From the sequence record PP400787: 64,000 nt of DNA. One strand, written 5' to 3'. A model generated the notes under the pieces. The model worked only from the letters and a program-made list of their open reading frames with translations, had not been told where the DNA came from and ran no database searches. Within the stretch, counting starts at the first letter, position 1, and every line of letters starts with the position of its first letter. Positions 1 through 64,000 of the stretch are shown here, one piece after another. Both the position numbers and the translations under genes were made by a program. Origin of the DNA: Escherichia phage FL23.

Positions 1-149
1 CTGATACGAAGGAAGAAGCTAAAAAGAAAGCTCTAGAATATCTTGAAGAGTATGAAGAAGGTCCGGTAATGATTACTCAAGATGCTGAATTAGTTTCTGT
101 CAAATTAGTTAAAAACGTTGAAAGTAAGGAGCTGGGATCAACATGCTAA
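1..149 (+). CDS. hypothetical protein, 5'-truncated by window edge (cd.x-like position)
   Basis: Open frame from the window edge to TAA at 147-149; its stop overlaps the next ATG (ACATGCTAA), the usual T4-type translational coupling. Confidence 0.4.
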   Translation, partial: DTKEEAKKKALEYLEEYEEGPVMITQDAELVSVKLVKNVESKELGSTC

Positions 150-379
150 GTGAAAAACCAATTACTGTTAAAGAATTCCAAGAAAAAGTTAAGCTATTTG
201 CGCAGGAATTGGTAAATAAGGTTTCTGAACGATTTCCTGAAACATCGGTTCGTGTTATTACCGAAACTCCTCGTTCAGTATTAGTAATTGTGAATCCAGG
301 TGATGGCGATCAAATATCGCATCTTAAATTAGATTTTGATGGATTAGTTGAAGCACAAAGGGTGTATGGCGTACTATGA
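143..379 (+). CDS. hypothetical early protein
   Basis: ATG with AAGGAG upstream; stop overlaps next start; position matches the cd.x genes upstream of cd in T4. Confidence 0.6.
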   Translation: MLSEKPITVKEFQEKVKLFAQELVNKVSERFPETSVRVITETPRSVLVIVNPGDGDQISHLKLDFDGLVEAQRVYGVL

Positions 380-714
380 TGAATTTAACTGATATAATTG
401 ATAATTGTCTTGAAAATGATACTGGCGATCATAGAGCGCTTGATTCTGAAACAGCAAAGTTCATTAGAATAACTTTAATGAATGATACTCTGGTGAATAG
501 TATTCATCCTTCTGTGTATGATGCTATTATTGTGACGAAGTATCCAGTTGAGCTTCACAAAAAGATGACTGGCGCAGTTTTTATTGATAAGAAAAACCGC
601 TTTAAAGATGGGCTGAATATAATTACTTCTGTTGTTAAAAGTATAACTAAACTTCGTCACGAAATTTATCGTGTTGAAACTGCTAAATCTGCTTATCTGG
701 TGATTATGAAATGA
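376..714 (+). CDS. hypothetical early protein
   Basis: ATG start overlapping previous stop; stop overlaps cd start (ATGA). Confidence 0.6.
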   Translation: MMNLTDIIDNCLENDTGDHRALDSETAKFIRITLMNDTLVNSIHPSVYDAIIVTKYPVELHKKMTGAVFIDKKNRFKDGLNIITSVVKSITKLRHEIYRVETAKSAYLVIMK

Positions 715-1292
715 AAGCGAGTACAGTACTTCAAATTGCATATTTAGTATCACAGGAATCAAAATGTTGCTCCTGGAAGGTAGGAGCAGTAATTGAAAAG
801 AATGGACGTATTATTTCTACTGGGTATAATGGTTCACCCGCAGGGGGTGTGAACTGTTGTGATTATGCTGCTGAGCAAGGTTGGTTGCTAAATAAACCTA
901 AACATACTATCATTCAAGGTCATAAGCCTGAATGTGTATCATTTGGTTCAACTGATCGTTTTGTCTTGGCGAAAGAACACCGCAGCGCTCACTCGGAATG
1001 GTCATCTAAAAATGAAATTCATGCTGAACTAAATGCAATTTTGTTTGCTGCACGAAATGGTTCTTCTATTGAAGGTGCTACTATGTATGTAACACTTTCT
1101 CCTTGCCCAGATTGCGCAAAAGCGATAGCTCAATCTGGTATTAAAAAGCTGGTTTATTGTGAAACATACGACAAAAATAAACCTGGTTGGGATGATATTC
1201 TGCGAAATGCAGGTATTGAAGTGTTTAATGTTCCTAAGAAAAACTTGAATAAGTTAAATTGGGAAAATATCAACGAATTCTGCGGTGAATAA
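711..1292 (+). CDS. cd: dCMP deaminase
   Basis: 193 aa; cytidine/dCMP deaminase zinc motifs HAELNAI and PCPDC; length and position match T4 Cd. Confidence 0.92.
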   Translation: MKASTVLQIAYLVSQESKCCSWKVGAVIEKNGRIISTGYNGSPAGGVNCCDYAAEQGWLLNKPKHTIIQGHKPECVSFGSTDRFVLAKEHRSAHSEWSSKNEIHAELNAILFAARNGSSIEGATMYVTLSPCPDCAKAIAQSGIKKLVYCETYDKNKPGWDDILRNAGIEVFNVPKKNLNKLNWENINEFCGE

Positions 1293-1528
1293 TGAAATTT
1301 CGTTTGGTAAAGCTCACAGCAATTAGTTCTTATTCTAACGAGAACATCTCATTTGCTGTAGAGTATAAGAAATATTTTTTCTCTAAATGGAAACAGTATT
1401 ATAAAACTGACTGGACTAGTATTGATAGACCATATAGTTGGAAATCTGATTTAGAAAAATGTCAAAAATTACTTTCCACCCTTAAAGAACGTGGAACAAC
1501 TCATATTAAAACTGTAATAGGTAAATAA
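1292..1528 (+). CDS. hypothetical protein (31.2 position)
   Basis: ATG overlaps cd stop (TAATG); 78 aa; synteny. Confidence 0.6.
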   Translation: MKFRLVKLTAISSYSNENISFAVEYKKYFFSKWKQYYKTDWTSIDRPYSWKSDLEKCQKLLSTLKERGTTHIKTVIGK

Positions 1529-1837
1529 ATGAAACTAACAACTGAGCAGAAAGTAGCAATTCGTGAAATTTTGAAAACTAAATTGTCCATGGGTGTTTCA
1601 AACGTAGTTTTTGAAAAGTCTGATGGTACTATTCGTACTATGAAAGGTACTCGTGATGCAGACTTTATGCCAACCATGCAAACTGGTAAATTGACTGAAT
1701 CTACTCGGAAAGAATCTACGGATATGATTCCAGTATTTGATGTTGAACTTGGCGCTTGGCGAGGTTTTTCTATTGACAAATTGATTTCTGTTAATGGTAT
1801 GAAAGTTGAGCATTTGCTCCAATTTATTGGTAAATAA
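1529..1837 (+). CDS. hypothetical protein (31.1 position)
   Basis: ATG immediately after previous stop; 102 aa; synteny. Confidence 0.65.
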   Translation: MKLTTEQKVAIREILKTKLSMGVSNVVFEKSDGTIRTMKGTRDADFMPTMQTGKLTESTRKESTDMIPVFDVELGAWRGFSIDKLISVNGMKVEHLLQFIGK

Positions 1838-1838
1838 A

Positions 1839-1863
1839 TGCTTTAAGAATTATTTGTTAATAT
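1839..1863 (+). promoter_or_regulatory. MotA-dependent middle promoter upstream of gene 31
   Basis: MotA box TGCTTTA (1839-1845), 12-nt spacer, -10 TAATAT (1858-1863). Confidence 0.5.
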
Positions 1864-1894
1864 TAATTTATCTGTTAACAAAAAAGGAAAAACG

Positions 1895-2230
1895 ATGTCT
1901 GAAGTACAACAGCTACCAATTCGTGCTGTCGGTGAATATGTTATTTTAGTTTCTGAACCTGCACAAGCCGGTGATGAAGAAGTTACAGAATCAGGACTTA
2001 TTATTGGTAAACGTGTTCAAGGTGAAGTTCCTGAACTGTGTGTAGTTCACTCTGTTGGTCCTGATGTTCCTGAAGGTTTCTGCGAAGTTGGTGATTTGAC
2101 TTCTCTTCCAGTTGGTCAAATTCGAAATGTTCCGCATCCTTTTGTAGCTCTGGGTCTTAAGCAGCCAAAAGAAATTAAACAAAAATTCGTTACCTGTCAC
2201 TATAAAGCTATTCCGTGTCTTTATAAGTGA
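1895..2230 (+). CDS. 31: co-chaperonin for GroEL (GroES-like), needed for major capsid protein folding
   Basis: 111 aa; sequence matches T4 gp31 as I recall it; preceded by a MotA-type middle promoter and AAGGAAA SD. Confidence 0.9.
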
Positions 2231-2238
2231 TATAAATA
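2231..2238 (+). promoter_or_regulatory. candidate late promoter (TATAAATA) between 31 and rIII
   Basis: Exact TATAAATA immediately after gene 31 stop; lies about 140 nt upstream of the rIII ATG. Confidence 0.35.
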
Positions 2239-2377
2239 ATAATATGAATTGGGTGTCGGAATAATAAGTTAACCGAACAATTCTATGTGGTAGTCTACAA
2301 CTGAGAGATCTGTCGAAAGAAGATGAAATTCAGAAGAACGTGACTACCGAGTTTTAATCTCTAACGAGAATTTTTAA

Positions 2378-2626
2378 ATGATTAAACAATTACAACACGC
2401 TCTTGAACTGCAACGAAACGCATGGAATAATGGTCACGAAAACTATGGCGCATCTATTGATGTTGAAGCCGAAGCTCTTGAAATCCTGCGTTATTTCAAA
2501 CATCTGAATCCTGCTCAAACTGCATTAGCTGCTGAGCTTCAGGAAAAAGATGAACTTAAATATGCTAAGCCTCTGGCTTCTGCTGCACGAAAAGCAGTTC
2601 GTCACTTTGTGGTAACACTGAAGTAA
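2378..2626 (+). CDS. rIII: lysis inhibition accessory protein rIII
   Basis: 82 aa; N-terminus and length match T4 rIII from memory; synteny between 31 and the 30.x genes. Confidence 0.8.
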   Translation: MIKQLQHALELQRNAWNNGHENYGASIDVEAEALEILRYFKHLNPAQTALAAELQEKDELKYAKPLASAARKAVRHFVVTLK

Positions 2627-2914
2627 TTTACTGGAGATTCACTGCCTTAGTGTGAGCTAAAATCGAGGAGCCGTCGAACTGTCTGATTAATGATTTGCGA
2701 ATCATTATAGTTTTAAGACCCCGGCAGTTTTACGGTGTACCTCTTGAATGTTACTATCATGCGTCAGAAAAGTGTTATCTGTGTAAGTCTTGGTGGTATG
2801 ATGACGAGGTTTATGGTTATCCTGTCGGTAAATATTCAAAACCTATGTTCCCCTTGAGGGCTTGCGCAGGCAATGCCAATAAGTCCTGCATTTTCATTTA
2901 AAAGAGAATTTATA

Positions 2915-3091
2915 ATGGCAAAACAAGCTAAAGCAAAGAAAGCAGTTGAAAAGAAAGTTGGTGATTCTAAACGCGCTGGCTACAAGCGTGGGTCGAACTC
3001 TCGTATCAATCAAACTGTTGAGAAGATCATGCGCCGAGCACGTGCGGTTCTTCGAGATGATGCTTCTCGTTTTGGTAAGCAGAAAGCATAA
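2915..3091 (+). CDS. small basic protein (30.9 position); alternative start 2873
   Basis: ORF ends at TAA 3089-3091 followed by a strong terminator; in-frame ATGs at 2873 and 2915; Lys/Arg-rich product MAKQAKAKK... Confidence 0.55.
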   Translation: MAKQAKAKKAVEKKVGDSKRAGYKRGSNSRINQTVEKIMRRARAVLRDDASRFGKQKA

Positions 3092-3095
3092 GTTG

Positions 3096-3121
3096 AGGAC
3101 TCCTTCGGGAGTCCTTTTTTA
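3096..3121 (+). terminator. rho-independent terminator
   Basis: AGGACTCC-TTCG-GGAGTCCT hairpin followed by TTTTTTATTTT. Confidence 0.75.
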
Positions 3122-3144
3122 TTTTCCAAAGATTGCATAAAGTT

Positions 3145-3187
3145 GTTTACAGTACGGTTCCTTTGTGATAGTATTATCTTACACAAA
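3145..3187 (+). promoter_or_regulatory. early promoter with stem-loop (PeSL-like)
   Basis: -35 GTTTAC (3145-3150), 18-nt spacer, extended -10 TGaTAGTAT; the -10 sits in the loop of inverted repeat TTTGTG/CACAAA. Confidence 0.55.
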
Positions 3188-3201
3188 CAAAGGAGAATAA
3201 A

Positions 3202-3534
3202 ATGAAAACGATTAATCTGAACGCTGCAGTTAAAACTAAATGCTTCAATGGTAAATATAATGAAACTATGTGGTTCTTAATGGCAGTTGAAGGTGATATT
3301 ATTGAAGTAGAAACAACAGAAGGTATGGGAACAGATTTCACCTTTACAATTCAAGTTCATAATTTCTTTACTGGTTGGATTTATGAATTGAATAAAGTAA
3401 TCGTTGGAAAAATTGAACAAAATGAATTAGGTGAATGGTATTATGTTACAGCTCGCCAACGTGCCGAACGCTTAATTGAGAAGATGAAAAAAGTTGGTAA
3501 ACTTGACATGCAGCATTGGAAAGTAGTAAAATAA
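3202..3534 (+). CDS. hypothetical early protein (30.8 position)
   Basis: AGGAGA SD then ATG; preceded by an early promoter with stem-loop. Confidence 0.7.
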   Translation: MKTINLNAAVKTKCFNGKYNETMWFLMAVEGDIIEVETTEGMGTDFTFTIQVHNFFTGWIYELNKVIVGKIEQNELGEWYYVTARQRAERLIEKMKKVGKLDMQHWKVVK

Positions 3535-3536
3535 TT

Positions 3537-3575
3537 GTTTACTTTTGTACAGGACATGATATTATATACCTGTAC
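3537..3575 (+). promoter_or_regulatory. early promoter with stem-loop (PeSL-like)
   Basis: -35 GTTTAC (3537-3542), -10 TGaTATTAT inside inverted repeat GTACAGG/CCTGTAC. Confidence 0.55.
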
Positions 3576-3601
3576 CGCAATTAAACATCTTGGAGAATAA
3601 A

Positions 3602-3967
3602 ATGAACTACATTAACTTTGAACGTAAATATGTTTCTAATGGTATTGCAGGTTCTATTGATACCATCTGCCTTTGGAAACATCAAAATGGATCAGTATGC
3701 GAAATCGAACAGTATATGACTCCTAACTACGTTTATATGCGATTTGAAAACGGTATCACGGTTTCAATCACGATGGAAGGTTCCAACTTTAAAATCGCTC
3801 TGGATGATGATTTCCGTCAACGTGATTTAGGGACTCATCCTTGCTGGAATGGTGCTAATCGTAAACTCTTAGTTAAAACTTGGATTCGTCATATTCTGAG
3901 TAACAAAGCTAAACCTGAGCACTTGGAAGCAATCTTTGATGTAGTTCTTAACGAATTTGATATTTAA
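3602..3967 (+). CDS. hypothetical early protein (30.7 position)
   Basis: Track start 3590 is TTG; the in-frame ATG at 3602 has a GGAGA SD. Confidence 0.7.
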   Translation: MNYINFERKYVSNGIAGSIDTICLWKHQNGSVCEIEQYMTPNYVYMRFENGITVSITMEGSNFKIALDDDFRQRDLGTHPCWNGANRKLLVKTWIRHILSNKAKPEHLEAIFDVVLNEFDI

Positions 3968-3976
3968 AATAAATGA

Positions 3977-3998
3977 GGGGCTTCGGCCCCTATTGAGG
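3977..3998 (+). terminator. GC hairpin with UUCG loop (weak terminator or RNA stabiliser)
   Basis: GGGGC-TTCG-GCCCC followed by TATTGAGG (poor U-run). Confidence 0.35.
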
Positions 3999-4006
3999 AA
4001 AATATT

Positions 4007-4294
4007 ATGTTTATGACTACTTATTTTGATACCCGCAAAAATTTCTGTGAAGTTGTTTTCTCAAAGGCACCTAAAGACCTTCCTGCACATTTGCAACCTA
4101 CTAGCGAATCGATTAAAAACTACGTTGATGTGGTTTGTCCTTTAGAGTTCCGTACTGTAAATGGGCGTGATACTTTAGCTATCACTAAACTCAATCGCGA
4201 AATTGACATTGACCCTTCAATTGCGCGCGAAATTAATATCTCTGATATTGGCGGCGGTAATGTTAAATCGCACGGTTTTCAGATGAGGTTCTAA
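4007..4294 (+). CDS. hypothetical protein (30.6 position)
   Basis: GAGGA SD, ATG; stop overlaps next start. Confidence 0.65.
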   Translation: MFMTTYFDTRKNFCEVVFSKAPKDLPAHLQPTSESIKNYVDVVCPLEFRTVNGRDTLAITKLNREIDIDPSIAREINISDIGGGNVKSHGFQMRF

Positions 4295-4491
4295 TGAAAT
4301 TCTTTTTAGGTCAAACTGTTGAATTAAAGGGAGTTGGTATACCTGGATTAATTTCTAAGGTTCTACCTCCATTTAAATGGAGTGGTATTCAAATAAAAGA
4401 GGCTTATATTGTTTCCTGGGTAGATGGAAATGAAGACCTTCGTATGGGTGATGAATTATCTCCTATCTACGGATTAAAGGAATTAGTATGA
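4294..4491 (+). CDS. hypothetical protein (30.5 position)
   Basis: TAATG start/stop overlap; 65 aa. Confidence 0.6.
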   Translation: MKFFLGQTVELKGVGIPGLISKVLPPFKWSGIQIKEAYIVSWVDGNEDLRMGDELSPIYGLKELV

Positions 4492-4694
4492 ATATAATTA
4501 ATAAGATTTTTGGAATTCAGTACATTAAGGTCACATATAAAGTAACAGATAAAAATCCATATACTGATGAACGTGAAGAACCACGAGTTGAGTCTATTAT
4601 ATTAGAAAAGGACCCTAACTGGCCAGTTGAATTTCGTCTACCAAACTATGGTCATTGGGCTGATGTTGAAATTATAAGCATTGAAAATGTCTGA
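4488..4694 (+). CDS. hypothetical protein (30.4 position)
   Basis: AAGGA SD; ATG overlapping previous stop; 68 aa. Confidence 0.6.
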   Translation: MNIINKIFGIQYIKVTYKVTDKNPYTDEREEPRVESIILEKDPNWPVEFRLPNYGHWADVEIISIENV

Positions 4695-5145
4695 GTTAGA
4701 GATTAGAAGCAATTTTAGGTGGCCATCATGTGCATTAAGTAATTTCGCCCATTGGCCTTTCGTTATGGATGGTATTCAATTTGGAGGTCTTGAAGGATTC
4801 CTCCAAGGATGCAAGGTGAAAAATGTTGAACAACAACGTCGTATATTTGGGTTATCCGGGCTTGCCGCCCAACAAGCTGGAAGGTCTTATGCAAGAGCTC
4901 AGGACCGCGGAACCCTCTTCTGGCTTGGAGTTCCATTTTCAAGATACTCCCCAGCGTGGAAAGAATTATACACAAATGCATATTTTGAAGCAGCGATCCA
5001 AAACAGAGGCTTTCGCGATGCATTACAAGCCTCGAAAGGAAAAGTTTTGAAGCACAGCATGGCTAGTGGTCTAACAAAAGATGATACAATACTAACCGAA
5101 GCTGAATTTATTGATGTGTTAAACCTATTAAGAGACTCTCTATGA
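4687..5145 (+). CDS. NADAR (YbiA-like, DUF1768) domain protein (30.3 position)
   Basis: Motif block SNFAHWPF-x3-DG...EGFLQGCK aligns with the YbiA/NADAR signature (SNFAAWP..DG...EHYFQAQK); track start 4681 is TTG, ATG at 4687; locally GC-rich coding sequence. Confidence 0.75.
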   Translation: MSELEIRSNFRWPSCALSNFAHWPFVMDGIQFGGLEGFLQGCKVKNVEQQRRIFGLSGLAAQQAGRSYARAQDRGTLFWLGVPFSRYSPAWKELYTNAYFEAAIQNRGFRDALQASKGKVLKHSMASGLTKDDTILTEAEFIDVLNLLRDSL

Positions 5146-5978
5146 AGCCTACTATTTTAACTGATATTGATGGAGTATGTTTAAGCTGGCAATCAGGCCT
5201 TCCTTATTTTGCTCAGAAATATAATCTTCCGTTAGAACATATTTTAAAAATGATCCAAGATGAAAAATTTATTTCTCCAGGTAAACTCTTTAACTGCGAT
5301 GAAGAACTTGGTGTCAAGTTAATTGAAAAATACAATCGTTCAGATTTTATTCGTTACTTGTCTCCATATAAAGATGCTCTGTGTGTAATTAACAAATTAA
5401 AAGAAGATTATAATTTTGTTGCTGTTACAGCATTGGGTGATTCTATTGACGCTCTGCTGAATCGTCAATTTAATTTGAATGCTCTTTTTCCTGGTGCCTT
5501 CTCAGAAGTAATGATGTGTGGTCACGATTCTTCAAAAGAAGAGTTGTTCAAAAAGGCAAAAGAGAAATATAACGTAATTTGTTATATCGACGATCTCGCT
5601 CACCACTGTGATCATGCGAGTGAAATATTAAGTGTTCCTGTTTATTGGATGGCTCGAGGGGAGCGTGACAATATTCCAAAAACTGCTCAGCGAGTTTATA
5701 CATGGAATGATGTAGAGAATAAGCTTTTTTCGCCGAAGGAAAATAAAGAAAGTTTTGATCGTGAAAAAGCTATAAAAGATGCAATCGAGAAGATGATTAA
5801 AAACGATTCTTTTCCTTGGAACACTACCTGGAGAACTCCTGGATTTAATCCTTATAATCTATATCATCCATATCAGACGCATCCGTTTCAGACATGGAAC
5901 TATATTAAACCCGGTGGCATAGAGTATTTGTATAATAGACCTACTTGTGGTGATAATATTTTCCAAGGAGCATTTTAA
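5142..5978 (+). CDS. HAD-superfamily phosphatase-like protein, 5'(3')-deoxyribonucleotidase-like (30.2 position)
   Basis: N-terminal HAD motif I ILTDIDGV (DxDG), candidate motif II AVTALGD and motif IV YIDDLAHH; ATGA coupling with upstream gene. Confidence 0.75.
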   Translation: MKPTILTDIDGVCLSWQSGLPYFAQKYNLPLEHILKMIQDEKFISPGKLFNCDEELGVKLIEKYNRSDFIRYLSPYKDALCVINKLKEDYNFVAVTALGDSIDALLNRQFNLNALFPGAFSEVMMCGHDSSKEELFKKAKEKYNVICYIDDLAHHCDHASEILSVPVYWMARGERDNIPKTAQRVYTWNDVENKLFSPKENKESFDREKAIKDAIEKMIKNDSFPWNTTWRTPGFNPYNLYHPYQTHPFQTWNYIKPGGIEYLYNRPTCGDNIFQGAF

Positions 5979-6247
5979 TGTTTGTTGTTCACACTATTTA
6001 TGAAAATGAAGGTAATACTACACGTGATTACGGTCACGTAAATCAATTTTTTAGATGCAATCCAGAATTCCGAGCTCAAAAAGACGAACGAATTTTTAAA
6101 AAATGCGTAGAGCAAGGTTTCATTTATATCAAGCACTGGATGCAAGGAAATAAAGTTAGAACCACATATCATAAGTCTTTGACTGAGCTTAATGATGAAT
6201 TGATTTATAATAGAGCTGTAAACCAAACTCTGAAGGATGAACAATGA
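5978..6247 (+). CDS. hypothetical protein (30.1 position)
   Basis: AAGGAG SD, TAATG overlap; stop overlaps ligase start. Confidence 0.65.
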   Translation: MFVVHTIYENEGNTTRDYGHVNQFFRCNPEFRAQKDERIFKKCVEQGFIYIKHWMQGNKVRTTYHKSLTELNDELIYNRAVNQTLKDEQ

Positions 6248-7707
6248 TTCTTAAAATTCTGAACGAAATAGCATCTATTGGTTCAACTAAGCAGAAGCAA
6301 GCAATTCTTGAAAAGAATAAAGATAATGAATTGCTTAAACGAGTATATCGTCTGACTTATTCTCGTGGGCTGCAGTATTATATCAAGAAATGGCCTAAAC
6401 CTGGTATTGCTACCCAGAGTTTTGGAATGTTGACTCTTACCGATATGCTTGACTTCATTGAATTCACATTAGCTACTCGGAAATTGACTGGAAATGCAGC
6501 AATTGAGGAATTAACTGGATATATCACCGATGGTAAAAAAGATGATGTTGAAGTTTTGCGTCGAGTGATGATGCGAGACCTTGAATGTGGTGCTTCAGTA
6601 TCTATTGCAAACAAAGTTTGGCCAGGTTTAATTCCTGAACAACCTCAAATGCTTGCAAGTTCTTATGATGAAAAAGGCATTAATAGGAATATCAAATTTC
6701 CAGCTTTTGCCCAGTTAAAAGCTGATGGAGCTCGGTGCTTTGCCGAAGTCAGAGGTGATGAATTAGATGATGTTCGTCTTTTATCACGAGCCGGTAATGA
6801 ATATCTAGGATTAGATCTTCTTAAGGAAGAATTAATCAAAATGACCGCTGAAGCTCGCCAGATTCATCCAGAAGGTGTGTTAATTGATGGCGAATTGGTA
6901 TACCATGAGCAAGTTAAAAAGGAGCCAGAAGGCCTAGATTTTCTTTTTGATGCTCATCCTGAAAACAGTAAAGTTAAAGACTTCACAGAAGTAGCTGAAT
7001 CACGTACTGCTTCTAATGGAATCGCTAATAAATCTTTAAAGGGAACCATTTCCGAAAAAGAAGCACAATGCATGAAGTTTCAGGTCTGGGATTATGTACC
7101 GTTGGTAGAAATATACGGTCTTCCTGCATTTCGTTTGAAATATGATGTACGTTTTTCTAAACTAGAACAAATGACATCTGGATATGATAAAGTAATTTTA
7201 ATTGAAAACCAGGTAGTAAATAACCTAGATGAAGCTAAGGTAATTTATAAAAAGTATATTGACCAAGGTCTTGAAGGTATTATTCTCAAAAATATCGATG
7301 GATTATGGGAAAATGCTCGTTCAAAAAATCTCTATAAATTTAAAGAAGTAATTGATGTTGATTTAAAAATTGTAGGAATTTATCCTCACCGTAAAGACCC
7401 TACTAAAGCAGGTGGATTTATTCTTGAGTCAGAGTGTGGAAAAATTAAAGTAAATGCTGGTTCAGGCTTAAAAGATAAAGCCGGTGTAAAATCACATGAA
7501 CTTGACCGTACTCGCATTATGGAAAACCAAAATTATTATATTGGAAAAATTCTAGAGTGCGAATGCAACGGTTGGTTAAAATCTGATGGCCGCACTGATT
7601 ACGTTAAATTATTTCTTCCGATTGCGATTCGTTTACGTGAAGATAAAACTAAAGCTAATACATTCGAAGATGTATTTGGTGATTTTCATGAGGTAACTGG
7701 TTTATGA
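6244..7707 (+). CDS. 30: ATP-dependent DNA ligase
   Basis: 487 aa; adenylation motif KADGAR (KxDG); N-terminus MILKILNEIASIGSTKQKQ matches T4 DNA ligase from memory. Confidence 0.95.
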   Translation: MILKILNEIASIGSTKQKQAILEKNKDNELLKRVYRLTYSRGLQYYIKKWPKPGIATQSFGMLTLTDMLDFIEFTLATRKLTGNAAIEELTGYITDGKKDDVEVLRRVMMRDLECGASVSIANKVWPGLIPEQPQMLASSYDEKGINRNIKFPAFAQLKADGARCFAEVRGDELDDVRLLSRAGNEYLGLDLLKEELIKMTAEARQIHPEGVLIDGELVYHEQVKKEPEGLDFLFDAHPENSKVKDFTEVAESRTASNGIANKSLKGTISEKEAQCMKFQVWDYVPLVEIYGLPAFRLKYDVRFSKLEQMTSGYDKVILIENQVVNNLDEAKVIYKKYIDQGLEGIILKNIDGLWENARSKNLYKFKEVIDVDLKIVGIYPHRKDPTKAGGFILESECGKIKVNAGSGLKDKAGVKSHELDRTRIMENQNYYIGKILECECNGWLKSDGRTDYVKLFLPIAIRLREDKTKANTFEDVFGDFHEVTGL

Positions 7708-7892
7708 AAGCTTACTTAGAAACAATTGTCGTGGCTCAAAAAGAAGGTGGAGATGTTTCTACTTCTGTATCACAAATCATGATTGAATTTATAGATGCAT
7801 ACGCTTATAATAAATTCACAGAAACATTTGATGCCTATGAAAAAGGTCCAAAGTTTGAAATATATCGTACTCTCTTACCACTAGATTATTAA
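7704..7892 (+). CDS. hypothetical small protein
   Basis: ATGA overlap with ligase stop; followed by UUCG hairpin terminator. Confidence 0.55.
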   Translation: MKAYLETIVVAQKEGGDVSTSVSQIMIEFIDAYAYNKFTETFDAYEKGPKFEIYRTLLPLDY

Positions 7893-7915
7893 AGGCCTTC
7901 GGGCCTTTAATTTTA
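7891..7915 (+). terminator. rho-independent terminator
   Basis: AAAGGCC-TTCG-GGCCTTT followed by AATTTTA. Confidence 0.6.
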
Positions 7916-7921
7916 TAAATA
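7914..7921 (+). promoter_or_regulatory. late promoter (TATAAATA) for alt
   Basis: Exact TATAAATA 24 nt upstream of alt ATG, with GAGAGGA SD in between. Confidence 0.6.
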
Positions 7922-7944
7922 GAATAAACACTAGAGAGGATATG

Positions 7945-10032
7945 ATGGAACTAATTACAGAATTATTTGACGAAGATACTACTCTTCCGATTACAAACTT
8001 AAATCCAAAGAAGAAAATACCACAAATTTTTTCAGTTCATGTTGATGATGCAATTGAACAACCAGGCTTTCGTTTATGTACCTATACATCTGGAGGTGAT
8101 ACTAATCGCGATTTAAAGATGGGCGATAAAATGATGCATATTGTTCCTTTTACATTAACTGCTAAAGGTTCAATTGCCAAATTAAAAGGTCTTGGTCCAA
8201 GCCCAATTAATTATATCAATTCAGTTTTTACTGTTGCAATGCAAACAATGCGTCAGTATAAAATTGATGCCTGCATGCTTCGTATTCTTAAGTCTAAAAC
8301 CGCTGGTCAAGCTCGACAAATTCAAGTTATTGCTGATAGACTTATCCGTAGTCGTTCAGGGGGCAGATACGTCCTTCTTAAGGAACTCTGGGATTATGAT
8401 AAAAAGTACGCATATATTCTTATACATCGCAAAAATGTATCACTGGAAGACATTCCGGGAGTTCCGGAAATTAGTACCGAGCTCTTTACTAAAGTTGAAT
8501 CGAAGGTCGGTGATGTTTATATCAATAAAGATACTGGAGCTCAAGTAACTAAAAATGAGGCAATTGCAGCATCTATTGCGCAAGAAAATGATAAACGTTC
8601 TGATCAAGCTGTAATCGTTAAAGTTAAAATTTCCCGTAGAGCAATTGCACAAAGCCAGTCATTGGAATCTTCTAGATTTGAAAGTGAATTATTCCAGAAG
8701 TATGAATCTACCGCAGCTAATTTCAATAAACCTGCTACCGCTCCTTTAATTCCCGAAGCAGAAGAAATGAAGCTTGGAATTAATTCATTAGCTTCTAAAA
8801 CTAAGGCAGCAAAAATTATTGCCGAAGGAACTGCGAATGAACTTCACTATGACTATAAATTCTTTTCAAAAAGTGAGGTTGATGAAGTTTCTGAAAAAAT
8901 TAAAGATGTAATTCTTAATGCGATTAAAAATGAACCAACTACTTCAATAAAATGTTTAGAGAAATACGCAGCAGCTGTTAATCAACTCTTTGAAGAATAT
9001 AAAGATAATTGGCTTGATAAACATAATAAAACTCGTAAAGGGCAGACAGATGAAGTCTGGGGAGAAATAACTAAAAATGCCTGGAATGCAGCAAAAACTA
9101 AATTCCTCAAACGAATGATTTATAGTTTTTCTGGAATTGGTGCAGGCCCAATGATTGATATTACTATTGCCCGTGATGGTTCTAAATATACTCCATCGCA
9201 AAAGCGCGGTATTAGAGAGTATTGTGGTTCAGGATATACAGACATTAATAATCTTCTTTTAGGTCGTTACAATCCAGAACGATATGATGTAATGAGTGAA
9301 AAAGAAATTGAATCTGCTATAAATAATTTAGATTCAGCTTTTGAAAATGGTGACCGCATACCGGAAGGCATTACAGTTTATCGTGCTCAAAGTATGACTG
9401 CTCCTATATACGAAGCACTAGTTAAAAATAAAGTGTTCTATTTCAGAAATTTTGTATCTACTTCTTTAACTCCTATCATTTTTGGACGTTTTGGAATTAC
9501 ACATGCTGGTATTGGTCTTTTAGAACCAGAAGCTCGTAATGAATTAACAGTTGATAAAAATGAAGAAGGAATAACTATTAATCCAAACGAAATAAGAGCG
9601 TATAAAGAAAATCCTGAATACGTTAAAGTTCAAATAGGATGGGCAATTGATGGAGCTCATAAAGTTAATGTTGTATATCCAGGAAGTCTCGGAATAGCAA
9701 CAGAAGCTGAAGTTATTCTACCGCGCGGACTGATGGTCAAAGTTAATAAAATAACTGATGCTTCTAATAATGACGGAACAACATCTAACAATACAAAACT
9801 CATTCAAGCTGAAGTTATGACCACAGAAGAACTCACCGAATCGGTAATCTATGACGGAGACCATTTAATGGAAACTGGTGAATTGGTTACAATGACAGGT
9901 GATATAGAAGATAGAGTTGACTTTGCATCATTTGTTTCATCAAATGTTAAACAGAAAGTAGAATCATCTCTTGGAATTATTGCGTCTTGCATAGATATTA
10001 CAAACATGCCTTACAAGTTCGTTCAAGGATAA
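7945..10032 (+). CDS. alt: Alt mono-ADP-ribosyltransferase (packaged, modifies host RNA polymerase)
   Basis: About 695 aa; ART catalytic triad elements R (YRAQS), STS (FVSTSLTP) and ExE (EAEVILPRG); late promoter TATAAATA at 7914-7921; GAGAGGA SD; ATG at 7942 is an alternative start. Confidence 0.88.
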   Translation: MELITELFDEDTTLPITNLNPKKKIPQIFSVHVDDAIEQPGFRLCTYTSGGDTNRDLKMGDKMMHIVPFTLTAKGSIAKLKGLGPSPINYINSVFTVAMQTMRQYKIDACMLRILKSKTAGQARQIQVIADRLIRSRSGGRYVLLKELWDYDKKYAYILIHRKNVSLEDIPGVPEISTELFTKVESKVGDVYINKDTGAQVTKNEAIAASIAQENDKRSDQAVIVKVKISRRAIAQSQSLESSRFESELFQKYESTAANFNKPATAPLIPEAEEMKLGINSLASKTKAAKIIAEGTANELHYDYKFFSKSEVDEVSEKIKDVILNAIKNEPTTSIKCLEKYAAAVNQLFEEYKDNWLDKHNKTRKGQTDEVWGEITKNAWNAAKTKFLKRMIYSFSGIGAGPMIDITIARDGSKYTPSQKRGIREYCGSGYTDINNLLLGRYNPERYDVMSEKEIESAINNLDSAFENGDRIPEGITVYRAQSMTAPIYEALVKNKVFYFRNFVSTSLTPIIFGRFGITHAGIGLLEPEARNELTVDKNEEGITINPNEIRAYKENPEYVKVQIGWAIDGAHKVNVVYPGSLGIATEAEVILPRGLMVKVNKITDASNNDGTTSNNTKLIQAEVMTTEELTESVIYDGDHLMETGELVTMTGDIEDRVDFASFVSSNVKQKVESSLGIIASCIDITNMPYKFVQG

Positions 10033-10035
10033 ATC

Positions 10036-10422
10036 ATGGAACTTATTACAGAATTATTTGACGGCGCTTCGGCGCCGGTTGTTAACTTAAATCCTAAGCA
10101 TAAAATACCACAAATTTTTGCTATCCAAGCCGGCGAAGAAAGCGTGCTTCCTGGATTTAGATTTTGTACATATACCTCTGGTGGTGATACAAATAAAAAC
10201 GTTAAGCCAGGCGATAAAATGATGCATATCGTAATGATAGGCGTCAACGAGAAATTATCGCTGGTTAAGCTTAGAAACTTGGGTGGAAATCCAATTGGCG
10301 TCATTAATGCGGTTTTTGATACTGCTCTTCAAACAATGAAGCAGTATAAAATTGACGCATGCCTATTCCGCGTACTAAAAAGTTCAAAATGTAGTTTACA
10401 AGTCCCTCGTGTTGTGTTATAG
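10036..10422 (+). CDS. Alt N-terminal-domain paralog, 128 aa (alt.-x-like)
   Basis: N-terminal ~110 aa closely parallel the Alt N-terminus (MELITELFD...NLNPK.KIPQIF...PGFR.CTYTSGGDTN...GDKMMHIV...YKIDAC); no ART motifs; AAGGA SD. Confidence 0.65.
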   Translation: MELITELFDGASAPVVNLNPKHKIPQIFAIQAGEESVLPGFRFCTYTSGGDTNKNVKPGDKMMHIVMIGVNEKLSLVKLRNLGGNPIGVINAVFDTALQTMKQYKIDACLFRVLKSSKCSLQVPRVVL

Positions 10423-10454
10423 TAGTCTTACTGACATAACATGAGGAACACAAA

Positions 10455-10745
10455 ATGAAATCTTCTTTGCGCTTTTTAGGTCAAGAACTTGTAGTTGAAG
10501 GCGTTATTCCTGCTGATAATGCTTTTAACGAAGCAGTTTATGATGAATTTATCAAAATTTTCGGAACAGATAAAAAGTTTGGAATTTTTCCTTCTAAAAA
10601 TTTTTCAAAGCCAGAACAGACTGAAAGTATTTTTCAGGGTGTAGTAACAGGTAAATTTGAGTCAGAAGCTCCTGTAAAAATTGAAGTTTATATTGAAGAC
10701 GGTTTAGTTGCTTCAGTTGCTGCTTTCATTTCATTCCGTAAATAA
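10455..10745 (+). CDS. hypothetical protein
   Basis: GAGGA SD + ATG; followed by a bidirectional hairpin terminator. Confidence 0.6.
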   Translation: MKSSLRFLGQELVVEGVIPADNAFNEAVYDEFIKIFGTDKKFGIFPSKNFSKPEQTESIFQGVVTGKFESEAPVKIEVYIEDGLVASVAAFISFRK

Positions 10746-10747
10746 AA

Positions 10748-10775
10748 ATATGGGGACCGAAAGGTCCCCATTGTT
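10748..10775. terminator. bidirectional hairpin terminator between convergent genes
   Basis: TGGGGACC-GAAA-GGTCCCCA with U-runs on both strands. Confidence 0.65.
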
Positions 10776-11739
10776 ATATTGCTCCTAATATTTTACTTTG
10801 CGAATTGACAATTCCTGTCATGGTATTAATGTTTGAAATGCTTCCAGCAGTTCCCCCTAATCTACTGAGTCGTGAAAGCGAATTAGATAGTCCAGTAACG
10901 CCTCCGCTATTTCCGAGAACGCTTTGAATACCATTTATAGCAGCAGATTCAAGCCATTCAAGCGCAGCTTGCCTATCAACTGCTCCAGCCTGCATCACTC
11001 TATACGCAAAAGTAACGTCAAATGTAGTTATTTGGTTATCTCCATCATATGATAACTCAGGAGCGCTCACTGATATTGGAATGCATCCGGTGAACATCAC
11101 CGCAGTATGAGGCAATCCATTACGAGAATGAAGATTAACTTGGATATCCGCCTCAACATCTTGCGGCAGAGCACGCAATCCAGTTACTGGGTCTTGAACA
11201 GCATTAACCCAGTCTTGCATTGCACGATAGTTACAAGCTTCTGAATCCATTCTAAATGAAATAACCAAAGGGTCTAATTCTCTCCCAGTTATACGAATAT
11301 TAGGGGAATTATAGTTCCAGTCAGTTTCATAAGATAATCTATTCTCTGGCATTTTTACAGAATATATCATCAATCCAGATGAGTTATATGCCATGTTAAA
11401 GAAGTCAATTAAATATGTACCAACTGTAAATGAGCCTAATAAACTCTGGACAGTACGTTGACTCATGGCACCAATAAGATATTTACTGACTCCTGATTTT
11501 CTTATTAGTTTTTGTGTGCCAGCTGTAATTAGCGTGGTAATTCCCTGATTAATATCACCTTGAGTTAATCCTAACCAATTTGAATTTAGGCCCAAGTTAT
11601 TATAAGAAAAGTTGCTAATTGAACTTATCAACGAAGAGCTTTTAGTTGATGGAGTTGTCGCAAAAACGCAGCTAAACATATTATTACGTTGGAAATCTGC
11701 GTTTATTGCTTGATTATTAAATTCCTCTAAAGAATACAT
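10774..11739 (-). CDS. 54: baseplate tail tube initiator/cap
   Basis: 321 aa; synteny 54-48-29-28-27-51; length matches T4 gp54. Confidence 0.9.
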   Translation of the reverse strand: MYSLEEFNNQAINADFQRNNMFSCVFATTPSTKSSSLISSISNFSYNNLGLNSNWLGLTQGDINQGITTLITAGTQKLIRKSGVSKYLIGAMSQRTVQSLLGSFTVGTYLIDFFNMAYNSSGLMIYSVKMPENRLSYETDWNYNSPNIRITGRELDPLVISFRMDSEACNYRAMQDWVNAVQDPVTGLRALPQDVEADIQVNLHSRNGLPHTAVMFTGCIPISVSAPELSYDGDNQITTFDVTFAYRVMQAGAVDRQAALEWLESAAINGIQSVLGNSGGVTGLSNSLSRLSRLGGTAGSISNINTMTGIVNSQSKILGAI

Positions 11740-12833
11740 TAAAAAGTCCCCGCATATAAAGAAGCACGGTTTAACGTGATAATTTCTCTCATAGTAATCT
11801 CGAGAGTAAATGTACTAGGGAGGTTTGGAGCAATAGCTAATCCGTTAAAGTTACCATTAGGTGTTTTATCAAATCTGATGCTCTGGATTTGGCATGGACC
11901 AAATATTTCCGTTTTTCCATCAAACTTAGATGTTGCACCAAAGTTTTTCACCATCCAAACTGTCGGGTTTGAAACTACTAGAACGTTGGTTAAACTCGAT
12001 GTCATTTTCTCAAATAGTGTTTTATTTTTAGCTGCGTCTTCCGGAGATAAAGGTTCAATTAACGTAGAACGATACCAATCATCTAAATACCCCTTTATTT
12101 CAGCAGCATATTGAGATTTACCCGTTTCACCATAAGAAAAATAGTTAAAATATTGATAGATATTAATAATAGCCATTAAATCTTCTGTTGAACGTGGAGT
12201 CAAATCCCATGTAAACACTTTAGTTCTATTTTCAGCACCACCATACATACTTCTGGCTGTCGTATAAATCTGTTCATTATTATCAGCCATTATACCTTGT
12301 GTTATACTTTCCAACGCCCCAAATACTGCAGTTGAAGCAATATTACTTAGCACACCAGTAGCAGTACCTCCGCCTCTACTGATGAGGCTTTCTTGAACAT
12401 CATTAAATCTATGTGATGATGTATCAACATCAGATTTAGATCTCGGTAAAAGAATGTTTGCGATAGGAGATTTACTTATTGTTCCTGAATTATTATTTGA
12501 TATTAATCCATTTGATAGTTTTGATACTGTACTACTAATAGTGTTTCTAGCTGTACGTAAAATACTCGAAGATGAAGAAGAGTAGTTAGATCTCATCGAT
12601 CTAAGACTTCCAGAATCCCTAGATGACATATTGTATGCAGTAAATAATAATCCATTCTTATATAGATCTGTTACCTGGAAGTCCCCTGTAGTGTCATTAC
12701 CACTAGCACGCCCAGTTGGAAACTGGGCTGTGTATGTTTTAGTTCCTACTTCTGATTTAGTGCTCTGTCCGGCTGAAATTTTCTCACCGGACTTTTTAAT
12801 TAAATCAGCAGTTATTTCTTTAACAATTGCCAT
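11739..12833 (-). CDS. 48: baseplate-tail tube junction protein
   Basis: 364 aa, matching T4 gp48 length; start/stop overlaps with neighbours. Confidence 0.9.
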   Translation of the reverse strand: MAIVKEITADLIKKSGEKISAGQSTKSEVGTKTYTAQFPTGRASGNDTTGDFQVTDLYKNGLLFTAYNMSSRDSGSLRSMRSNYSSSSSSILRTARNTISSTVSKLSNGLISNNNSGTISKSPIANILLPRSKSDVDTSSHRFNDVQESLISRGGGTATGVLSNIASTAVFGALESITQGIMADNNEQIYTTARSMYGGAENRTKVFTWDLTPRSTEDLMAIINIYQYFNYFSYGETGKSQYAAEIKGYLDDWYRSTLIEPLSPEDAAKNKTLFEKMTSSLTNVLVVSNPTVWMVKNFGATSKFDGKTEIFGPCQIQSIRFDKTPNGNFNGLAIAPNLPSTFTLEITMREIITLNRASLYAGTF

Positions 12834-12841
12834 ATTATTCC

Positions 12842-14614
12842 TTAATTAACTCCAGTCGCATCAAATACACCAGGAGCAGTCGTGCTCGTTACGGGTGTCA
12901 TATTATGAACGACAGTATTTTTCTTAATAACATTATTAGTATTATTGATTGAAGGAGATGCTTGTTGAACAGGAGCTTGCTGTGCTTTGTTCTTTTCAAT
13001 CACCTGGACTTGTTTCGCTTCTGGTGATTTAGCAGAAGTTTCAGGTTTGGCATTAGGCTGATTTTTCTTGAGCTCTTGATAAGTAGCATCAATTTTAGAA
13101 AATCTAGCAGCAAGTTCTTTTTTAACTGCCGGTGAATTATTTAAATCCGGGTCATCCATCCGTTTTTTAAGGTCTTCATAGGCAGCTTCAACTGATTTAA
13201 CCGTTGAGTCTTTACTCATATCAGCTGAATCGGCATATTGTTCAAAACGATTCATAGCAGCACGAGCTTCATTAGCTTTCATTAAAGCAATTTTAGCTTC
13301 TTCCGGAGAAAGTTGCTTTAATTTTTCTTCTTCCTCTGCTCTCTCTTCATCAGTCGTTAGTGCTTCTTTATTATCAACACCACGAATCCAGTTAGATGCG
13401 CGAGTTTTCCAGTTCGCAATTTTGTCTAATCCTTTCGCTATAGGCCCAAGATCTCCGTTCATTCTTTTGTATTGATAATTTGCAACTTTTTCTTGATCTT
13501 CTTTGCTAAGAGAAGCATTTGTAGTATTTTGGAAATTTTCCAGTGCTCTTCCTTCTACTTCATCAGCAGTGTCTTTCATGCCAGGAATGACTCGAAGAAT
13601 TGCAGCAGATAATTTAGCCATACCTAATTGAATAAGCTCTCCTAAATTAAAAAGAACCTTTCCAAGCCCTTCTACAATAGCTACCGTCAAACCACCCCAA
13701 TCTCCAGCTTCCCAGAACTTTTTAATTCCATCGATAGAACTAAAGATGCTCTGTAATAAAGGACCCCATGTTCCGGTTTCGCTAGAGAATTTAGTAAAGT
13801 CAGTATTAAATAAATCCCAGGCTTTTGAAAATTTATCTGACCAATATTTAAAGTGAACCATCAGCAGATCTATTCCAACAACAACAGCCAATATCATTGC
13901 AGTCATTTTAGCAGCTTCAATAGCAGCACTGACGGTGTACTTAAATAACATGCTTGATATTTTATCACTAATTGAAATGGATTTCTTAAATCCAAAATCA
14001 ACAGTCTTTGTTAATTTATCTAAAGCTTGAGATAATTTTAAGTTAAATGCTTCTTTTTTCTGTTTTTCTTCTGGCGATTCTTGTTTGGGTTCAACTGGCC
14101 GAGGGGTAGGGAAAAAATCAGCGTCAGGATCATTATTAACTGCTTCAGGAGTCGGTAATAAAGGACCCACAGATTCGGCAGTATCATCCTCAACGACTTT
14201 AACAGGAATAGCGCTTTCAACAGTGGCTAAACTAGTTCCAGTCTGTTGAATTCCAGCTGTCTGGATTTTTTGCTCTAGTAAACTTGTTAATTTATCTAAT
14301 TTGCTTCCGAGTGATTCACCGATTTCTTTATTAATATTGTTGCCAATTTCGACAGTTTCAGCAATTAACTCAGAACCGGCAGTAGTATCACTCACTGCGC
14401 TTTCTACGTTACCAATTGCTCCAACTATTTCATTCGATTTTTCTTCGACAGTTTGAGCTATTAATTCAGAAGCAGCTTGAGCATCATCCAATTTCGTAGA
14501 TATATCATTAAGTCCAGATAAAGTGTTAGAAGCGGATTTAGCCGCTTCCTGTGTCGGTTTATTATCTGAAATAACTTTTCTACGCATCGTTTGCATTTCT
14601 TGTGGCTTTTTCAT
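12842..14614 (-). CDS. 29: tail tube length tape-measure / baseplate hub protein
   Basis: 590 aa as in T4 gp29; extended low-complexity coiled regions; synteny. Confidence 0.9.
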   Translation of the reverse strand: MKKPQEMQTMRRKVISDNKPTQEAAKSASNTLSGLNDISTKLDDAQAASELIAQTVEEKSNEIVGAIGNVESAVSDTTAGSELIAETVEIGNNINKEIGESLGSKLDKLTSLLEQKIQTAGIQQTGTSLATVESAIPVKVVEDDTAESVGPLLPTPEAVNNDPDADFFPTPRPVEPKQESPEEKQKKEAFNLKLSQALDKLTKTVDFGFKKSISISDKISSMLFKYTVSAAIEAAKMTAMILAVVVGIDLLMVHFKYWSDKFSKAWDLFNTDFTKFSSETGTWGPLLQSIFSSIDGIKKFWEAGDWGGLTVAIVEGLGKVLFNLGELIQLGMAKLSAAILRVIPGMKDTADEVEGRALENFQNTTNASLSKEDQEKVANYQYKRMNGDLGPIAKGLDKIANWKTRASNWIRGVDNKEALTTDEERAEEEEKLKQLSPEEAKIALMKANEARAAMNRFEQYADSADMSKDSTVKSVEAAYEDLKKRMDDPDLNNSPAVKKELAARFSKIDATYQELKKNQPNAKPETSAKSPEAKQVQVIEKNKAQQAPVQQASPSINNTNNVIKKNTVVHNMTPVTSTTAPGVFDATGVN

Positions 14615-15144
14615 TCAAATAATCCAATAATATTGCCAATTCCAGTTATTGGACCATTAGGGCCAGGAATTGCTAAAGTTGTAAAAATATCATTTGCCCA
14701 TTTTAAAACGAATGCTGGCATCTCAAGAAAATTAATTTCTTTAACTTCATCATTGACCTTAAGCAAGCATTTAGATAACATATCGCTCACCGTTAAAAAT
14801 TGTTCAAATTTTCCAGGAGGTCTAAAATAAAATGTATTTCCTTGGTATTGAAATTCTAATCTTTGGCATACATAAACATCATTAATGTCATAAGTATAGC
14901 CATCTATTTCTTTACGAGATTTAATCTTTCCATTAAATTCCAATAAATGAATAGAAACGAAATCAACTTCTGCCGGTGATAAATTCGGACAAATAGAATC
15001 AATAAGAAGTTTTAAATTTTCATCAGGACCTTTAACATCCTTTAAAATGTTATAATGTTTAAGACCCATTTTAGGAATAGAAACTTCTTTATTACTTATT
15101 GGAAGAACTACTTTCTTCAGTGGTAGTATCAGATTTAAATTCAT
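14611..15144 (-). CDS. 28: baseplate hub distal subunit
   Basis: 177 aa as in T4 gp28; overlaps 3' end of gene 27 as in T4. Confidence 0.85.
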
Positions 15145-16264
15145 TTTTAACCTTAACTGGGTCTATTGTTTCCAGTTTCGTTGCATTAGTGAACATATAT
15201 AGATGAGTTACTGAATTATTATTGGATAATTCATGGATAACTTCATCAACGTAAAATTCTGTTTTAAATTGGTTTTTACTATCATTAAAAATAATTTTAA
15301 CACCAGGAGTCAAGTTAAAATTACCGACAGTAGAACATTTAGCATAGCCGTCATATTGTGCCATAGTTTGAAGACGAATAGCTTCTTCATATCCATTCCT
15401 ATAAGTCATTTCAGAATAAGCACCTGACCTTGACACCACAATAGAGTTTTCACCCTTTCCTGTAGTAATCATTGGCAGTGAAGAATCTAAAAATGAATGA
15501 GCATAGATAGTAGCATTTTTCATTGGGTCACGTTTGTGAGGATTCGATTTAGTCAACCAAACAAAATCATATGCTAATGGATATTTTAATTCTTGGACAA
15601 ATTGACCTATTAAAGATGGCTCACCGGCAATCATTGGATATGGTTCTTGATTTATCATCATATCATAGTCCATCATGTTAACTCCCATGATGTCTTGCCA
15701 TACAAATACAAATTTGTCGCTTCCTACAGCTAGAGCAACTTCTCTTACATATGACAAATAATTTTCAAATGTACTAGTCCATGGAATATCAGGAACATAA
15801 GCATTTATAGCATTTATTGCTGGAGTTAATAATGTGCGGTCTTGATAAATGACGCCAAGCATTTCTTTTATAGATTCACCTGCATCAGGGAAAAATGGTC
15901 GACCAAATTTAAGATTTTCTATAGAATGAATAGTTCCCAATTCAATAGCAATGATGTTATCACCTTTTGAATCTACTGACACAGAAAAATGCTTACATCC
16001 ATAAATTCGTGTTTTAACATTATTAATATCATTTGCATTAGCTACAGAAATCTGAATTATTTCATTTCCATCCATTTTTGTATGGATGTTTTTAGAATCA
16101 TAAAACTGCAGCATTCCTTCATTTCGGCCATAAAGAGAATCCCGCATAGTTAATGTAGTAATAGTAGCAGCTAATTCAACAAATCTATTATTACTCCAAG
16201 CGTCGTAGCTATCAAATAATTTAACGCTGAGATTTGGATATCCGGGGCGTTGCAACATACTCAT
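15092..16264 (-). CDS. 27: baseplate hub protein gp27
   Basis: 390 aa; N-terminus [18 protein letters not shown] matches T4 gp27 from memory. Confidence 0.9.
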
Positions 16265-17013
16265 TATTGTTTATCCTTCTCAATCAGTTTTAATACGAAT
16301 CCGCGCTCAGCAGGAATCATTTTCATTATTGAATTTAAGCTATAATTACTTTTTACGAGTGTGTGATTAATTTGATAAAAAGTAAATATCTCATCTGGGT
16401 TAACTAATAGCTTAAACACGTCTACTATATCAGTGTATTTTTTAATGTACTTATTACAGCATGACATATGTAGAGTTAAATTAATAGGATTCATTGCATC
16501 GAGAATTTTTTCTAATGTTTCTATCTCGATGGCATCAACAAGTTCTATTTGACTGGACTCGCTAATTTCCTTCCAATCATACCAAATTTCATCTACTTGA
16601 ACAGAATGAATATTTTCAGTAATCATCTTTGCTTTATTTTCATAAAACTCAGAAGGAAACTTTAATTTAATTTTAACATTAGCTACATCAAAAACAGGTT
16701 CCTTTAATTCTTTTTGATATATTTCAAATGGAACTGTCTTTTCTTTTTTACATTTTGGACATACGAATGTGACTGGTACTTTAGTTTTACCTATTGACCC
16801 TACAAATACCTGCAAAAATATAAATGGTTGCCAAGTCTTCGGATAGTCTCCAAAATAATCATCAATTAAATCAGTAATTATTTCTTTTTGTTCTTGTGGT
16901 GACCGATGTTCTATATCGTTTCGAACTAACAAAAAATCTCGATAATCTTCTACCGTAAATGGTTTAAAACGATGAACACCATCTGGTAATTTACAACGAA
17001 TAATGTTTGCCAT
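16264..17013 (-). CDS. 51: baseplate hub assembly catalyst
   Basis: 249 aa as in T4 gp51; late promoter immediately upstream. Confidence 0.88.
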
Positions 17014-17030
17014 AGATGCTCCTTTTATTC

Positions 17031-17042
17031 TATTTATAAATA
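17031..17042. promoter_or_regulatory. overlapping divergent late promoters for genes 51 (-) and 26 (+)
   Basis: TATTTATAAATA: TATAAATA on the plus strand at 17035-17042 and on the minus strand at 17031-17038, each followed by an AAGGAG SD and ATG. Confidence 0.65.
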
Positions 17043-17063
17043 TGATAAATAAAGGAGCTAAAT

Positions 17064-17690
17064 ATGTATGAATACAAATTTGATGTGAGAGTTGGTTCTA
17101 AAATAATCAATTGTCGCGCATTCACGCTTAAAGAATATCTAGAACTTATTACTGCCAAAAATAATGGTTCCGTAGAAGTAATTGTTAAAAAGCTAATCAA
17201 AGACTGCACAAATGCAAAAGATTTAAACCGTCAAGAATCAGAACTATTGTTAATTCATTTATGGGCACATTCTCTCGGTGAAGTTAATCACGAAAACTCC
17301 TGGAAGTGCACCTGTGGAACTGAAATACCAACCCATATAAATCTATTACATACACAAATAGATGCACCAGAAGACCTCTGGTATACACTAGGTGACATTA
17401 AAATTAAATTCCGATACCCTAAAATTTTTGATGATAAAAATATAGCCCACATGATAGTATCATGCATAGAAACGATTCATGCTAACGGGGAAAGCATTCC
17501 AGTTGAAGACTTAAATGAAAAAGAACTGGAAGATTTATACTCTATCATCACAGAGTCAGATATTGTAGCTATAAAAGATATGCTTTTAAAGCCTACTGTT
17601 TATTTGGCTGTTCCAATTAAGTGTCCAGAGTGTGGAAAAACTCACGCTCATGTAATAAGAGGACTCAAAGAATTCTTTGAGTTACTATAA
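17064..17690 (+). CDS. 26: baseplate hub subunit gp26
   Basis: 208 aa as in T4 gp26; divergent from gene 51 with late promoter; AAGGAG SD. Confidence 0.88.
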
Positions 17691-18088
17691 TGGCAAATAT
17701 TAATAAGCTTTATTCTGACATCGACCCAGAAATGAAAATGGACTGGGACAAAGACGTTTCCAGATCTCTTGGATTAAGGTCAATTAAAAATAGCCTTTTA
17801 GGAATTATTACAACCAGAAAAGGTTCAAGACCGTTTGACCCTGAATTTGGATGTGATTTATCAGATCAGCTTTTTGAAAATATGACTCCTCTTACTGCTG
17901 ATACGGTTGAGCGTAACATCGAAAGCGCAGTAAGAAACTATGAGCCACGTATTGATAAATTAGCAGTTAATGTAATACCGGTTTATGATGATTATACTCT
18001 GATAGTAGAAATACGCTTTTCGGTCATCGATAACCCCGATGATATTGAGCAGATAAAACTGCAATTGGCTTCCAGTAATAGGGTATAA
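17690..18088 (+). CDS. 25: baseplate wedge protein gp25 (LysM-like sheath initiator)
   Basis: 132 aa as in T4 gp25; TAATG coupling to gene 26. Confidence 0.9.
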   Translation: MANINKLYSDIDPEMKMDWDKDVSRSLGLRSIKNSLLGIITTRKGSRPFDPEFGCDLSDQLFENMTPLTADTVERNIESAVRNYEPRIDKLAVNVIPVYDDYTLIVEIRFSVIDNPDDIEQIKLQLASSNRV

Positions 18089-18114
18089 TGCTTCACGTTA
18101 AAACGTGGTATAAT
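18089..18114 (+). promoter_or_regulatory. MotA-dependent middle promoter for uvsY
   Basis: MotA box TGCTTCA (18089-18095), 13-nt spacer, -10 TATAAT (18109-18114). Confidence 0.55.
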
Positions 18115-18154
18115 GAATCTAAGTCCATCCAATAACAATTGAATAGAGAACAAT

Positions 18155-18568
18155 ATGAGATTAGAAGATCTTCAAGAAGAATTGAAGAAAGATGTGTTTA
18201 TAGATTCGACTAAATTACAGTATGAAGCAGCTAATAATGTGATGTTATATAGTAAATGGCTTAATAAGCATTCAAGTATTAAAAAGGAAATGCTTAGAAT
18301 TGATGCACAGAAAAAAGTTGCTCTTAAAGCAAGATTAGACTACTACTCGGGACGAGGAGATGGTGATGAATTTAGTATGGATCGTTATGAGAAGTCAGAA
18401 ATGAAGACAGTTCTATCAGCTGATAAGGATGTTTTAAAGGTTGATACTTCATTACAATATTGGGGAATTTTATTAGATTTTTGTAGCGGAGCTCTTGATG
18501 CTATTAAATCACGTGGATTTGCTATTAAGCATATTCAAGACATGCGGGCATTTGAGGCTGGAAAATAA
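18155..18568 (+). CDS. uvsY: recombination mediator protein UvsY
   Basis: 137 aa as in T4 UvsY; MotA-box middle promoter upstream. Confidence 0.9.
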   Translation: MRLEDLQEELKKDVFIDSTKLQYEAANNVMLYSKWLNKHSSIKKEMLRIDAQKKVALKARLDYYSGRGDGDEFSMDRYEKSEMKTVLSADKDVLKVDTSLQYWGILLDFCSGALDAIKSRGFAIKHIQDMRAFEAGK

Positions 18569-18795
18569 TGAGATATAGCATTGATGACGCTTTTAATTAT
18601 GAAGAAGAATTTGAAACTGAGATTCAATTCTTAATGAAAAAGTATAATCTTAAGCGTCAGGATATTCGTATCCTGGCCGATCACCCGTGCGGTGAAGATG
18701 TCCTTTATATTAAAGGAAAATTTGCCGGATATCTTGATGAATATTTTTATTCTAAAGATATGGGCATTGATATGCATATGAGAGATATGGGGTAA
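18568..18795 (+). CDS. hypothetical protein (uvsY.-1 position)
   Basis: TAATG overlap with uvsY; 75 aa. Confidence 0.6.
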   Translation: MRYSIDDAFNYEEEFETEIQFLMKKYNLKRQDIRILADHPCGEDVLYIKGKFAGYLDEYFYSKDMGIDMHMRDMG

Positions 18796-18885
18796 ATATG
18801 ACAAATTATAAAGAAGTATTTAGACTTTTAGCAGAAATGGAAGCATGTTTAAAGCGTGTACAAGAAATGCGTTTTAAGATGGGGT

Positions 18886-18893
18886 TATAAATA
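18886..18893 (+). promoter_or_regulatory. late promoter (TATAAATA)
   Basis: Exact TATAAATA upstream of GAGGAG SD and the 55-aa ORF at 18923. Confidence 0.5.
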
Positions 18894-18922
18894 GATATAT
18901 ATATAATTCAGAGGAGACAATC

Positions 18923-19090
18923 ATGTCAGATAAGATTTGTGTTGTCTGTAAAACTCCAATCGATTCTGCATTGGTTGTTGAAACAGACAAAGGTCCTGTA
19001 CATCCTGGGCCTTGCTATAATTACATTAAAGAACTACCAGTTTCAGAAAGTTCGGAAGAACAATTAAATGAAACACAACTTTTGCTATAG
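18923..19090 (+). CDS. small Cys-containing protein, 55 aa (uvsY.-2 position), possible zinc ribbon
   Basis: Not in ORF track (<60 aa). GAGGAG SD, ATG at 18923; CVVC...C motif; late promoter TATAAATA at 18886-18893; terminator downstream. Confidence 0.45.
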   Translation: MSDKICVVCKTPIDSALVVETDKGPVHPGPCYNYIKELPVSESSEEQLNETQLLL

Positions 19091-19111
19091 TGTGACCTTT
19101 AGTCTATAGTT

Positions 19112-19142
19112 TTGGCCCTTCCTTTTTGGTTGGGCCTTTTTT
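19112..19142 (+). terminator. rho-independent terminator
   Basis: GGCCC...GGGCC hairpin followed by TTTTTT. Confidence 0.55.
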
Positions 19143-19145
19143 AAT

Positions 19146-19376
19146 TTAAAAGCTTTCTTCTACTTCATCGTCTGAATCTTCTAATTCAGCTCTTTTTCCT
19201 GCCAAAGCATCTCTCACAGAGATGTCATCAGTATCTTTTAATTCAGTTTCTTTAACTCTTTTCTTATAATAAGCTTCAAGTTCTTCTAAACCTTCTAATG
19301 TTTGACAAGAGGCAATTTTACCCATAAATTCATCAATAGAAGCTTCATAAAGAAATTGTTTAAATTCTAGTAACAT
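19146..19376 (-). CDS. UvsW.1 small protein
   Basis: Track start 19388 is TTG; in-frame ATG at 19376 with GGAGAA SD gives 76 aa, the size I recall for T4 UvsW.1. Confidence 0.7.
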   Translation of the reverse strand: MLLEFKQFLYEASIDEFMGKIASCQTLEGLEELEAYYKKRVKETELKDTDDISVRDALAGKRAELEDSDDEVEESF

Positions 19377-19401
19377 CTTTTTCTCCAAAGGGCCGAAGCC
19401 C

Positions 19402-20910
19402 TTATAAATTAACTGTTTTCATTACGTAATTAAATTTTTCATCTGCGTAGCGCTGAATACGATCAATGCCGTGTTTTAAAAGATAGTTCAAATGAACGTA
19501 TTTCTTTTTCGTATTAGCAGATTTTGGCTTGACGCCTGCGTCATCTATAAGATCCCAGACTGTTGCAATTGTTTTAGAACCATGTTTACGTAATACGCGA
19601 CCTATTGTTTGCAATACAATAATTTTAGATTTAACACCGTGTGCTAAAACAACGTGATGCAGATTTTTAACTGAAATACCAGTAGAAAATACACCATAAC
19701 TAGCTACTATAATTATTCCTTTACCGTTTTCAGCTAAGGTTTTCATTATATTGCGGGTTTCGGTATCAACTTCCCCTGATACGTAATAAACTTTATCGTA
19801 TTCATTTTTAATTAAATCGAAAATAGCTTTACCGTGCGATACGTGTTTAAACATGACAAAAGCGTTTTCATCTTTTTGTGCAAGCTTAATAGCCAATTTA
19901 GCGATCCATTTATTTCTTTTACTAAGCCCCGTAATAATTTTTATTTCTTCTTGATAAGTTTTTCCCTTTAATTTAGTAGTGAACTCATCGGGATAGCGAA
20001 GAAAAATACTATTAATTTTTAGCTCAGTTACTTGTCCATCTTCCATTAACTTAGAAGTCGTTACTGGCTTAAATATTTCACCAAACATTCCAACATACTG
20101 CATGATATTGGCTTTGCCATCACGTAATGAACCAGACAAACCGAATTTGAACATGCAGTTATTTAAACCTGATATGATAGATGAAATACTTTTTCCTGTA
20201 GCAAGATGACATTCATCATTCATCATCATTCCAAACTGTGAGAACCATTCTTTCGGTTGTTTTACTACAGTTTGCCATGTACCAACAACGACTGGTGCAT
20301 CATTTTTATATTTATCATCTTTTGATGCTCCGCCACCAATTTTCTTTATCATTGCATGACTGAATAAACGATAGTCAACGAAGTCATCAGCCATCTGAGT
20401 TGTCAGAGCAGTTGTTGGAACAATGATAAGAATTTTACCTTCATAATTTTCCAAATAATATCGCGCAAGCAAAGCTTGAATTAACGATTTACCAGCGGAT
20501 GTTGGAAGATTAAGAATTCTACGACGATTAACTAATCCTTCGAACACTGCATCTTTTTGATACCAGTGTGGTTCAATTCTTTTATTTCCTGAATAGATTT
20601 CTAATTTAGAAAGCCATTCATCAAAATCTTTTCTTGATAATTCTTCTTTTTCGTTAATTTGTGGGTCAATCCAGGCTTTATAGCCAAAGTTATCACAGAA
20701 CTTTTTAATTTGCCCGACTAAGCCGAATGGAAGAAGACGATTATAATCTAACAGACGGATTCGTCCATCCCAGTTGCCATATCTGAAGCGAGGGTTAAAT
20801 CTATATCCATCGGCCTCAAACGAAAAGAAATCTCTTAATTCGTGGAACGTGCTCTCTTCACAATCGATGCGTACATGACTGAAGTCGTGAAAATGTACTT
20901 TAATATCCAT
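19402..20910 (-). CDS. uvsW: UvsW RNA-DNA / DNA helicase (SF2)
   Basis: 502 aa; helicase motifs (Walker A-like LPTSAGKS, DECH box MMNDECHLATGKS); synteny. Confidence 0.92.
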   Translation of the reverse strand: MDIKVHFHDFSHVRIDCEESTFHELRDFFSFEADGYRFNPRFRYGNWDGRIRLLDYNRLLPFGLVGQIKKFCDNFGYKAWIDPQINEKEELSRKDFDEWLSKLEIYSGNKRIEPHWYQKDAVFEGLVNRRRILNLPTSAGKSLIQALLARYYLENYEGKILIIVPTTALTTQMADDFVDYRLFSHAMIKKIGGGASKDDKYKNDAPVVVGTWQTVVKQPKEWFSQFGMMMNDECHLATGKSISSIISGLNNCMFKFGLSGSLRDGKANIMQYVGMFGEIFKPVTTSKLMEDGQVTELKINSIFLRYPDEFTTKLKGKTYQEEIKIITGLSKRNKWIAKLAIKLAQKDENAFVMFKHVSHGKAIFDLIKNEYDKVYYVSGEVDTETRNIMKTLAENGKGIIIVASYGVFSTGISVKNLHHVVLAHGVKSKIIVLQTIGRVLRKHGSKTIATVWDLIDDAGVKPKSANTKKKYVHLNYLLKHGIDRIQRYADEKFNYVMKTVNL

Positions 20911-20912
20911 AA

Positions 20913-21530
20913 TTATGCCTTACTAAATTTGCCTTTAGAATCTCTTTTCATGAGACGACCTTTAATAAATCCGTCGGGAATAATACCGTCTGGTTGTATT
21001 AATTTATTTATTGCGCCATTATTGACCCAAAAAGTTCCTGTGGTAGTCGGTTTGACTTTACATCCTTTTCTGGACTTTCTATTAGGATGAACCATCCCTT
21101 TTACAAATCCTTCTGGAACAAGTTCTCCAGGCTTAATAAAAATATTTTTAGTTCCATTAGTGTAACAAGTTGTACCTAATACCGTGCCCGGTGAGTTTTC
21201 AAATCTCTTAGCGGAAGATTCTTTCATCTTTGCTATAACCTCTGTAGTCATAACAATTCCACCAATTCCGCCAGGTTTCATATTATAATAATTTTTGCTT
21301 TTTATTATTTCAGAAGTTATAATTTCTTCTTCATACATGTACGCTTCTTCGGAAGTTTTAAACTCTTTTAGTATTGTTCTAGAGAAATTGTTTTCACCAT
21401 ATTTCTTTATGGCCTGCTGAATTGCCTTACCGGAACCAAGGTAACCATCATTCAAGTCATCAGTAGAGTGTTTTCCTATATACTTTTTACCATTTATTAG
21501 ATTTGTTGTTTCATATACAAAGTGGTACAT
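20913..21530 (-). CDS. segD: GIY-YIG homing endonuclease SegD
   Basis: N-terminal GIY-YIG module (KYIGKHS...YLGSGK); C-terminal IPDGFIKGR DNA-binding-type motif shared with SegB; located between uvsW and inh as in T4. Confidence 0.85.
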   Translation of the reverse strand: MYHFVYETTNLINGKKYIGKHSTDDLNDGYLGSGKAIQQAIKKYGENNFSRTILKEFKTSEEAYMYEEEIITSEIIKSKNYYNMKPGGIGGIVMTTEVIAKMKESSAKRFENSPGTVLGTTCYTNGTKNIFIKPGELVPEGFVKGMVHPNRKSRKGCKVKPTTTGTFWVNNGAINKLIQPDGIIPDGFIKGRLMKRDSKGKFSKA

Positions 21531-21558
21531 ACTATTTTCCGAGTAATAAATATATCTA

Positions 21559-21566
21559 TATTTATA
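21559..21566 (-). promoter_or_regulatory. candidate late promoter (TATAAATA on minus strand) upstream of segD
   Basis: Plus-strand TATTTATA in the segD/inh intergenic region. Confidence 0.3.
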
Positions 21567-21579
21567 CTGAGGAAATATT

Positions 21580-22260
21580 ATGATAGATAAAGATTATATT
21601 GCAGAGCTGAAGGCTCTTGATGATAATAAAGAAGCTAAAGCTAAATTAGCTGAATATGCTGAACAGTTTGGTATAAAGGTCAAAAAGAATAAATCTTTTG
21701 ATAATATCGTTGTTGATATTGAAGAAGCCCTCCAGAAGCTCGCTAGTGAACCTATGCCAGAGACTGATGGGTTATCTATTAAAGACTTAATTGATGCTGC
21801 TGATGCCGCAGAGGGATTAAAATATGACGATGAAGAAGTCAATCCAGAAGCAGCACTTTTGATTGATTCTCCGGTTAAATCTGACATTAAAATTGAAGTA
21901 GTAGAAACGGATAAAATTCCTGAAAATACCGATGTTTTGATTGAAGATACTCCTTTTGTTGAAGAAAAATTCGAGCAGGCTGTAGCTGAGATTATTGAAT
22001 CTGAAAAGCCGTCTGTATTTACTCTTCCGGAAAACTTTAGTCCGAATCTTCAGCTGATTGGAAAAAATCCAGGATTCTGCACCGTTCCTTGGTGGATTTA
22101 CCAGTGGATTGCTGAAACTCCGGATTGGAAATCTCACCCAACTAGTTTTGAGCATGCGTCAGCACACCAAACTTTATTTAGCTTAATTTATTACATTAAC
22201 CGTGACGGATCAGTTTTAATTCGTGAAACACGCAATTCTTCTTTCGTAACATTAAAATAA
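21580..22260 (+). CDS. inh: Inh, inhibitor of prohead protease gp21
   Basis: 226 aa; synteny upstream of hoc; acidic N-terminal half. Confidence 0.8.
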   Translation: MIDKDYIAELKALDDNKEAKAKLAEYAEQFGIKVKKNKSFDNIVVDIEEALQKLASEPMPETDGLSIKDLIDAADAAEGLKYDDEEVNPEAALLIDSPVKSDIKIEVVETDKIPENTDVLIEDTPFVEEKFEQAVAEIIESEKPSVFTLPENFSPNLQLIGKNPGFCTVPWWIYQWIAETPDWKSHPTSFEHASAHQTLFSLIYYINRDGSVLIRETRNSSFVTLK

Positions 22261-22269
22261 GGATAACTT

Positions 22270-23400
22270 ATGACTTTTACAGTTGATATAACTCCTAAAA
22301 CACCTACTGGAGTTATAGATCAGACTCAGCAGTTTACTGCTACACCCAGTGGTCAAACTGGAGATGGACCTATTACATATGCTTGGAGCGTAGATGATGT
22401 TCCGCAAGATGGAACTGAAGCAACTTTTAGTTATGTACTAAAAGGACCTGCTGGTCAAAAGACTATTAAAGTAGTTGCAACAAACACAGTTCCAGATACT
22501 GATGCTGAAACAGCAGAAGCTACTACAACTATCACAGTTCAAAACAAGACACAGACAACTACCTTAGCTGTAACTCCTGCTAGTCCTGCTGCTGGAGTAA
22601 TTGGAACCCCAGTTCAATTTACTGCTGCCTTAGCTTCTCAACCATCAGGCGCATCTGCTACGTATCAGTGGCATGTAGATGGTTCTCCTGTGAGCGAAGC
22701 AACTAGTGCTACATTCAATTACACTCCTACTACAAGCGGAGTTAAAAAAATTAAGTGTGTAGCTCAAGTAACCGCGGCAGATTATGATGCACTGAGCGTT
22801 ACTTCTAATGAAGTATCACTGACTGTTAATAAGAAGACAATGAATCCACAGGTTACATTGACTCCTCCTTCTATTAATGTTCAGCAAGATGCTTCGGCTA
22901 CATTTACTGCTAATGTTACTGGCGCACCTGAGGCAGCACAAATTACTTACTCGTGGAAGAAAGATTCTTCTCCTGTAGAAGGGTCAACTAACGTATATAC
23001 TGTCGATACCTCATCTGTTGGAAGTCAAACTATTGAAGTTACTGCAACTGTTACCGCTACTGATTATGATAGCAAAACTATCGCAGCAGAAGGTCAAGTT
23101 CAGGTAACTGATAAAGTTGCTCCGGAACCAGAAGGTGAATTACCTTATGTTCATCCTCTTCCACATCGTACTTCAGCTTATATCTGGTGCGGTTGGTGGG
23201 TTATGGATGAAATCCAAAAAATGACTGAAGAAGGTAAAGACTGGAAAACTGACGACCCAGACAGTAAATACTACCTGCATCGTTACACTCTTCAGAAGAT
23301 GATGAAAGACTATCCAGAAGTTGATGTTCAAGAATCACGCAATGGATACATCATTCATAAAACTGCTTTAGAAACTGGTATCATCTATACCTATCCATAA
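22270..23400 (+). CDS. hoc: Hoc highly immunogenic outer capsid protein (tandem Ig-like domains)
   Basis: 376 aa as in T4 Hoc; internally repetitive T/V/A-rich beta-type segments; conserved C-terminal capsid-binding tail; terminator follows. Confidence 0.9.
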   Translation: MTFTVDITPKTPTGVIDQTQQFTATPSGQTGDGPITYAWSVDDVPQDGTEATFSYVLKGPAGQKTIKVVATNTVPDTDAETAEATTTITVQNKTQTTTLAVTPASPAAGVIGTPVQFTAALASQPSGASATYQWHVDGSPVSEATSATFNYTPTTSGVKKIKCVAQVTAADYDALSVTSNEVSLTVNKKTMNPQVTLTPPSINVQQDASATFTANVTGAPEAAQITYSWKKDSSPVEGSTNVYTVDTSSVGSQTIEVTATVTATDYDSKTIAAEGQVQVTDKVAPEPEGELPYVHPLPHRTSAYIWCGWWVMDEIQKMTEEGKDWKTDDPDSKYYLHRYTLQKMMKDYPEVDVQESRNGYIIHKTALETGIIYTYP

Positions 23401-23404
23401 TCAT

Positions 23405-23432
23405 AAGGGGCTTCGGCCCCTTTCTTCATTTT
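23405..23432 (+). terminator. rho-independent terminator after hoc
   Basis: GGGGC-TTCG-GCCCC followed by TTTCTTCATTTT. Confidence 0.65.
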
Positions 23433-23489
23433 GAAAGCACACAAAACACAATCAGAAAATGATGTATATAATGGCACCAACTCGATAAC

Positions 23490-23687
23490 ATGAGATTGAT
23501 TATGAGAACTGAGGTTGTGGTGTTTACTCTTCATGAGTCTGGAAAGTCATTCATTGAAATTGCTCGTGAATTAAACTTACAGGCGAAAGAAGTGGCTGTA
23601 TTATGGGCTCGAGCTATGACTGCTAAGAATAAATTTGAAACTCGAGAAAAAGTTGTCTATAGAAAAAGACATATTAATAAAAGGTGA
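23490..23687 (+). CDS. hypothetical protein (24.3 position)
   Basis: ATG-initiated ORF but weak SD; synteny only. Confidence 0.45.
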   Translation: MRLIMRTEVVVFTLHESGKSFIEIARELNLQAKEVAVLWARAMTAKNKFETREKVVYRKRHINKR

Positions 23688-23690
23688 AAA

Positions 23691-23969
23691 ATGGAACAGT
23701 ATGATCTTTATGAAAATGAATCTTTTGCTAATCGATTACGCGAAAAAGCACTTAAAAGTAAACAGTTTAAACTAGAGTGTTTTATTAAAGATTTTTCGGA
23801 ACTTGCTAATAAAGCAGCTGAACAAGGTAAAACATATTTTAGTTATTATTGTACTGCTCGCGATAAATTGATTACTGAAGAAATTGGTGATTGGCTGAGA
23901 AAAGAAGGATTTAGCTTTAAAGTCAATAGTGATCAGCGTGATGGTGATTGGTTAGAAATTACATTTTGA
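23691..23969 (+). CDS. hypothetical protein (24.2 position)
   Basis: AAGGTG SD; 92 aa. Confidence 0.6.
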   Translation: MEQYDLYENESFANRLREKALKSKQFKLECFIKDFSELANKAAEQGKTYFSYYCTARDKLITEEIGDWLRKEGFSFKVNSDQRDGDWLEITF

Positions 23970-23978
23970 GGATTAATT

Positions 23979-24983
23979 ATGTTTAAAAAGTATAGCAGTC
24001 TTGAAAATCATTACAACTCTAAATTTATTGAAAAACTTTATAGCTTGGGATTGACTGGTGGGGAGTGGGTAGCTCGTGAAAAGATTCACGGCACAAATTT
24101 CTCATTGATTATTGAGCGTGATAAAGTAACTTGCGCTAAACGCACTGGTCCTATTCTTCCTGCTGAAGATTTCTTTGGGTATGAAATTATTTTGAAGAAT
24201 TACTCTGATTCCATTAAAGCAGTACAAGATATTATGGAAACTTCAGCGGTTGTATCTTATCAAGTTTTTGGCGAATTCGCTGGACCTGGCATTCAGAAGA
24301 ATGTCGATTATGGCGATAAAGATTTTTATGTATTTGACATTATTGTTACTACAGAAAGTGGTGATGTGACTTATGTCGATGATTATATGATGGAATCATT
24401 CTGCAATACATTTAAATTTAAAATGGCTCCACTTTTAGGTCGCGGTAAATTTGAAGAACTTATTAAATTGCCAAATGATTTAGATTCTGTCGTCCAGGAT
24501 TATAATTTTACGGTAGACCATGCTGGATTAGTTGATGCAAATAAATGCGTTTGGAATGCTGAAGTAAAAGGCGAAGTATTTACCGCTGAAGGATATGTAT
24601 TGAAACCTTGTTATCCTTCTTGGATGCCTAATGGCAATCGCGTAGCTATCAAATGCAAGAACTCTAAATTTAGTGAAAAGAAAAAGTCTGATAAGCCTAT
24701 TAAAGCTAAAGTTGAACTGTCAGAAGCTGATAACAAATTGGTTGGAATTTTAGCTTGTTACGTTACACTGAACCGAGTAAATAACGTTATTTCTAAAATT
24801 GGTGAAATTGGTCCAAAAGATTTTGGAAAGGTGATGGGGCTAACTGTTCAAGATATTTTGGAAGAAACTTCTCGTGAAGGTATTACTCTAACTCAAGCGG
24901 ATAATCCTTCTTTGATTAAGAAGGAATTAGTTAAAATGGTACAAGATGTACTTCGTCCGGCTTGGATTGAATTGGTAAGTTAA
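23979..24983 (+). CDS. rnlB: RNA ligase 2
   Basis: 334 aa; nucleotidyltransferase motif I KIHGTN; matches T4 Rnl2 from memory. Confidence 0.9.
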
Positions 24984-24985
24984 AT

Positions 24986-25018
24986 AAAAAGGGACCTTTC
25001 GGTCCCTTTGTTTTATTC
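24986..25018. terminator. bidirectional terminator between rnlB (+) and gene 24 (-)
   Basis: AGGGACC-TTTC-GGTCCCT hairpin flanked by A-run upstream and TTGTTTT downstream. Confidence 0.7.
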
Positions 25019-26296
25019 ATCAATGATAATTTTTGGTAGCTTAACACCTAATAAAACAGACAAATCTGAACGACCCGCCATTTTATCCATATCTCCACCA
25101 TCAATTACTCTTGCTTCTTTTTCATCTTTTGCTACAGTGTAAGGATTTGCAGATAAAGCATATCTAACTAATAAACCGATAGATGGCTGCAAACTTTCTG
25201 GATCAACTACAACTTTAAATGCACCTACATGTTCAGGGTCATCTAAGTCAAGACCTTCTGTATACGGAGCATAGAAAATTGATCCAACAATTTCTTTTTC
25301 ACCAATATTTTCTACTACGCCAACGATTACATAATCTAATGGACTGTTGGTATCGCAATAAAGCGGTAAACCATTAGCTAAGAACCCGTAGGCATTTTGT
25401 GAAAGATATTTGTCATCTTCTGGTTTATGTTTTAACCAACCTGATGCAGCAAGAATCGCAGCGGCACGAGCTGAAGCAACACAGAACGTTGCTGTATAAG
25501 TTGATTCTTTTTGGATATGTGAAACCATTTCACATACCATTCGATATAATGAACGACCCGCTTCAGGTGCAGATGCATAACTCAAATCAATGAATCCAGT
25601 ATCAGTAATTCCTGTAACTTTATAACGTTTTGATACTGTAATCAAAGACTGCAGAATATCTTTATTGATTTCATCTGCCATTTCGGTTGCAAGCAAATCT
25701 TCCAAGAAATTAGGAGCATCGAATCCATTTGCTTCTAAATCTTGTGCTAATTCAACTGTAATGCCAGTTTTAAGTTTACGAGATTTAACTGCGGTTTGCC
25801 ATTTATTAATCTGGAATCTAGCATCCGCAATTTCACTATCAGAGCTTTCAAATTTGCTTGTTACTGCAGCATCAGAAAATAGACGAACCTTTAAAAGAAC
25901 GATTGCAATCTGAAGAGCTAATTCTAAATCGCTTTCTTCAATATCAGCAAATGGTGTATCTTCTAATACTTTATAAACGATATTATTATATTTGAATAAA
26001 TCGCCTTTATTGAGAGTTAATTTAGACTCTTCTGTTAATTCTGTGATTTGTTCTCGGTCTACATACCCAGCTTCGCCAGCGTAAGTAGCACCAGTTTTAA
26101 ATGTAAATTCGTTATCTGGGTTAAGGTATTTGATACCATAAAAAGCAGCAACAGGTTGATTAGTTCTTTGCGTTGCTACAATGTCAGAATATATTAATTT
26201 AGTGGTAGCGCGAGTCAAAGCAACGAGATTTGGGCGACCGATTGAGTTGCTATTCGTTGTGGTTGATTCGCGCAGAAGTTCGTTGATTTTAGCCAT
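25013..26296 (-). CDS. 24: head vertex protein gp24
   Basis: 427 aa; paralog of gp23 fold; late promoter at 26324-26331; synteny. Confidence 0.92.
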   Translation of the reverse strand: MAKINELLRESTTTNSNSIGRPNLVALTRATTKLIYSDIVATQRTNQPVAAFYGIKYLNPDNEFTFKTGATYAGEAGYVDREQITELTEESKLTLNKGDLFKYNNIVYKVLEDTPFADIEESDLELALQIAIVLLKVRLFSDAAVTSKFESSDSEIADARFQINKWQTAVKSRKLKTGITVELAQDLEANGFDAPNFLEDLLATEMADEINKDILQSLITVSKRYKVTGITDTGFIDLSYASAPEAGRSLYRMVCEMVSHIQKESTYTATFCVASARAAAILAASGWLKHKPEDDKYLSQNAYGFLANGLPLYCDTNSPLDYVIVGVVENIGEKEIVGSIFYAPYTEGLDLDDPEHVGAFKVVVDPESLQPSIGLLVRYALSANPYTVAKDEKEARVIDGGDMDKMAGRSDLSVLLGVKLPKIIIDE

Positions 26297-26323
26297 TGCG
26301 CTTTCCTTTTGGTTTATATGATT

Positions 26324-26331
26324 TATTTATA
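26324..26331 (-). promoter_or_regulatory. late promoter (TATAAATA) for gene 24
   Basis: Plus-strand TATTTATA about 28 nt upstream of gene 24 ATG, AAAGGAAAG SD. Confidence 0.6.
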
Positions 26332-26345
26332 CCATAAAAACAACT

Positions 26346-26368
26346 AAAGGGACCCGAAGGTCCCTTAA
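26346..26368 (-). terminator. hairpin terminator downstream of gene 23
   Basis: GGGACC-CGAA-GGTCCC hairpin right after gene 23 stop; partial U-run on the minus strand. Confidence 0.5.
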
Positions 26369-26379
26369 ATCGTCAAAGA

Positions 26380-27945
26380 TTAGATACCTTTAACATATAC
26401 ACGTCTAAAGTAAGCGTTCTTACCAAGGCTATTCAGAATAGAAGGCATACCGCTCTGGATGCGAGAAGCCGGAGCCTGAGCAGCGGATTCTGCAAATGGG
26501 TTGATACCGATACCGTAACGAGTTTTGAATCCCATTACCGGTTGGAAGTTCTTCGGATCGGAACCACGCAGCGGAGTCAGAGCTACATATGGAGCATAGT
26601 AAATACCAGCATCCATTTCGTTAGGACCTTTATAACCTACAGTGAAATAATCCTGTTTAGCATACTGGTCGATATATACACGGTATTTACCACCCAGAAC
26701 ACCAGCAAATACTGACTTGGTAGTATCAGTGTTAAAGCCAGTAGCCAGACCTTGTGCAGCATAAGAAATGCCGGTATCAACTGAAGCCAGAACGTTAACT
26801 ACGTTACGGGAAGCGATAATGAAGTTACCTTCGCCGCGACCAGTCTGACGAGCAATTTCAACTGCTTCTTTGTCAATCTGGAACAACAGAGCTTTAAAGG
26901 ATTCACCTGCCCAGCGAGCACCACGAATATCGATTGGGTCCTGGAAGTCAAATACACCAGCTTTAGAACCCGGAGTCAGGGTCATACCAGATTTACCAAC
27001 CTGAGCGGAGTAGTTAATCCAATCAACAACTTCGCGGTTGATTTCCAGCATAATTTCGGTAGCCAGAATACCAGACAGTTCAGCATCAGCATCCATACCG
27101 TGAACAGCGCGAAGGTCTTGTGCTAATTCAATAGAGTAAGCAGCTTTCAGCTGACGAGATTTAGCTTCGATAACTTGCTTATCGATACGGAAGCCCATTT
27201 CATTCCATGGGTTATCGGTAGAACCATTGAAACCTTCCTGGAGTTCAGCGATAGAAGTAGCCATACCTTCAGCGATTTCTACCAGTACACCAGCTTCCAT
27301 TTGTTTCTTAATTTCAGCATCTAATTTAGCTGCGTCAGATGCACTAGTATCAATTTGCTTAACTTCTGTAGCTTGCAGATATACAGTACCAGTGTCCTGG
27401 AAGAAGTGGGTGTAAATAGTTCCAACTTCAAGAGTATCACTTGCTTTCAAAGCAGCGAATTTCTTAGCAGCACCCTGACCAGAGAACATTGCATCTGGAC
27501 CATACATTGGGTGGAATGCTTCTTTAGCACCGGCAGCGATCGGATCTTTACCATATACCGCGCGGAGTGCGAATACCTGACCGGTTGGGCTGTTCATCGG
27601 CTGAACACCACAAATATCGAAAGCAATCAGGTTAGGAATAGCACGACGTACCATACCCATAACAGCCGGGCCAATCTGGGTTACTGCGCCAGAAGTCTGA
27701 CCTGCAGCGATGTTGGTAGCATTGTAACCGTGGTCACCACCAATTTCAGCTTCTGTTAAGAAAGAACCGAATGCCTGAGCAATTTTTTCGTCTTTATATT
27801 CCGGAGCTGTCTGGAAATCTTTTTCCTGGTTTTCAAAGATTTTAGCGATAATCGCTTGTTTGCTATTAGCAATTTCCGGTAAACCTTCACCTTCCAGTAA
27901 TGGCTTCCATTTGTTCAAAAGTTCAGCTTTAGTTTTGATAGTCAT
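26380..27945 (-). CDS. 23: major capsid protein gp23
   Basis: 521 aa as in T4 gp23; N-terminal propeptide then capsid domain; highly expressed-type codon usage. Confidence 0.95.
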   Translation of the reverse strand: MTIKTKAELLNKWKPLLEGEGLPEIANSKQAIIAKIFENQEKDFQTAPEYKDEKIAQAFGSFLTEAEIGGDHGYNATNIAAGQTSGAVTQIGPAVMGMVRRAIPNLIAFDICGVQPMNSPTGQVFALRAVYGKDPIAAGAKEAFHPMYGPDAMFSGQGAAKKFAALKASDTLEVGTIYTHFFQDTGTVYLQATEVKQIDTSASDAAKLDAEIKKQMEAGVLVEIAEGMATSIAELQEGFNGSTDNPWNEMGFRIDKQVIEAKSRQLKAAYSIELAQDLRAVHGMDADAELSGILATEIMLEINREVVDWINYSAQVGKSGMTLTPGSKAGVFDFQDPIDIRGARWAGESFKALLFQIDKEAVEIARQTGRGEGNFIIASRNVVNVLASVDTGISYAAQGLATGFNTDTTKSVFAGVLGGKYRVYIDQYAKQDYFTVGYKGPNEMDAGIYYAPYVALTPLRGSDPKNFQPVMGFKTRYGIGINPFAESAAQAPASRIQSGMPSILNSLGKNAYFRRVYVKGI

Positions 27946-27963
27946 TTGTGTTAACCTTTAAAA

Positions 27964-28773
27964 TTAGAAACGAGATGCGACTTTCGCATATACACTTACA
28001 ATATCTTCTGCACCCTGTGCAGCTTTATCTTCTACAGCTTCAGTGACGAAATTCAGTCCGGCTGCTTCAGTATCAGGAGTATTTATACTCTCAGTAATAG
28101 TGCTTTCATCTTTATTAGATTTCTTCACCATTTCTACGATTGCACTCAATTTACTTGAGAATGCATCTGAATAATCCATACCTTCGACCAGAGCAGAGAC
28201 TTTTTCTTTTTGAGACTCAGTCAGATCTTTAGTACTTTCGCTCAATGCCACTTCACGCTGCACATAATTGATATATGCGTCACGCTTATTGAGTTCTTCG
28301 AACAGACGAGCTGATTCTTCTTTATGTTCTTGCAGCTCTTCTTCCATTTCAGCTACAACATCAACTGATTCTTCTGGAACAACAACGTTGTGTTCAATGA
28401 AGAGCTCTTTCAATCCACCAAGCATGGATTCAAACAGTTCGGCTTTGATACCTTTATCTACTGCTAATTTATTTTCAGTGAGCCATTCTTTTGCAAGATG
28501 GTCAAGGAATTTAGAAGCTTGCTCAGCGATTTTCTTCTCAGCTTTTTCTTCTGCTTCTTCTTTATTTTTTTCTACTTCTTCTTCTGCTTTTTCAGCAATT
28601 TTAGCGATATGAGATTCAGCTAATTTAACGGCGTGCTGCTTGACGGTAGCTTCGAATACAGTGCCGAAAGTTTCTTTTGCTTCCGGAGAAATATTAACTG
28701 ATTCGAAAATACTATCAAGAGCAACGGAAGCATCAATTTTCTGCGCTTCGGCAATCAGTTGTTCTTTAAGCAT
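27964..28773 (-). CDS. 22: prohead core scaffold protein gp22
   Basis: 269 aa; E/K-rich coiled-coil composition; late promoter at 28801-28808. Confidence 0.9.
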   Translation of the reverse strand: MLKEQLIAEAQKIDASVALDSIFESVNISPEAKETFGTVFEATVKQHAVKLAESHIAKIAEKAEEEVEKNKEEAEEKAEKKIAEQASKFLDHLAKEWLTENKLAVDKGIKAELFESMLGGLKELFIEHNVVVPEESVDVVAEMEEELQEHKEESARLFEELNKRDAYINYVQREVALSESTKDLTESQKEKVSALVEGMDYSDAFSSKLSAIVEMVKKSNKDESTITESINTPDTEAAGLNFVTEAVEDKAAQGAEDIVSVYAKVASRF

Positions 28774-28800
28774 TTTGTAGTCCTGTTGTTTAGATAATAA

Positions 28801-28808
28801 TATTTATA
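28801..28808 (-). promoter_or_regulatory. late promoter (TATAAATA) for gene 22
   Basis: Plus-strand TATTTATA overlapping the gene 21 stop codon, 28 nt upstream of gene 22 ATG. Confidence 0.6.
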
Positions 28809-29442
28809 ACGCTTTTTTCATGGCCTCTGCGAGAGCCATATAGGCGTCATCGGCACTTGTATCGGCTTCCGCCGTCTGTGATTCGGTAATTTCCTTAGGA
28901 GTTACCCATGCATCTGGAGCACTTGGACCCCATACTGCATCAACACCTACAGTTAATTTGAATCCTTCGTTTACGATACGATAACCTTTATTTGTGTCAG
29001 TCAATGAACCTAATCCACGAGAAGAAACTCCTGGAATCCATCCGGCACGAATATTAGCTGCTAATTTATCTCCAGGACCATGGTCACCTTCAATAACACG
29101 AGCTCGTCCGTATACGTCATTTCCTTTCCACCACATATCTTCTATAATGATAGCGGCTTGCATCGGGTCAACATTAGCGCGTGGAGGATGATTTAATTCT
29201 CCGAGAGCTTGTTTAGTTAAAACTTGCTCATTAATATAGTCTTTTACCGCTTTTTCTAATATACGTTTTGGATAAAGACGTTTATTTCTATTGACGACTT
29301 CCGCTTGCATGAATATTCCTTCGATGTATAAACCAGGTTTTAAACCTAAGTCTTTTCCATCATGAGATTCAAGCATTGGTACGCCATCAATAATTTCGCC
29401 AGGTTGACCCCAAGTTTCAATTAGTAATTGGGGTTCATTCAT
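28804..29442 (-). CDS. 21: prohead core protease gp21
   Basis: 212 aa as in T4 gp21; synteny 21-22-23. Confidence 0.92.
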   Translation of the reverse strand: MNEPQLLIETWGQPGEIIDGVPMLESHDGKDLGLKPGLYIEGIFMQAEVVNRNKRLYPKRILEKAVKDYINEQVLTKQALGELNHPPRANVDPMQAAIIIEDMWWKGNDVYGRARVIEGDHGPGDKLAANIRAGWIPGVSSRGLGSLTDTNKGYRIVNEGFKLTVGVDAVWGPSAPDAWVTPKEITESQTAEADTSADDAYMALAEAMKKAL

Positions 29443-29867
29443 TAGCTTAATCCTAATGCTTTACGGCGTTTAAGAGCTTTTTTACGCTTACGCTGAGCAC
29501 GAGATTGACCTGCTGGATTGGCAATCTTCGTTTTGGTAGCTTTACGAGCAATTTGTCTACGTTTTGCTTTAGACAACCCGGTAGTTTGAAATGCATTACG
29601 TTCGCGGGTTTTGCGATCTTTAGTGCGAGTAATTTCACCACGGGCAGAAACATGTTTAACGATAAATTCATTTAACGGCATATTTTCATTAATAGAAGCT
29701 AATGCAACCGCTAAATCAGTTTCATCATCAAGCATATTCTCGACAATTGTATTTATATCGTCTTTATTTAAAGCGGAAGACAATTCGTCAAAGCGACCCT
29801 GTGCTTCAGGAATAAGTGCTTCGACATTCTCGAGAACTAATTCATGAGTTTCAGGGATCAGAAGCAT
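29442..29867 (-). CDS. 68: prohead core protein gp68
   Basis: 141 aa; synteny; basic C-terminus. Confidence 0.85.
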
Positions 29868-30105
29868 TATTCATCATCCTCGTCTTCGTCAGAGTCTTTG
29901 TCTTTTTTGTCGTCTTTATCATCACTATCTTCGTCTTCGTCATCATCCTCGTCATCAGGTTCTTCACCTTCGATTAAGAAATTACGAGCGATAGCGATTT
30001 TTTCTTCTTTAATTAAATCAGTCGTTCTTGCAGCCATGGCTTCAGCAAATAATTTACGAGCGGCTACGAGGTCGTTTGATTTAATAGCTTCAATTAAACC
30101 TTCCA

Positions 30106-30106
<1 letters not shown>
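29867..30106 (-). CDS. 67: prohead core protein gp67 (acidic)
   Basis: 79 aa with poly-acidic C-terminus ([13 protein letters not shown]...); synteny. Confidence 0.85.
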
Positions 30107-31731
<1,625 letters not shown>

Positions 31732-31763
31732 TTAAGCAGGATGGGGATTTCTCCCCATTCATT

Positions 31764-32255
31764 TTATTCCCAATAATCGAGAGCAAGAGTTACTTCAAAG
31801 GTTTGGATTTCATTGTTTGAATCCCAATCTAATTGAAGTTCACCCACGTTAGTAGGCCACAGACCTTTAATTTCAATTTCTTTTGTTACTGTTTTAGCAT
31901 CACGAGCATATTGACGAACAATAGCGCTCTTTTTATACTCTGCAGGTTTTCCACCAGTAATTTCGTTTCCTTGACCAGCAGCAATGCTTTGCCAATCAAC
32001 AAACTTCTGGCGAGCATCATGAGCTTCATCGTTCATTACTGTAACAGTCCAGTCATCGAATGTACGATCGCCTGCTACGTTAATTTTACGGTTCATAAAT
32101 CCAACTGGAATTTTTTCTACAATACCAGCTGGTAAAGCAGTGGCTTTACATTGGAATGTAAAATTTTGTCCAAGATAAGAAATTTCTACTTGGAATAAGT
32201 TAGGTCGAGCAAAATCACCAGATTCAAACGCTCGTGTTACATCATCTACAAACAT
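31764..32255 (-). CDS. 19: tail tube protein gp19
   Basis: 163 aa as in T4 gp19; two late promoters upstream. Confidence 0.92.
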   Translation of the reverse strand: MFVDDVTRAFESGDFARPNLFQVEISYLGQNFTFQCKATALPAGIVEKIPVGFMNRKINVAGDRTFDDWTVTVMNDEAHDARQKFVDWQSIAAGQGNEITGGKPAEYKKSAIVRQYARDAKTVTKEIEIKGLWPTNVGELQLDWDSNNEIQTFEVTLALDYWE

Positions 32256-32269
32256 ATTAGCCTCTGTAG

Positions 32270-32277
32270 TATTTATA
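32270..32277 (-). promoter_or_regulatory. late promoter (TATAAATA) for gene 19, proximal
   Basis: Plus-strand TATTTATA 15 nt upstream of gene 19 ATG. Confidence 0.55.
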
Positions 32278-32328
32278 TCCCTATGTTTAACCTAGGGCAT
32301 ATAGAATTAAAGAATTAAGGATATAGTG

Positions 32329-32336
32329 TATTTATA
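32329..32336 (-). promoter_or_regulatory. late promoter (TATAAATA) for gene 19, distal
   Basis: Second plus-strand TATTTATA in the 18/19 intergenic region, adjacent to a GGCCTG-CCGAAA-CAGGCC hairpin. Confidence 0.45.
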
Positions 32337-32371
32337 TGGCCTGCCGAAACAGGCCTTTAGAATGCACCGTA

Positions 32372-34351
32372 TTAACCAGCAAGACCAGTTAACTCATCGA
32401 AATCTGCACCAGTAGCAGTTGCTACGAAGTTCAAGGTAATGTAGTTAATGCTTCTAGCCGGTTGAATGTAGAATGTTGCAACAAACTCATTTCTATCAAT
32501 TACTGACGGAGTGTTATTTGTTGTATCGCAAACTACACGATATTCATAAATTCCACCGAGAGCTTTAATTCCCTGTAAGTATTGGGCAGTTTCTGTGCGG
32601 AATGATGAACGAGTAAACGCGTTGTTTAATTCGAACAAACGATATTTTGAACTACGTCCGATATTCGTTTTCAACATATTAAACAGACGACGAACGTTAA
32701 TACGATCAAATGGAGAAGGAACAGAAGTAGCTGTTTTATCACCATACAATACGTAACCATCACCACCTGTACCAGTTACTGGGTTGATAGCTTCTTGATA
32801 TAAACGGTCGCGCTGAGCTTGGCGAGTTTCAATAGCAAGTTTAATAACGTTAAGAATCTGACCACGATTATAACCAGCTGGAGACATCCAAGTCTGAGAA
32901 ACGTTATCAGTTCTCGCGCATAAACCAGCAATGTCAGCTGCTAATGGAACCCAACGATTCACATCATTATATTTGTCATACTGATATTTGTAGTTACCAT
33001 CAATTGCTGCGTAGGTTGAACTGATATTAAAGTTATTATCAGTGTATGAACCTGCTGCAGTTCTCCAGTTAACTAAATTATCTACTGCACGAGTTACAGG
33101 AATTCCAACTACAGTTTCACGCGGAGGTGAGCACAATACTAAGCAATCTTGACGAGCATCACCAATTGAAACAACATGTTTTTGGACAGTAGATGCTGTT
33201 TCAAGAGATTCACCGGCACAAGAACCAGCAATAAACAATTGAACGTCAACAGATTCACGGTCAGCAAAGAAGTCCCAAGCTTCCATCAAATCTCCTGATG
33301 TTACTTCAGCATTTGATGATAATCCACCAGACAGAGTTAAAATTCCAGAGAAGCCTTCTGGCCAGTTTTGTGCAGTTGCAAAAATATATTCTGAGCCGCC
33401 TTTTGCGAAAAAGTCATCGATATAGATGTTACTATCGTAAATATCTTTTTCACCACGCTTAGTTGAAAGAACAACGCTTTGAACAATAGCATCATTGCGA
33501 CGAACTATAATAGCGTACTGTGAATCAGTTTGCGGTCCATATCCAAACACTGCCTTGGCAGTAGATGCACGAGTACCACCACCTGGATAAATTGGGAGTA
33601 ATGCAGAAGCGCCTTTCGCGTAATCAGCTTTAGATACGATTTCGATTTCGATTTTATCGCCTAATTCGCCTGGATAAAGAGCTACTACTCCTGGAATTCC
33701 ATATTTTTTAAGATTTTCCTGAAAATCAACAGCTGTTATAGCAGCTTCAGCATTTTCAATTTCAGCTAATAAAATACCAGAATCAGTAATAATTTTTCCA
33801 AGAGTTATTACTGCAGCTAAACCAGAGGAAGACGAAGAAATTTCCGCAGTCCAGTTAGAACCTAGTGTTGGATATTCACCGACTTCTTTCGCTTTAGCGA
33901 TAATTTTTGCAGTAGGAATACTAATTTTCTTGATTTTTCCATCAGCATCTACTTCGGTGATTTTACCTTCAGTTTCAATATCATCTGAAACATATTTGAC
34001 CGTGATTTTATCTCCAACCGCATAGTTACTACCTGGGGTAGAAATTGTGTATTCAATATTACCAGCAATCGGAGATGAGTTTTTAGCGGTATCTCTATCG
34101 ACAGCGCGCACAACTCGCAAATCATTTCCATATTGTAAGAAATTCATTGCAGACATAAAATAGTCAGCAGTTTCAGCTGTAGGTTGACCAAAAGTATTAA
34201 CTAAATCTACTTCGTTTGTAACCTGTTTAATCTGAAAAGCAGGACCCCACTGGAATTTACCGGCCAAAGCTGCTGTACCAGTAGAGTTATTAACCACGGT
34301 GCTTTGAACCGTAGTTTCTTTGAGCTCAATGCCCGGAGATAATAAAGTCAT
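32372..34351 (-). CDS. 18: tail sheath protein gp18
   Basis: 659 aa as in T4 gp18; late promoter 34380-34387. Confidence 0.95.
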   Translation of the reverse strand: MTLLSPGIELKETTVQSTVVNNSTGTAALAGKFQWGPAFQIKQVTNEVDLVNTFGQPTAETADYFMSAMNFLQYGNDLRVVRAVDRDTAKNSSPIAGNIEYTISTPGSNYAVGDKITVKYVSDDIETEGKITEVDADGKIKKISIPTAKIIAKAKEVGEYPTLGSNWTAEISSSSSGLAAVITLGKIITDSGILLAEIENAEAAITAVDFQENLKKYGIPGVVALYPGELGDKIEIEIVSKADYAKGASALLPIYPGGGTRASTAKAVFGYGPQTDSQYAIIVRRNDAIVQSVVLSTKRGEKDIYDSNIYIDDFFAKGGSEYIFATAQNWPEGFSGILTLSGGLSSNAEVTSGDLMEAWDFFADRESVDVQLFIAGSCAGESLETASTVQKHVVSIGDARQDCLVLCSPPRETVVGIPVTRAVDNLVNWRTAAGSYTDNNFNISSTYAAIDGNYKYQYDKYNDVNRWVPLAADIAGLCARTDNVSQTWMSPAGYNRGQILNVIKLAIETRQAQRDRLYQEAINPVTGTGGDGYVLYGDKTATSVPSPFDRINVRRLFNMLKTNIGRSSKYRLFELNNAFTRSSFRTETAQYLQGIKALGGIYEYRVVCDTTNNTPSVIDRNEFVATFYIQPARSINYITLNFVATATGADFDELTGLAG

Positions 34352-34379
34352 TTTTAATCCTCTTTAATATGCTTTAATA

Positions 34380-37520
<3,141 letters not shown>

Positions 37521-37561
37521 GACTTCTCCTAATCTGGGCTTTAATTAGTTTATAATATTTA

Positions 37562-40753
<3,192 letters not shown>

Positions 40754-40762
40754 TTGTAATCC

Positions 40763-42313
40763 TTAGTAATGAATTTTAATAATATAGTTTAATGATATAT
40801 TCCATGGTCTAGTTTCATAACCAATTAATCCTTCACGATTAAGTGTACCAAGGGCATCTCTCGGTCCACCTAATTCAAATCCATCATTAGTGAAGTATGA
40901 AGCATTATCCCAGTCGGCATATTTTCTAGTTCCAAGATATCCTTGATAAACGGACGCGCCAAATGGAGCTTCATGTCTTTGGTATTCTCCCCAACCACCA
41001 GCATGTTTATGGTATGACATCTGTTGTGCTTGAACACCGCCAACATGCATTCCGTCACATCCTACACCAAGTCTATCCTTCCCGTAACCATCTTGCCCTC
41101 GTTGATTTAAAATATGACCACCAGTACCAGCTCCTCTGACGAAAAGACCTCGCATATCAGGAATGCCAGGATTATTCCAATCGCCACCAAATCTCGTTCC
41201 AACTGTGTTTCTATAATCAGGATATTGATCTCCTGACACGGTTCCACCATGACACATAATCCAACCAGGAGGAGCTGAATCTCCAGCAAACATCATAATA
41301 GTTCCAACTGGAACCCTTTCGGACGCATATCTTTCAGTGGCAACAGGTTGATCGCCATTTTTCCACATTCCGCCGCGTGACCAAATTCCATTTGCTGTGA
41401 GATGATCTAAATTTAAAGAACCATTAATAGTTTGTCCACCACGAGTATTAATTACATCTGCGTTCCAGGCTAATGCACCAGAGCTATCACCTTCAGGAGC
41501 AATACCAGCTTGCGTCGTTAATTTTACTACCCCACGCATAGAACCGGTAGCTCCTCGACCATTTAGTGTTTCACCTGTTACTGCAACATCCCCCAAATTA
41601 TTATTAATTTCTGCTTGTGTTCCTAGACGTATAACACCTTTATATTCTTGTGTTGCAACAGAATTCATAAAGGTATACGGGGAAATTGCATATCCTTCAC
41701 GGAGAGTTCCTTGACGAGTTTGAGCGACAGTTGATAACTGAACTACACCTCTAACAGATTCTGATGCTGTGTCTTCTGAAGGAGCTATTTGCGAAATTAA
41801 TTTTATTGCGAGTTTTTGGGTTTTCAACGGAGTCATCGCCGTAGTATCATCTATACCAGCCAAAGCCGCAGGAGTAGATGATATTTTAATAACTCCATTT
41901 GATGATTCAGATGAATACCTATTTTGGAATACATCGTCAGTATGGTATTTCAGTTTTTGCGGCGTTATTGATGAATTATTATCTGAGCCTTCTAAAGTTT
42001 CTTCATTTGTTGAATAGCGCGTTAATCCATATTTAGTTTCAGTAGCATTTGGATACAATAATCTTGTTGCTAATGTAGCTGGTGTAACGATTTTAGAATT
42101 ATTTGTTCCATCTAAAACCTCTTGCTCTGACGCAATCATTGCTATTCCTTTAACTTCCATAGTTGCATCAGGAATACCATTTACGCCGATATTACTTATT
42201 TTTGATAATGCAGACTGCACCGTCGTAACAGTGTCAGGAAAATTCGATCCTACTGGATCGAATTTAACATATTTTGATTCATTTGATACGTGCTGATATG
42301 TATTATTACTCAT
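40763..42313 (-). CDS. 12: short tail fibre protein gp12
   Basis: 516 aa; N-terminus [13 protein letters not shown] and C-terminal region (SYHKHAGG...NISLNYIIK) match gp12; central region appears diverged from T4 as I recall it. Confidence 0.88.
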
Positions 42314-42969
42314 GCTATTCTCTCAAAATAATAAAATACTGTAGGTTGTGTGTGACTATCTAACGTGACAGTTTGCGCACCTAATAATTGCCAAGTTCCA
42401 TATCCAGGTTTAGAAGGAGAAATTATTTCTTGTTTGAAAGTAATTCCTTTATCAGAATATTGCTCTAAGATATGTTCTTGGTTATCTAAATACTTAACTT
42501 GTATTTTATTTCCTATTGTAGGATGGTCTTCAAATGAATCAATTGCAATAAATTTTGCAACCATTTCCTGTAGAGCTGTTCTAACGGCACTGGTAAATTC
42601 AATTGAAGTCATTCCATTAGTAGCTTTAACAGGAATGCCAAACATGTTAACAATAACTGGGTCACCCGGTTTGGCTGAAGTATCAGTAACAGTTCCTTCA
42701 AATGACCAATAGTCGGTTTGTTGTACGCCAGTAGGAGATACGCCGCTTATATTAATTAATACAGCTCCAACCTGTTGCTCTGCCATATTTCTAACATCAT
42801 TGATAGCAGATTCTACATTTGGGTCATAAAAACCTTTTGCTATTTGTGAAATTGTTACAGCACCTACCGGCTGATTATTCATAACCGAAATATCATTTTT
42901 CTTAGTTCTAAAACCAAGAAAATCTGCTAAGCGGGAAATAACTCCCGCTTTATTATTAAGTAAACTCAT
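42310..42969 (-). CDS. 11: baseplate wedge / short tail fibre attachment protein gp11
   Basis: ATG at 42969 (TAATG overlap with gene 10 stop) gives 219 aa starting [13 protein letters not shown]. Confidence 0.88.
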
Positions 42970-44774
42970 TATGCAATCCTTATCCAACGGTATACAGTAA
43001 TAGACGGTTGAATATTACTAATATTAGCAGGAGGAGTATGTGAAGAGTTTGTTGTTGCGTAGTCTTCACGATATTTTGTATATATAGGACCAGTTTCGTC
43101 TGGGTCATATTGACATCCTCCAATAATAACTGATCCATTTTCGTCTTCAATTAAAACTCTTTCATCAGTTTTAGTCGCAGGAAGATTTGCGTTTTCAAGC
43201 GTTACTGATGTTGTACCAACTGTTCCACCGGCGGTATGTGAAGGATTTCCGCTAGAATCTAAATCATTATTGTTTAAAGCAAAGTTTGGATCCGTAACAT
43301 CATCATTCCATCCTACTAAAACCTGCCCTTTACCAAATAATTTCCATGAACCAAATCCCATATAAGTCACTGGATTATTTGGATTTATAGCATTTTCATA
43401 AATTGAACCAACAGGATAAATGCTGTCGAAAATAGATGATATTGAATTATACGTTCTAGTATAAGAATCAACTTTTTCAACATTTGGCCAACCGATTTTA
43501 TCAAAATCTGTTAAGGCTACATCACCAGTAACTTCAGTAGATGATCCTTTACTAACATAACGGTCATCAGTTAATTCAATAATGTCATCTTTTTCTAAAA
43601 GAGTTCCTAAATCATTATTGAACCATGTTATAACGATTATATCGCCAGATTCAAATTTTCTATCAAATAAAAGACTGACAGGTTTTCCATCTTCATATTC
43701 TATAGAATAATCTGTATTCGATTCTTTCCATTCACCACCAAGAGATATACATCCTGCTTGCGTATCTGAATTAGCACCTTCACACAAAAACAGAGGATAT
43801 CCGGCTGTTCCAGCTTGTTGTTGTAAAATTCCATTAAAACGAACTTCAAGAGAATTAGGATTAATAGGTTCTCCAGGAATTAATCCAAATGCAGAGAATG
43901 GAATTGATTTCATTGTTGATAAATCAGTAACGTAAATACTTCCTTCTAAAGAAGTTTTTGACGTTAATTTTGAATCTAATACTTTTATTTGGCGTCTTGT
44001 ATATGAACTTCTCCATTGTGATACACCATCCATAAATGTTTCAATTTGAACAGTGTCACCAATATTACAAGGCTGTCTTAACCTAATATTAAATCCATCA
44101 AGAGGAATCAATTCTCCTTCATTTTCCCCAGGAGAGCCAAAGTCACTGTTTTCACTAAATACATCGCCATAATATAATTCATTACCGCGGTGTTTTACTC
44201 GGATGTTATTAACATTATAGCTAGTTCCACGGAAAACATCTAAAAAGTCTGTTTGCCCTTGAACTTCGACTAAAAATTCTTTACGTGCTACATTACTAAT
44301 ATCTGAACTAATAATTTTGTCAATTTGTTTGTTTTTGACATATTCCCAACGTCCTGGAGCACAATAAACTAACTCTAAATCGCTAAATTGGACATTAATT
44401 TCAACTGATGACGATGATCCTTTAATAGTATCACCAGAAGCGGCTACTAGAGTAACTGGATTAACATTCCATGTTGCAAATACATCCCTAGCTTTAATTA
44501 CTTTATTATAATCATTAACGGTTCCTTTAGGAAGTTGCAGAGTTACTCTTCCAGATGAAGTGTTAATGGCATATGATTTTCCCCATTCTGCTGTTAATGT
44601 TTGTCCTGATGAAGCATTATAAGTTTTCCAGGCACCAGCTGAATATGGAACATCACCGTCACCAAGCTCGTAATAAAGCTCATCAAAGTTTTCATTTATT
44701 TTTATACCACCTTTACGCAGGTAGTCACCGGTACCATCATCTACAACATTACCGATATTAATATTTTGTTTCAT
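42969..44774 (-). CDS. 10: baseplate wedge protein gp10
   Basis: 601 aa; synteny. Confidence 0.9.
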
Positions 44775-45640
44775 TATTGAGCCACCCCAATTTTCTGCGT
44801 AGCGATAACTTTAACTGCTGCTCTCATACCGACAGTTGAAGAACTTATAGTCGCCGTTACGTAATTTTCTTTAATACTAAATGCAATATTAGCGATTTCG
44901 TCTTCTTCGGTTTCATTCCCAACTCGCATGACAGCATATTCAGAAGAAATTACCTCTGAATTGACAGTATCCACAAGAATATTTATTTCTGCTGTTTTAA
45001 TTTTTCTTCCATCTACCGATTGGCACGTAACTAGCAATTTAGCCATATTGTATTCAGTGCGATGAAATAATGGAATGTCAACTGATCCAGATGTAGAAAT
45101 ATTCCATGTACCTTCAGCTGGTGATTCCTTTTGTCCAAACATACTTTCAATAGAATAATTCCAAACCGACGTAGAATTATCAGATGAAATACAGCGTAAA
45201 GTAACTTTACTATATGGGCTAGTTACTACTAAATTACCTGAAACACCTTTAATTGAATCAATAGCTTGAATTGTCAAAGGATTAGTAACTGATATTGATC
45301 CATTAGAGTTAATGAATTCAACGCAGTCGCCAAGTTCGCCTCTTTCAATGATAACTTTAACACCTACAGTAGAGGTATCAATATCATGCCTAGTGCCAAC
45401 TTTTACTGGAGTTGCGTACTCTGCAATAGAGTGTTTTTGATAATATCCAGTAGCATGGATAATTTGGCCATCTGCTCCAGTGCCATTTGCTACTGCCATT
45501 TTACGTTGATCGCCAAACGCATTATAAATTGCGTTAAAATCACTATTAATTTTATTACCACCGTCGAATAAGATATCACCAGTAGAAGCGTTACCAATTT
45601 CGCCGGTATCAATCAATTTCTTTGGTTCTTGAATGAACAT
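44774..45640 (-). CDS. 9: baseplate wedge protein gp9 (long tail fibre socket)
   Basis: 288 aa as in T4 gp9; late promoter 45665-45672. Confidence 0.9.
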   Translation of the reverse strand: MFIQEPKKLIDTGEIGNASTGDILFDGGNKINSDFNAIYNAFGDQRKMAVANGTGADGQIIHATGYYQKHSIAEYATPVKVGTRHDIDTSTVGVKVIIERGELGDCVEFINSNGSISVTNPLTIQAIDSIKGVSGNLVVTSPYSKVTLRCISSDNSTSVWNYSIESMFGQKESPAEGTWNISTSGSVDIPLFHRTEYNMAKLLVTCQSVDGRKIKTAEINILVDTVNSEVISSEYAVMRVGNETEEDEIANIAFSIKENYVTATISSSTVGMRAAVKVIATQKIGVAQ

Positions 45641-45664
45641 AGCGGTTTCCTTATGAGTTTATAG

Positions 45665-45672
45665 TATTTATA
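45665..45672 (-). promoter_or_regulatory. late promoter (TATAAATA) for gene 9
   Basis: Plus-strand TATTTATA 25 nt upstream of gene 9 ATG. Confidence 0.6.
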
Positions 45673-45700
45673 AAGAAAAAGGGAGCCCATGGGCTCCCTT
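45670..45700 (-). terminator. rho-independent terminator after gene 8
   Basis: Palindrome GGGAGCCC/ATGGGCTCCC followed on the minus strand by TTTTTCTTTAT; overlaps the gene 9 late promoter. Confidence 0.65.
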
Positions 45701-45703
45701 AAT

Positions 45704-46708
45704 TTAAAATGTAAACAGAATATTGATTTCTTCTGTCTGATCCATTGCCATAATAATAGGTGGCCTATTTTCCATATAAATCATTTCGCCCGAATGCCTC
45801 ATTAAATCTTCCGGATCATAATAATCCTTTTCAGCTTTAACGTTTGGGTCATTTGGATGAGCTTTAGCTTCAAGAGGATTCGTGATTATTGATATTTGTC
45901 TAAATCCTTTATTTCCTGGCAATGCAGCTTCAGGAAAATAAACTGAATCTAAATATGCTTTAAAACGGACAGTATTTGCCTTAACACGGTAAATTAATCC
46001 AAAATCATCTTGCTGCCAAGTGAGATTATCTTCATACCCCCATCTAGTCGGGTCTTCTTTTAATTCCTCAGGCCAAGGAACCACGATATATTCATTCGTG
46101 CATCTATTTATAGATACATCAGGCGGAATCTCAAATAGATATTCCCACACATACCCGTCCCCAGGTTCAATTGTTCCTTCAGCATCTCCTCGACCTTCAG
46201 GAGGAGTCATTGACCTAGCAGAAGGAGTCCATTTTCCACCTAACTTAAGGCATTCATCCTTATCAGTTAAAGATGCGATTGAACACATTCCGGTATCAGG
46301 AACATCTAAACAACGATATACTAACCAGCCTGCGCCTGATTCAGTAGCGTTGTAAGGAGCTGAGTTACACACTACAATATCGTTAATTCTAAATGTGTAT
46401 GGATCCGGATATCTAGTATCTCCCCAATCTCTGCGAGGAATAACAGCATCAAGCATTGATGGAAGAACCTTTACTGTTCCCATCATATGCGTCCACATGT
46501 CAGTTACGCCTAATACAGAATCAGTTGGATAAGGTGGGGCAAAGCCCACCTCATTTTCATTTGATGACCACGGTTCTGATCTTCCAAATGTGATAAAGAT
46601 AGTGTTTTTATCCGGACCACTTCCAATTGAATTATAAAAATTCAACATTTTTTCTGTTCTAAATTTTGAAGTAACTATCGCACGATAGATAACACTTGAA
46701 TCATTCAT
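45704..46708 (-). CDS. 8: baseplate wedge protein gp8
   Basis: 334 aa as in T4 gp8; terminator downstream. Confidence 0.9.
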   Translation of the reverse strand: MNDSSVIYRAIVTSKFRTEKMLNFYNSIGSGPDKNTIFITFGRSEPWSSNENEVGFAPPYPTDSVLGVTDMWTHMMGTVKVLPSMLDAVIPRRDWGDTRYPDPYTFRINDIVVCNSAPYNATESGAGWLVYRCLDVPDTGMCSIASLTDKDECLKLGGKWTPSARSMTPPEGRGDAEGTIEPGDGYVWEYLFEIPPDVSINRCTNEYIVVPWPEELKEDPTRWGYEDNLTWQQDDFGLIYRVKANTVRFKAYLDSVYFPEAALPGNKGFRQISIITNPLEAKAHPNDPNVKAEKDYYDPEDLMRHSGEMIYMENRPPIIMAMDQTEEINILFTF

Positions 46709-49700
46709 CTATTTTAACCTGTGTTGGATTTTCAGGGTCTCTTGGATTTCCTATATTATCTTTTAGACGTTTATTAACTAAATCTCTAAATTGCGCAAAT
46801 GTTGTTCCAGATGCATCAAATAAAGGACTCATTAATTTACGTCGTTCAGACGGCAATTGACCTTGAAACATTGAATTATTATTTTCAGCATTATAGTCAT
46901 CAGGAAGAGGATATTCTACACCAGCCATTGGGCCAGGCTCATAAATTGCTTCGCCTGTTACTGAATCATGCTCAATTTCACCGGTTGGAGTTAATTTAGC
47001 TACTCTATCAGCATATTCAGTAGGTAATCCAGAATCCCATTTATAGTTTTTGTATTTATTAATTATAGTCTCTGTATGTTTAAGAGTTAAACCAACATTA
47101 ATAAACATCGTTAAAAGGGTAATTGCTATAAATCCAAATCCTACTGGATGAACAAAACGAATAACGTCAGATTTCCAGCGGGAAGAAGGTAAATTGGATT
47201 TAATTTTCATTACATAGTATGATCTACTTCTATTAATATAGTCTATATTGTTTTGAAGCAAATCCTTTCCTTTAACTCCACGAATAATTTCGCCTTCAAA
47301 ACTAGGAAGTCTTTCTGCTTTAACTTCTTGACCAGCAATTAATCTTCCCAAAAGATTATGAATAGTTACGGTCCATTGCAATTTACCATTAGAATAACTT
47401 CTTTCTATATAAGTAACATTACATCTTCCTGTTGCTGTATAAATCGTTTGTCCTACTAAATCTTCAGTCAAAGAATCAGATTGAACGATTATATCATATT
47501 CAGTACCAGCCCCAGATTCAATTTCAATTTCAACTTCTTCATTATAAAGAACTTTAAAAAGAAACTTGTATGATGCTTCAATTCCTTTAGTAGAATAAAA
47601 ATCATAGCTACGTGATTCAAAGAATCTCGCAACAGCATCACGTTTATCAGCATTTAAATAAATGTTTCTTTTATATATCTCTGACCACAAATATTCCCAT
47701 GCATGCTCTTCTCGTGGATACTGATTACGAATTAAATTTCGTAAATTATTATACTGAGTTCCATATCCGTCAGAAAGATATTGAATATATGCTTCGCAAA
47801 ATGACTCAAAATTCGAATCCTGCAACAAATAAGAATCAGGCATCATTGTGCCAATTAATGGTCTTAAATCTGGGTCAGCTAATCCATGCTCTTCTTCTGG
47901 TGACCAAGGAGTCTCATGCTCTTGGTTTTGTAAAAATGCTTTTAAAAATACTTCAGTTGGCTTCCAAATAATTTCTACTGTATCTCTCACGCGATAGTTA
48001 AAATCATAGTAAGAAATTATTTCACCAGAGGCTTTATAGAAAAGCATCCCAGATGCATATTTTTTAAATCCAGTGAATTTAACATTTGGCATTACTATAG
48101 TACAATCGCCATCATCCCAGTATTCATGAACTAATCTATCTGGTGATGTTTCCGGAATATTTTCTATAACTTTAGTGTATTTTAAATCAGCATAAACTAC
48201 TACAGCTCTATCAGAGTTGTTTATCCAACAACGTGTGTTAGATTTTTTAGACCAGTTAAAGAACGGTTCTGCGTAGTATTTCATTGGTTGAGGAGTAAAA
48301 GTCTCCCAATCAGATTTTTCATCCGCTATAAATGCCATCATATGATAATGCTTATCAGCTAGCCATTCACGAGGAAATTCATATTTAACGGCACCGATTA
48401 ACTGATATTTTGCTACAGTTTCAGGGTCATTAACAACATTATCACTTAAAAATTTAAAATTACTCGAAGACAGAGAAACTAATTTACCGTCAGTTGACAT
48501 ATTCGCATATCCGGGTTGAATACGTCTTCTTTCTTCTTCGGTATTACCAAAAACTCTTTTCCATGTTTTTTCGTCATGATTTAAAACATATATTCCTTTA
48601 TCAGCGGAATCAATTATTTTTGATGTTCTCGGATTGGCATTTAATGTTTCAACTTCTCCAATAATAAGAGCAAAAACTTTATCACCGATAGAATCCATTT
48701 TATAGCATACTGCTTTAGGATTTCCGGTTATAGTCATAGTATCAGGTTCAAAAAGTCTTTCCGAATATGTTGGAGATAATGGATCAGAATCTATAGGTGC
48801 ATTACTCGTTTTTATGTATCTAACTTTGTCTCTGGCGACAACGTAAATGTAATCATCGGTGCAAGTAATAGCTTCTGCAATGCGGTATACATTCGCTGGT
48901 AAAGTCGCATAAGTGGCAAAAATTTCTACATCAAATCCTAGATGCAATTGGTCACCAAGTTTAGCAAATGTTATATCCTGTGAACTAAATCTGACATCAT
49001 CAGCTGACCATCTAACATCAGTAGATTTACGGCCGTAGAAAATCTTGTCGTATCCTAGAACGTATGTTGTGTTTGCAGATTGGTAATATACTGTCTTAGA
49101 TAAAGGATATCCTACACGGTCATTGAAGAGCTTTACAGCTTTCCAAGTTTGTCCTTTATCATTAGATACTTTAACTACGGGTTGATAGCGCTCAAAAAGA
49201 TATAGAATCCCTTCTGATTCCATCAAATAAACACGGTTAATATCCTTACATACCTGCTGAATAGAACCTTGTATTTCATGATACTCATTTTCACCAATAA
49301 TAAAATTACTTATTGATGAAACATCAACATATGATGGACTGAATTGGAACGATTCATTCATCAATGCAGCCATTATAGTGTCATTGTTAAAATTAACATA
49401 ATCAGAATTATTAAGAGTAAATTTTTCCTGAATGAATTTATTGGCTAATTGCATTTCAATCATGTTTTGAAATGTATAAGCATTTGTAGCAAAAGTTTCA
49501 AACTCTTCGGTATAAATCCAATCAGACTGCTCAAAATCTTGCGCAGCTGTAGCTACTCTGATAATGTATGATGTCAATGGGTCAGCATCATCAAAAAAGA
49601 AGCTGTTATTTGCAGTATATCCTAAGTTAATCCATCTGTATTGATTACTCGGGAGATTTTCCCCCGAGTTCGTTTTTGTCTCAGCGATTTCTACAAAATA

Positions 49701-49799
49701 GTAGAAATTAGCACCAACGTCATCCCAGCGTACTTGCACCTGATTTGCGGATAACTTGGAAATTCTGAGACTAGTGACTGAAGGTGCTTTTACTGTCAT
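46701..49799 (-). CDS. 7: baseplate wedge protein gp7
   Basis: 1032 aa as in T4 gp7. Confidence 0.92.
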   Translation of the reverse strand: MTVKAPSVTSLRISKLSANQVQVRWDDVGANFYYFVEIAETKTNSGENLPSNQYRWINLGYTANNSFFFDDADPLTSYIIRVATAAQDFEQSDWIYTEEFETFATNAYTFQNMIEMQLANKFIQEKFTLNNSDYVNFNNDTIMAALMNESFQFSPSYVDVSSISNFIIGENEYHEIQGSIQQVCKDINRVYLMESEGILYLFERYQPVVKVSNDKGQTWKAVKLFNDRVGYPLSKTVYYQSANTTYVLGYDKIFYGRKSTDVRWSADDVRFSSQDITFAKLGDQLHLGFDVEIFATYATLPANVYRIAEAITCTDDYIYVVARDKVRYIKTSNAPIDSDPLSPTYSERLFEPDTMTITGNPKAVCYKMDSIGDKVFALIIGEVETLNANPRTSKIIDSADKGIYVLNHDEKTWKRVFGNTEEERRRIQPGYANMSTDGKLVSLSSSNFKFLSDNVVNDPETVAKYQLIGAVKYEFPREWLADKHYHMMAFIADEKSDWETFTPQPMKYYAEPFFNWSKKSNTRCWINNSDRAVVVYADLKYTKVIENIPETSPDRLVHEYWDDGDCTIVMPNVKFTGFKKYASGMLFYKASGEIISYYDFNYRVRDTVEIIWKPTEVFLKAFLQNQEHETPWSPEEEHGLADPDLRPLIGTMMPDSYLLQDSNFESFCEAYIQYLSDGYGTQYNNLRNLIRNQYPREEHAWEYLWSEIYKRNIYLNADKRDAVARFFESRSYDFYSTKGIEASYKFLFKVLYNEEVEIEIESGAGTEYDIIVQSDSLTEDLVGQTIYTATGRCNVTYIERSYSNGKLQWTVTIHNLLGRLIAGQEVKAERLPSFEGEIIRGVKGKDLLQNNIDYINRSRSYYVMKIKSNLPSSRWKSDVIRFVHPVGFGFIAITLLTMFINVGLTLKHTETIINKYKNYKWDSGLPTEYADRVAKLTPTGEIEHDSVTGEAIYEPGPMAGVEYPLPDDYNAENNNSMFQGQLPSERRKLMSPLFDASGTTFAQFRDLVNKRLKDNIGNPRDPENPTQVKIDE

Positions 49800-51778
49800 T
49801 GTGATATAGGCTCCAAATCGATAGTTAAGTATTGTGGACGTAAGTCATTTTCAAATACAATCAGTGAACCGTCGCGAGTAAAGATAACATCATCGGTTGG
49901 GTCAGAATATAATTCGATGGTCTGAACTTCAAATTTTTCAGATGTTAAATTAATTTTAGCGATATTCCAATAAATCACATCAGCTGGATAATTTATTTCA
50001 CCGATAACATAGTATTTGTCGCGTCCATCAGAATTTGCTAATTTGTTAAAATCGTTGCCTGTATATGGCTGAATGTTTTCATTTTCTGTAACATCGCCAG
50101 AAGCAAATGGACCAATAATAACTTTACCAATTCCTTTAGAATCTCGGTCTGTTGATACTATACGAACGTCATATAATACATCTTCTTCTAAACCAGTATC
50201 AGGATTTACAACCTTTCGTCCAGAATTAAATGAAAACGTATTAGATTCCATAGAACGATCTTTTATTTGATTATTGTATTTAATACCCGCTTCAGGCGTT
50301 TTATAGAAGTTTTGTACTTCACGAACCATTTGAATAGTCGCTGATGAACCAATGACAGAATGATCTGCATCATCTACATATGTCAACATCTTAGATTTAG
50401 CGAAAGACGAGTTAAAAATTTCTACATCTTCGGTATAATAGCGATCAATTTTATCAATTATTTGACCTTCAAGCCACTGTTCGGATTCTTGCAGTTTATT
50501 TAAAGCATATGTGACTTTTAAATTAGTCTTAATAAAAAGATAATTAGGAGAAATAATTGATGGCGTAATAGGAGCTAAATTATAGTCTTTGAGATAATTT
50601 TTAATATCTTCACGCTGTACAGTAGTTAAATACAGACCTGATTTAGGTTTAGCAGCAATGAATGCATAACCAGGTTTAGTAGAATCAGTGAAAGTCTGAA
50701 CTGCTTGAATAATAGAACCAAATCTCTCTGAAACGAATGTATCATAGTCAGTCGCAGTTACGCAGCGTTGCTGGGTTTCGCGTTTAATAGTACCCAATTC
50801 GCGAATACGTTCAATATCTTCTGGATCGCCGCCGCCATCTGCCCCAACAAAATCTGGGTCATCGTTTGGATTTTCATTAATGTTGATGACAGTTATATTT
50901 GTCAATGTATCTGCATATGAAAATCCGACTGCTCCGTTCGCGTCAGCACCATTAGTACTGATGTACTCAATGACAATCGTAGAATTCTGAGTAGGTTTAA
51001 GACCTCCGATATAATTAGCGGTCAAAGCTCCTTCTGCCGCATTAACAGAAATTTCACCTTCACCAAAATAGAATTCAGTGTTTCCATCAATAGTTTCACG
51101 CATATAGTAAATCGTTGATGTTGAACCAGCATGAACCATTGACTTTCTTGTCCAGTTAATCCATTCTGCTCCATCAACGTATAGTTTAACTTGGTTTCTA
51201 TCTATATTTTTGTCATAAATGATAATAGGTGTTAATTTATCATAAATGATTTCAGTTCTTACTATACGTCCCTGGGCCAATTTTAAACGTGGAAAATATT
51301 GGTTATTTTTATCACGAATAGCAATAACATCTTCAGTAGATACAAAGTTGTAAGGATTAACTGAAGTATCTTTTGCATATGCTAAAAAGCGAGTACCACG
51401 AGGAATAGTAATGTAATTTCTATTCAATGCGTCTGTACAAGTTAGCATAATTTCAGTTTGAGCAGCTGATTTTGAAGTAGGTAAATATCCATTATCTTGT
51501 GCCGCTTGAACTACTGAACTACGTAAGTTAGCAGTACGCATAAAGCTTTCATACACGGCAGCATTACCAAACTGCTGAATGTATAATGTATTATAAGCCA
51601 AAAGGTCGCACAGAACGTTTAATCTCGAGCCTTCAAAATCATAATCCAAAAATTCATTTTGACCATTAAGCCATTCAATGAGGTTTTGTTTTATTTCAGC
51701 AAACGTACCCCCGACGAATATCTCGGGAATAGCATTTGCTGTTCTTGTTAATTGATAATTTACAGGGGTATTTGCCAT
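49796..51778 (-). CDS. 6: baseplate wedge protein gp6
   Basis: 660 aa as in T4 gp6. Confidence 0.92.
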   Translation of the reverse strand: MANTPVNYQLTRTANAIPEIFVGGTFAEIKQNLIEWLNGQNEFLDYDFEGSRLNVLCDLLAYNTLYIQQFGNAAVYESFMRTANLRSSVVQAAQDNGYLPTSKSAAQTEIMLTCTDALNRNYITIPRGTRFLAYAKDTSVNPYNFVSTEDVIAIRDKNNQYFPRLKLAQGRIVRTEIIYDKLTPIIIYDKNIDRNQVKLYVDGAEWINWTRKSMVHAGSTSTIYYMRETIDGNTEFYFGEGEISVNAAEGALTANYIGGLKPTQNSTIVIEYISTNGADANGAVGFSYADTLTNITVININENPNDDPDFVGADGGGDPEDIERIRELGTIKRETQQRCVTATDYDTFVSERFGSIIQAVQTFTDSTKPGYAFIAAKPKSGLYLTTVQREDIKNYLKDYNLAPITPSIISPNYLFIKTNLKVTYALNKLQESEQWLEGQIIDKIDRYYTEDVEIFNSSFAKSKMLTYVDDADHSVIGSSATIQMVREVQNFYKTPEAGIKYNNQIKDRSMESNTFSFNSGRKVVNPDTGLEEDVLYDVRIVSTDRDSKGIGKVIIGPFASGDVTENENIQPYTGNDFNKLANSDGRDKYYVIGEINYPADVIYWNIAKINLTSEKFEVQTIELYSDPTDDVIFTRDGSLIVFENDLRPQYLTIDLEPISQ

Positions 51779-51786
51779 TTTAAATC

Positions 51787-52080
51787 CTATTTAATGAATA
51801 CTTTAGATGATGCCTGAGCCACAGTATCACCGCATGATATTGGATCAGCCATTTGAACAGCTTTCTTTCCAGTGACATATACCTTAGAAGTTCTAGGTTG
51901 TGTCACTCCGCCATGTGTTTCATATGGCTTTTTAATTTCTGTATGTTCTGTAATTGGATCGCCTGCTACTAGAACAGCAATTCCTCCGGTGAATACTTTA
52001 CTTTGTGTAGCATTCACAACTGTTGGAGGCCATGCTTCATGGCCGGCAGTAACACATTTATCATAACTTAATCCTGACAT
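51787..52080 (-). CDS. 5.4: PAAR-repeat spike tip protein gp5.4
   Basis: 97 aa; Gly-rich small beta protein in the gp5.4 position directly downstream of gene 5/5.1. Confidence 0.85.
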
Positions 52081-52635
52081 CTATGACCTCTCATACACAT
52101 AGCTTCTTAATTTATTAGCCCAACGACTCCAATTTCCAACTATAGTTTTAGTATAATTTTTAACGAGAGTTTTTCTTACTGGAGCAGGAGGATCTGTCGG
52201 TTCAGTAGTATCAGAAGATGACCTAGAATTACTGCCAGAACCTCCAGATTCACTTTGTTCTTGGTAGTCATATATTAATGTTACTTCGTAAGTGAATGTC
52301 TTCTGGAGGTTTTGAGGAGCTTTCCATAAATACAACTGAGTATCAGAATCAGTAGGAAGTTCTTCCCATGAAGCAGCAGTTTTAAATTCATCGCCTAAAC
52401 GATATTTCAACGCGTCATTTCCAAATCCAAACACAGATTCATATGTTCCGTATAAGCGATTTTCTTCTACTAAAACCCCAGGAGTTTCTTCGTAACTAGT
52501 TATATTTATAGATACTAACGTTTCACCTGTTTCTAATTGAGCGGTAAAGGTGACGTCGATAGAAGAACCTTCCATGGATTCTCCTAAATCAGCGCTCATT
52601 GGAAGTATATTAGCCAATGTCAATCCTCGATCCAT
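52081..52635 (-). CDS. 5.1: hypothetical protein gp5.1
   Basis: Track start is TTG; ATG at 52635; overlaps 3' end of gene 5. Confidence 0.75.
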
Positions 52636-54337
52636 CAATTGTGTATTGACCAGATGAAATAGAACTCATAGATGCCATTTTTTCTGTCCAATCACCACCA
52701 ACGTCCCAATCAACTGTCCCAGCAACTTTCCAAGAAAGATTTCCATTTACTGTATTAGTCTGATTTCCTTCAACTAAAGTGGTAGCATCTCCTTTAACTG
52801 TAATGTCAGCATTACCTTCAACTACAATAGTAACATTACCTTTGACTAGGAGAGTTCCATTACCTTCAACCGTCTTAGTTTCATCGCCGCGCACAAATAT
52901 TGTATTGCTTCCATCTATTTGGTGGAGACGATTATCCATGTTGTAATAAATTTCTGATCCACCGACGTTAGTCTTTTTATCACCGGCTACCAAAAAATTA
53001 CCATCAGCGTTGGTTATATCATACAAATTATCAACAGTTTTTCTTGTTCTTCTTCCTGACGGTGATACTTCTTCATAAGTTCCAGTTGGATGAACTAATC
53101 TGTATCGTTCTTGCCCAGGGGTATCATCAAATTCCTGAATATGACCGCTTTCAGTTTCCATTGTGTGAACATACGGATATTCACCTTTATATGAAGAAAC
53201 AGGTTCTTTAAATAAAATTCTCGAATCATTCGGAATAGGAGGATCAGCTGGATCAGAAGACTTTGCTACAGTAGCAGCCATTGCTGACAAAGACCTAGAC
53301 GGTGTTTTCACTTCAATACCGTATGATTCCAAATTACCTGTAAGAATAATCATGGTAACACGAGATGCACGGCCTTTTGTTTGTTGATACCACAATGAAT
53401 CACGACCAGCTTTATATGCCTTTTCCCAATCTCCGGCTAACATAGCAGTTAACATTGTGTTAAATTTAGCTACACCACCAACGCCCATCTGAAATGCCAT
53501 ATTTTCTAATGCCATTTGACGAGAACGATTAACTGCTTGCCAAACTGGGCCAACTTTAGAATGTGATTTAATGTCACGTTGCATATCAGCCAAATCACGT
53601 TCAAATAAAGTTACCGCTTCTTCCATTGTAATAGAACCTGGATTTCCGGTAATTTCACGACCAACCTGTTTTGATAAAACTTTATTAATTTGAGTCATAT
53701 CACGAACTGGCTGCTTCATGATAAGATGACCAATACCAATTGTCGGATATCCTTCGGTATCCCAATAAACTTTTAGTCTTAATCCTTCATCGCGGCGAAG
53801 CATTTCAGCCATTGACATATTTGGATTATCATCAGTTGGAATCTCTGATAGTGGTCTATCATCAGGATTTATCGCAGTGTCTAAGTTACTATCTTGGATA
53901 ATGTTAGAAGACGAATCATATCCTACTTCTCCGCCTTGGTTTAATACATTAGTATCATTTCCTAAACGTCTAGGATATTGCCCAGTTGGGTCAGAAAATC
54001 CTTCAAGTCTATTCGGTTTTTCGCGAACTATTCCACCATACGTGCCAAGGACAATTCCATTAGTTTTCCATTTGTCTAAAAAATGACCATAAACTCTAGT
54101 TCCTTCTACCGGTCCAGTAACGGAGCCTCCAATTCCAGACATTGCTGCAGAAGTTATGGGTTGAATAACTGACATCCACGGTAATTTATCAGTTGGAATA
54201 CCCATTACATCGCCTTGTGCTCTTTGAGGTGGATGCAGACCAACTACACGAACACGAACACGACCTAATTTTAATGGGTCCATTCTATCTTCAACAACAC
54301 CAACAAACCAATTAAGGTTATTACTTATCATTTCCAT
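52610..54337 (-). CDS. 5: baseplate central spike with lysozyme domain gp5
   Basis: 575 aa; embedded T4-lysozyme-like module (MAEMLRRDEGLRLKVYWDTEGYPTIGIGHL) and C-terminal beta-helix repeats (VEGN..T repeats). Confidence 0.95.
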   Translation of the reverse strand: MEMISNNLNWFVGVVEDRMDPLKLGRVRVRVVGLHPPQRAQGDVMGIPTDKLPWMSVIQPITSAAMSGIGGSVTGPVEGTRVYGHFLDKWKTNGIVLGTYGGIVREKPNRLEGFSDPTGQYPRRLGNDTNVLNQGGEVGYDSSSNIIQDSNLDTAINPDDRPLSEIPTDDNPNMSMAEMLRRDEGLRLKVYWDTEGYPTIGIGHLIMKQPVRDMTQINKVLSKQVGREITGNPGSITMEEAVTLFERDLADMQRDIKSHSKVGPVWQAVNRSRQMALENMAFQMGVGGVAKFNTMLTAMLAGDWEKAYKAGRDSLWYQQTKGRASRVTMIILTGNLESYGIEVKTPSRSLSAMAATVAKSSDPADPPIPNDSRILFKEPVSSYKGEYPYVHTMETESGHIQEFDDTPGQERYRLVHPTGTYEEVSPSGRRTRKTVDNLYDITNADGNFLVAGDKKTNVGGSEIYYNMDNRLHQIDGSNTIFVRGDETKTVEGNGTLLVKGNVTIVVEGNADITVKGDATTLVEGNQTNTVNGNLSWKVAGTVDWDVGGDWTEKMASMSSISSGQYTIDGSRIDIG

Positions 54338-54911
54338 AAGATTTCTCCATTATACGTATAAGGTCGTTCATAAATGAATTGATGTCTGATTTTGCTATTA
54401 TTTTTATTTGACGAAGTTTTTCATTTTCAAGAACAGCAGCTTCATACGTATCGACCGCAGCAAGTGCTCCTTCATATTGAGGATATTTTCTAGCTTTATC
54501 GCCTTTGTCATACCAAACATATGGATTATCATCGTATGATATTAAATTATAAAATTTTTCACCGTTCTCATTCACATGATATACTATTTGGTCTCCACCT
54601 ACGTTTTTGTATTTTTGTATAGATGCTTGATAAGCAGCTTCTTGCGAAGTAATCCATCCATAATACGGATCATAATTATCATTACACATCAATAAAACCC
54701 AATACAACTGCGGATTTCCATATATAGTATTTGCTAATTCTTCCGGGCGTGGTGAACCTTTGATATAATAAGTACGTAAGCGGTATCCCGCAAGAGCGCG
54801 TTTAAAATAGTCTTTATAGTTTCTAAAAATATCTGTCATAGGAATAGTCGGCGCGTTTTTATTCACCGTTTTGGCCGCATATTCAATCGGATCAAAAAAT
54901 GTAAAGAGCAT
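54321..54911 (-). CDS. 53: baseplate wedge protein gp53
   Basis: 196 aa as in T4 gp53; late promoter at 54940-54947; AGGAGG SD. Confidence 0.88.
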   Translation of the reverse strand: MLFTFFDPIEYAAKTVNKNAPTIPMTDIFRNYKDYFKRALAGYRLRTYYIKGSPRPEELANTIYGNPQLYWVLLMCNDNYDPYYGWITSQEAAYQASIQKYKNVGGDQIVYHVNENGEKFYNLISYDDNPYVWYDKGDKARKYPQYEGALAAVDTYEAAVLENEKLRQIKIIAKSDINSFMNDLIRIMEKSYGNDK

Positions 54912-54924
54912 GGGCCCTCCTGTT

Positions 54925-54947
54925 TATAAATATATTATCTATTTATA
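54925..54947. promoter_or_regulatory. divergent late promoters for gene 4 (+) and gene 53 (-)
   Basis: TATAAATA on the plus strand at 54925-54932 (AAGGAG SD, gene 4 ATG 54959) and on the minus strand at 54940-54947 (AGGAGG SD, gene 53 ATG 54911). Confidence 0.6.
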
Positions 54948-54958
54948 AGGAGAATCCA

Positions 54959-55411
54959 ATGGCATATTCTGGAAAATGGGTTCCTAAAAATATATCAAAA
55001 TATAGAGGTGACCCTAAAAAAATTACGTATAGATCAAATTGGGAAAAATTCTTTTTTGAATGGTTAGATAAAAATCCAGAAATTATTGCATGGGGTAGTG
55101 AAACAGCAGTAATTCCTTATTTTTGTAATGCAGAAGGGAAAAAACGTAGATACTTCATGGATATTTGGATGAAAGATTCTTCTGGACAAGAATTTTTTAT
55201 TGAAATAAAACCTAAAAAAGAAACACAACCACCAGTTAAACCAGCACATCTAACAACCGCAGCGAAGAAAAGATTTATGAATGAAATTTATACATATTCT
55301 GTTAATACCGACAAATGGAAAGCAGCGCAAGCTTTAGCTGAAAAGCGTGGAATAAAATTTAGAATTCTGACAGAAGATGGATTACGAGCTCTTGGCTTTA
55401 AGGGGGCATAA
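54959..55411 (+). CDS. 4: head completion protein gp4
   Basis: 150 aa as in T4 gp4; late promoter at 54925-54932; AAGGAG SD. Confidence 0.9.
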
Positions 55412-56238
55412 TGGCTATTTTTCAAATAATTAATGAAAGCACTCCCCAAGTTCCAAAGGTTAAGCAATCATTAAACGAAAAGAAATGGATTCAGATAGGT
55501 CTTGAATATAAAAAGGCCAAAGCAAAAGGAATGACAGGAAAGCAATTTGCTGAAGAAAGAGGAATCAAATACTCTACGTTTACTTCAGCAATGTCAAAAT
55601 ATGCTTCAGGAATTAAAACGGCTGAAAAGATTCAAAAGCTTGAATCAAAACCAATGAATAAACTCAATAAGCAAGAAAGACAACTGCTTATGATAAATTC
55701 ATTCAGACAAACATTGCGCGATAAAATTCGTAATGAAGGTGCAGCAATTAATAATAAAACCAGAAAATGGTTTGCTGAAACTATTAAGCAAGTAAAAGGA
55801 CATAAAGTTGTTCGCCCGCAACCGGGACGAATATATGCTTTTGCTTATGACGCTAAACACAAGGAAACTCTTCCTTACTGGGATAAATTTCCTTTGATAA
55901 TTTACCTTGGCTTAGGTAAGCATAACTTAATGTACGGATTAAACTTGCACTATATTCCACCTAAAGCTCGTCAGCAATTCCTAGAAGAGCTTTTAAAGCA
56001 ATATGCAAATACACCTACTATTACTAATAAAACGAAATTAAAAATTGATTGGAGTCAAGTGAAAGGATTTAGGGGTGCAGACCAAATGATTAAGGCATAT
56101 ATACCTGGTAATATTATGGGTAGCCTTGTTGAAATCGCCCCGAAAGACTGGGCGAACGTTGTGTTAATGCCACTCCAAAGCTTCTACTCAAAAGGAAAAC
56201 GTTTCTCTGCAAACAAAGTTTGGAGCAATGTACGATGA
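55411..56238 (+). CDS. 2: DNA end-protector protein gp2
   Basis: 275 aa; TAATG coupling with gene 4; synteny. Confidence 0.88.
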
Positions 56239-56893
56239 ATTATGAAAAAATTTATAATTCACTAATTGATAGGGCTCGCAATAGAGCCCTTACTGGATAT
56301 AAAGAAAGACATCATATTATTCCGAAATGTTTAGGCGGTAGTAATGATGCTTCTAACTTGGTTGATTTAACTCCAGAAGAGCATTATGTTGCACATCAGC
56401 TATTAGTAAAAATCACCCAAATTCTTTAAAATTATCTTATGCAGCCATAAAAATGACGGTTTCAACTAAATATGTTAGGAGAAATAATAAAGTTTATGGT
56501 TGGTTAAAAAGAAAACATGCAAATAATATTTCAAATACACAAACTGGACGAAAATATTATAATAATGGTAAAAGATGTATAAAATTGCATGATGGAGATA
56601 TAATTCCTGAGGGATTTATTTTAGGAAGAGGATGGAGTCCGACACAAGGAACAACTCATTCTAGAAAAAATGACACATTTAAAAACAAAAAGCTTCAATC
56701 TGCTTTAGCTAATAAACGGTGGGAAAAAGAAAAGAAAATAATGTTAGATAACTTTGGAGTTAACACTATTGATGAAGCAAAGAAAATTGTTCTTGATTTT
56801 AAATCAACTTGTCATCTAAGATATTGGCGAAAGCCAACTTTAGAAAAATTTCCATTTATGACTTCTGCTCGTTTAAGAAGTCTAATAAATTAA
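56235..56893 (+). pseudogene. HNH homing endonuclease gene split by a frameshift (N-terminal HNH ORF 56235-56429; C-terminal ORF 56453-56893, whose frame is open from 56366)
   Basis: N-terminal ORF has HNH motif HHIIPKCLGG...NLV.LTPEEHYVAH and ends after ...QLLVKITQIL; downstream frame continues ...KNHPNSLKL...NGKRCIKLHDGDIIPEGFILGRGW, a C-terminal motif shared with SegB/SegD. The frames meet at an A5 run (56408-56412). Confidence 0.6.
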
Positions 56894-56999
56894 TTCTATT
56901 ATCTTCCATTCTTTTCTGTTGTTTGTTCTAAATGGAATTGAATGGAAGGGACTTAGACCCATTATACCACCAACATTTATAAAGCATTATGAGGAATAT

Positions 57000-57530
57000 A
57001 TGTCGCAAGCACTGCAACAAATTTTTAACCAAGCAAATACAACTAACTTTGTAGTATCAATACCACATAGTAATACTACATCTGCTTTTACTTTAAATGC
57101 TCAGTCAGTTCCTATTCCAGGAATTAGAATACCTGTTACTGATACCGTGACTGGGCCGTTTGGACTGGGCCGAGCACAACGTCCAGGTGCTACATTTGAG
57201 TACGATCCACTCATCGTGAGATTTATAGTTGATGAAGAACTTAAGTCATGGATAGGAATGTATGAATGGATGCTAGGAACTAGCAACTATCTTACAGGTG
57301 AAAATACTGCCCAAAAAACAGGTCCTGAATACATTACGCTTTACATTTTAGATAATAGCAAAACTGAAATCGTGATGTCAATAAATTTTTATAAGCCTTG
57401 GGTTTCTGACCTGTCTGAAGTAGAATTTAGCTATACGGAAGATTCAGACCCGGCTTTAGTATGTACAGCAACGATTCCTTATACGTATTTTCAAGTAGAA
57501 AAAGATGGAAAAATTATAGCGGAAGTTTAA
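57000..57530 (+). CDS. 3: tail completion / sheath terminator protein gp3
   Basis: Track start 56919 is TTG; ATG at 57000 with GAGGAA SD gives 176 aa, the T4 gp3 length as I recall it. Confidence 0.85.
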   Translation: MSQALQQIFNQANTTNFVVSIPHSNTTSAFTLNAQSVPIPGIRIPVTDTVTGPFGLGRAQRPGATFEYDPLIVRFIVDEELKSWIGMYEWMLGTSNYLTGENTAQKTGPEYITLYILDNSKTEIVMSINFYKPWVSDLSEVEFSYTEDSDPALVCTATIPYTYFQVEKDGKIIAEV

Positions 57531-57554
57531 TGCTTCAGTTTCATGTGTTATAAT
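57531..57554 (+). promoter_or_regulatory. middle (MotA box) / early-type promoter for gene 1
   Basis: MotA box TGCTTCA (57531-57537), 11-nt spacer, extended -10 TGtTATAAT (57546-57554). Confidence 0.5.
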
Positions 57555-57579
57555 CTTAACTAAATTTGAGGAGAAACAT

Positions 57580-58304
57580 ATGAAACTAATCTTTTTAAGC
57601 GGTGTAAAGCGTAGTGGAAAAGATACTACTGCTGATTTTATCATGAGCAATTATTCTGCAGTTAAATACCAACTTGCTGGTCCTATTAAGGATGCATTGG
57701 CTTATGCATGGGGAGTATTTGCAGCAAATACCGACTATCCTTGCTTAACTCGTAAAGAGTTTGAAGGAATTGACTATGATCGTGAGACTAATTTAAATCT
57801 AACTAAATTAGAAGTAATCACGATTATGGAACAAGCATTTTGCTATCTTAATGGTAAAAGCCCAATTAAAGGTGTGTTTGTTTTTGATGACGAAGGACAA
57901 GAATCAGTTAATTCCGTAGCATTTAACAAGATTATTGACGTTATAAATAATATTGAAGATCAATGGTCAGTCCGTCGTCTGATGCAAGCCCTAGGTACGG
58001 ATTTGATTGTTAATAACTTCGACCGCATGTACTGGGTAAAATTATTTGCTTTAGATTATCTTGATAAATTTAACTCAGGTTATGATTATTATATCGTTCC
58101 TGATACTCGTCAAGATCATGAAATGGATGCGGCTAGGGCGATGGGTGCTACAGTAATTCATGTAGTTCGTCCTGGTCAAAAATCCAATGATACACATATT
58201 ACAGAAGCTGGATTGCCAATTCGTGATGGCGATTTAGTAATTACAAACGATGGTTCTCTTGAAGAACTTTTTTCTAAAATTAAAAATACACTAAAGGTAC
58301 TATA

Positions 58305-58305
<1 letters not shown>
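57580..58305 (+). CDS. 1: deoxynucleoside monophosphate kinase gp1
   Basis: 241 aa; P-loop GVKRSGKDT; matches T4 gp1 from memory; GAGGAG SD. Confidence 0.95.
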
Positions 58306-59002
<697 letters not shown>

Positions 59003-59014
59003 TTTCACAAAGTT

Positions 59015-59054
59015 GTTTACATACTGATGAGGTAGTGATACTATTACCTCATCA
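59015..59054 (+). promoter_or_regulatory. early promoter with stem-loop (PeSL-like), ip locus copy 1
   Basis: -35 GTTTAC (59015-59020); extended -10 TGaTACTAT in the loop of perfect 10-bp inverted repeat TGATGAGGTA (59025-59034) / TACCTCATCA (59045-59054). Confidence 0.6.
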
Positions 59055-59075
59055 AAATTAATTAGGAAAATAAAA

Positions 59076-59333
59076 ATGAAAACTTTCAAAGAGTTTGCTA
59101 CAAAAACTACTATCACTGAATCTTCCCACGGTATGGAAGTAAAGCTTGGAATGGCTTTAGCTGAAGCTGAGCGTCTTTTCTCTCGTATTAAAGAACTTGC
59201 TGCTGCGGTCGATCCTTCATCTTTTAAAGGAGACCAAACTAAAGTTAAAGCACTTTTAGCATTATGCTCCGATGCAGGAGAAATTGCTAAAAATGGCTCT
59301 AAGATGAAGAAACGATTAGAAGATTTAAAATAA
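59076..59333 (+). CDS. internal head protein with N-terminal capsid-targeting sequence (ip-locus gene)
   Basis: N-terminus MKTFKEFATKTTITE resembles the T4 internal-protein CTS (MKTYQEFIAE) with a candidate gp21 cleavage site I-T-E; own early promoter; AGGAAA SD. Confidence 0.7.
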   Translation: MKTFKEFATKTTITESSHGMEVKLGMALAEAERLFSRIKELAAAVDPSSFKGDQTKVKALLALCSDAGEIAKNGSKMKKRLEDLK

Positions 59334-59345
59334 TTTCACAAAGTT

Positions 59346-59383
59346 GTTTACATAGGGTTTTAGTTGTGATACTATTACCCTAT
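59346..59383 (+). promoter_or_regulatory. early promoter with stem-loop (PeSL-like), ip locus copy 2
   Basis: -35 GTTTAC (59346-59351); same GTGATACTAT -10 core; flanked by imperfect inverted repeat ATAGGGT/ACCCTAT. Confidence 0.55.
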
Positions 59384-59409
59384 CAAAACAAAACCAAATG
59401 GAAATCAAA

Positions 59410-59643
59410 ATGAAAACTTACCAAGAATTTATTGCTGAAACTGCTGATGTAAAAGTTGAGTTTATTTACACTGGCAAGAAAGATAAAATGGGTGAAATGC
59501 CTCATGGAGTTCTTCGTGATGCATTAGATAATTTCGGTCAACTCGCCGCAGAAGATTACGGTGATAAAATTGTTGTTACTGGTCCTGCTGCAGTTATTGA
59601 AAAATGGGCAGCAGAAAATAAATCAATTTTTCGTAAAAAATAA
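59410..59643 (+). CDS. internal head protein with canonical CTS (ip-locus gene)
   Basis: Begins exactly MKTYQEFIAE at the second in-frame ATG (track start 59398 adds MEIK); own early promoter. Confidence 0.7.
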   Translation: MKTYQEFIAETADVKVEFIYTGKKDKMGEMPHGVLRDALDNFGQLAAEDYGDKIVVTGPAAVIEKWAAENKSIFRKK

Positions 59644-59683
59644 GTTTACTTTTAGATAGGGTAGTGATACTATTACCCTATCT
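59644..59683 (+). promoter_or_regulatory. early promoter with stem-loop (PeSL-like), ip locus copy 3
   Basis: -35 GTTTAC (59644-59649); GTGATACTAT in the loop of perfect 10-bp inverted repeat AGATAGGGTA (59654-59663) / TACCCTATCT (59674-59683). Confidence 0.6.
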
Positions 59684-59701
59684 ACTACTGAGGAGAATAA
59701 A

Positions 59702-59887
59702 ATGAAACGTTGTGAATTAATTCGAAATGTTGCTATTGCAATTTCTGCTTCCGCTTTTAGTTTTTCAATGTTTGTTGGATTTATATGTGGATTATTGACT
59801 ACAGCAGAAAATGTGTTTTCACTTGTAGTAGCATTTTTAATTGGTTTAATTGCTATTGTTATGGATAAAATTTCTAAAGGTGAATAA
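59702..59887 (+). CDS. small hydrophobic membrane protein (61 aa)
   Basis: GAGGAGAATAAAATG strong SD; two predicted hydrophobic segments; own early promoter. Confidence 0.6.
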   Translation: MKRCELIRNVAIAISASAFSFSMFVGFICGLLTTAENVFSLVVAFLIGLIAIVMDKISKGE

Positions 59888-60285
59888 TGAACGTTGAATA
59901 TTATGTATATGCGGATTACGAAAATAATCCGTCTAAAGATGAAGATAATCGTTTAGGTGTAGATGCTTTCGATTCCCCTGCGGCGGCATGGCAATGGGTT
60001 GAAAGAACCGATATTCCTTACCGTTATATTGAAGTGGTTGACCACGCAGGAAACAAGTATCCTAAGGAAGCATATGTTGCTTCCGGGAAGGTAAATTTCC
60101 TTTTGTTTGCAGGTGATAATTATTATCCCCGTGGTGGGTATACCGATTTAATTGCTAAAGCATTCTCTGAAGATGAACTCCGTGACATTATCAAAGAAAA
60201 TGAAAACAAACCGATGGATTCTAATCGCTTTGATTGGTGGCAAATCGTAAATGCTAATACTCACACTATTGTTGATGAAGGCTGA
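59887..60285 (+). CDS. hypothetical protein
   Basis: TAATG coupling; 132 aa. Confidence 0.65.
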   Translation: MNVEYYVYADYENNPSKDEDNRLGVDAFDSPAAAWQWVERTDIPYRYIEVVDHAGNKYPKEAYVASGKVNFLLFAGDNYYPRGGYTDLIAKAFSEDELRDIIKENENKPMDSNRFDWWQIVNANTHTIVDEG

Positions 60286-60287
60286 TA

Positions 60288-60575
60288 ATGATTCTTTATG
60301 CGAAAGTATCATCCATTGAAAATGGATATAAATATGATCAAGACGCGGCTAAAGCTTTGATTGATGATTATGGCATTTTAACATGTTTTGAAGTTGAAAA
60401 GGTTTACATTGACCGTTCATCTTCTCAAGTTAAATTAGTGAAGGAAGAACGTAAATTTAATACAGTAAATTTTGATTTCTTTATTGAAACAGAAAAAGGT
60501 CCTCTTGAATATGATATTTTCAAGAATCCTTTGGGTCTTGAATGCATCGTAAATATGTATTATTATAAATGGTAA
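60288..60575 (+). CDS. hypothetical protein
   Basis: ATG 2 nt after previous stop; 95 aa; followed by middle-promoter cassette. Confidence 0.65.
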   Translation: MILYAKVSSIENGYKYDQDAAKALIDDYGILTCFEVEKVYIDRSSSQVKLVKEERKFNTVNFDFFIETEKGPLEYDIFKNPLGLECIVNMYYYKW

Positions 60576-60578
60576 ATA

Positions 60579-60603
60579 TGCTTTAAGAATTATTTGTTAT
60601 TAT
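60579..60603 (+). promoter_or_regulatory. MotA-dependent middle promoter upstream of the tRNA cluster (second copy of the gene 31 cassette)
   Basis: 22-nt string ATGCTTTAAGAATTATTTGTTA (60578-60599) identical to 1838-1859; MotA box TGCTTTA, 12-nt spacer, -10 TATTAT. Confidence 0.5.
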
Positions 60604-60672
60604 TAACTCATATCGCACTGATTAATACCCTCTATCATCAAGGGTTCTTGCTTAAGAGCCTTTGTTAATAAT

Positions 60673-60745
60673 TGGGAATTAGCCAAGTTGGTAAGGCACT
60701 GGATTTTGATTCCAGGATGCAAAGGTTCGAGTCCTTTATTCCCAG
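60673..60745 (+). tRNA. tRNA-Gln (anticodon UUG)
   Basis: Cloverleaf: acceptor TGGGAAT/ATTCCCA, anticodon loop TTTTGAT, T-arm GGTTCGAGTCC; CCA not encoded. Confidence 0.85.
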
Positions 60746-60746
60746 C

Positions 60747-60833
60747 GCGAGAATGGCCAAATTGGTAAAGGCACAGCACTTAAAATGCTGCGGAATGATT
60801 TCCTTGTGGGTTCGAGTCCCACTTCTCGTACCA
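60747..60833 (+). tRNA. tRNA-Leu (anticodon UAA), long variable arm
   Basis: Acceptor GCGAGAA/TTCTCGT, anticodon loop CTTAAAA, T-arm GGTTCGAGTCC, encoded CCA. Confidence 0.85.
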
Positions 60834-60839
60834 AAGTTT

Positions 60840-60911
<72 letters not shown>

Positions 60912-60923
60912 AAATTTAATTTA

Positions 60924-60997
60924 CTCCGTGTAGCTCAGTTTGGTAGAGCGCCTGATTTGGGATCAGGAGGTCCAAGGTTCAAATCCTTGTATGGAGA
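60924..60997 (+). tRNA. tRNA-Pro (anticodon UGG)
   Basis: D-arm TAGCTCAGTTTGGTAGAGC, anticodon loop TTTGGGA, T-arm GGTTCAAATCC. Confidence 0.8.
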
Positions 60998-60999
60998 TT

Positions 61000-61086
61000 G
61001 GAGGCGTGGCAGAGTGGTTTAATGCACCGGTCTTGAAAACCGGCAGTCGCTCCGGCGACTCATAGGTTCAAATCCTATCGCCTCCG
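61000..61086 (+). tRNA. tRNA-Ser (anticodon UGA), long variable arm
   Basis: Acceptor GGAGGCG/CGCCTCC, anticodon loop CTTGAAA, T-arm GGTTCAAATCC. Confidence 0.85.
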
Positions 61087-61093
61087 TAATTTC

Positions 61094-61166
61094 GCTGATT
61101 TAGCTCAGTAGGTAGAGCACCTCACTTGTAATGAGGACGTCGGCGGTTCGATTCCGTCAATCAGCA
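61094..61166 (+). tRNA. tRNA-Thr (anticodon UGU)
   Basis: Acceptor GCTGATT/AATCAGC, D-arm TAGCTCAGTAGGTAGAGC, anticodon loop CTTGTAA, T-arm GGTTCGATTCC. Confidence 0.85.
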
Positions 61167-61172
61167 TATCAA

Positions 61173-61244
61173 GGCCCTGTAGCTGGAAGGTTCAAGCAAG
61201 CGACTCATAATCGCCAGATGGTGGTTCAATTCCACCCAGGGCCA
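61173..61244 (+). tRNA. tRNA-Ile (anticodon CAU, presumed lysidine-modified; reads as Met by sequence alone)
   Basis: Acceptor GGCCCTG/CAGGGCC, anticodon loop CTCATAA, T-arm GGTTCAATTCC; T4 encodes a CAU tRNA-Ile at this position. Confidence 0.7.
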
Positions 61245-61285
61245 TATTTTGAGAACATAAATACTCTTAGAAATAGGAGATATTT

Positions 61286-61951
61286 ATGTTCCATTACATT
61301 TATAAAATAACAAATAAAATTAATAATAAAATCTATATAGGCGCTCATTCTACCGAAAATTTAGATGATGGATATATGGGTTCTGGTAAATTATTAAAAA
61401 GAGCCCAAGATAAGTATGGTATAGAAAATTTTTCTAAAGAAATATTAGAGTTCTTTGACGATAAAACCTCTATGTTTGAGTCAGAAAAGAATATTGTGAC
61501 TGAAGAGTTTTTAAAGCACCCTGATGTTTATAATTTGAAATTAGGTGGTGAAGGTGGTTGGGACCATTTAAACACTAAAGAATATTTGGATAAAAAGAAA
61601 GAAGCTTCCTTAAAAGGAGCTGCCGCTTTTAAAACCAGATTTGAGAACGACCCAGACCTTAAAGAAAAATATCGTAAAATGGGTTCAGAAAGGTTTAAAC
61701 AGCTTTGGGATAATCCTAAGTATAGAGAGAAATTTTTAAATACTAAATCTTTCTTGGGTAAGACCCATACTCCTGAAACTATTAATAAAATGAAAGAATC
61801 TCACGCTAAAAATAATCACCAGAAAGGTGAAAAGAATTCCCAATTTGGTATGATGTGGATTCATTCATTAGATGAAAAAGTTTCTAAACGTATTAAGAAA
61901 ACTGACCCAATTCCAGAAGGATGGTTTAAAGGTCGAAAAATGAAATTTTAA
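61286..61951 (+). CDS. segB: GIY-YIG homing endonuclease SegB
   Basis: N-terminal GIY-YIG module (KIYIGAHS...YMGSGK); 221 aa; inserted between tRNA-Ile and tRNA-Arg as in T4; AGGAGA SD. Confidence 0.85.
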   Translation: MFHYIYKITNKINNKIYIGAHSTENLDDGYMGSGKLLKRAQDKYGIENFSKEILEFFDDKTSMFESEKNIVTEEFLKHPDVYNLKLGGEGGWDHLNTKEYLDKKKEASLKGAAAFKTRFENDPDLKEKYRKMGSERFKQLWDNPKYREKFLNTKSFLGKTHTPETINKMKESHAKNNHQKGEKNSQFGMMWIHSLDEKVSKRIKKTDPIPEGWFKGRKMKF

Positions 61952-61954
61952 CTA

Positions 61955-62030
61955 CGAGGCATAGCTCAGAAGGAAGAGCAAGGACCTTCTAAGTCCTGGG
62001 TCGTAGGTTCGATCCCTACTGCCTCGACCA
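61955..62030 (+). tRNA. tRNA-Arg (anticodon UCU)
   Basis: Acceptor CGAGGCA/TGCCTCG, anticodon loop CTTCTAA, T-arm GGTTCGATCCC, encoded CCA; starts 4 nt after segB stop. Confidence 0.85.
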
Positions 62031-62035
62031 GACAA

Positions 62036-62376
62036 GAAGCCGGGTCGCTACCGGCAAGTCGTCGGACTGATGTTCCCTGTTTAAGGACTGGCATTAACAA
62101 ATCTTTACGATCTGCTAATGCCCCCTTATATCACAGCAGAAACGGCGCACCGAATTATCGATTCGAGGAAATATCTTTGCCATAAGCCGAGTAGCGTTTT
62201 TGACGGAACGTTCGGATATGGTCGAGATATGGCCTTTTAAAAATATTGAGTAGCGTCAACTGCTTAATAACCGGGTTCGAATCCCGGCGTTTCGTACAAA
62301 CACTTGCCTTAGCAGGTGGAACCCCGACAAGGTTGCCGCAAGGCTTAGCCCCGACCGAAAGGTTGGGGCTTTTTAG
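62036..62376 (+). ncRNA. small stable RNA region (T4 RNA C / RNA D-like), boundaries approximate
   Basis: No credible ATG ORF with SD; lies directly downstream of tRNA-Arg where T4 encodes two small stable RNAs; contains a tRNA-like T-arm (CCGGGTTCGAATCCCGG at about 62271-62287) and ends in a hairpin plus T-run terminator. Confidence 0.4.
62347..62376 (+). terminator. rho-independent terminator ending the stable RNA region
   Basis: CCCCGACC-GAAA-GGTTGGGG hairpin followed by CTTTTT. Confidence 0.65.
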
Positions 62377-62464
62377 TTTGAATCACTCGGATAACGCTGT
62401 TACGGATAGTAACAAAGTAATAAATAATTAATAACCAACCGATAAATTATTTCAAGGATTTTAA

Positions 62465-63028
62465 ATGAAAACCTATGCCGAATTTTTAACCGAAGCAGCA
62501 AAATTACCATCTGAAGCAGATCTTACTAAAGTATTCTTCCAATTGGACCCAAAAGACCGCGGCGATTTTCTTAAGTGGAAAGCTAAAGCTATTGAAATGT
62601 ACAACATCGATAATAGTTCTTTTACAATGAGTCAAGAAAATAAATTCAATAAAGCATTTTTCAAAATTTCTAAGAAATTGGCATCTGGCGCTCAGGTTCC
62701 TAAATCTGTGTTAGCTACTCCTGAACGCGCACCTGTTAAAATTTCTAAGAATATGTTCGACACTAAAAAATACGTTAATGCTTTGAATAAAGCTCTTGAT
62801 GCATTGGATGATGCAAAGAAGGCAGCCCGCGATCTTCAAGACGTGTACACCGATTTTGACCGCAAAACTAAAGGTTCTATTTCAAATAGCGAACGCAATA
62901 GTGTAAGTGTTTATTCTGATAGCCTTGATGTTCTTGGCGATGCGTATACTGAAATTAAAAATCGTATTAACACTGCATCTAAGCTAAAAGCTGCTGCAGA
63001 AGCTATAATAAGTAAACTAGGTAAATAA
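62465..63028 (+). CDS. internal head protein with CTS (IpIII-like)
   Basis: N-terminus MKTYAEFLTE matches the CTS consensus with L-T-E cleavage site; 187 aa; AAGGA SD; terminator follows. Confidence 0.7.
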   Translation: MKTYAEFLTEAAKLPSEADLTKVFFQLDPKDRGDFLKWKAKAIEMYNIDNSSFTMSQENKFNKAFFKISKKLASGAQVPKSVLATPERAPVKISKNMFDTKKYVNALNKALDALDDAKKAARDLQDVYTDFDRKTKGSISNSERNSVSVYSDSLDVLGDAYTEIKNRINTASKLKAAAEAIISKLGK

Positions 63029-63036
63029 TTTTAAAT

Positions 63037-63061
63037 CCCTATCTAAATGATAGGGCTTTTT
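63037..63061 (+). terminator. rho-independent terminator after the IpIII-like gene
   Basis: CCCTATC-TAAAT-GATAGGG hairpin followed by CTTTTT. Confidence 0.7.
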
Positions 63062-63184
63062 GGTATCTAGGCCTTTCTGGACCTCTCTAGGCATCATTTA
63101 GTTTATACCCTTTATAATATATTATCCTATCCTTTAATTGCCCATCCCTGCCCTAGAATTCCCTAAAAATTTTTTCACAAAACT

Positions 63185-63214
63185 GTTTACATCTCTGTTC
63201 TTCCATGGTACTAT
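63185..63214 (+). promoter_or_regulatory. early promoter
   Basis: -35 GTTTAC (63185-63190), 18-nt spacer, extended -10 TGgTACTAT (63206-63214). Confidence 0.55.
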
Positions 63215-63257
63215 ACAACTATCAACTACTGATACAGAAAACAACTTGGAGAATGAA

Positions 63258-63521
63258 ATGGATAATTACGGCGAACTGTTCAACTTCTTTATGAAATGCG
63301 TTTCAGAAGATTTCGGTCGTACAGTGAATGATATTAAAGTTATCGGTCCTGACCATCCGATGTTTGAAACTTACGCAGTAATGGGTAATGAAGACGGTCA
63401 GTGGTATACTGTAAAAGTTGTGATTAATATGTTCACAGCAGAAGGTTATGTTAAACTGTCTTCTAAAGTTTACCATGATAACGACGAAATCGCAGAAGAA
63501 TATTTCAATAATATGAAATAA
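63258..63521 (+). CDS. hypothetical protein
   Basis: Track start 63138 is TTG and would run through the promoter; ATG at 63258 with GGAGA SD gives 87 aa. Confidence 0.6.
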   Translation: MDNYGELFNFFMKCVSEDFGRTVNDIKVIGPDHPMFETYAVMGNEDGQWYTVKVVINMFTAEGYVKLSSKVYHDNDEIAEEYFNNMK

Positions 63522-63622
63522 GTTTACGCAGGCTCATGATTGAGATATTATGAGCCTATAATTTGACGATAGAGTATTATACTCCTACGGATTTTAAATC
63601 TCAATTAACCTAAGGAAATACT

Positions 63623-64000
63623 ATGAACACACTGAAGAAAATTGTTGAGTTTATTCGCACTAAACTTGGTTCTGCTATGGCTAAAAATCTATCTGTCGAA
63701 GAACAGTATACTGCTGCAGCAGCAAAACTACTTGATAAAATTAAAGATCTAAAAACTGCTTCTGTTAAATCTATTAACGAAGAAAAACGTATTCGTGAAC
63801 TTGTTATCGAAAAGAATCGACAGGCCGAATCAAAAGAGCGTGAAATTCGTAAACTTCTTTCCGAAGGCCAAGATGTAACAATGCATGCTAAACTCGGTTT
63901 ACTATATCGTCGAACAGCTGAGCAGTTGACTACTAAGGCTGACGGTTATGCTGAAATGCGAATTGAAATCGCCAAGAAAGTAGTTGAGTTAGATGATGCT
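63623..64000 (+). CDS. coiled-coil protein, 3'-truncated by window edge (possibly PspA/IM30-like)
   Basis: AAGGAAA SD, ATG 63623; heptad-rich K/E/R sequence; family assignment is tentative pattern resemblance only. Confidence 0.55.

Follow-up and report, generated by a model that had tools for sequence, protein, structure and literature searches.

ip5 and ip6 of a T6-like Tequatrovirus: probable independent cargo cassettes of the hypervariable ipI locus

The genes ip5 and ip6 lie side by side in the window, the whole 64-kb stretch of DNA analyzed here, and are probably two independent cargo cassettes of the hypervariable ipI locus of a T6-like Tequatrovirus. Bases 56000-64000 of the window match Escherichia phage FL44 (PP400790.1) at 100% identity; this Tequatrovirus came from pig feces, with E. 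coli K-12 as the isolation host. The products of the two genes are most likely packaged, processed, and injected proteins that bind a host defense protein without enzymatic action. The locus is a textbook T6-type ip locus, named in public records, and by their sequences the genes are not new, having already been named as the Ip5 and Ip6 of T6 and its relatives. What we add is a wider Ip6 family with a fold model, a helical hairpin model of the orphan Ip5, the selection acting on both genes, and the independent shuffling of their cassettes. Injected internal proteins work ahead of any phage gene expression, and few cargos at the ip locus are commoner than Ip5 and Ip6, which are present in ~270 and ~230 deposited genomes, including those of T2 and T6. 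Their targets, if found, would widen the map of phage counterdefense and improve host-range prediction for therapeutic T-even phages. The window itself holds nothing new on ip5 and ip6; its value lies in clear annotation and in T6 as a ready genetic system.

On the plus strand, the genes around ip5 and ip6 are arranged as on the T4 chromosome, but in reverse. The features on which the analysis draws are as follows:

57580-58305, plus strand: gene 1 (dNMP kinase)
58305-58547, plus strand: gene 57A
58544-59002, plus strand: gene 57B, the Acb1 anti-CBASS nuclease (Pfam PF23474, 2.7e-60), conserved left flank of the ip locus
59076-59333, plus strand: ip5, 85 aa (PHROG 3499, "internal head protein," 1.2e-49)
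59076-59120, plus strand: ip5 leader, codons 1-15, MKTFKEFATKTTITE
59121-59330, plus strand: predicted mature Ip5 cargo, 70 aa, 7.5 kDa, pI 9.2
59410-59643, plus strand: ip6, 77 aa
59410-59439, plus strand: ip6 leader, codons 1-10, MKTYQEFIAE
59440-59640, plus strand: predicted mature Ip6 cargo, 67 aa, 7.4 kDa, pI 6.5
Downstream of ip6, plus strand, in order: trna.4, trna.3, trna.2, eight tRNA genes, a 187-aa ORF, and e.8
61286-61951: SegB-like GIY-YIG endonuclease, splitting the cluster of eight tRNA genes
62465-63028, plus strand: the 187-aa ORF, beginning MKTYAEFLTE-AAKL, with the hyphen at the predicted cut (PHROG 2280, unknown function)
27964-28773, minus strand: gene 22, scaffolding core protein (Pfam PF25623, T4_CASP, 1.3e-89)
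28804-29442, minus strand: gene 21, prohead serine protease (Pfam PF03420, Peptidase_S77, 1.5e-111)

The 57B/Acb1 gene that adjoins ip5 is itself an anti-defense gene. The two adjacent ORFs of 85 and 77 aa described in the initial annotation are indeed present on the plus strand, and its assignment of them to the hypervariable T-even ip locus holds, as the two small leader-bearing genes fill the slot between 57B and trna.4 that ipI occupies in T4. An alternative ATG at 59398, the start chosen in the FL44 record, would extend Ip6 to 81 aa; we consider 59410 the better start because the homologs begin with MK(T/M)YQEF, the residues upstream of it are unconserved, and a GGA precedes it by 6 nt.

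Over their full lengths, Ip5 and Ip6 are 100% and 99% identical, respectively, to the proteins of T6, which shares the order 57B-Ip5-Ip6-trna.4 and whose record remarks that "Ip5 ... replaces ipI." RB70 and T2 are the source of the name Ip5, the protein is found in RB32 too, and Ip6 is the ipVI of Yersinia phage PST. The prospect raised earlier that these might be already characterized Ip proteins is thus half realized, in that the identity to T6 proteins is near complete and names exist, but the named genes are functionally uncharacterized. The 711-bp locus matches those of Elenatom, fFiEco06, fHoEco02, and FL44 at 100% identity and those of 77 records at 99% or more, and 158 records cover 80% of it or more; both genes together are present in a minimum of 158 deposited phage genomes. 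In tblastn searches, 268 records had the Ip5 cargo with an identity of at least 90%, and 226 others had a paralog of it (52 to 54% identity), RB69ORF127c directly after the lysozyme gene e being one example; the Ip6 cargo turned up in 230 records.

To survey the locus, 36 related loci were retrieved via the 57B/Acb1 gene and scanned downstream for leader-bearing ORFs, which gave 63 proteins. With FL44 and T4 included, the set comprises 72 leader-bearing proteins that, once the leader is removed, separate into 21 unrelated cargo families. Comparison of 13 cargo families by hhalign revealed no relationship between any pair, with a top probability of 28.6% (a 74-aa family versus an 88-aa family). 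To judge by these comparisons, the ip locus really is an assortment of mutually unrelated cargos behind a shared address tag. A common origin of the small Ip cargos, considered for Ip6 and the 74-aa family, was rejected, as that pair fell outside the top hhalign pairs. Ip5 and Ip6 are neighbors in FL44, T6, one further locus, and, with an Ip6-like protein, Gaprivervirus ECML-359, and T2 has Ip5 next to Ip7. Ip6 stands alone in one locus, and in three others, it lies downstream of a 90-aa Ip whose family corresponds to the annotated ip9 of ECML-359. An obligate ip5/ip6 pair was accordingly rejected, given the ip5-ip7 arrangement of T2 and the occurrence of ip6 without ip5 in some genomes: the two cassettes shuffle independently, if often as neighbors. 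T4 has neither gene, and the content of the locus varies even among very close relatives.

What these cargos share is the leader. A six-frame scan of the 64 kb with the pattern MK[TS][YFW]x[ED][FYL] gives three matches, all of them at the starts of ip5, ip6, and the 187-aa ORF, against a mean of 0.01 to 0.06 matches (maximum 1) in shuffled sequences. An aromatic residue 4 and Phe 7 are found in Ip5 (MKTFKEF), Ip6 (MKTYQEF), and the 187-aa protein (MKTYAEF), and each leader ends in an L/I-X-E motif, namely, ITE at residues 13 to 15, IAE at 8 to 10, and LTE at 8 to 10, respectively. In T4, capsid targeting depends on leader residues 4 and 7 and processing on residues 8 and 10, and gp21 cleaves after L/I-X-E to release propeptides of 10 to 19 residues (PMC9026906). 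The genes for the cognate gp21 protease and gp22 scaffold both lie within the window. The candidate gp21 site that the initial annotation placed behind each leader is therefore there in both proteins; of its leader pattern, MKT(Y/F)xEFxxE, Ip6 is a full match, and Ip5 departs from it at residue 10, which is K, not E. The Ip6 leader is letter identical to that of T4 IPII and IPIII, and that of Ip5, MKTFKEFATKTTITE, is of the T4 IPI type, shortened relative to the 19-residue T4 IPI leader, MKTFKEFTSTTTPVSTITE.

The ECML-359 copy of Ip5 has a leader of 10 aa (MKTYQTFITE), compared with 15 aa in FL44, and in both, the cargo starts with SSHG. The retention of this start behind leaders of two lengths suggests that the ITE-S junction is the processing and functional boundary of Ip5, and it is good indirect evidence for a processing site there. 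Further L/I-X-E motifs within the first helix of Ip5 (LAE, residues 28 to 30, and IKE, residues 38 to 40) leave its true mature end uncertain. Judged from these leader and cleavage motifs, Ip5 and Ip6 are very probably packaged and processed internal proteins.

Each gene is preceded by a copy of a 71-nt unit (repeat family D1) with starts at 58987, 59318, and 59616. All three copies are built alike, from the final codons of the gene before, a TG-extended promoter, TTTAC(A/T)-17-TACTAT, and a hairpin whose upper stem and loop hold the -10 hexamer:

58987-59057, plus strand: cassette 1, last codons of 57B and promoter, ahead of ip5
59016-59021 and 59039-59044, plus strand: cassette 1 promoter, -35 TTTACA and -10 TACTAT, with TG extension
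59025-59054: cassette 1 hairpin, -17.4 kcal/mol, z -5.3, with the -10 in its upper stem/loop
59318-59388, plus strand: cassette 2, last codons of ip5, ahead of ip6, 86% identity to copy 1
59347-59375, plus strand: cassette 2 promoter, TTTACA-17-TACTAT, with TG extension
59352-59383: cassette 2 hairpin, -13.7 kcal/mol, z -3.9
59616-59686, plus strand: cassette 3, end of ip6, ahead of trna.4, closing the ip locus, 63% identity
59645-59650 and 59668-59673, plus strand: cassette 3 promoter, TTTACT and TACTAT, spacer 17
59653-59684: cassette 3 hairpin, -18.5 kcal/mol, z -4.8

Between copies 1 and 3, the hairpin stems have changed on both sides in ways that keep the pairing. These units are recognizable as the promoter/stem-loop (PeSL) cassettes of T4-type phages (Arbiol 2010; Comeau 2014), which have been proposed as mediators of modular gene shuffling (PMC4122927): an early promoter of the lineage consensus, which in T4/PST is TTTACW-N17-TAYWAT (PMC4122927) and which TTTACA-N17-TACTAT fits, overlaps a stable stem-loop, and the three copies are repeated at the borders of the variable ORFs. 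They are unlike PeSLs in having the -10 inside the hairpin and no U-tract after it, and for these two reasons, a terminator role is not evident. A generic promoter scan of the sequence was not enriched (18 sites versus 15.5 expected from shuffles); the case for promoters draws instead on the repeated cassette, the match to the T4/PST consensus, and the identity of the 57B-ip5 intergenic DNA of FL44 to the 57B-ipI intergenic DNA of T4. The claim that each gene has its own early promoter agrees with this, since an early-type motif stands in a cassette ahead of ip5 and of ip6; we infer that these motifs are active. The intergenic identity to T4 reaches into the start of the leader, which places the exchange junction within leader-coding DNA, and this DNA is itself repeated (37 to 44 nt, families D2 and D4, 70 to 76% identical). 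Neither a late promoter, TATAAATA with up to one mismatch, nor a MotA box was found within 58400-60300, so that transcription while the prohead assembles would depend on read-through; the closest TATAAATA late motif upstream lies within gene 1, at 57942-57949.

The cargos themselves are distinct from each other in composition, fold, and phyletic spread. The predicted mature Ip5 is Lys rich and basic, as are T4 IPI*, IPII*, and IPIII*. An exhaustive HMMER search with its cargo against 1.84 billion representatives retrieved only itself and one paralog cluster, so that at the sequence level, Ip5 is an orphan with one paralog family; FL44 also encodes this paralog (93 aa, 48% identity), past the end of the 64-kb window. 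An AF2 model from four sequences predicts, with a moderate pLDDT of 71.8, a hairpin of two helices (residues 17 to 44 and 54 to 84), for which no significant structural neighbors were found. Between the ip5 cargo and its Gaprivervirus ECML-359 copy, dN is 0.08 and dS, at 2.35, is saturated (dN/dS 0.03), and the proteins remain 90% identical despite this saturated synonymous divergence.

The predicted mature Ip6, in contrast to the basic T4 Ips, is neutral (pI 6.5, no net charge). It is a member of the largest cargo family (14 of the 72 proteins, 68 to 78 aa), to which a profile search adds proteins from Kagamiyamavirus (EcS1), Moonvirus (Merlin), and Koserivirus (CkP1), and Gaprivervirus ECML-359 encodes an unannotated 84-aa homolog with 47% identity. 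As far as these sequence matches go, the family covers at least five Tevenvirinae genera (Tequatrovirus, Gaprivervirus, Kagamiyamavirus, Moonvirus, and Koserivirus). Outside the leader, G58, P59, and I63 are invariant in the family and W66 is almost so. A model based on a 19-sequence alignment predicts a ferredoxin-like beta-alpha-beta-beta-alpha-beta fold (pLDDT 87.5, pTM 0.72). Against the VR20-type allele, ip6 has a dN/dS of 0.13 to 0.16, for comparison with 0.07 to 0.08 for 57B. Both ip5 and ip6 are constrained coding genes under purifying selection; they are not decaying and, gene-wide, are not diversifying.

No residues suggestive of catalysis are conserved in either family. Searches of Pfam, NCBIfam, and PADLOC gave no match under the curated cutoffs for Ip5, Ip6, or the 187-aa protein; PHROGs returned self-families only, and the best match by sequence to a solved structure in the PDB had an E value of 0.07. 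No likeness of Ip5 or Ip6 to a known anti-defense protein was found in structure or sequence.

The 187-aa protein was described earlier as IpIII-like, a label that suits its leader, size, and charge (predicted mature form of 19.6 kDa and pI 9.5, against 20.4 kDa and pI 9.65 for T4 IpIII) and fails for its cargo: the 12-residue leader aligns with T4 IpIII (E 0.005), and the other short segments have E values of 3.9 or higher. It was a singleton in the cargo clustering, and kinship to a 154-aa Ip family that other phages carry at a comparable distance downstream of 57B was rejected, as no relation was found. Its ORF lies between an rnaC-like terminator (62347-62370) and e.8; no promoter was recognized ahead of the gene, and upstream of the ORF, AATAAATA at 62419-62426 is a late-promoter motif with one mismatch. 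The protein occurs in 164 phage records, and all 30 of the matches listed are named "hypothetical protein." On the strength of its leader, it is a credible candidate for an unrecognized internal protein at a third genomic site.

On the basis of T4 precedent, a course of action for Ip5 and Ip6 can be conceived. Each gene would be transcribed from its own early sigma-70-type promoter in its promoter/stem-loop cassette, and late transcripts would probably arise by read-through from the TATAAATA motif within gene 1. The leader, through its aromatic residue 4 and Phe 7, would recruit the proteins to the gp22 prohead core, as T4 IPIII genetics suggests, and gp21 would cut after ITE15 of Ip5 and IAE10 of Ip6 to leave compact mature proteins of ~7.5 kDa in the head, perhaps in a few hundred copies per head by analogy with T4, whose Ips number 360 to 370 copies (PMC9026906). 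Ejected into the cell along with the DNA, they might bind and block, in a stoichiometric manner, a host defense protein that would attack the incoming modified DNA. Stoichiometric, non-enzymatic action is most likely because neither family retains catalytic-type residues. An anti-defense role is most likely in light of the T4 precedent, the swappable locus, the lack of catalytic signatures, and the adjoining 57B/Acb1, and we rate the reading of Ip5 and Ip6 as injected anti-defense binders as slightly better than even. In line with the initial annotation, which assigned no activity to the cargos, the searchable literature yielded neither virion proteomics nor N-terminal or functional data on Ip5 or Ip6, and no paper pairing Ip5 with GmrSD or the phrase "internal head protein."

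If Ip1, Ip2, and Ip3 are a guide, the leading candidate for the target would be a subtype of the GmrSD type IV restriction family outside the panel assayed so far. Each of these three T4 proteins blocks one distinct GmrSD-family type IV enzyme, with no cross-protection (Silas et al. 2025, PMC12373910). In the same study, ip4 to ip10 gave no reproducible inhibition of GmrSD variants (PMC12373910, Supplementary Fig. 9), and T6 (Ip5 and Ip6) and T2 (Ip5 and Ip7) were restricted by the GmrSD enzymes of ECOR17 and ECOR21, which are therefore not the targets of Ip5 and Ip6. The target is thus not among the GmrSD variants assayed so far, a panel of only 8 active systems from a very diverse family, and we regard a GmrSD-family enzyme as a tentative, rather unlikely identification. 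The suggestion made earlier that the cargo may be directed at a different host defense is consistent with these published negatives.

In the strongest of the rival explanations, Ip5 and Ip6 would be injected inhibitors of a defense other than GmrSD, such as another family of modification-dependent nucleases or an abortive-infection sensor acting at DNA entry. Besides the negative panel for ip4 to ip10 and the continued restriction of T6 by the assayed systems, the breadth of Ip6 over five genera and the very strong purifying selection on Ip5 point to a target that is conserved rather than hyperdiverse, and the neighboring gene encodes the anti-CBASS nuclease Acb1. The spread of Ip6 over at least five genera, the 90% identity of Ip5, the ip5/ip6-like adjacency in Gaprivervirus, and the negative GmrSD panel together underlie the form of this reading in which both, once injected, bind a host factor or defense that is distinct from GmrSD and better conserved, and are not further GmrSD inhibitors; the selection on Ip5 and the genus spread of Ip6 fit better with a conserved target than with a fast strain-specific arms race. 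Against it stand the precedent that all three T4 Ips with known targets act on GmrSD-family enzymes, the 8 active systems to which the assay was confined, and the absence of structural or sequence similarity to known anti-defense proteins. We hold this explanation to be doubtful in either form; on the published negatives and the conservation pattern, a target outside GmrSD and a GmrSD enzyme still to be assayed are about equally plausible.

It is improbable that Ip5 and Ip6 are mainly structural passengers, serving DNA charge neutralization, core assembly, or ejection without a specific host target. Mature Ip5 is indeed basic and Lys rich (pI 9.2), like the T4 IPI*, IPII*, and IPIII*, lysines of T4 internal proteins touch DNA phosphates, and there are IPIII mutants with head assembly defects (PMC3012670, PMC9026906); in addition, the published assay (PMC12373910) pointed to no target. 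Yet mature Ip6 has no net charge, close relatives differ in the content of the locus, and T4 lacks both genes. One leader on 21 unrelated cargo families is also hard to fit to a generic role, and the T4 Ips, formerly considered structural, proved to be specific inhibitors. More improbable still is the reading of the two as unpackaged early cytoplasmic proteins with a leader left over from recombination and carried along by the promoter cassette. In its favor, only early-type promoters are recognizable ahead of the genes, neither late nor middle promoters having been found within 58400-60300, and the swap junction falls inside leader-coding DNA that is itself repeated. Against it, residues 4, 7, 8, and 10 are kept at the protein level across unrelated cargos though the leader DNA is only 70 to 76% identical, the cargo boundary after L/I-X-E is kept across leaders of different lengths, and the late-promoter motif at 57942-57949 upstream could give late transcripts.

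The closest known systems, besides the Ip5 and Ip6 of T6, include the T4 internal proteins. T4 Ip2 and Ip3, inhibitors of the ECOR21 and ECOR17 GmrSD enzymes, respectively, have the exact 10-residue leader found in Ip6 and the route of packaging, processing, and injection predicted for both proteins. Their cargos are unrelated to those of Ip5 and Ip6, their genes lie at another T4 locus, downstream of the lysozyme gene e, and the enzymes that they target both restrict T6, which carries Ip5 and Ip6. T4 IPI* (Ip1), the inhibitor of the GmrS/GmrD of E. coli CT596, shares with the present locus its genomic slot and identical upstream promoter DNA; with Ip5, it further shares a long IPI-type leader, which in Ip5 ends in ITE, a similarly basic character, and a comparable mature size (8.0 kDa versus 7.5 kDa). 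Alignment with T4 IPI, IPII, and IPIII, which the initial annotation put forward as a check, showed both cargos to be unrelated to them, the likeness being limited to the leader. For IPI*, the BLASTP similarity is restricted to the leader, and hhalign gave a probability of 0.4% for the Ip5 cargo against the IPI* cargo and placed Ip6 below the 20 best pairs. IPI* is described as having two beta-sheets flanked by terminal helices, unlike Ip5, modeled as all helical, and Ip6, modeled as ferredoxin-like, and unlike IPI*, ip5 and ip6 had no reproducible anti-GmrSD activity in the published assay (PMC12373910). With T6, there is no difference of substance: FL44 carries the T6-type cassette pair.

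The leader-bearing repertoire extends beyond Ip5 and Ip6, the internal proteins of the ip locus. The initial annotation had described a third capsid-targeted protein of 187 aa as IpIII-like; its leader, the N-terminal capsid-targeting sequence, is borne out, but the protein is unrelated to T4 IpIII.

62465-63028, + strand: ORF of 187 aa opening with a perfect capsid-targeting leader (MKTYAEFLTE|AA)

This ORF, flanked by an rnaC-like terminator on one side and e.8 on the other, is carried by 164 phage genomes and is labeled "hypothetical protein" in all 30 of the records listed (e.g., RB14ncORF136c). Its product may be an unrecognized internal protein encoded at a third locus. Further leader-bearing genes are found in phage FL44 and in ECML-359, a Gaprivervirus.

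FL44 locus (L003), 17017-18092: three additional leader-bearing genes downstream of lysozyme e, about 3 kb past the window end
ECML-359 ip locus (L042), 826-1125 and 1470-1724: two leader-bearing ORFs absent from the record's annotation

One of the FL44 genes codes for a 93-aa Ip5 paralog (48% identity) and another for a 61-aa protein starting with MKMYQEFIVE; the third product is closely homologous to T4 Ip2. The phage therefore has a total of at least six leader-bearing proteins. In ECML-359, one of the ORFs codes for a 99-aa protein, and the other, immediately after ip5, codes for an 84-aa homolog of the Ip6 family (47% identity).

Ip5 contains a further motif that obeys the L/I-X-E cleavage rule of the prohead protease gp21.

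59157-59168: LAEA, Ip5 residues 28-31, within predicted helix 1

This L-(A/V)-E-A motif is kept in the Ip5 paralog (as LVEA) and in the Gaprivervirus copy, and it could constitute a second processing site.

The promoters belonging to ip5 and ip6 themselves are only of the early type, and the closest candidate source of late transcripts upstream of them lies within gene 1.

57942-57949, + strand: exact T4 late-promoter motif TATAAATA
58544-59002, + strand: gene 57B, matching the Pfam Acb1 anti-CBASS family (2.7e-60)

Late transcripts initiated at the gene 1 motif could extend by read-through of 57A and 57B as far as ip5 and ip6. The FL44 record labels 57B "hypothetical protein," and RefSeq records give it as "RNA ligase." Its match to the Acb1 family indicates that a known anti-defense gene adjoins the ip locus.

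The surrounding region can be compared with that of T4 at three places.

62118-62240 and 62246-62431, + strand: two small CDS present in the FL44 annotation
61286-61951, + strand: SegB-like GIY-YIG homing endonuclease
about 56235-56893, + strand: pair of short ORFs labeled "homing endonuclease," located between genes 2 and 3

The two small CDS occupy the position of the stable RNAs rnaD and rnaC of T4, and a strong terminator hairpin (62347-62370) closes this region; the CDS are probably spurious calls on top of RNA genes. The SegB-like endonuclease splits the tRNA cluster, as in T4. The interval between genes 2 and 3 lacks homing endonuclease ORFs in T4, and the two short ones present here may represent a split or decayed endonuclease gene.

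Follow-up and report, generated by a model that had tools for sequence, protein, structure and literature searches.

Three small genes between the internal protein genes and the tRNA cluster of Escherichia phage FL23, identified from gene order and protein identity as the orthologues of T4 trna.4, trna.3 and trna.2

What do the three small genes between the internal protein (ip) genes and the tRNA cluster of Escherichia phage FL23 do for the phage? We approached this question in a 64,000-nucleotide stretch of the phage sequence (record PP400787), referred to here as the window. A preliminary description of the window had noted three uncharacterised early genes at this place and had likened the first of them to host-takeover or superinfection-exclusion factors. 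On the plus strand, ORFs of 61, 132 and 95 amino acids occupy 59702–59887, 59887–60285 and 60288–60575, respectively, exactly where the genes had been placed. By sequence, the stretch is assigned to Tequatrovirus; the region 59000–61300 is 100% identical in Escherichia phage FL44 and 97–99% identical in many other T4-like phages. Gene order, the T4 annotation and amino acid identity identify the three ORFs as the orthologues of T4 trna.4 (NP_049748), trna.3 (NP_049747) and trna.2 (NP_049746), with identities of 100%, 64% and 94%, respectively, in direct alignments, so that the suggested comparison with the tRNA.2-4 ORFs of T4 proved to be one between orthologues. The operon itself is already known. 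Its T4 genes, sequenced four decades ago, have long been catalogued; in X03016, the original record of the T4 tRNA region, they are listed as ORF2, ORF3 and ORF4 among the "unidentified reading frames". To a specialist the finding is ordinary and no surprise, apart from a few testable leads. The region is among the best studied of the best-studied phage, and three small genes in it can now be narrowed to genes that are selected, early and dispensable.

Upstream of the operon lie the genes for the dNMP kinase (gene 1), 57A and 57B, followed by two small ip genes with an MKT(F/Y)(K/Q)EF leader. Downstream is the T4 set of tRNAs, with segB placed between the seventh and the eighth; subcluster I (Gln, Leu, Gly, Pro, Ser, Thr, and an Ile tRNA called as Met-CAT) was located by ARAGORN and Rfam at 60673–61244 on the plus strand. 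The T4 locus agrees in gene order, spacing and strand with reference to 57B, the ip locus and tRNA-Gln, and it shares the early promoter and its hairpin, the late box and the middle promoter. It differs in having ipI where FL23 has two ip genes upstream of the operon, and in a Trna.3 of 136 rather than 132 residues. The window and 38 loci were scanned with profiles. The order g1-57A-57B-[ip]-trna.4-trna.3-trna.2-tRNAs is kept in the window and in each of the 16 fetched loci with all three genes, of which 14 are distinct.

The genes are widespread and constrained. Each is carried by 763–803 of 50,697 phage records (trna.4 by 790 and trna.2 by 803), and the hosts of these phages include Escherichia, Shigella, Yersinia, Salmonella, Klebsiella, Enterobacter, Serratia, Edwardsiella and Erwinia. 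Relative to T4, trna.4 has a dS of 0.13 and a dN of 0 (five synonymous and no non-synonymous differences), trna.2 a dS of 0.117 and a dN of 0.027, and trna.3 a dS of 1.13 and a dN of 0.275. Over all comparisons dN/dS lies between 0.0 and 0.39, and all three genes are under purifying selection. Full-length PHROG profile matches were obtained for trna.4 (PHROG 1692, E = 6e-35), trna.3 (PHROG 1411, E = 2.7e-55) and trna.2 (PHROG 2023, E = 2.2e-47). The earlier remark that the ORFs have no recognisable motifs agrees with the lack of a significant match in an older Pfam set, but it overlooked these PHROGs and the newer Pfam families PF26870, PF26894 and PF27001 ("Phage_T4_Y07B"), which cover, as precomputed, the homologues of trna.4, trna.3 and trna.2, respectively, and are all uncharacterised. 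In the remote-homology and structure search that had been proposed, a confident model was obtained for Trna.3 and a poor one for Trna.2, and no characterised relative of the three proteins was found in Pfam, PHROGs, NCBIfam, PADLOC or the PDB. The genes are thus conserved in relatives, and no homology to a protein of known unrelated function emerged.

The three ORFs follow closely on one another, and each has a ribosome-binding site of its own. The Shine-Dalgarno sequence of trna.4 (GAGGAG, 59690–59695, plus strand) stands six bases 5' of the ATG and is as strong as had been described. The trna.4 stop overlaps the trna.3 start in TAATG at 59885–59889, the ATG of trna.2 follows the trna.3 stop after 2 nt (TGATAATG), and an AAGGTG or GAAGG element is found upstream of each of these two starts. 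The overlap and the short gap bear out the translational coupling that had been proposed.

The preliminary description had also given the first gene its own promoter and stem-loop. Both elements are present, and both belong to a 71-nt repeat family (D1) with three copies in the window, at 58987, 59318 and 59616, which precede ip gene A, ip gene B and trna.4, respectively. Each copy contains GTTTAC(A/T), 17 nt and TACTAT with TG before it, and a stable hairpin around the -10 element. This is the composition of the PeSLs (promoter-early stem-loops), the mobile regulatory cassettes of T4-type phages (Arbiol 2010; Comeau 2014), which mark hyperplastic regions (PMC4122927). As judged from the sequence, the FL23 copies resemble those of other T4-type phages in having a promoter fused to a stem-loop and in flanking variable genes as several related copies, with nothing notable that differs. 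The third copy (59616–59686, plus strand) is equivalent to T4 PE1 by repeat, fold, consensus and the annotation of X03016. Its promoter comprises a -35 element GTTTAC at 59644–59649, a 17-nt spacer and an extended -10 element TGaTACTAT at 59665–59673 (TG at 59665–59666, TACTAT at 59668–59673). The PeSL consensus of the T4/PST pair, TTTACW-N17-TAYWAT (PMC4122927), is matched by TTTACT at 59645–59650, 17 nt and the same TACTAT. A generic sigma-70 scan missed this promoter (8/12 matches) yet detected both sister copies. The stem-loop of the third copy has a 14-bp stem (59653–59666 paired with 59671–59684) that encloses the -10 element, with a folding energy of -19.8 kcal/mol and z = -3.4; the z-scores of the three copies are -3.4, -4.2 and -4.7, and the stem sequence varies between copies while the pairing is kept.

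The cassettes also appear to account for the difference from T4 at the ip locus. The T4 spacer between ipI and trna.4 matches copy 2 of the window in its 5' part (59328–59386, 96.6%) and copy 3 in its 3' part (59664–59701, 97.4%) and is, by sequence comparison, a hybrid of the two. The second ip gene of FL23, relative to T4, therefore lies exactly between two cassette copies, a placement that matches the pattern expected from PeSL-mediated shuffling.

The promoter can thus be assigned to trna.4, as had been described. The stem-loop is more plausibly a part of the PeSL cassette that terminates or stabilises the ip transcript coming from upstream, and less plausibly an element of the trna.4 mRNA. 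Because the -10 element lies inside the hairpin, a transcript that starts at PE1 would miss the 5' arm. Only ip read-through RNA could form the hairpin, which would end or stabilise that message. X03016 has, at the homologous place, PE1 and a stem-loop labelled "pot. IpI terminator"; the hairpin of the trna.4 cassette has no U-tract. A terminator scan of 58900–60800 gave no terminator-like site, and there is accordingly none between the three ORFs and the tRNA genes. As no terminator motif intervenes, the early PE1 transcript, which would carry the three ORFs, probably continues into the tRNA cluster. Two further candidate promoters lie closer to the tRNAs. A TATAAATA box inside trna.2 (60327–60334, plus strand) is equivalent to the putative late promoter PL2 of T4, annotated in X03016 as "pot. 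-10 region (PL2)". A MotA-box middle promoter motif (TGCTTTA, 12 nt, TATTAT; 60579–60603, plus strand) corresponds to T4 PM2 in X03016 and sits in a spacer that is 95.9% identical to that of T4; a pattern search gave seven matches to the motif in the window against 1.27 expected. From the middle and late promoters, the tRNAs would be transcribed alone later in infection.

What is known of expression comes from T4. The RNAs of T4 trna.4, trna.3 and trna.2 are all classed as early, in line with the preliminary description, and the Trna.2 and Trna.3 proteins were detected early by mass spectrometry while Trna.4 was not detected (PMC9697503 and its supplement). For FL23 the corresponding observation is the promoter of the T4 early type, the measured early RNAs being those of the T4 orthologues only. 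The T4 genes are also dispensable: all three are scored "Not Fit" by CRISPRi-ART (PMC11879866 supplement), and the supplement of a HIDEN-SEQ preprint on transposon saturation classes them as non-essential (0.92, 0.975 and 0.94). In one comparison in that supplement, trna.4 insertions were up by log2 2.74, which is not significant (p = 0.21, adjusted 1.0). Knock-down and transposon disruption in T4 thus agree on the absence of a fitness effect on E. coli K-12. A literature search under the names, protein accessions and locus tags of the three genes turned up no functional study, and they are not mentioned in the accessory-gene screens that we examined.

The product of the first gene (trna.4, 59702–59887, plus strand), assigned by T4 identity, PHROG 1692 and hydropathy, is a 61-residue hydrophobic protein with a GRAVY of 1.22. 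The hydropathy profile confirmed the two hydrophobic segments that had been described, at approximately residues 10–32 and 38–54. The charge distribution, read with the positive-inside rule, suggests an inner-membrane hairpin with both ends in the cytoplasm. Conservation is highest in the N-terminal MKRCELIRN, the short TsEN loop, the second segment (SLVVAFLIG) and the tail (VMDKISKGE), and the first segment is variable.

The second gene (trna.3, 59887–60285, plus strand), assigned by T4 identity, PHROG 1411 and an AlphaFold model, encodes an acidic soluble protein of 132 residues with two unequal domains. The variable N-terminal domain (approximately residues 1–66) has a majority fraction of 0.59 and a dN/dS of 0.39, compared with 0.84 and 0.12 for the nearly invariant C-terminal domain (approximately residues 67–132). 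The YYP-GGY and WWQ residues of Trna.3 are invariant. The conserved gene order is kept also in a locus (L024) without a match to the N-terminal domain. The model (pLDDT 85, pTM 0.49) fits two small alpha/beta domains of uncertain relative orientation. An internal duplication was considered and rejected, as hhalign of one domain against the other gave E = 0.45 and the halves are not detectably related. A comparison of Trna.3 with the PDB found nothing similar. Among predicted viral structures, the C-terminal domain occurs alone in proteins of 60–86 residues from Salmonella, Klebsiella, Erwinia, Staphylococcus and uncultured phages. The protein of Salmonella phage Melville (A0A2D1GME5) is 76% identical to it with a TM score of 0.88, and a stand-alone copy in the Brevundimonas siphovirus StAshley was matched also by sequence (35% identical, E = 3e-4). 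These proteins, which include those of Klebsiella phage Marfa, Erwinia phage Cronus and Staphylococcus phages, share the small alpha/beta domain with Trna.3 by structure and partly by sequence and differ from it in lacking the variable N-terminal domain; all are uncharacterised and hence carry no functional information.

The divergence of trna.3 from T4 is out of step with that of its neighbours, its dS being approximately ten times theirs (0.12–0.13). In contrast, its N-terminal domain is close to that of the IMG/VR locus L019, with a dS of 0.57, a dN of 0.019 and a dN/dS of 0.03 for trna.3, whereas trna.4 and trna.2 of that locus are far more diverged from those of the window (dN of 0.25 and 0.42, respectively). 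The high dS, the shared N-terminal domain and the diverged flanking genes together show an allelic replacement inside the operon: relative to T4, FL23 carries a swapped trna.3 allele.

The third gene (trna.2, 60288–60575, plus strand), assigned by T4 identity and PHROG 2023, encodes an acidic protein of 95 residues that belongs to PF27001; the pI values of the two soluble proteins, Trna.3 and Trna.2, are 4.4 and 4.8. The family is rare: among 1.84 billion proteins, an exhaustive profile search found no more than 36 cluster representatives. Its motif runs LYAKv..p.NGY..D...A, then EV..v.IGrSST.V.L, then FNSVNF.FY and finally EYDIF. Pfam, PHROGs and the PDB gave no link to a known function, also when the PDB was searched with a profile from a deeper alignment of 33 sequences. 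The AlphaFold model is poor (pLDDT 50), and a fold-level tie to a known family may have been missed.

Relatives of Trna.2, sought in part in IMG/VR by profile search with two sub-alignments, often lie beside or inside tRNA clusters on the strand of the tRNAs, even where trna.3 and trna.4 are missing. In Erwinia phage Cronus the stop codon of the relative is 3 nt before a tRNA-Lys gene, in two metagenomic contigs (L006 and L007) the relative overlaps tRNA-Lys, in a third (L008) it lies 32 nt before tRNA-Asn, and in L025 it lies 11 nt before a tRNA. It is tRNA-adjacent also in L034, in the 368-kb Xanthomonas jumbo phage XbC2 and in a relative of that phage (L011). No tRNA was found within 3 kb of the relatives in L009, L027, L032, L033, four phages of approximately 145 kb (L026 and L028–L030), Aeromonas phage Aswh_1 and Bacillus phage BC01. 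In a rough grouping into lineages that are not independent of each other, approximately 6 of 13 have the gene within about 650 nt of a tRNA, far above the few percent of such genomes that tRNA clusters cover. As tRNA clusters are hotspots of small ORFs, we regard this apparent linkage as a lead and not as a result. A second lead comes from a 2026 study of the defence reverse transcriptase DRT1, in which the wild-type enzyme was compared with a catalytically dead control: among the phage proteins, only T4 Trna.2 and Inh were enriched with the active enzyme (PMC13275509). This co-purification could be indirect and was not followed up by the authors.

What role would suit genes with these properties? 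Since T4 can do without the orthologues on laboratory E. coli, we infer an accessory, condition-specific role, and at slightly below an even chance we favour counter-defence or host range, exerted through binding. The proteins would bind host proteins rather than catalyse a reaction, in the way that the neighbouring 57B/Acb1 and internal proteins act against host defences; an enzyme signature was found in none of the three. The operon directly follows 57B/Acb1 and the ip locus, in a plastic region marked by PeSLs. 57B is Acb1, which is needed only against CBASS, and Ip1, Ip2 and Ip3 each block one variant of GmrSD, a type IV restriction system. These proteins share with the three genes the neighbourhood, dispensability in K-12 and a locus with allelic variation. 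They differ at the N-terminus, where the Ip proteins have a capsid-targeting leader of the MKTYQEF type (MKTYQEFIAE), as do the two genes upstream of the operon, whereas Trna.4, Trna.3 and Trna.2 begin with MKRCELIR, MNVEYYVY and MILYAKVS, respectively. Neighbourhood, timing, dispensability and allelic variation are what lead us to counter-defence; no sequence or fold similarity to a characterised member of the known anti-defence and defence-related families was detected for the three proteins. The enrichment of T4 Trna.2 with DRT1 leans in the same direction and is the one lead to a particular defence system. Sub-threshold matches in Pfam, NCBIfam and PADLOC, such as DUF5092 (E = 0.004) and TusC (E = 0.065), were treated as noise and not relied on. 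Against an accessory role, the genes are conserved far more widely than is usual for accessory genes and keep a more constant place, and the predicted Trna.4 protein is identical to that of T4.

Several other explanations were weighed against counter-defence or host range. Trna.2, perhaps together with Trna.3 and Trna.4, may serve the phage tRNA set, either in maturation or by protecting phage or host tRNAs from anticodon nucleases, with the acidic proteins as nucleic-acid mimics that block host nucleases directed at tRNA or DNA. The proximity of Trna.2 relatives to tRNAs, found also in lineages without the other two genes, speaks for such a role, as do the early transcript that is probably common to ORFs and tRNAs and the fact that enrichment of Trna.2 with DRT1 needed the DNA-synthesising activity of the enzyme (PMC13275509). 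However, about half of the lineages counted as independent have no tRNA within 3 kb, and the linkage could equally follow from shared ancestry, joint transfer of a module of tRNAs and ORFs, or the small-ORF hotspots mentioned above. The acidic pI of both soluble proteins speaks against their binding RNA directly, tRNAs would be supplied without the ORFs from the middle and late promoters, and gene disruption has no effect in K-12; on balance we consider a tRNA-linked role rather unlikely. A more speculative reading, to which we give somewhat less credence, is that Trna.2 could travel with tRNA clusters and act on nucleic-acid-directed immunity, by engaging a DNA-adducted DRT1 filament or by blocking tRNA-cleaving nucleases, and/or that Trna.3, through its conserved C-terminal domain rich in aromatic residues, could provide a small inhibitor or a ligand-binding module of wide occurrence. 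If either were true, a new counter-defence module would stand next to acb1 and the ip genes in the form of this operon. Should the tRNA linkage or the DRT1 lead hold, a new anti-defence family would be gained, and it would help to explain why small ORFs are kept inside tRNA clusters.

The preliminary description had held that small membrane proteins in this position in T-even phages are often takeover or exclusion factors. In that case Trna.4 would act at the inner membrane with the soluble proteins as partners, an idea to which the early transcript, the strong ribosome-binding site, the two hydrophobic segments and the conserved cytoplasmic ends lend some appeal. A fitness screen with single infections would also miss the exclusion of a second phage, so that dispensability is compatible with exclusion; it argues against core takeover, as loss of trna.4, trna.3 or trna.2 has no fitness effect in K-12. 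T4 Imm and Sp are, like Trna.4, small, early and envelope-associated, and Imm also has two membrane segments. Trna.4, however, has no detectable sequence relationship to either, and their genes imm and sp are located elsewhere in the genome, such that the statement about position has no basis in the T4 map. Pfam, PHROGs and NCBIfam gave no match of Trna.4 to a characterised family, and no family of exclusion proteins was listed for it even at E values up to 1. With no toxicity or exclusion phenotype of Trna.4 found in a literature search and the protein undetected in T4 proteomics, we consider takeover or exclusion decidedly improbable. The ORFs might finally have no protein function at all, as a transcribed leader of the tRNAs or remnants carried along by PeSL shuffling, since all three are dispensable and the region is prone to cassette exchange. 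The evidence of selection and the proteomics in effect rule this out: dN/dS is far below 1, intact reading frames are kept in approximately 800 genomes of several genera, the Trna.2 and Trna.3 proteins are detected, and the tRNAs have middle and late promoters of their own.

A minor observation concerns the longer relatives of Trna.2. The N-terminal extensions of four of them (P0109, P0114, P0119 and P0126) were considered as fusion partners and set aside, as they gave no Pfam match. The extension of P0114 looks like a translated upstream tRNA gene.

The three genes orthologous to trna.4, trna.3 and trna.2 of T4 differ in base composition, with a G+C content of 39% in trna.3 (59887-60285) versus approximately 29% in trna.4 and trna.2. 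This higher value is in line with a separate evolutionary history of trna.3. An extra small ORF lies between trna.4 and trna.3 in some relatives, as in two IMG/VR T4-like contigs, L012 (2434-2559) and L014 (2211-2336), where it weakly matches the C-terminal domain of Trna.3 (E = 8e-4 and 3e-4, respectively). Klebsiella phage EI carries an unassigned 61-aa ORF in the same position, and in another comparison locus, L024, trna.3 was detected by its C-terminal domain only.

In the Cronus-like lineage, the next tRNA either starts 3 nt past the end of the Trna.2 homologue or overlaps it by 10 nt. The former arrangement is found in L004 (homologue 2447-2770; tRNA-Lys from 2773) and the latter in L006 (homologue 1995-2291; tRNA-Lys 2282-2359). 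In such an arrangement, where the mRNA ends on its 3' side would be set, or cut back, by 5' processing of that tRNA. In the window, the middle-promoter sequence at 60576-60604 has a near-exact copy at 1838-1866 (96.6% identity over 29 nt), and the MotA-box pattern as a whole is enriched: it occurs 7 times in the window, where the expected number is 1.27. Within the tRNA cluster, ARAGORN called the gene at 61173-61244 as tRNA-Met (CAT), whereas its T4 homologue is annotated as tRNA-Ile; modification of the CAT anticodon enables it to decode AUA.

Counterparts of the small stable RNAs of T4 were found at 62035-62151 (rnaD, species 2 RNA; 85% match) and 62158-62296 (rnaC, species 1 RNA; 98% match). 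These stretches are overlapped by two ORFs, 62118-62240 and 62246-62431, the latter through its first 51 bases only. Both ORFs are labeled as hypothetical proteins in the record of phage FL44 but are probably not genes.

Upstream of trna.4, the window has, in place of T4 ipI, two distinct internal-protein genes at 59076-59333 (85 aa, PHROG 3499) and 59398-59643 (81 aa, PHROG 8111), each preceded by one copy of the promoter-early stem-loop (PeSL) cassette. Phage Bas37 likewise carries two genes at the ipI locus, one of which is reported to encode a new McrBC inhibitor (HIDEN-SEQ preprint). A further difference from T4 is a 187-aa ORF (62465-63028, PHROG 2280) that separates rnaC from the e.8 homologue; T4 carries no gene at this place. 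The N-terminus of the ORF, MKTYAEFLTEA, is similar to the leader that targets internal proteins to the capsid, and its product may be an additional injected protein. A weak PeSL-like match is located 3' of this ORF, at 63173-63232.
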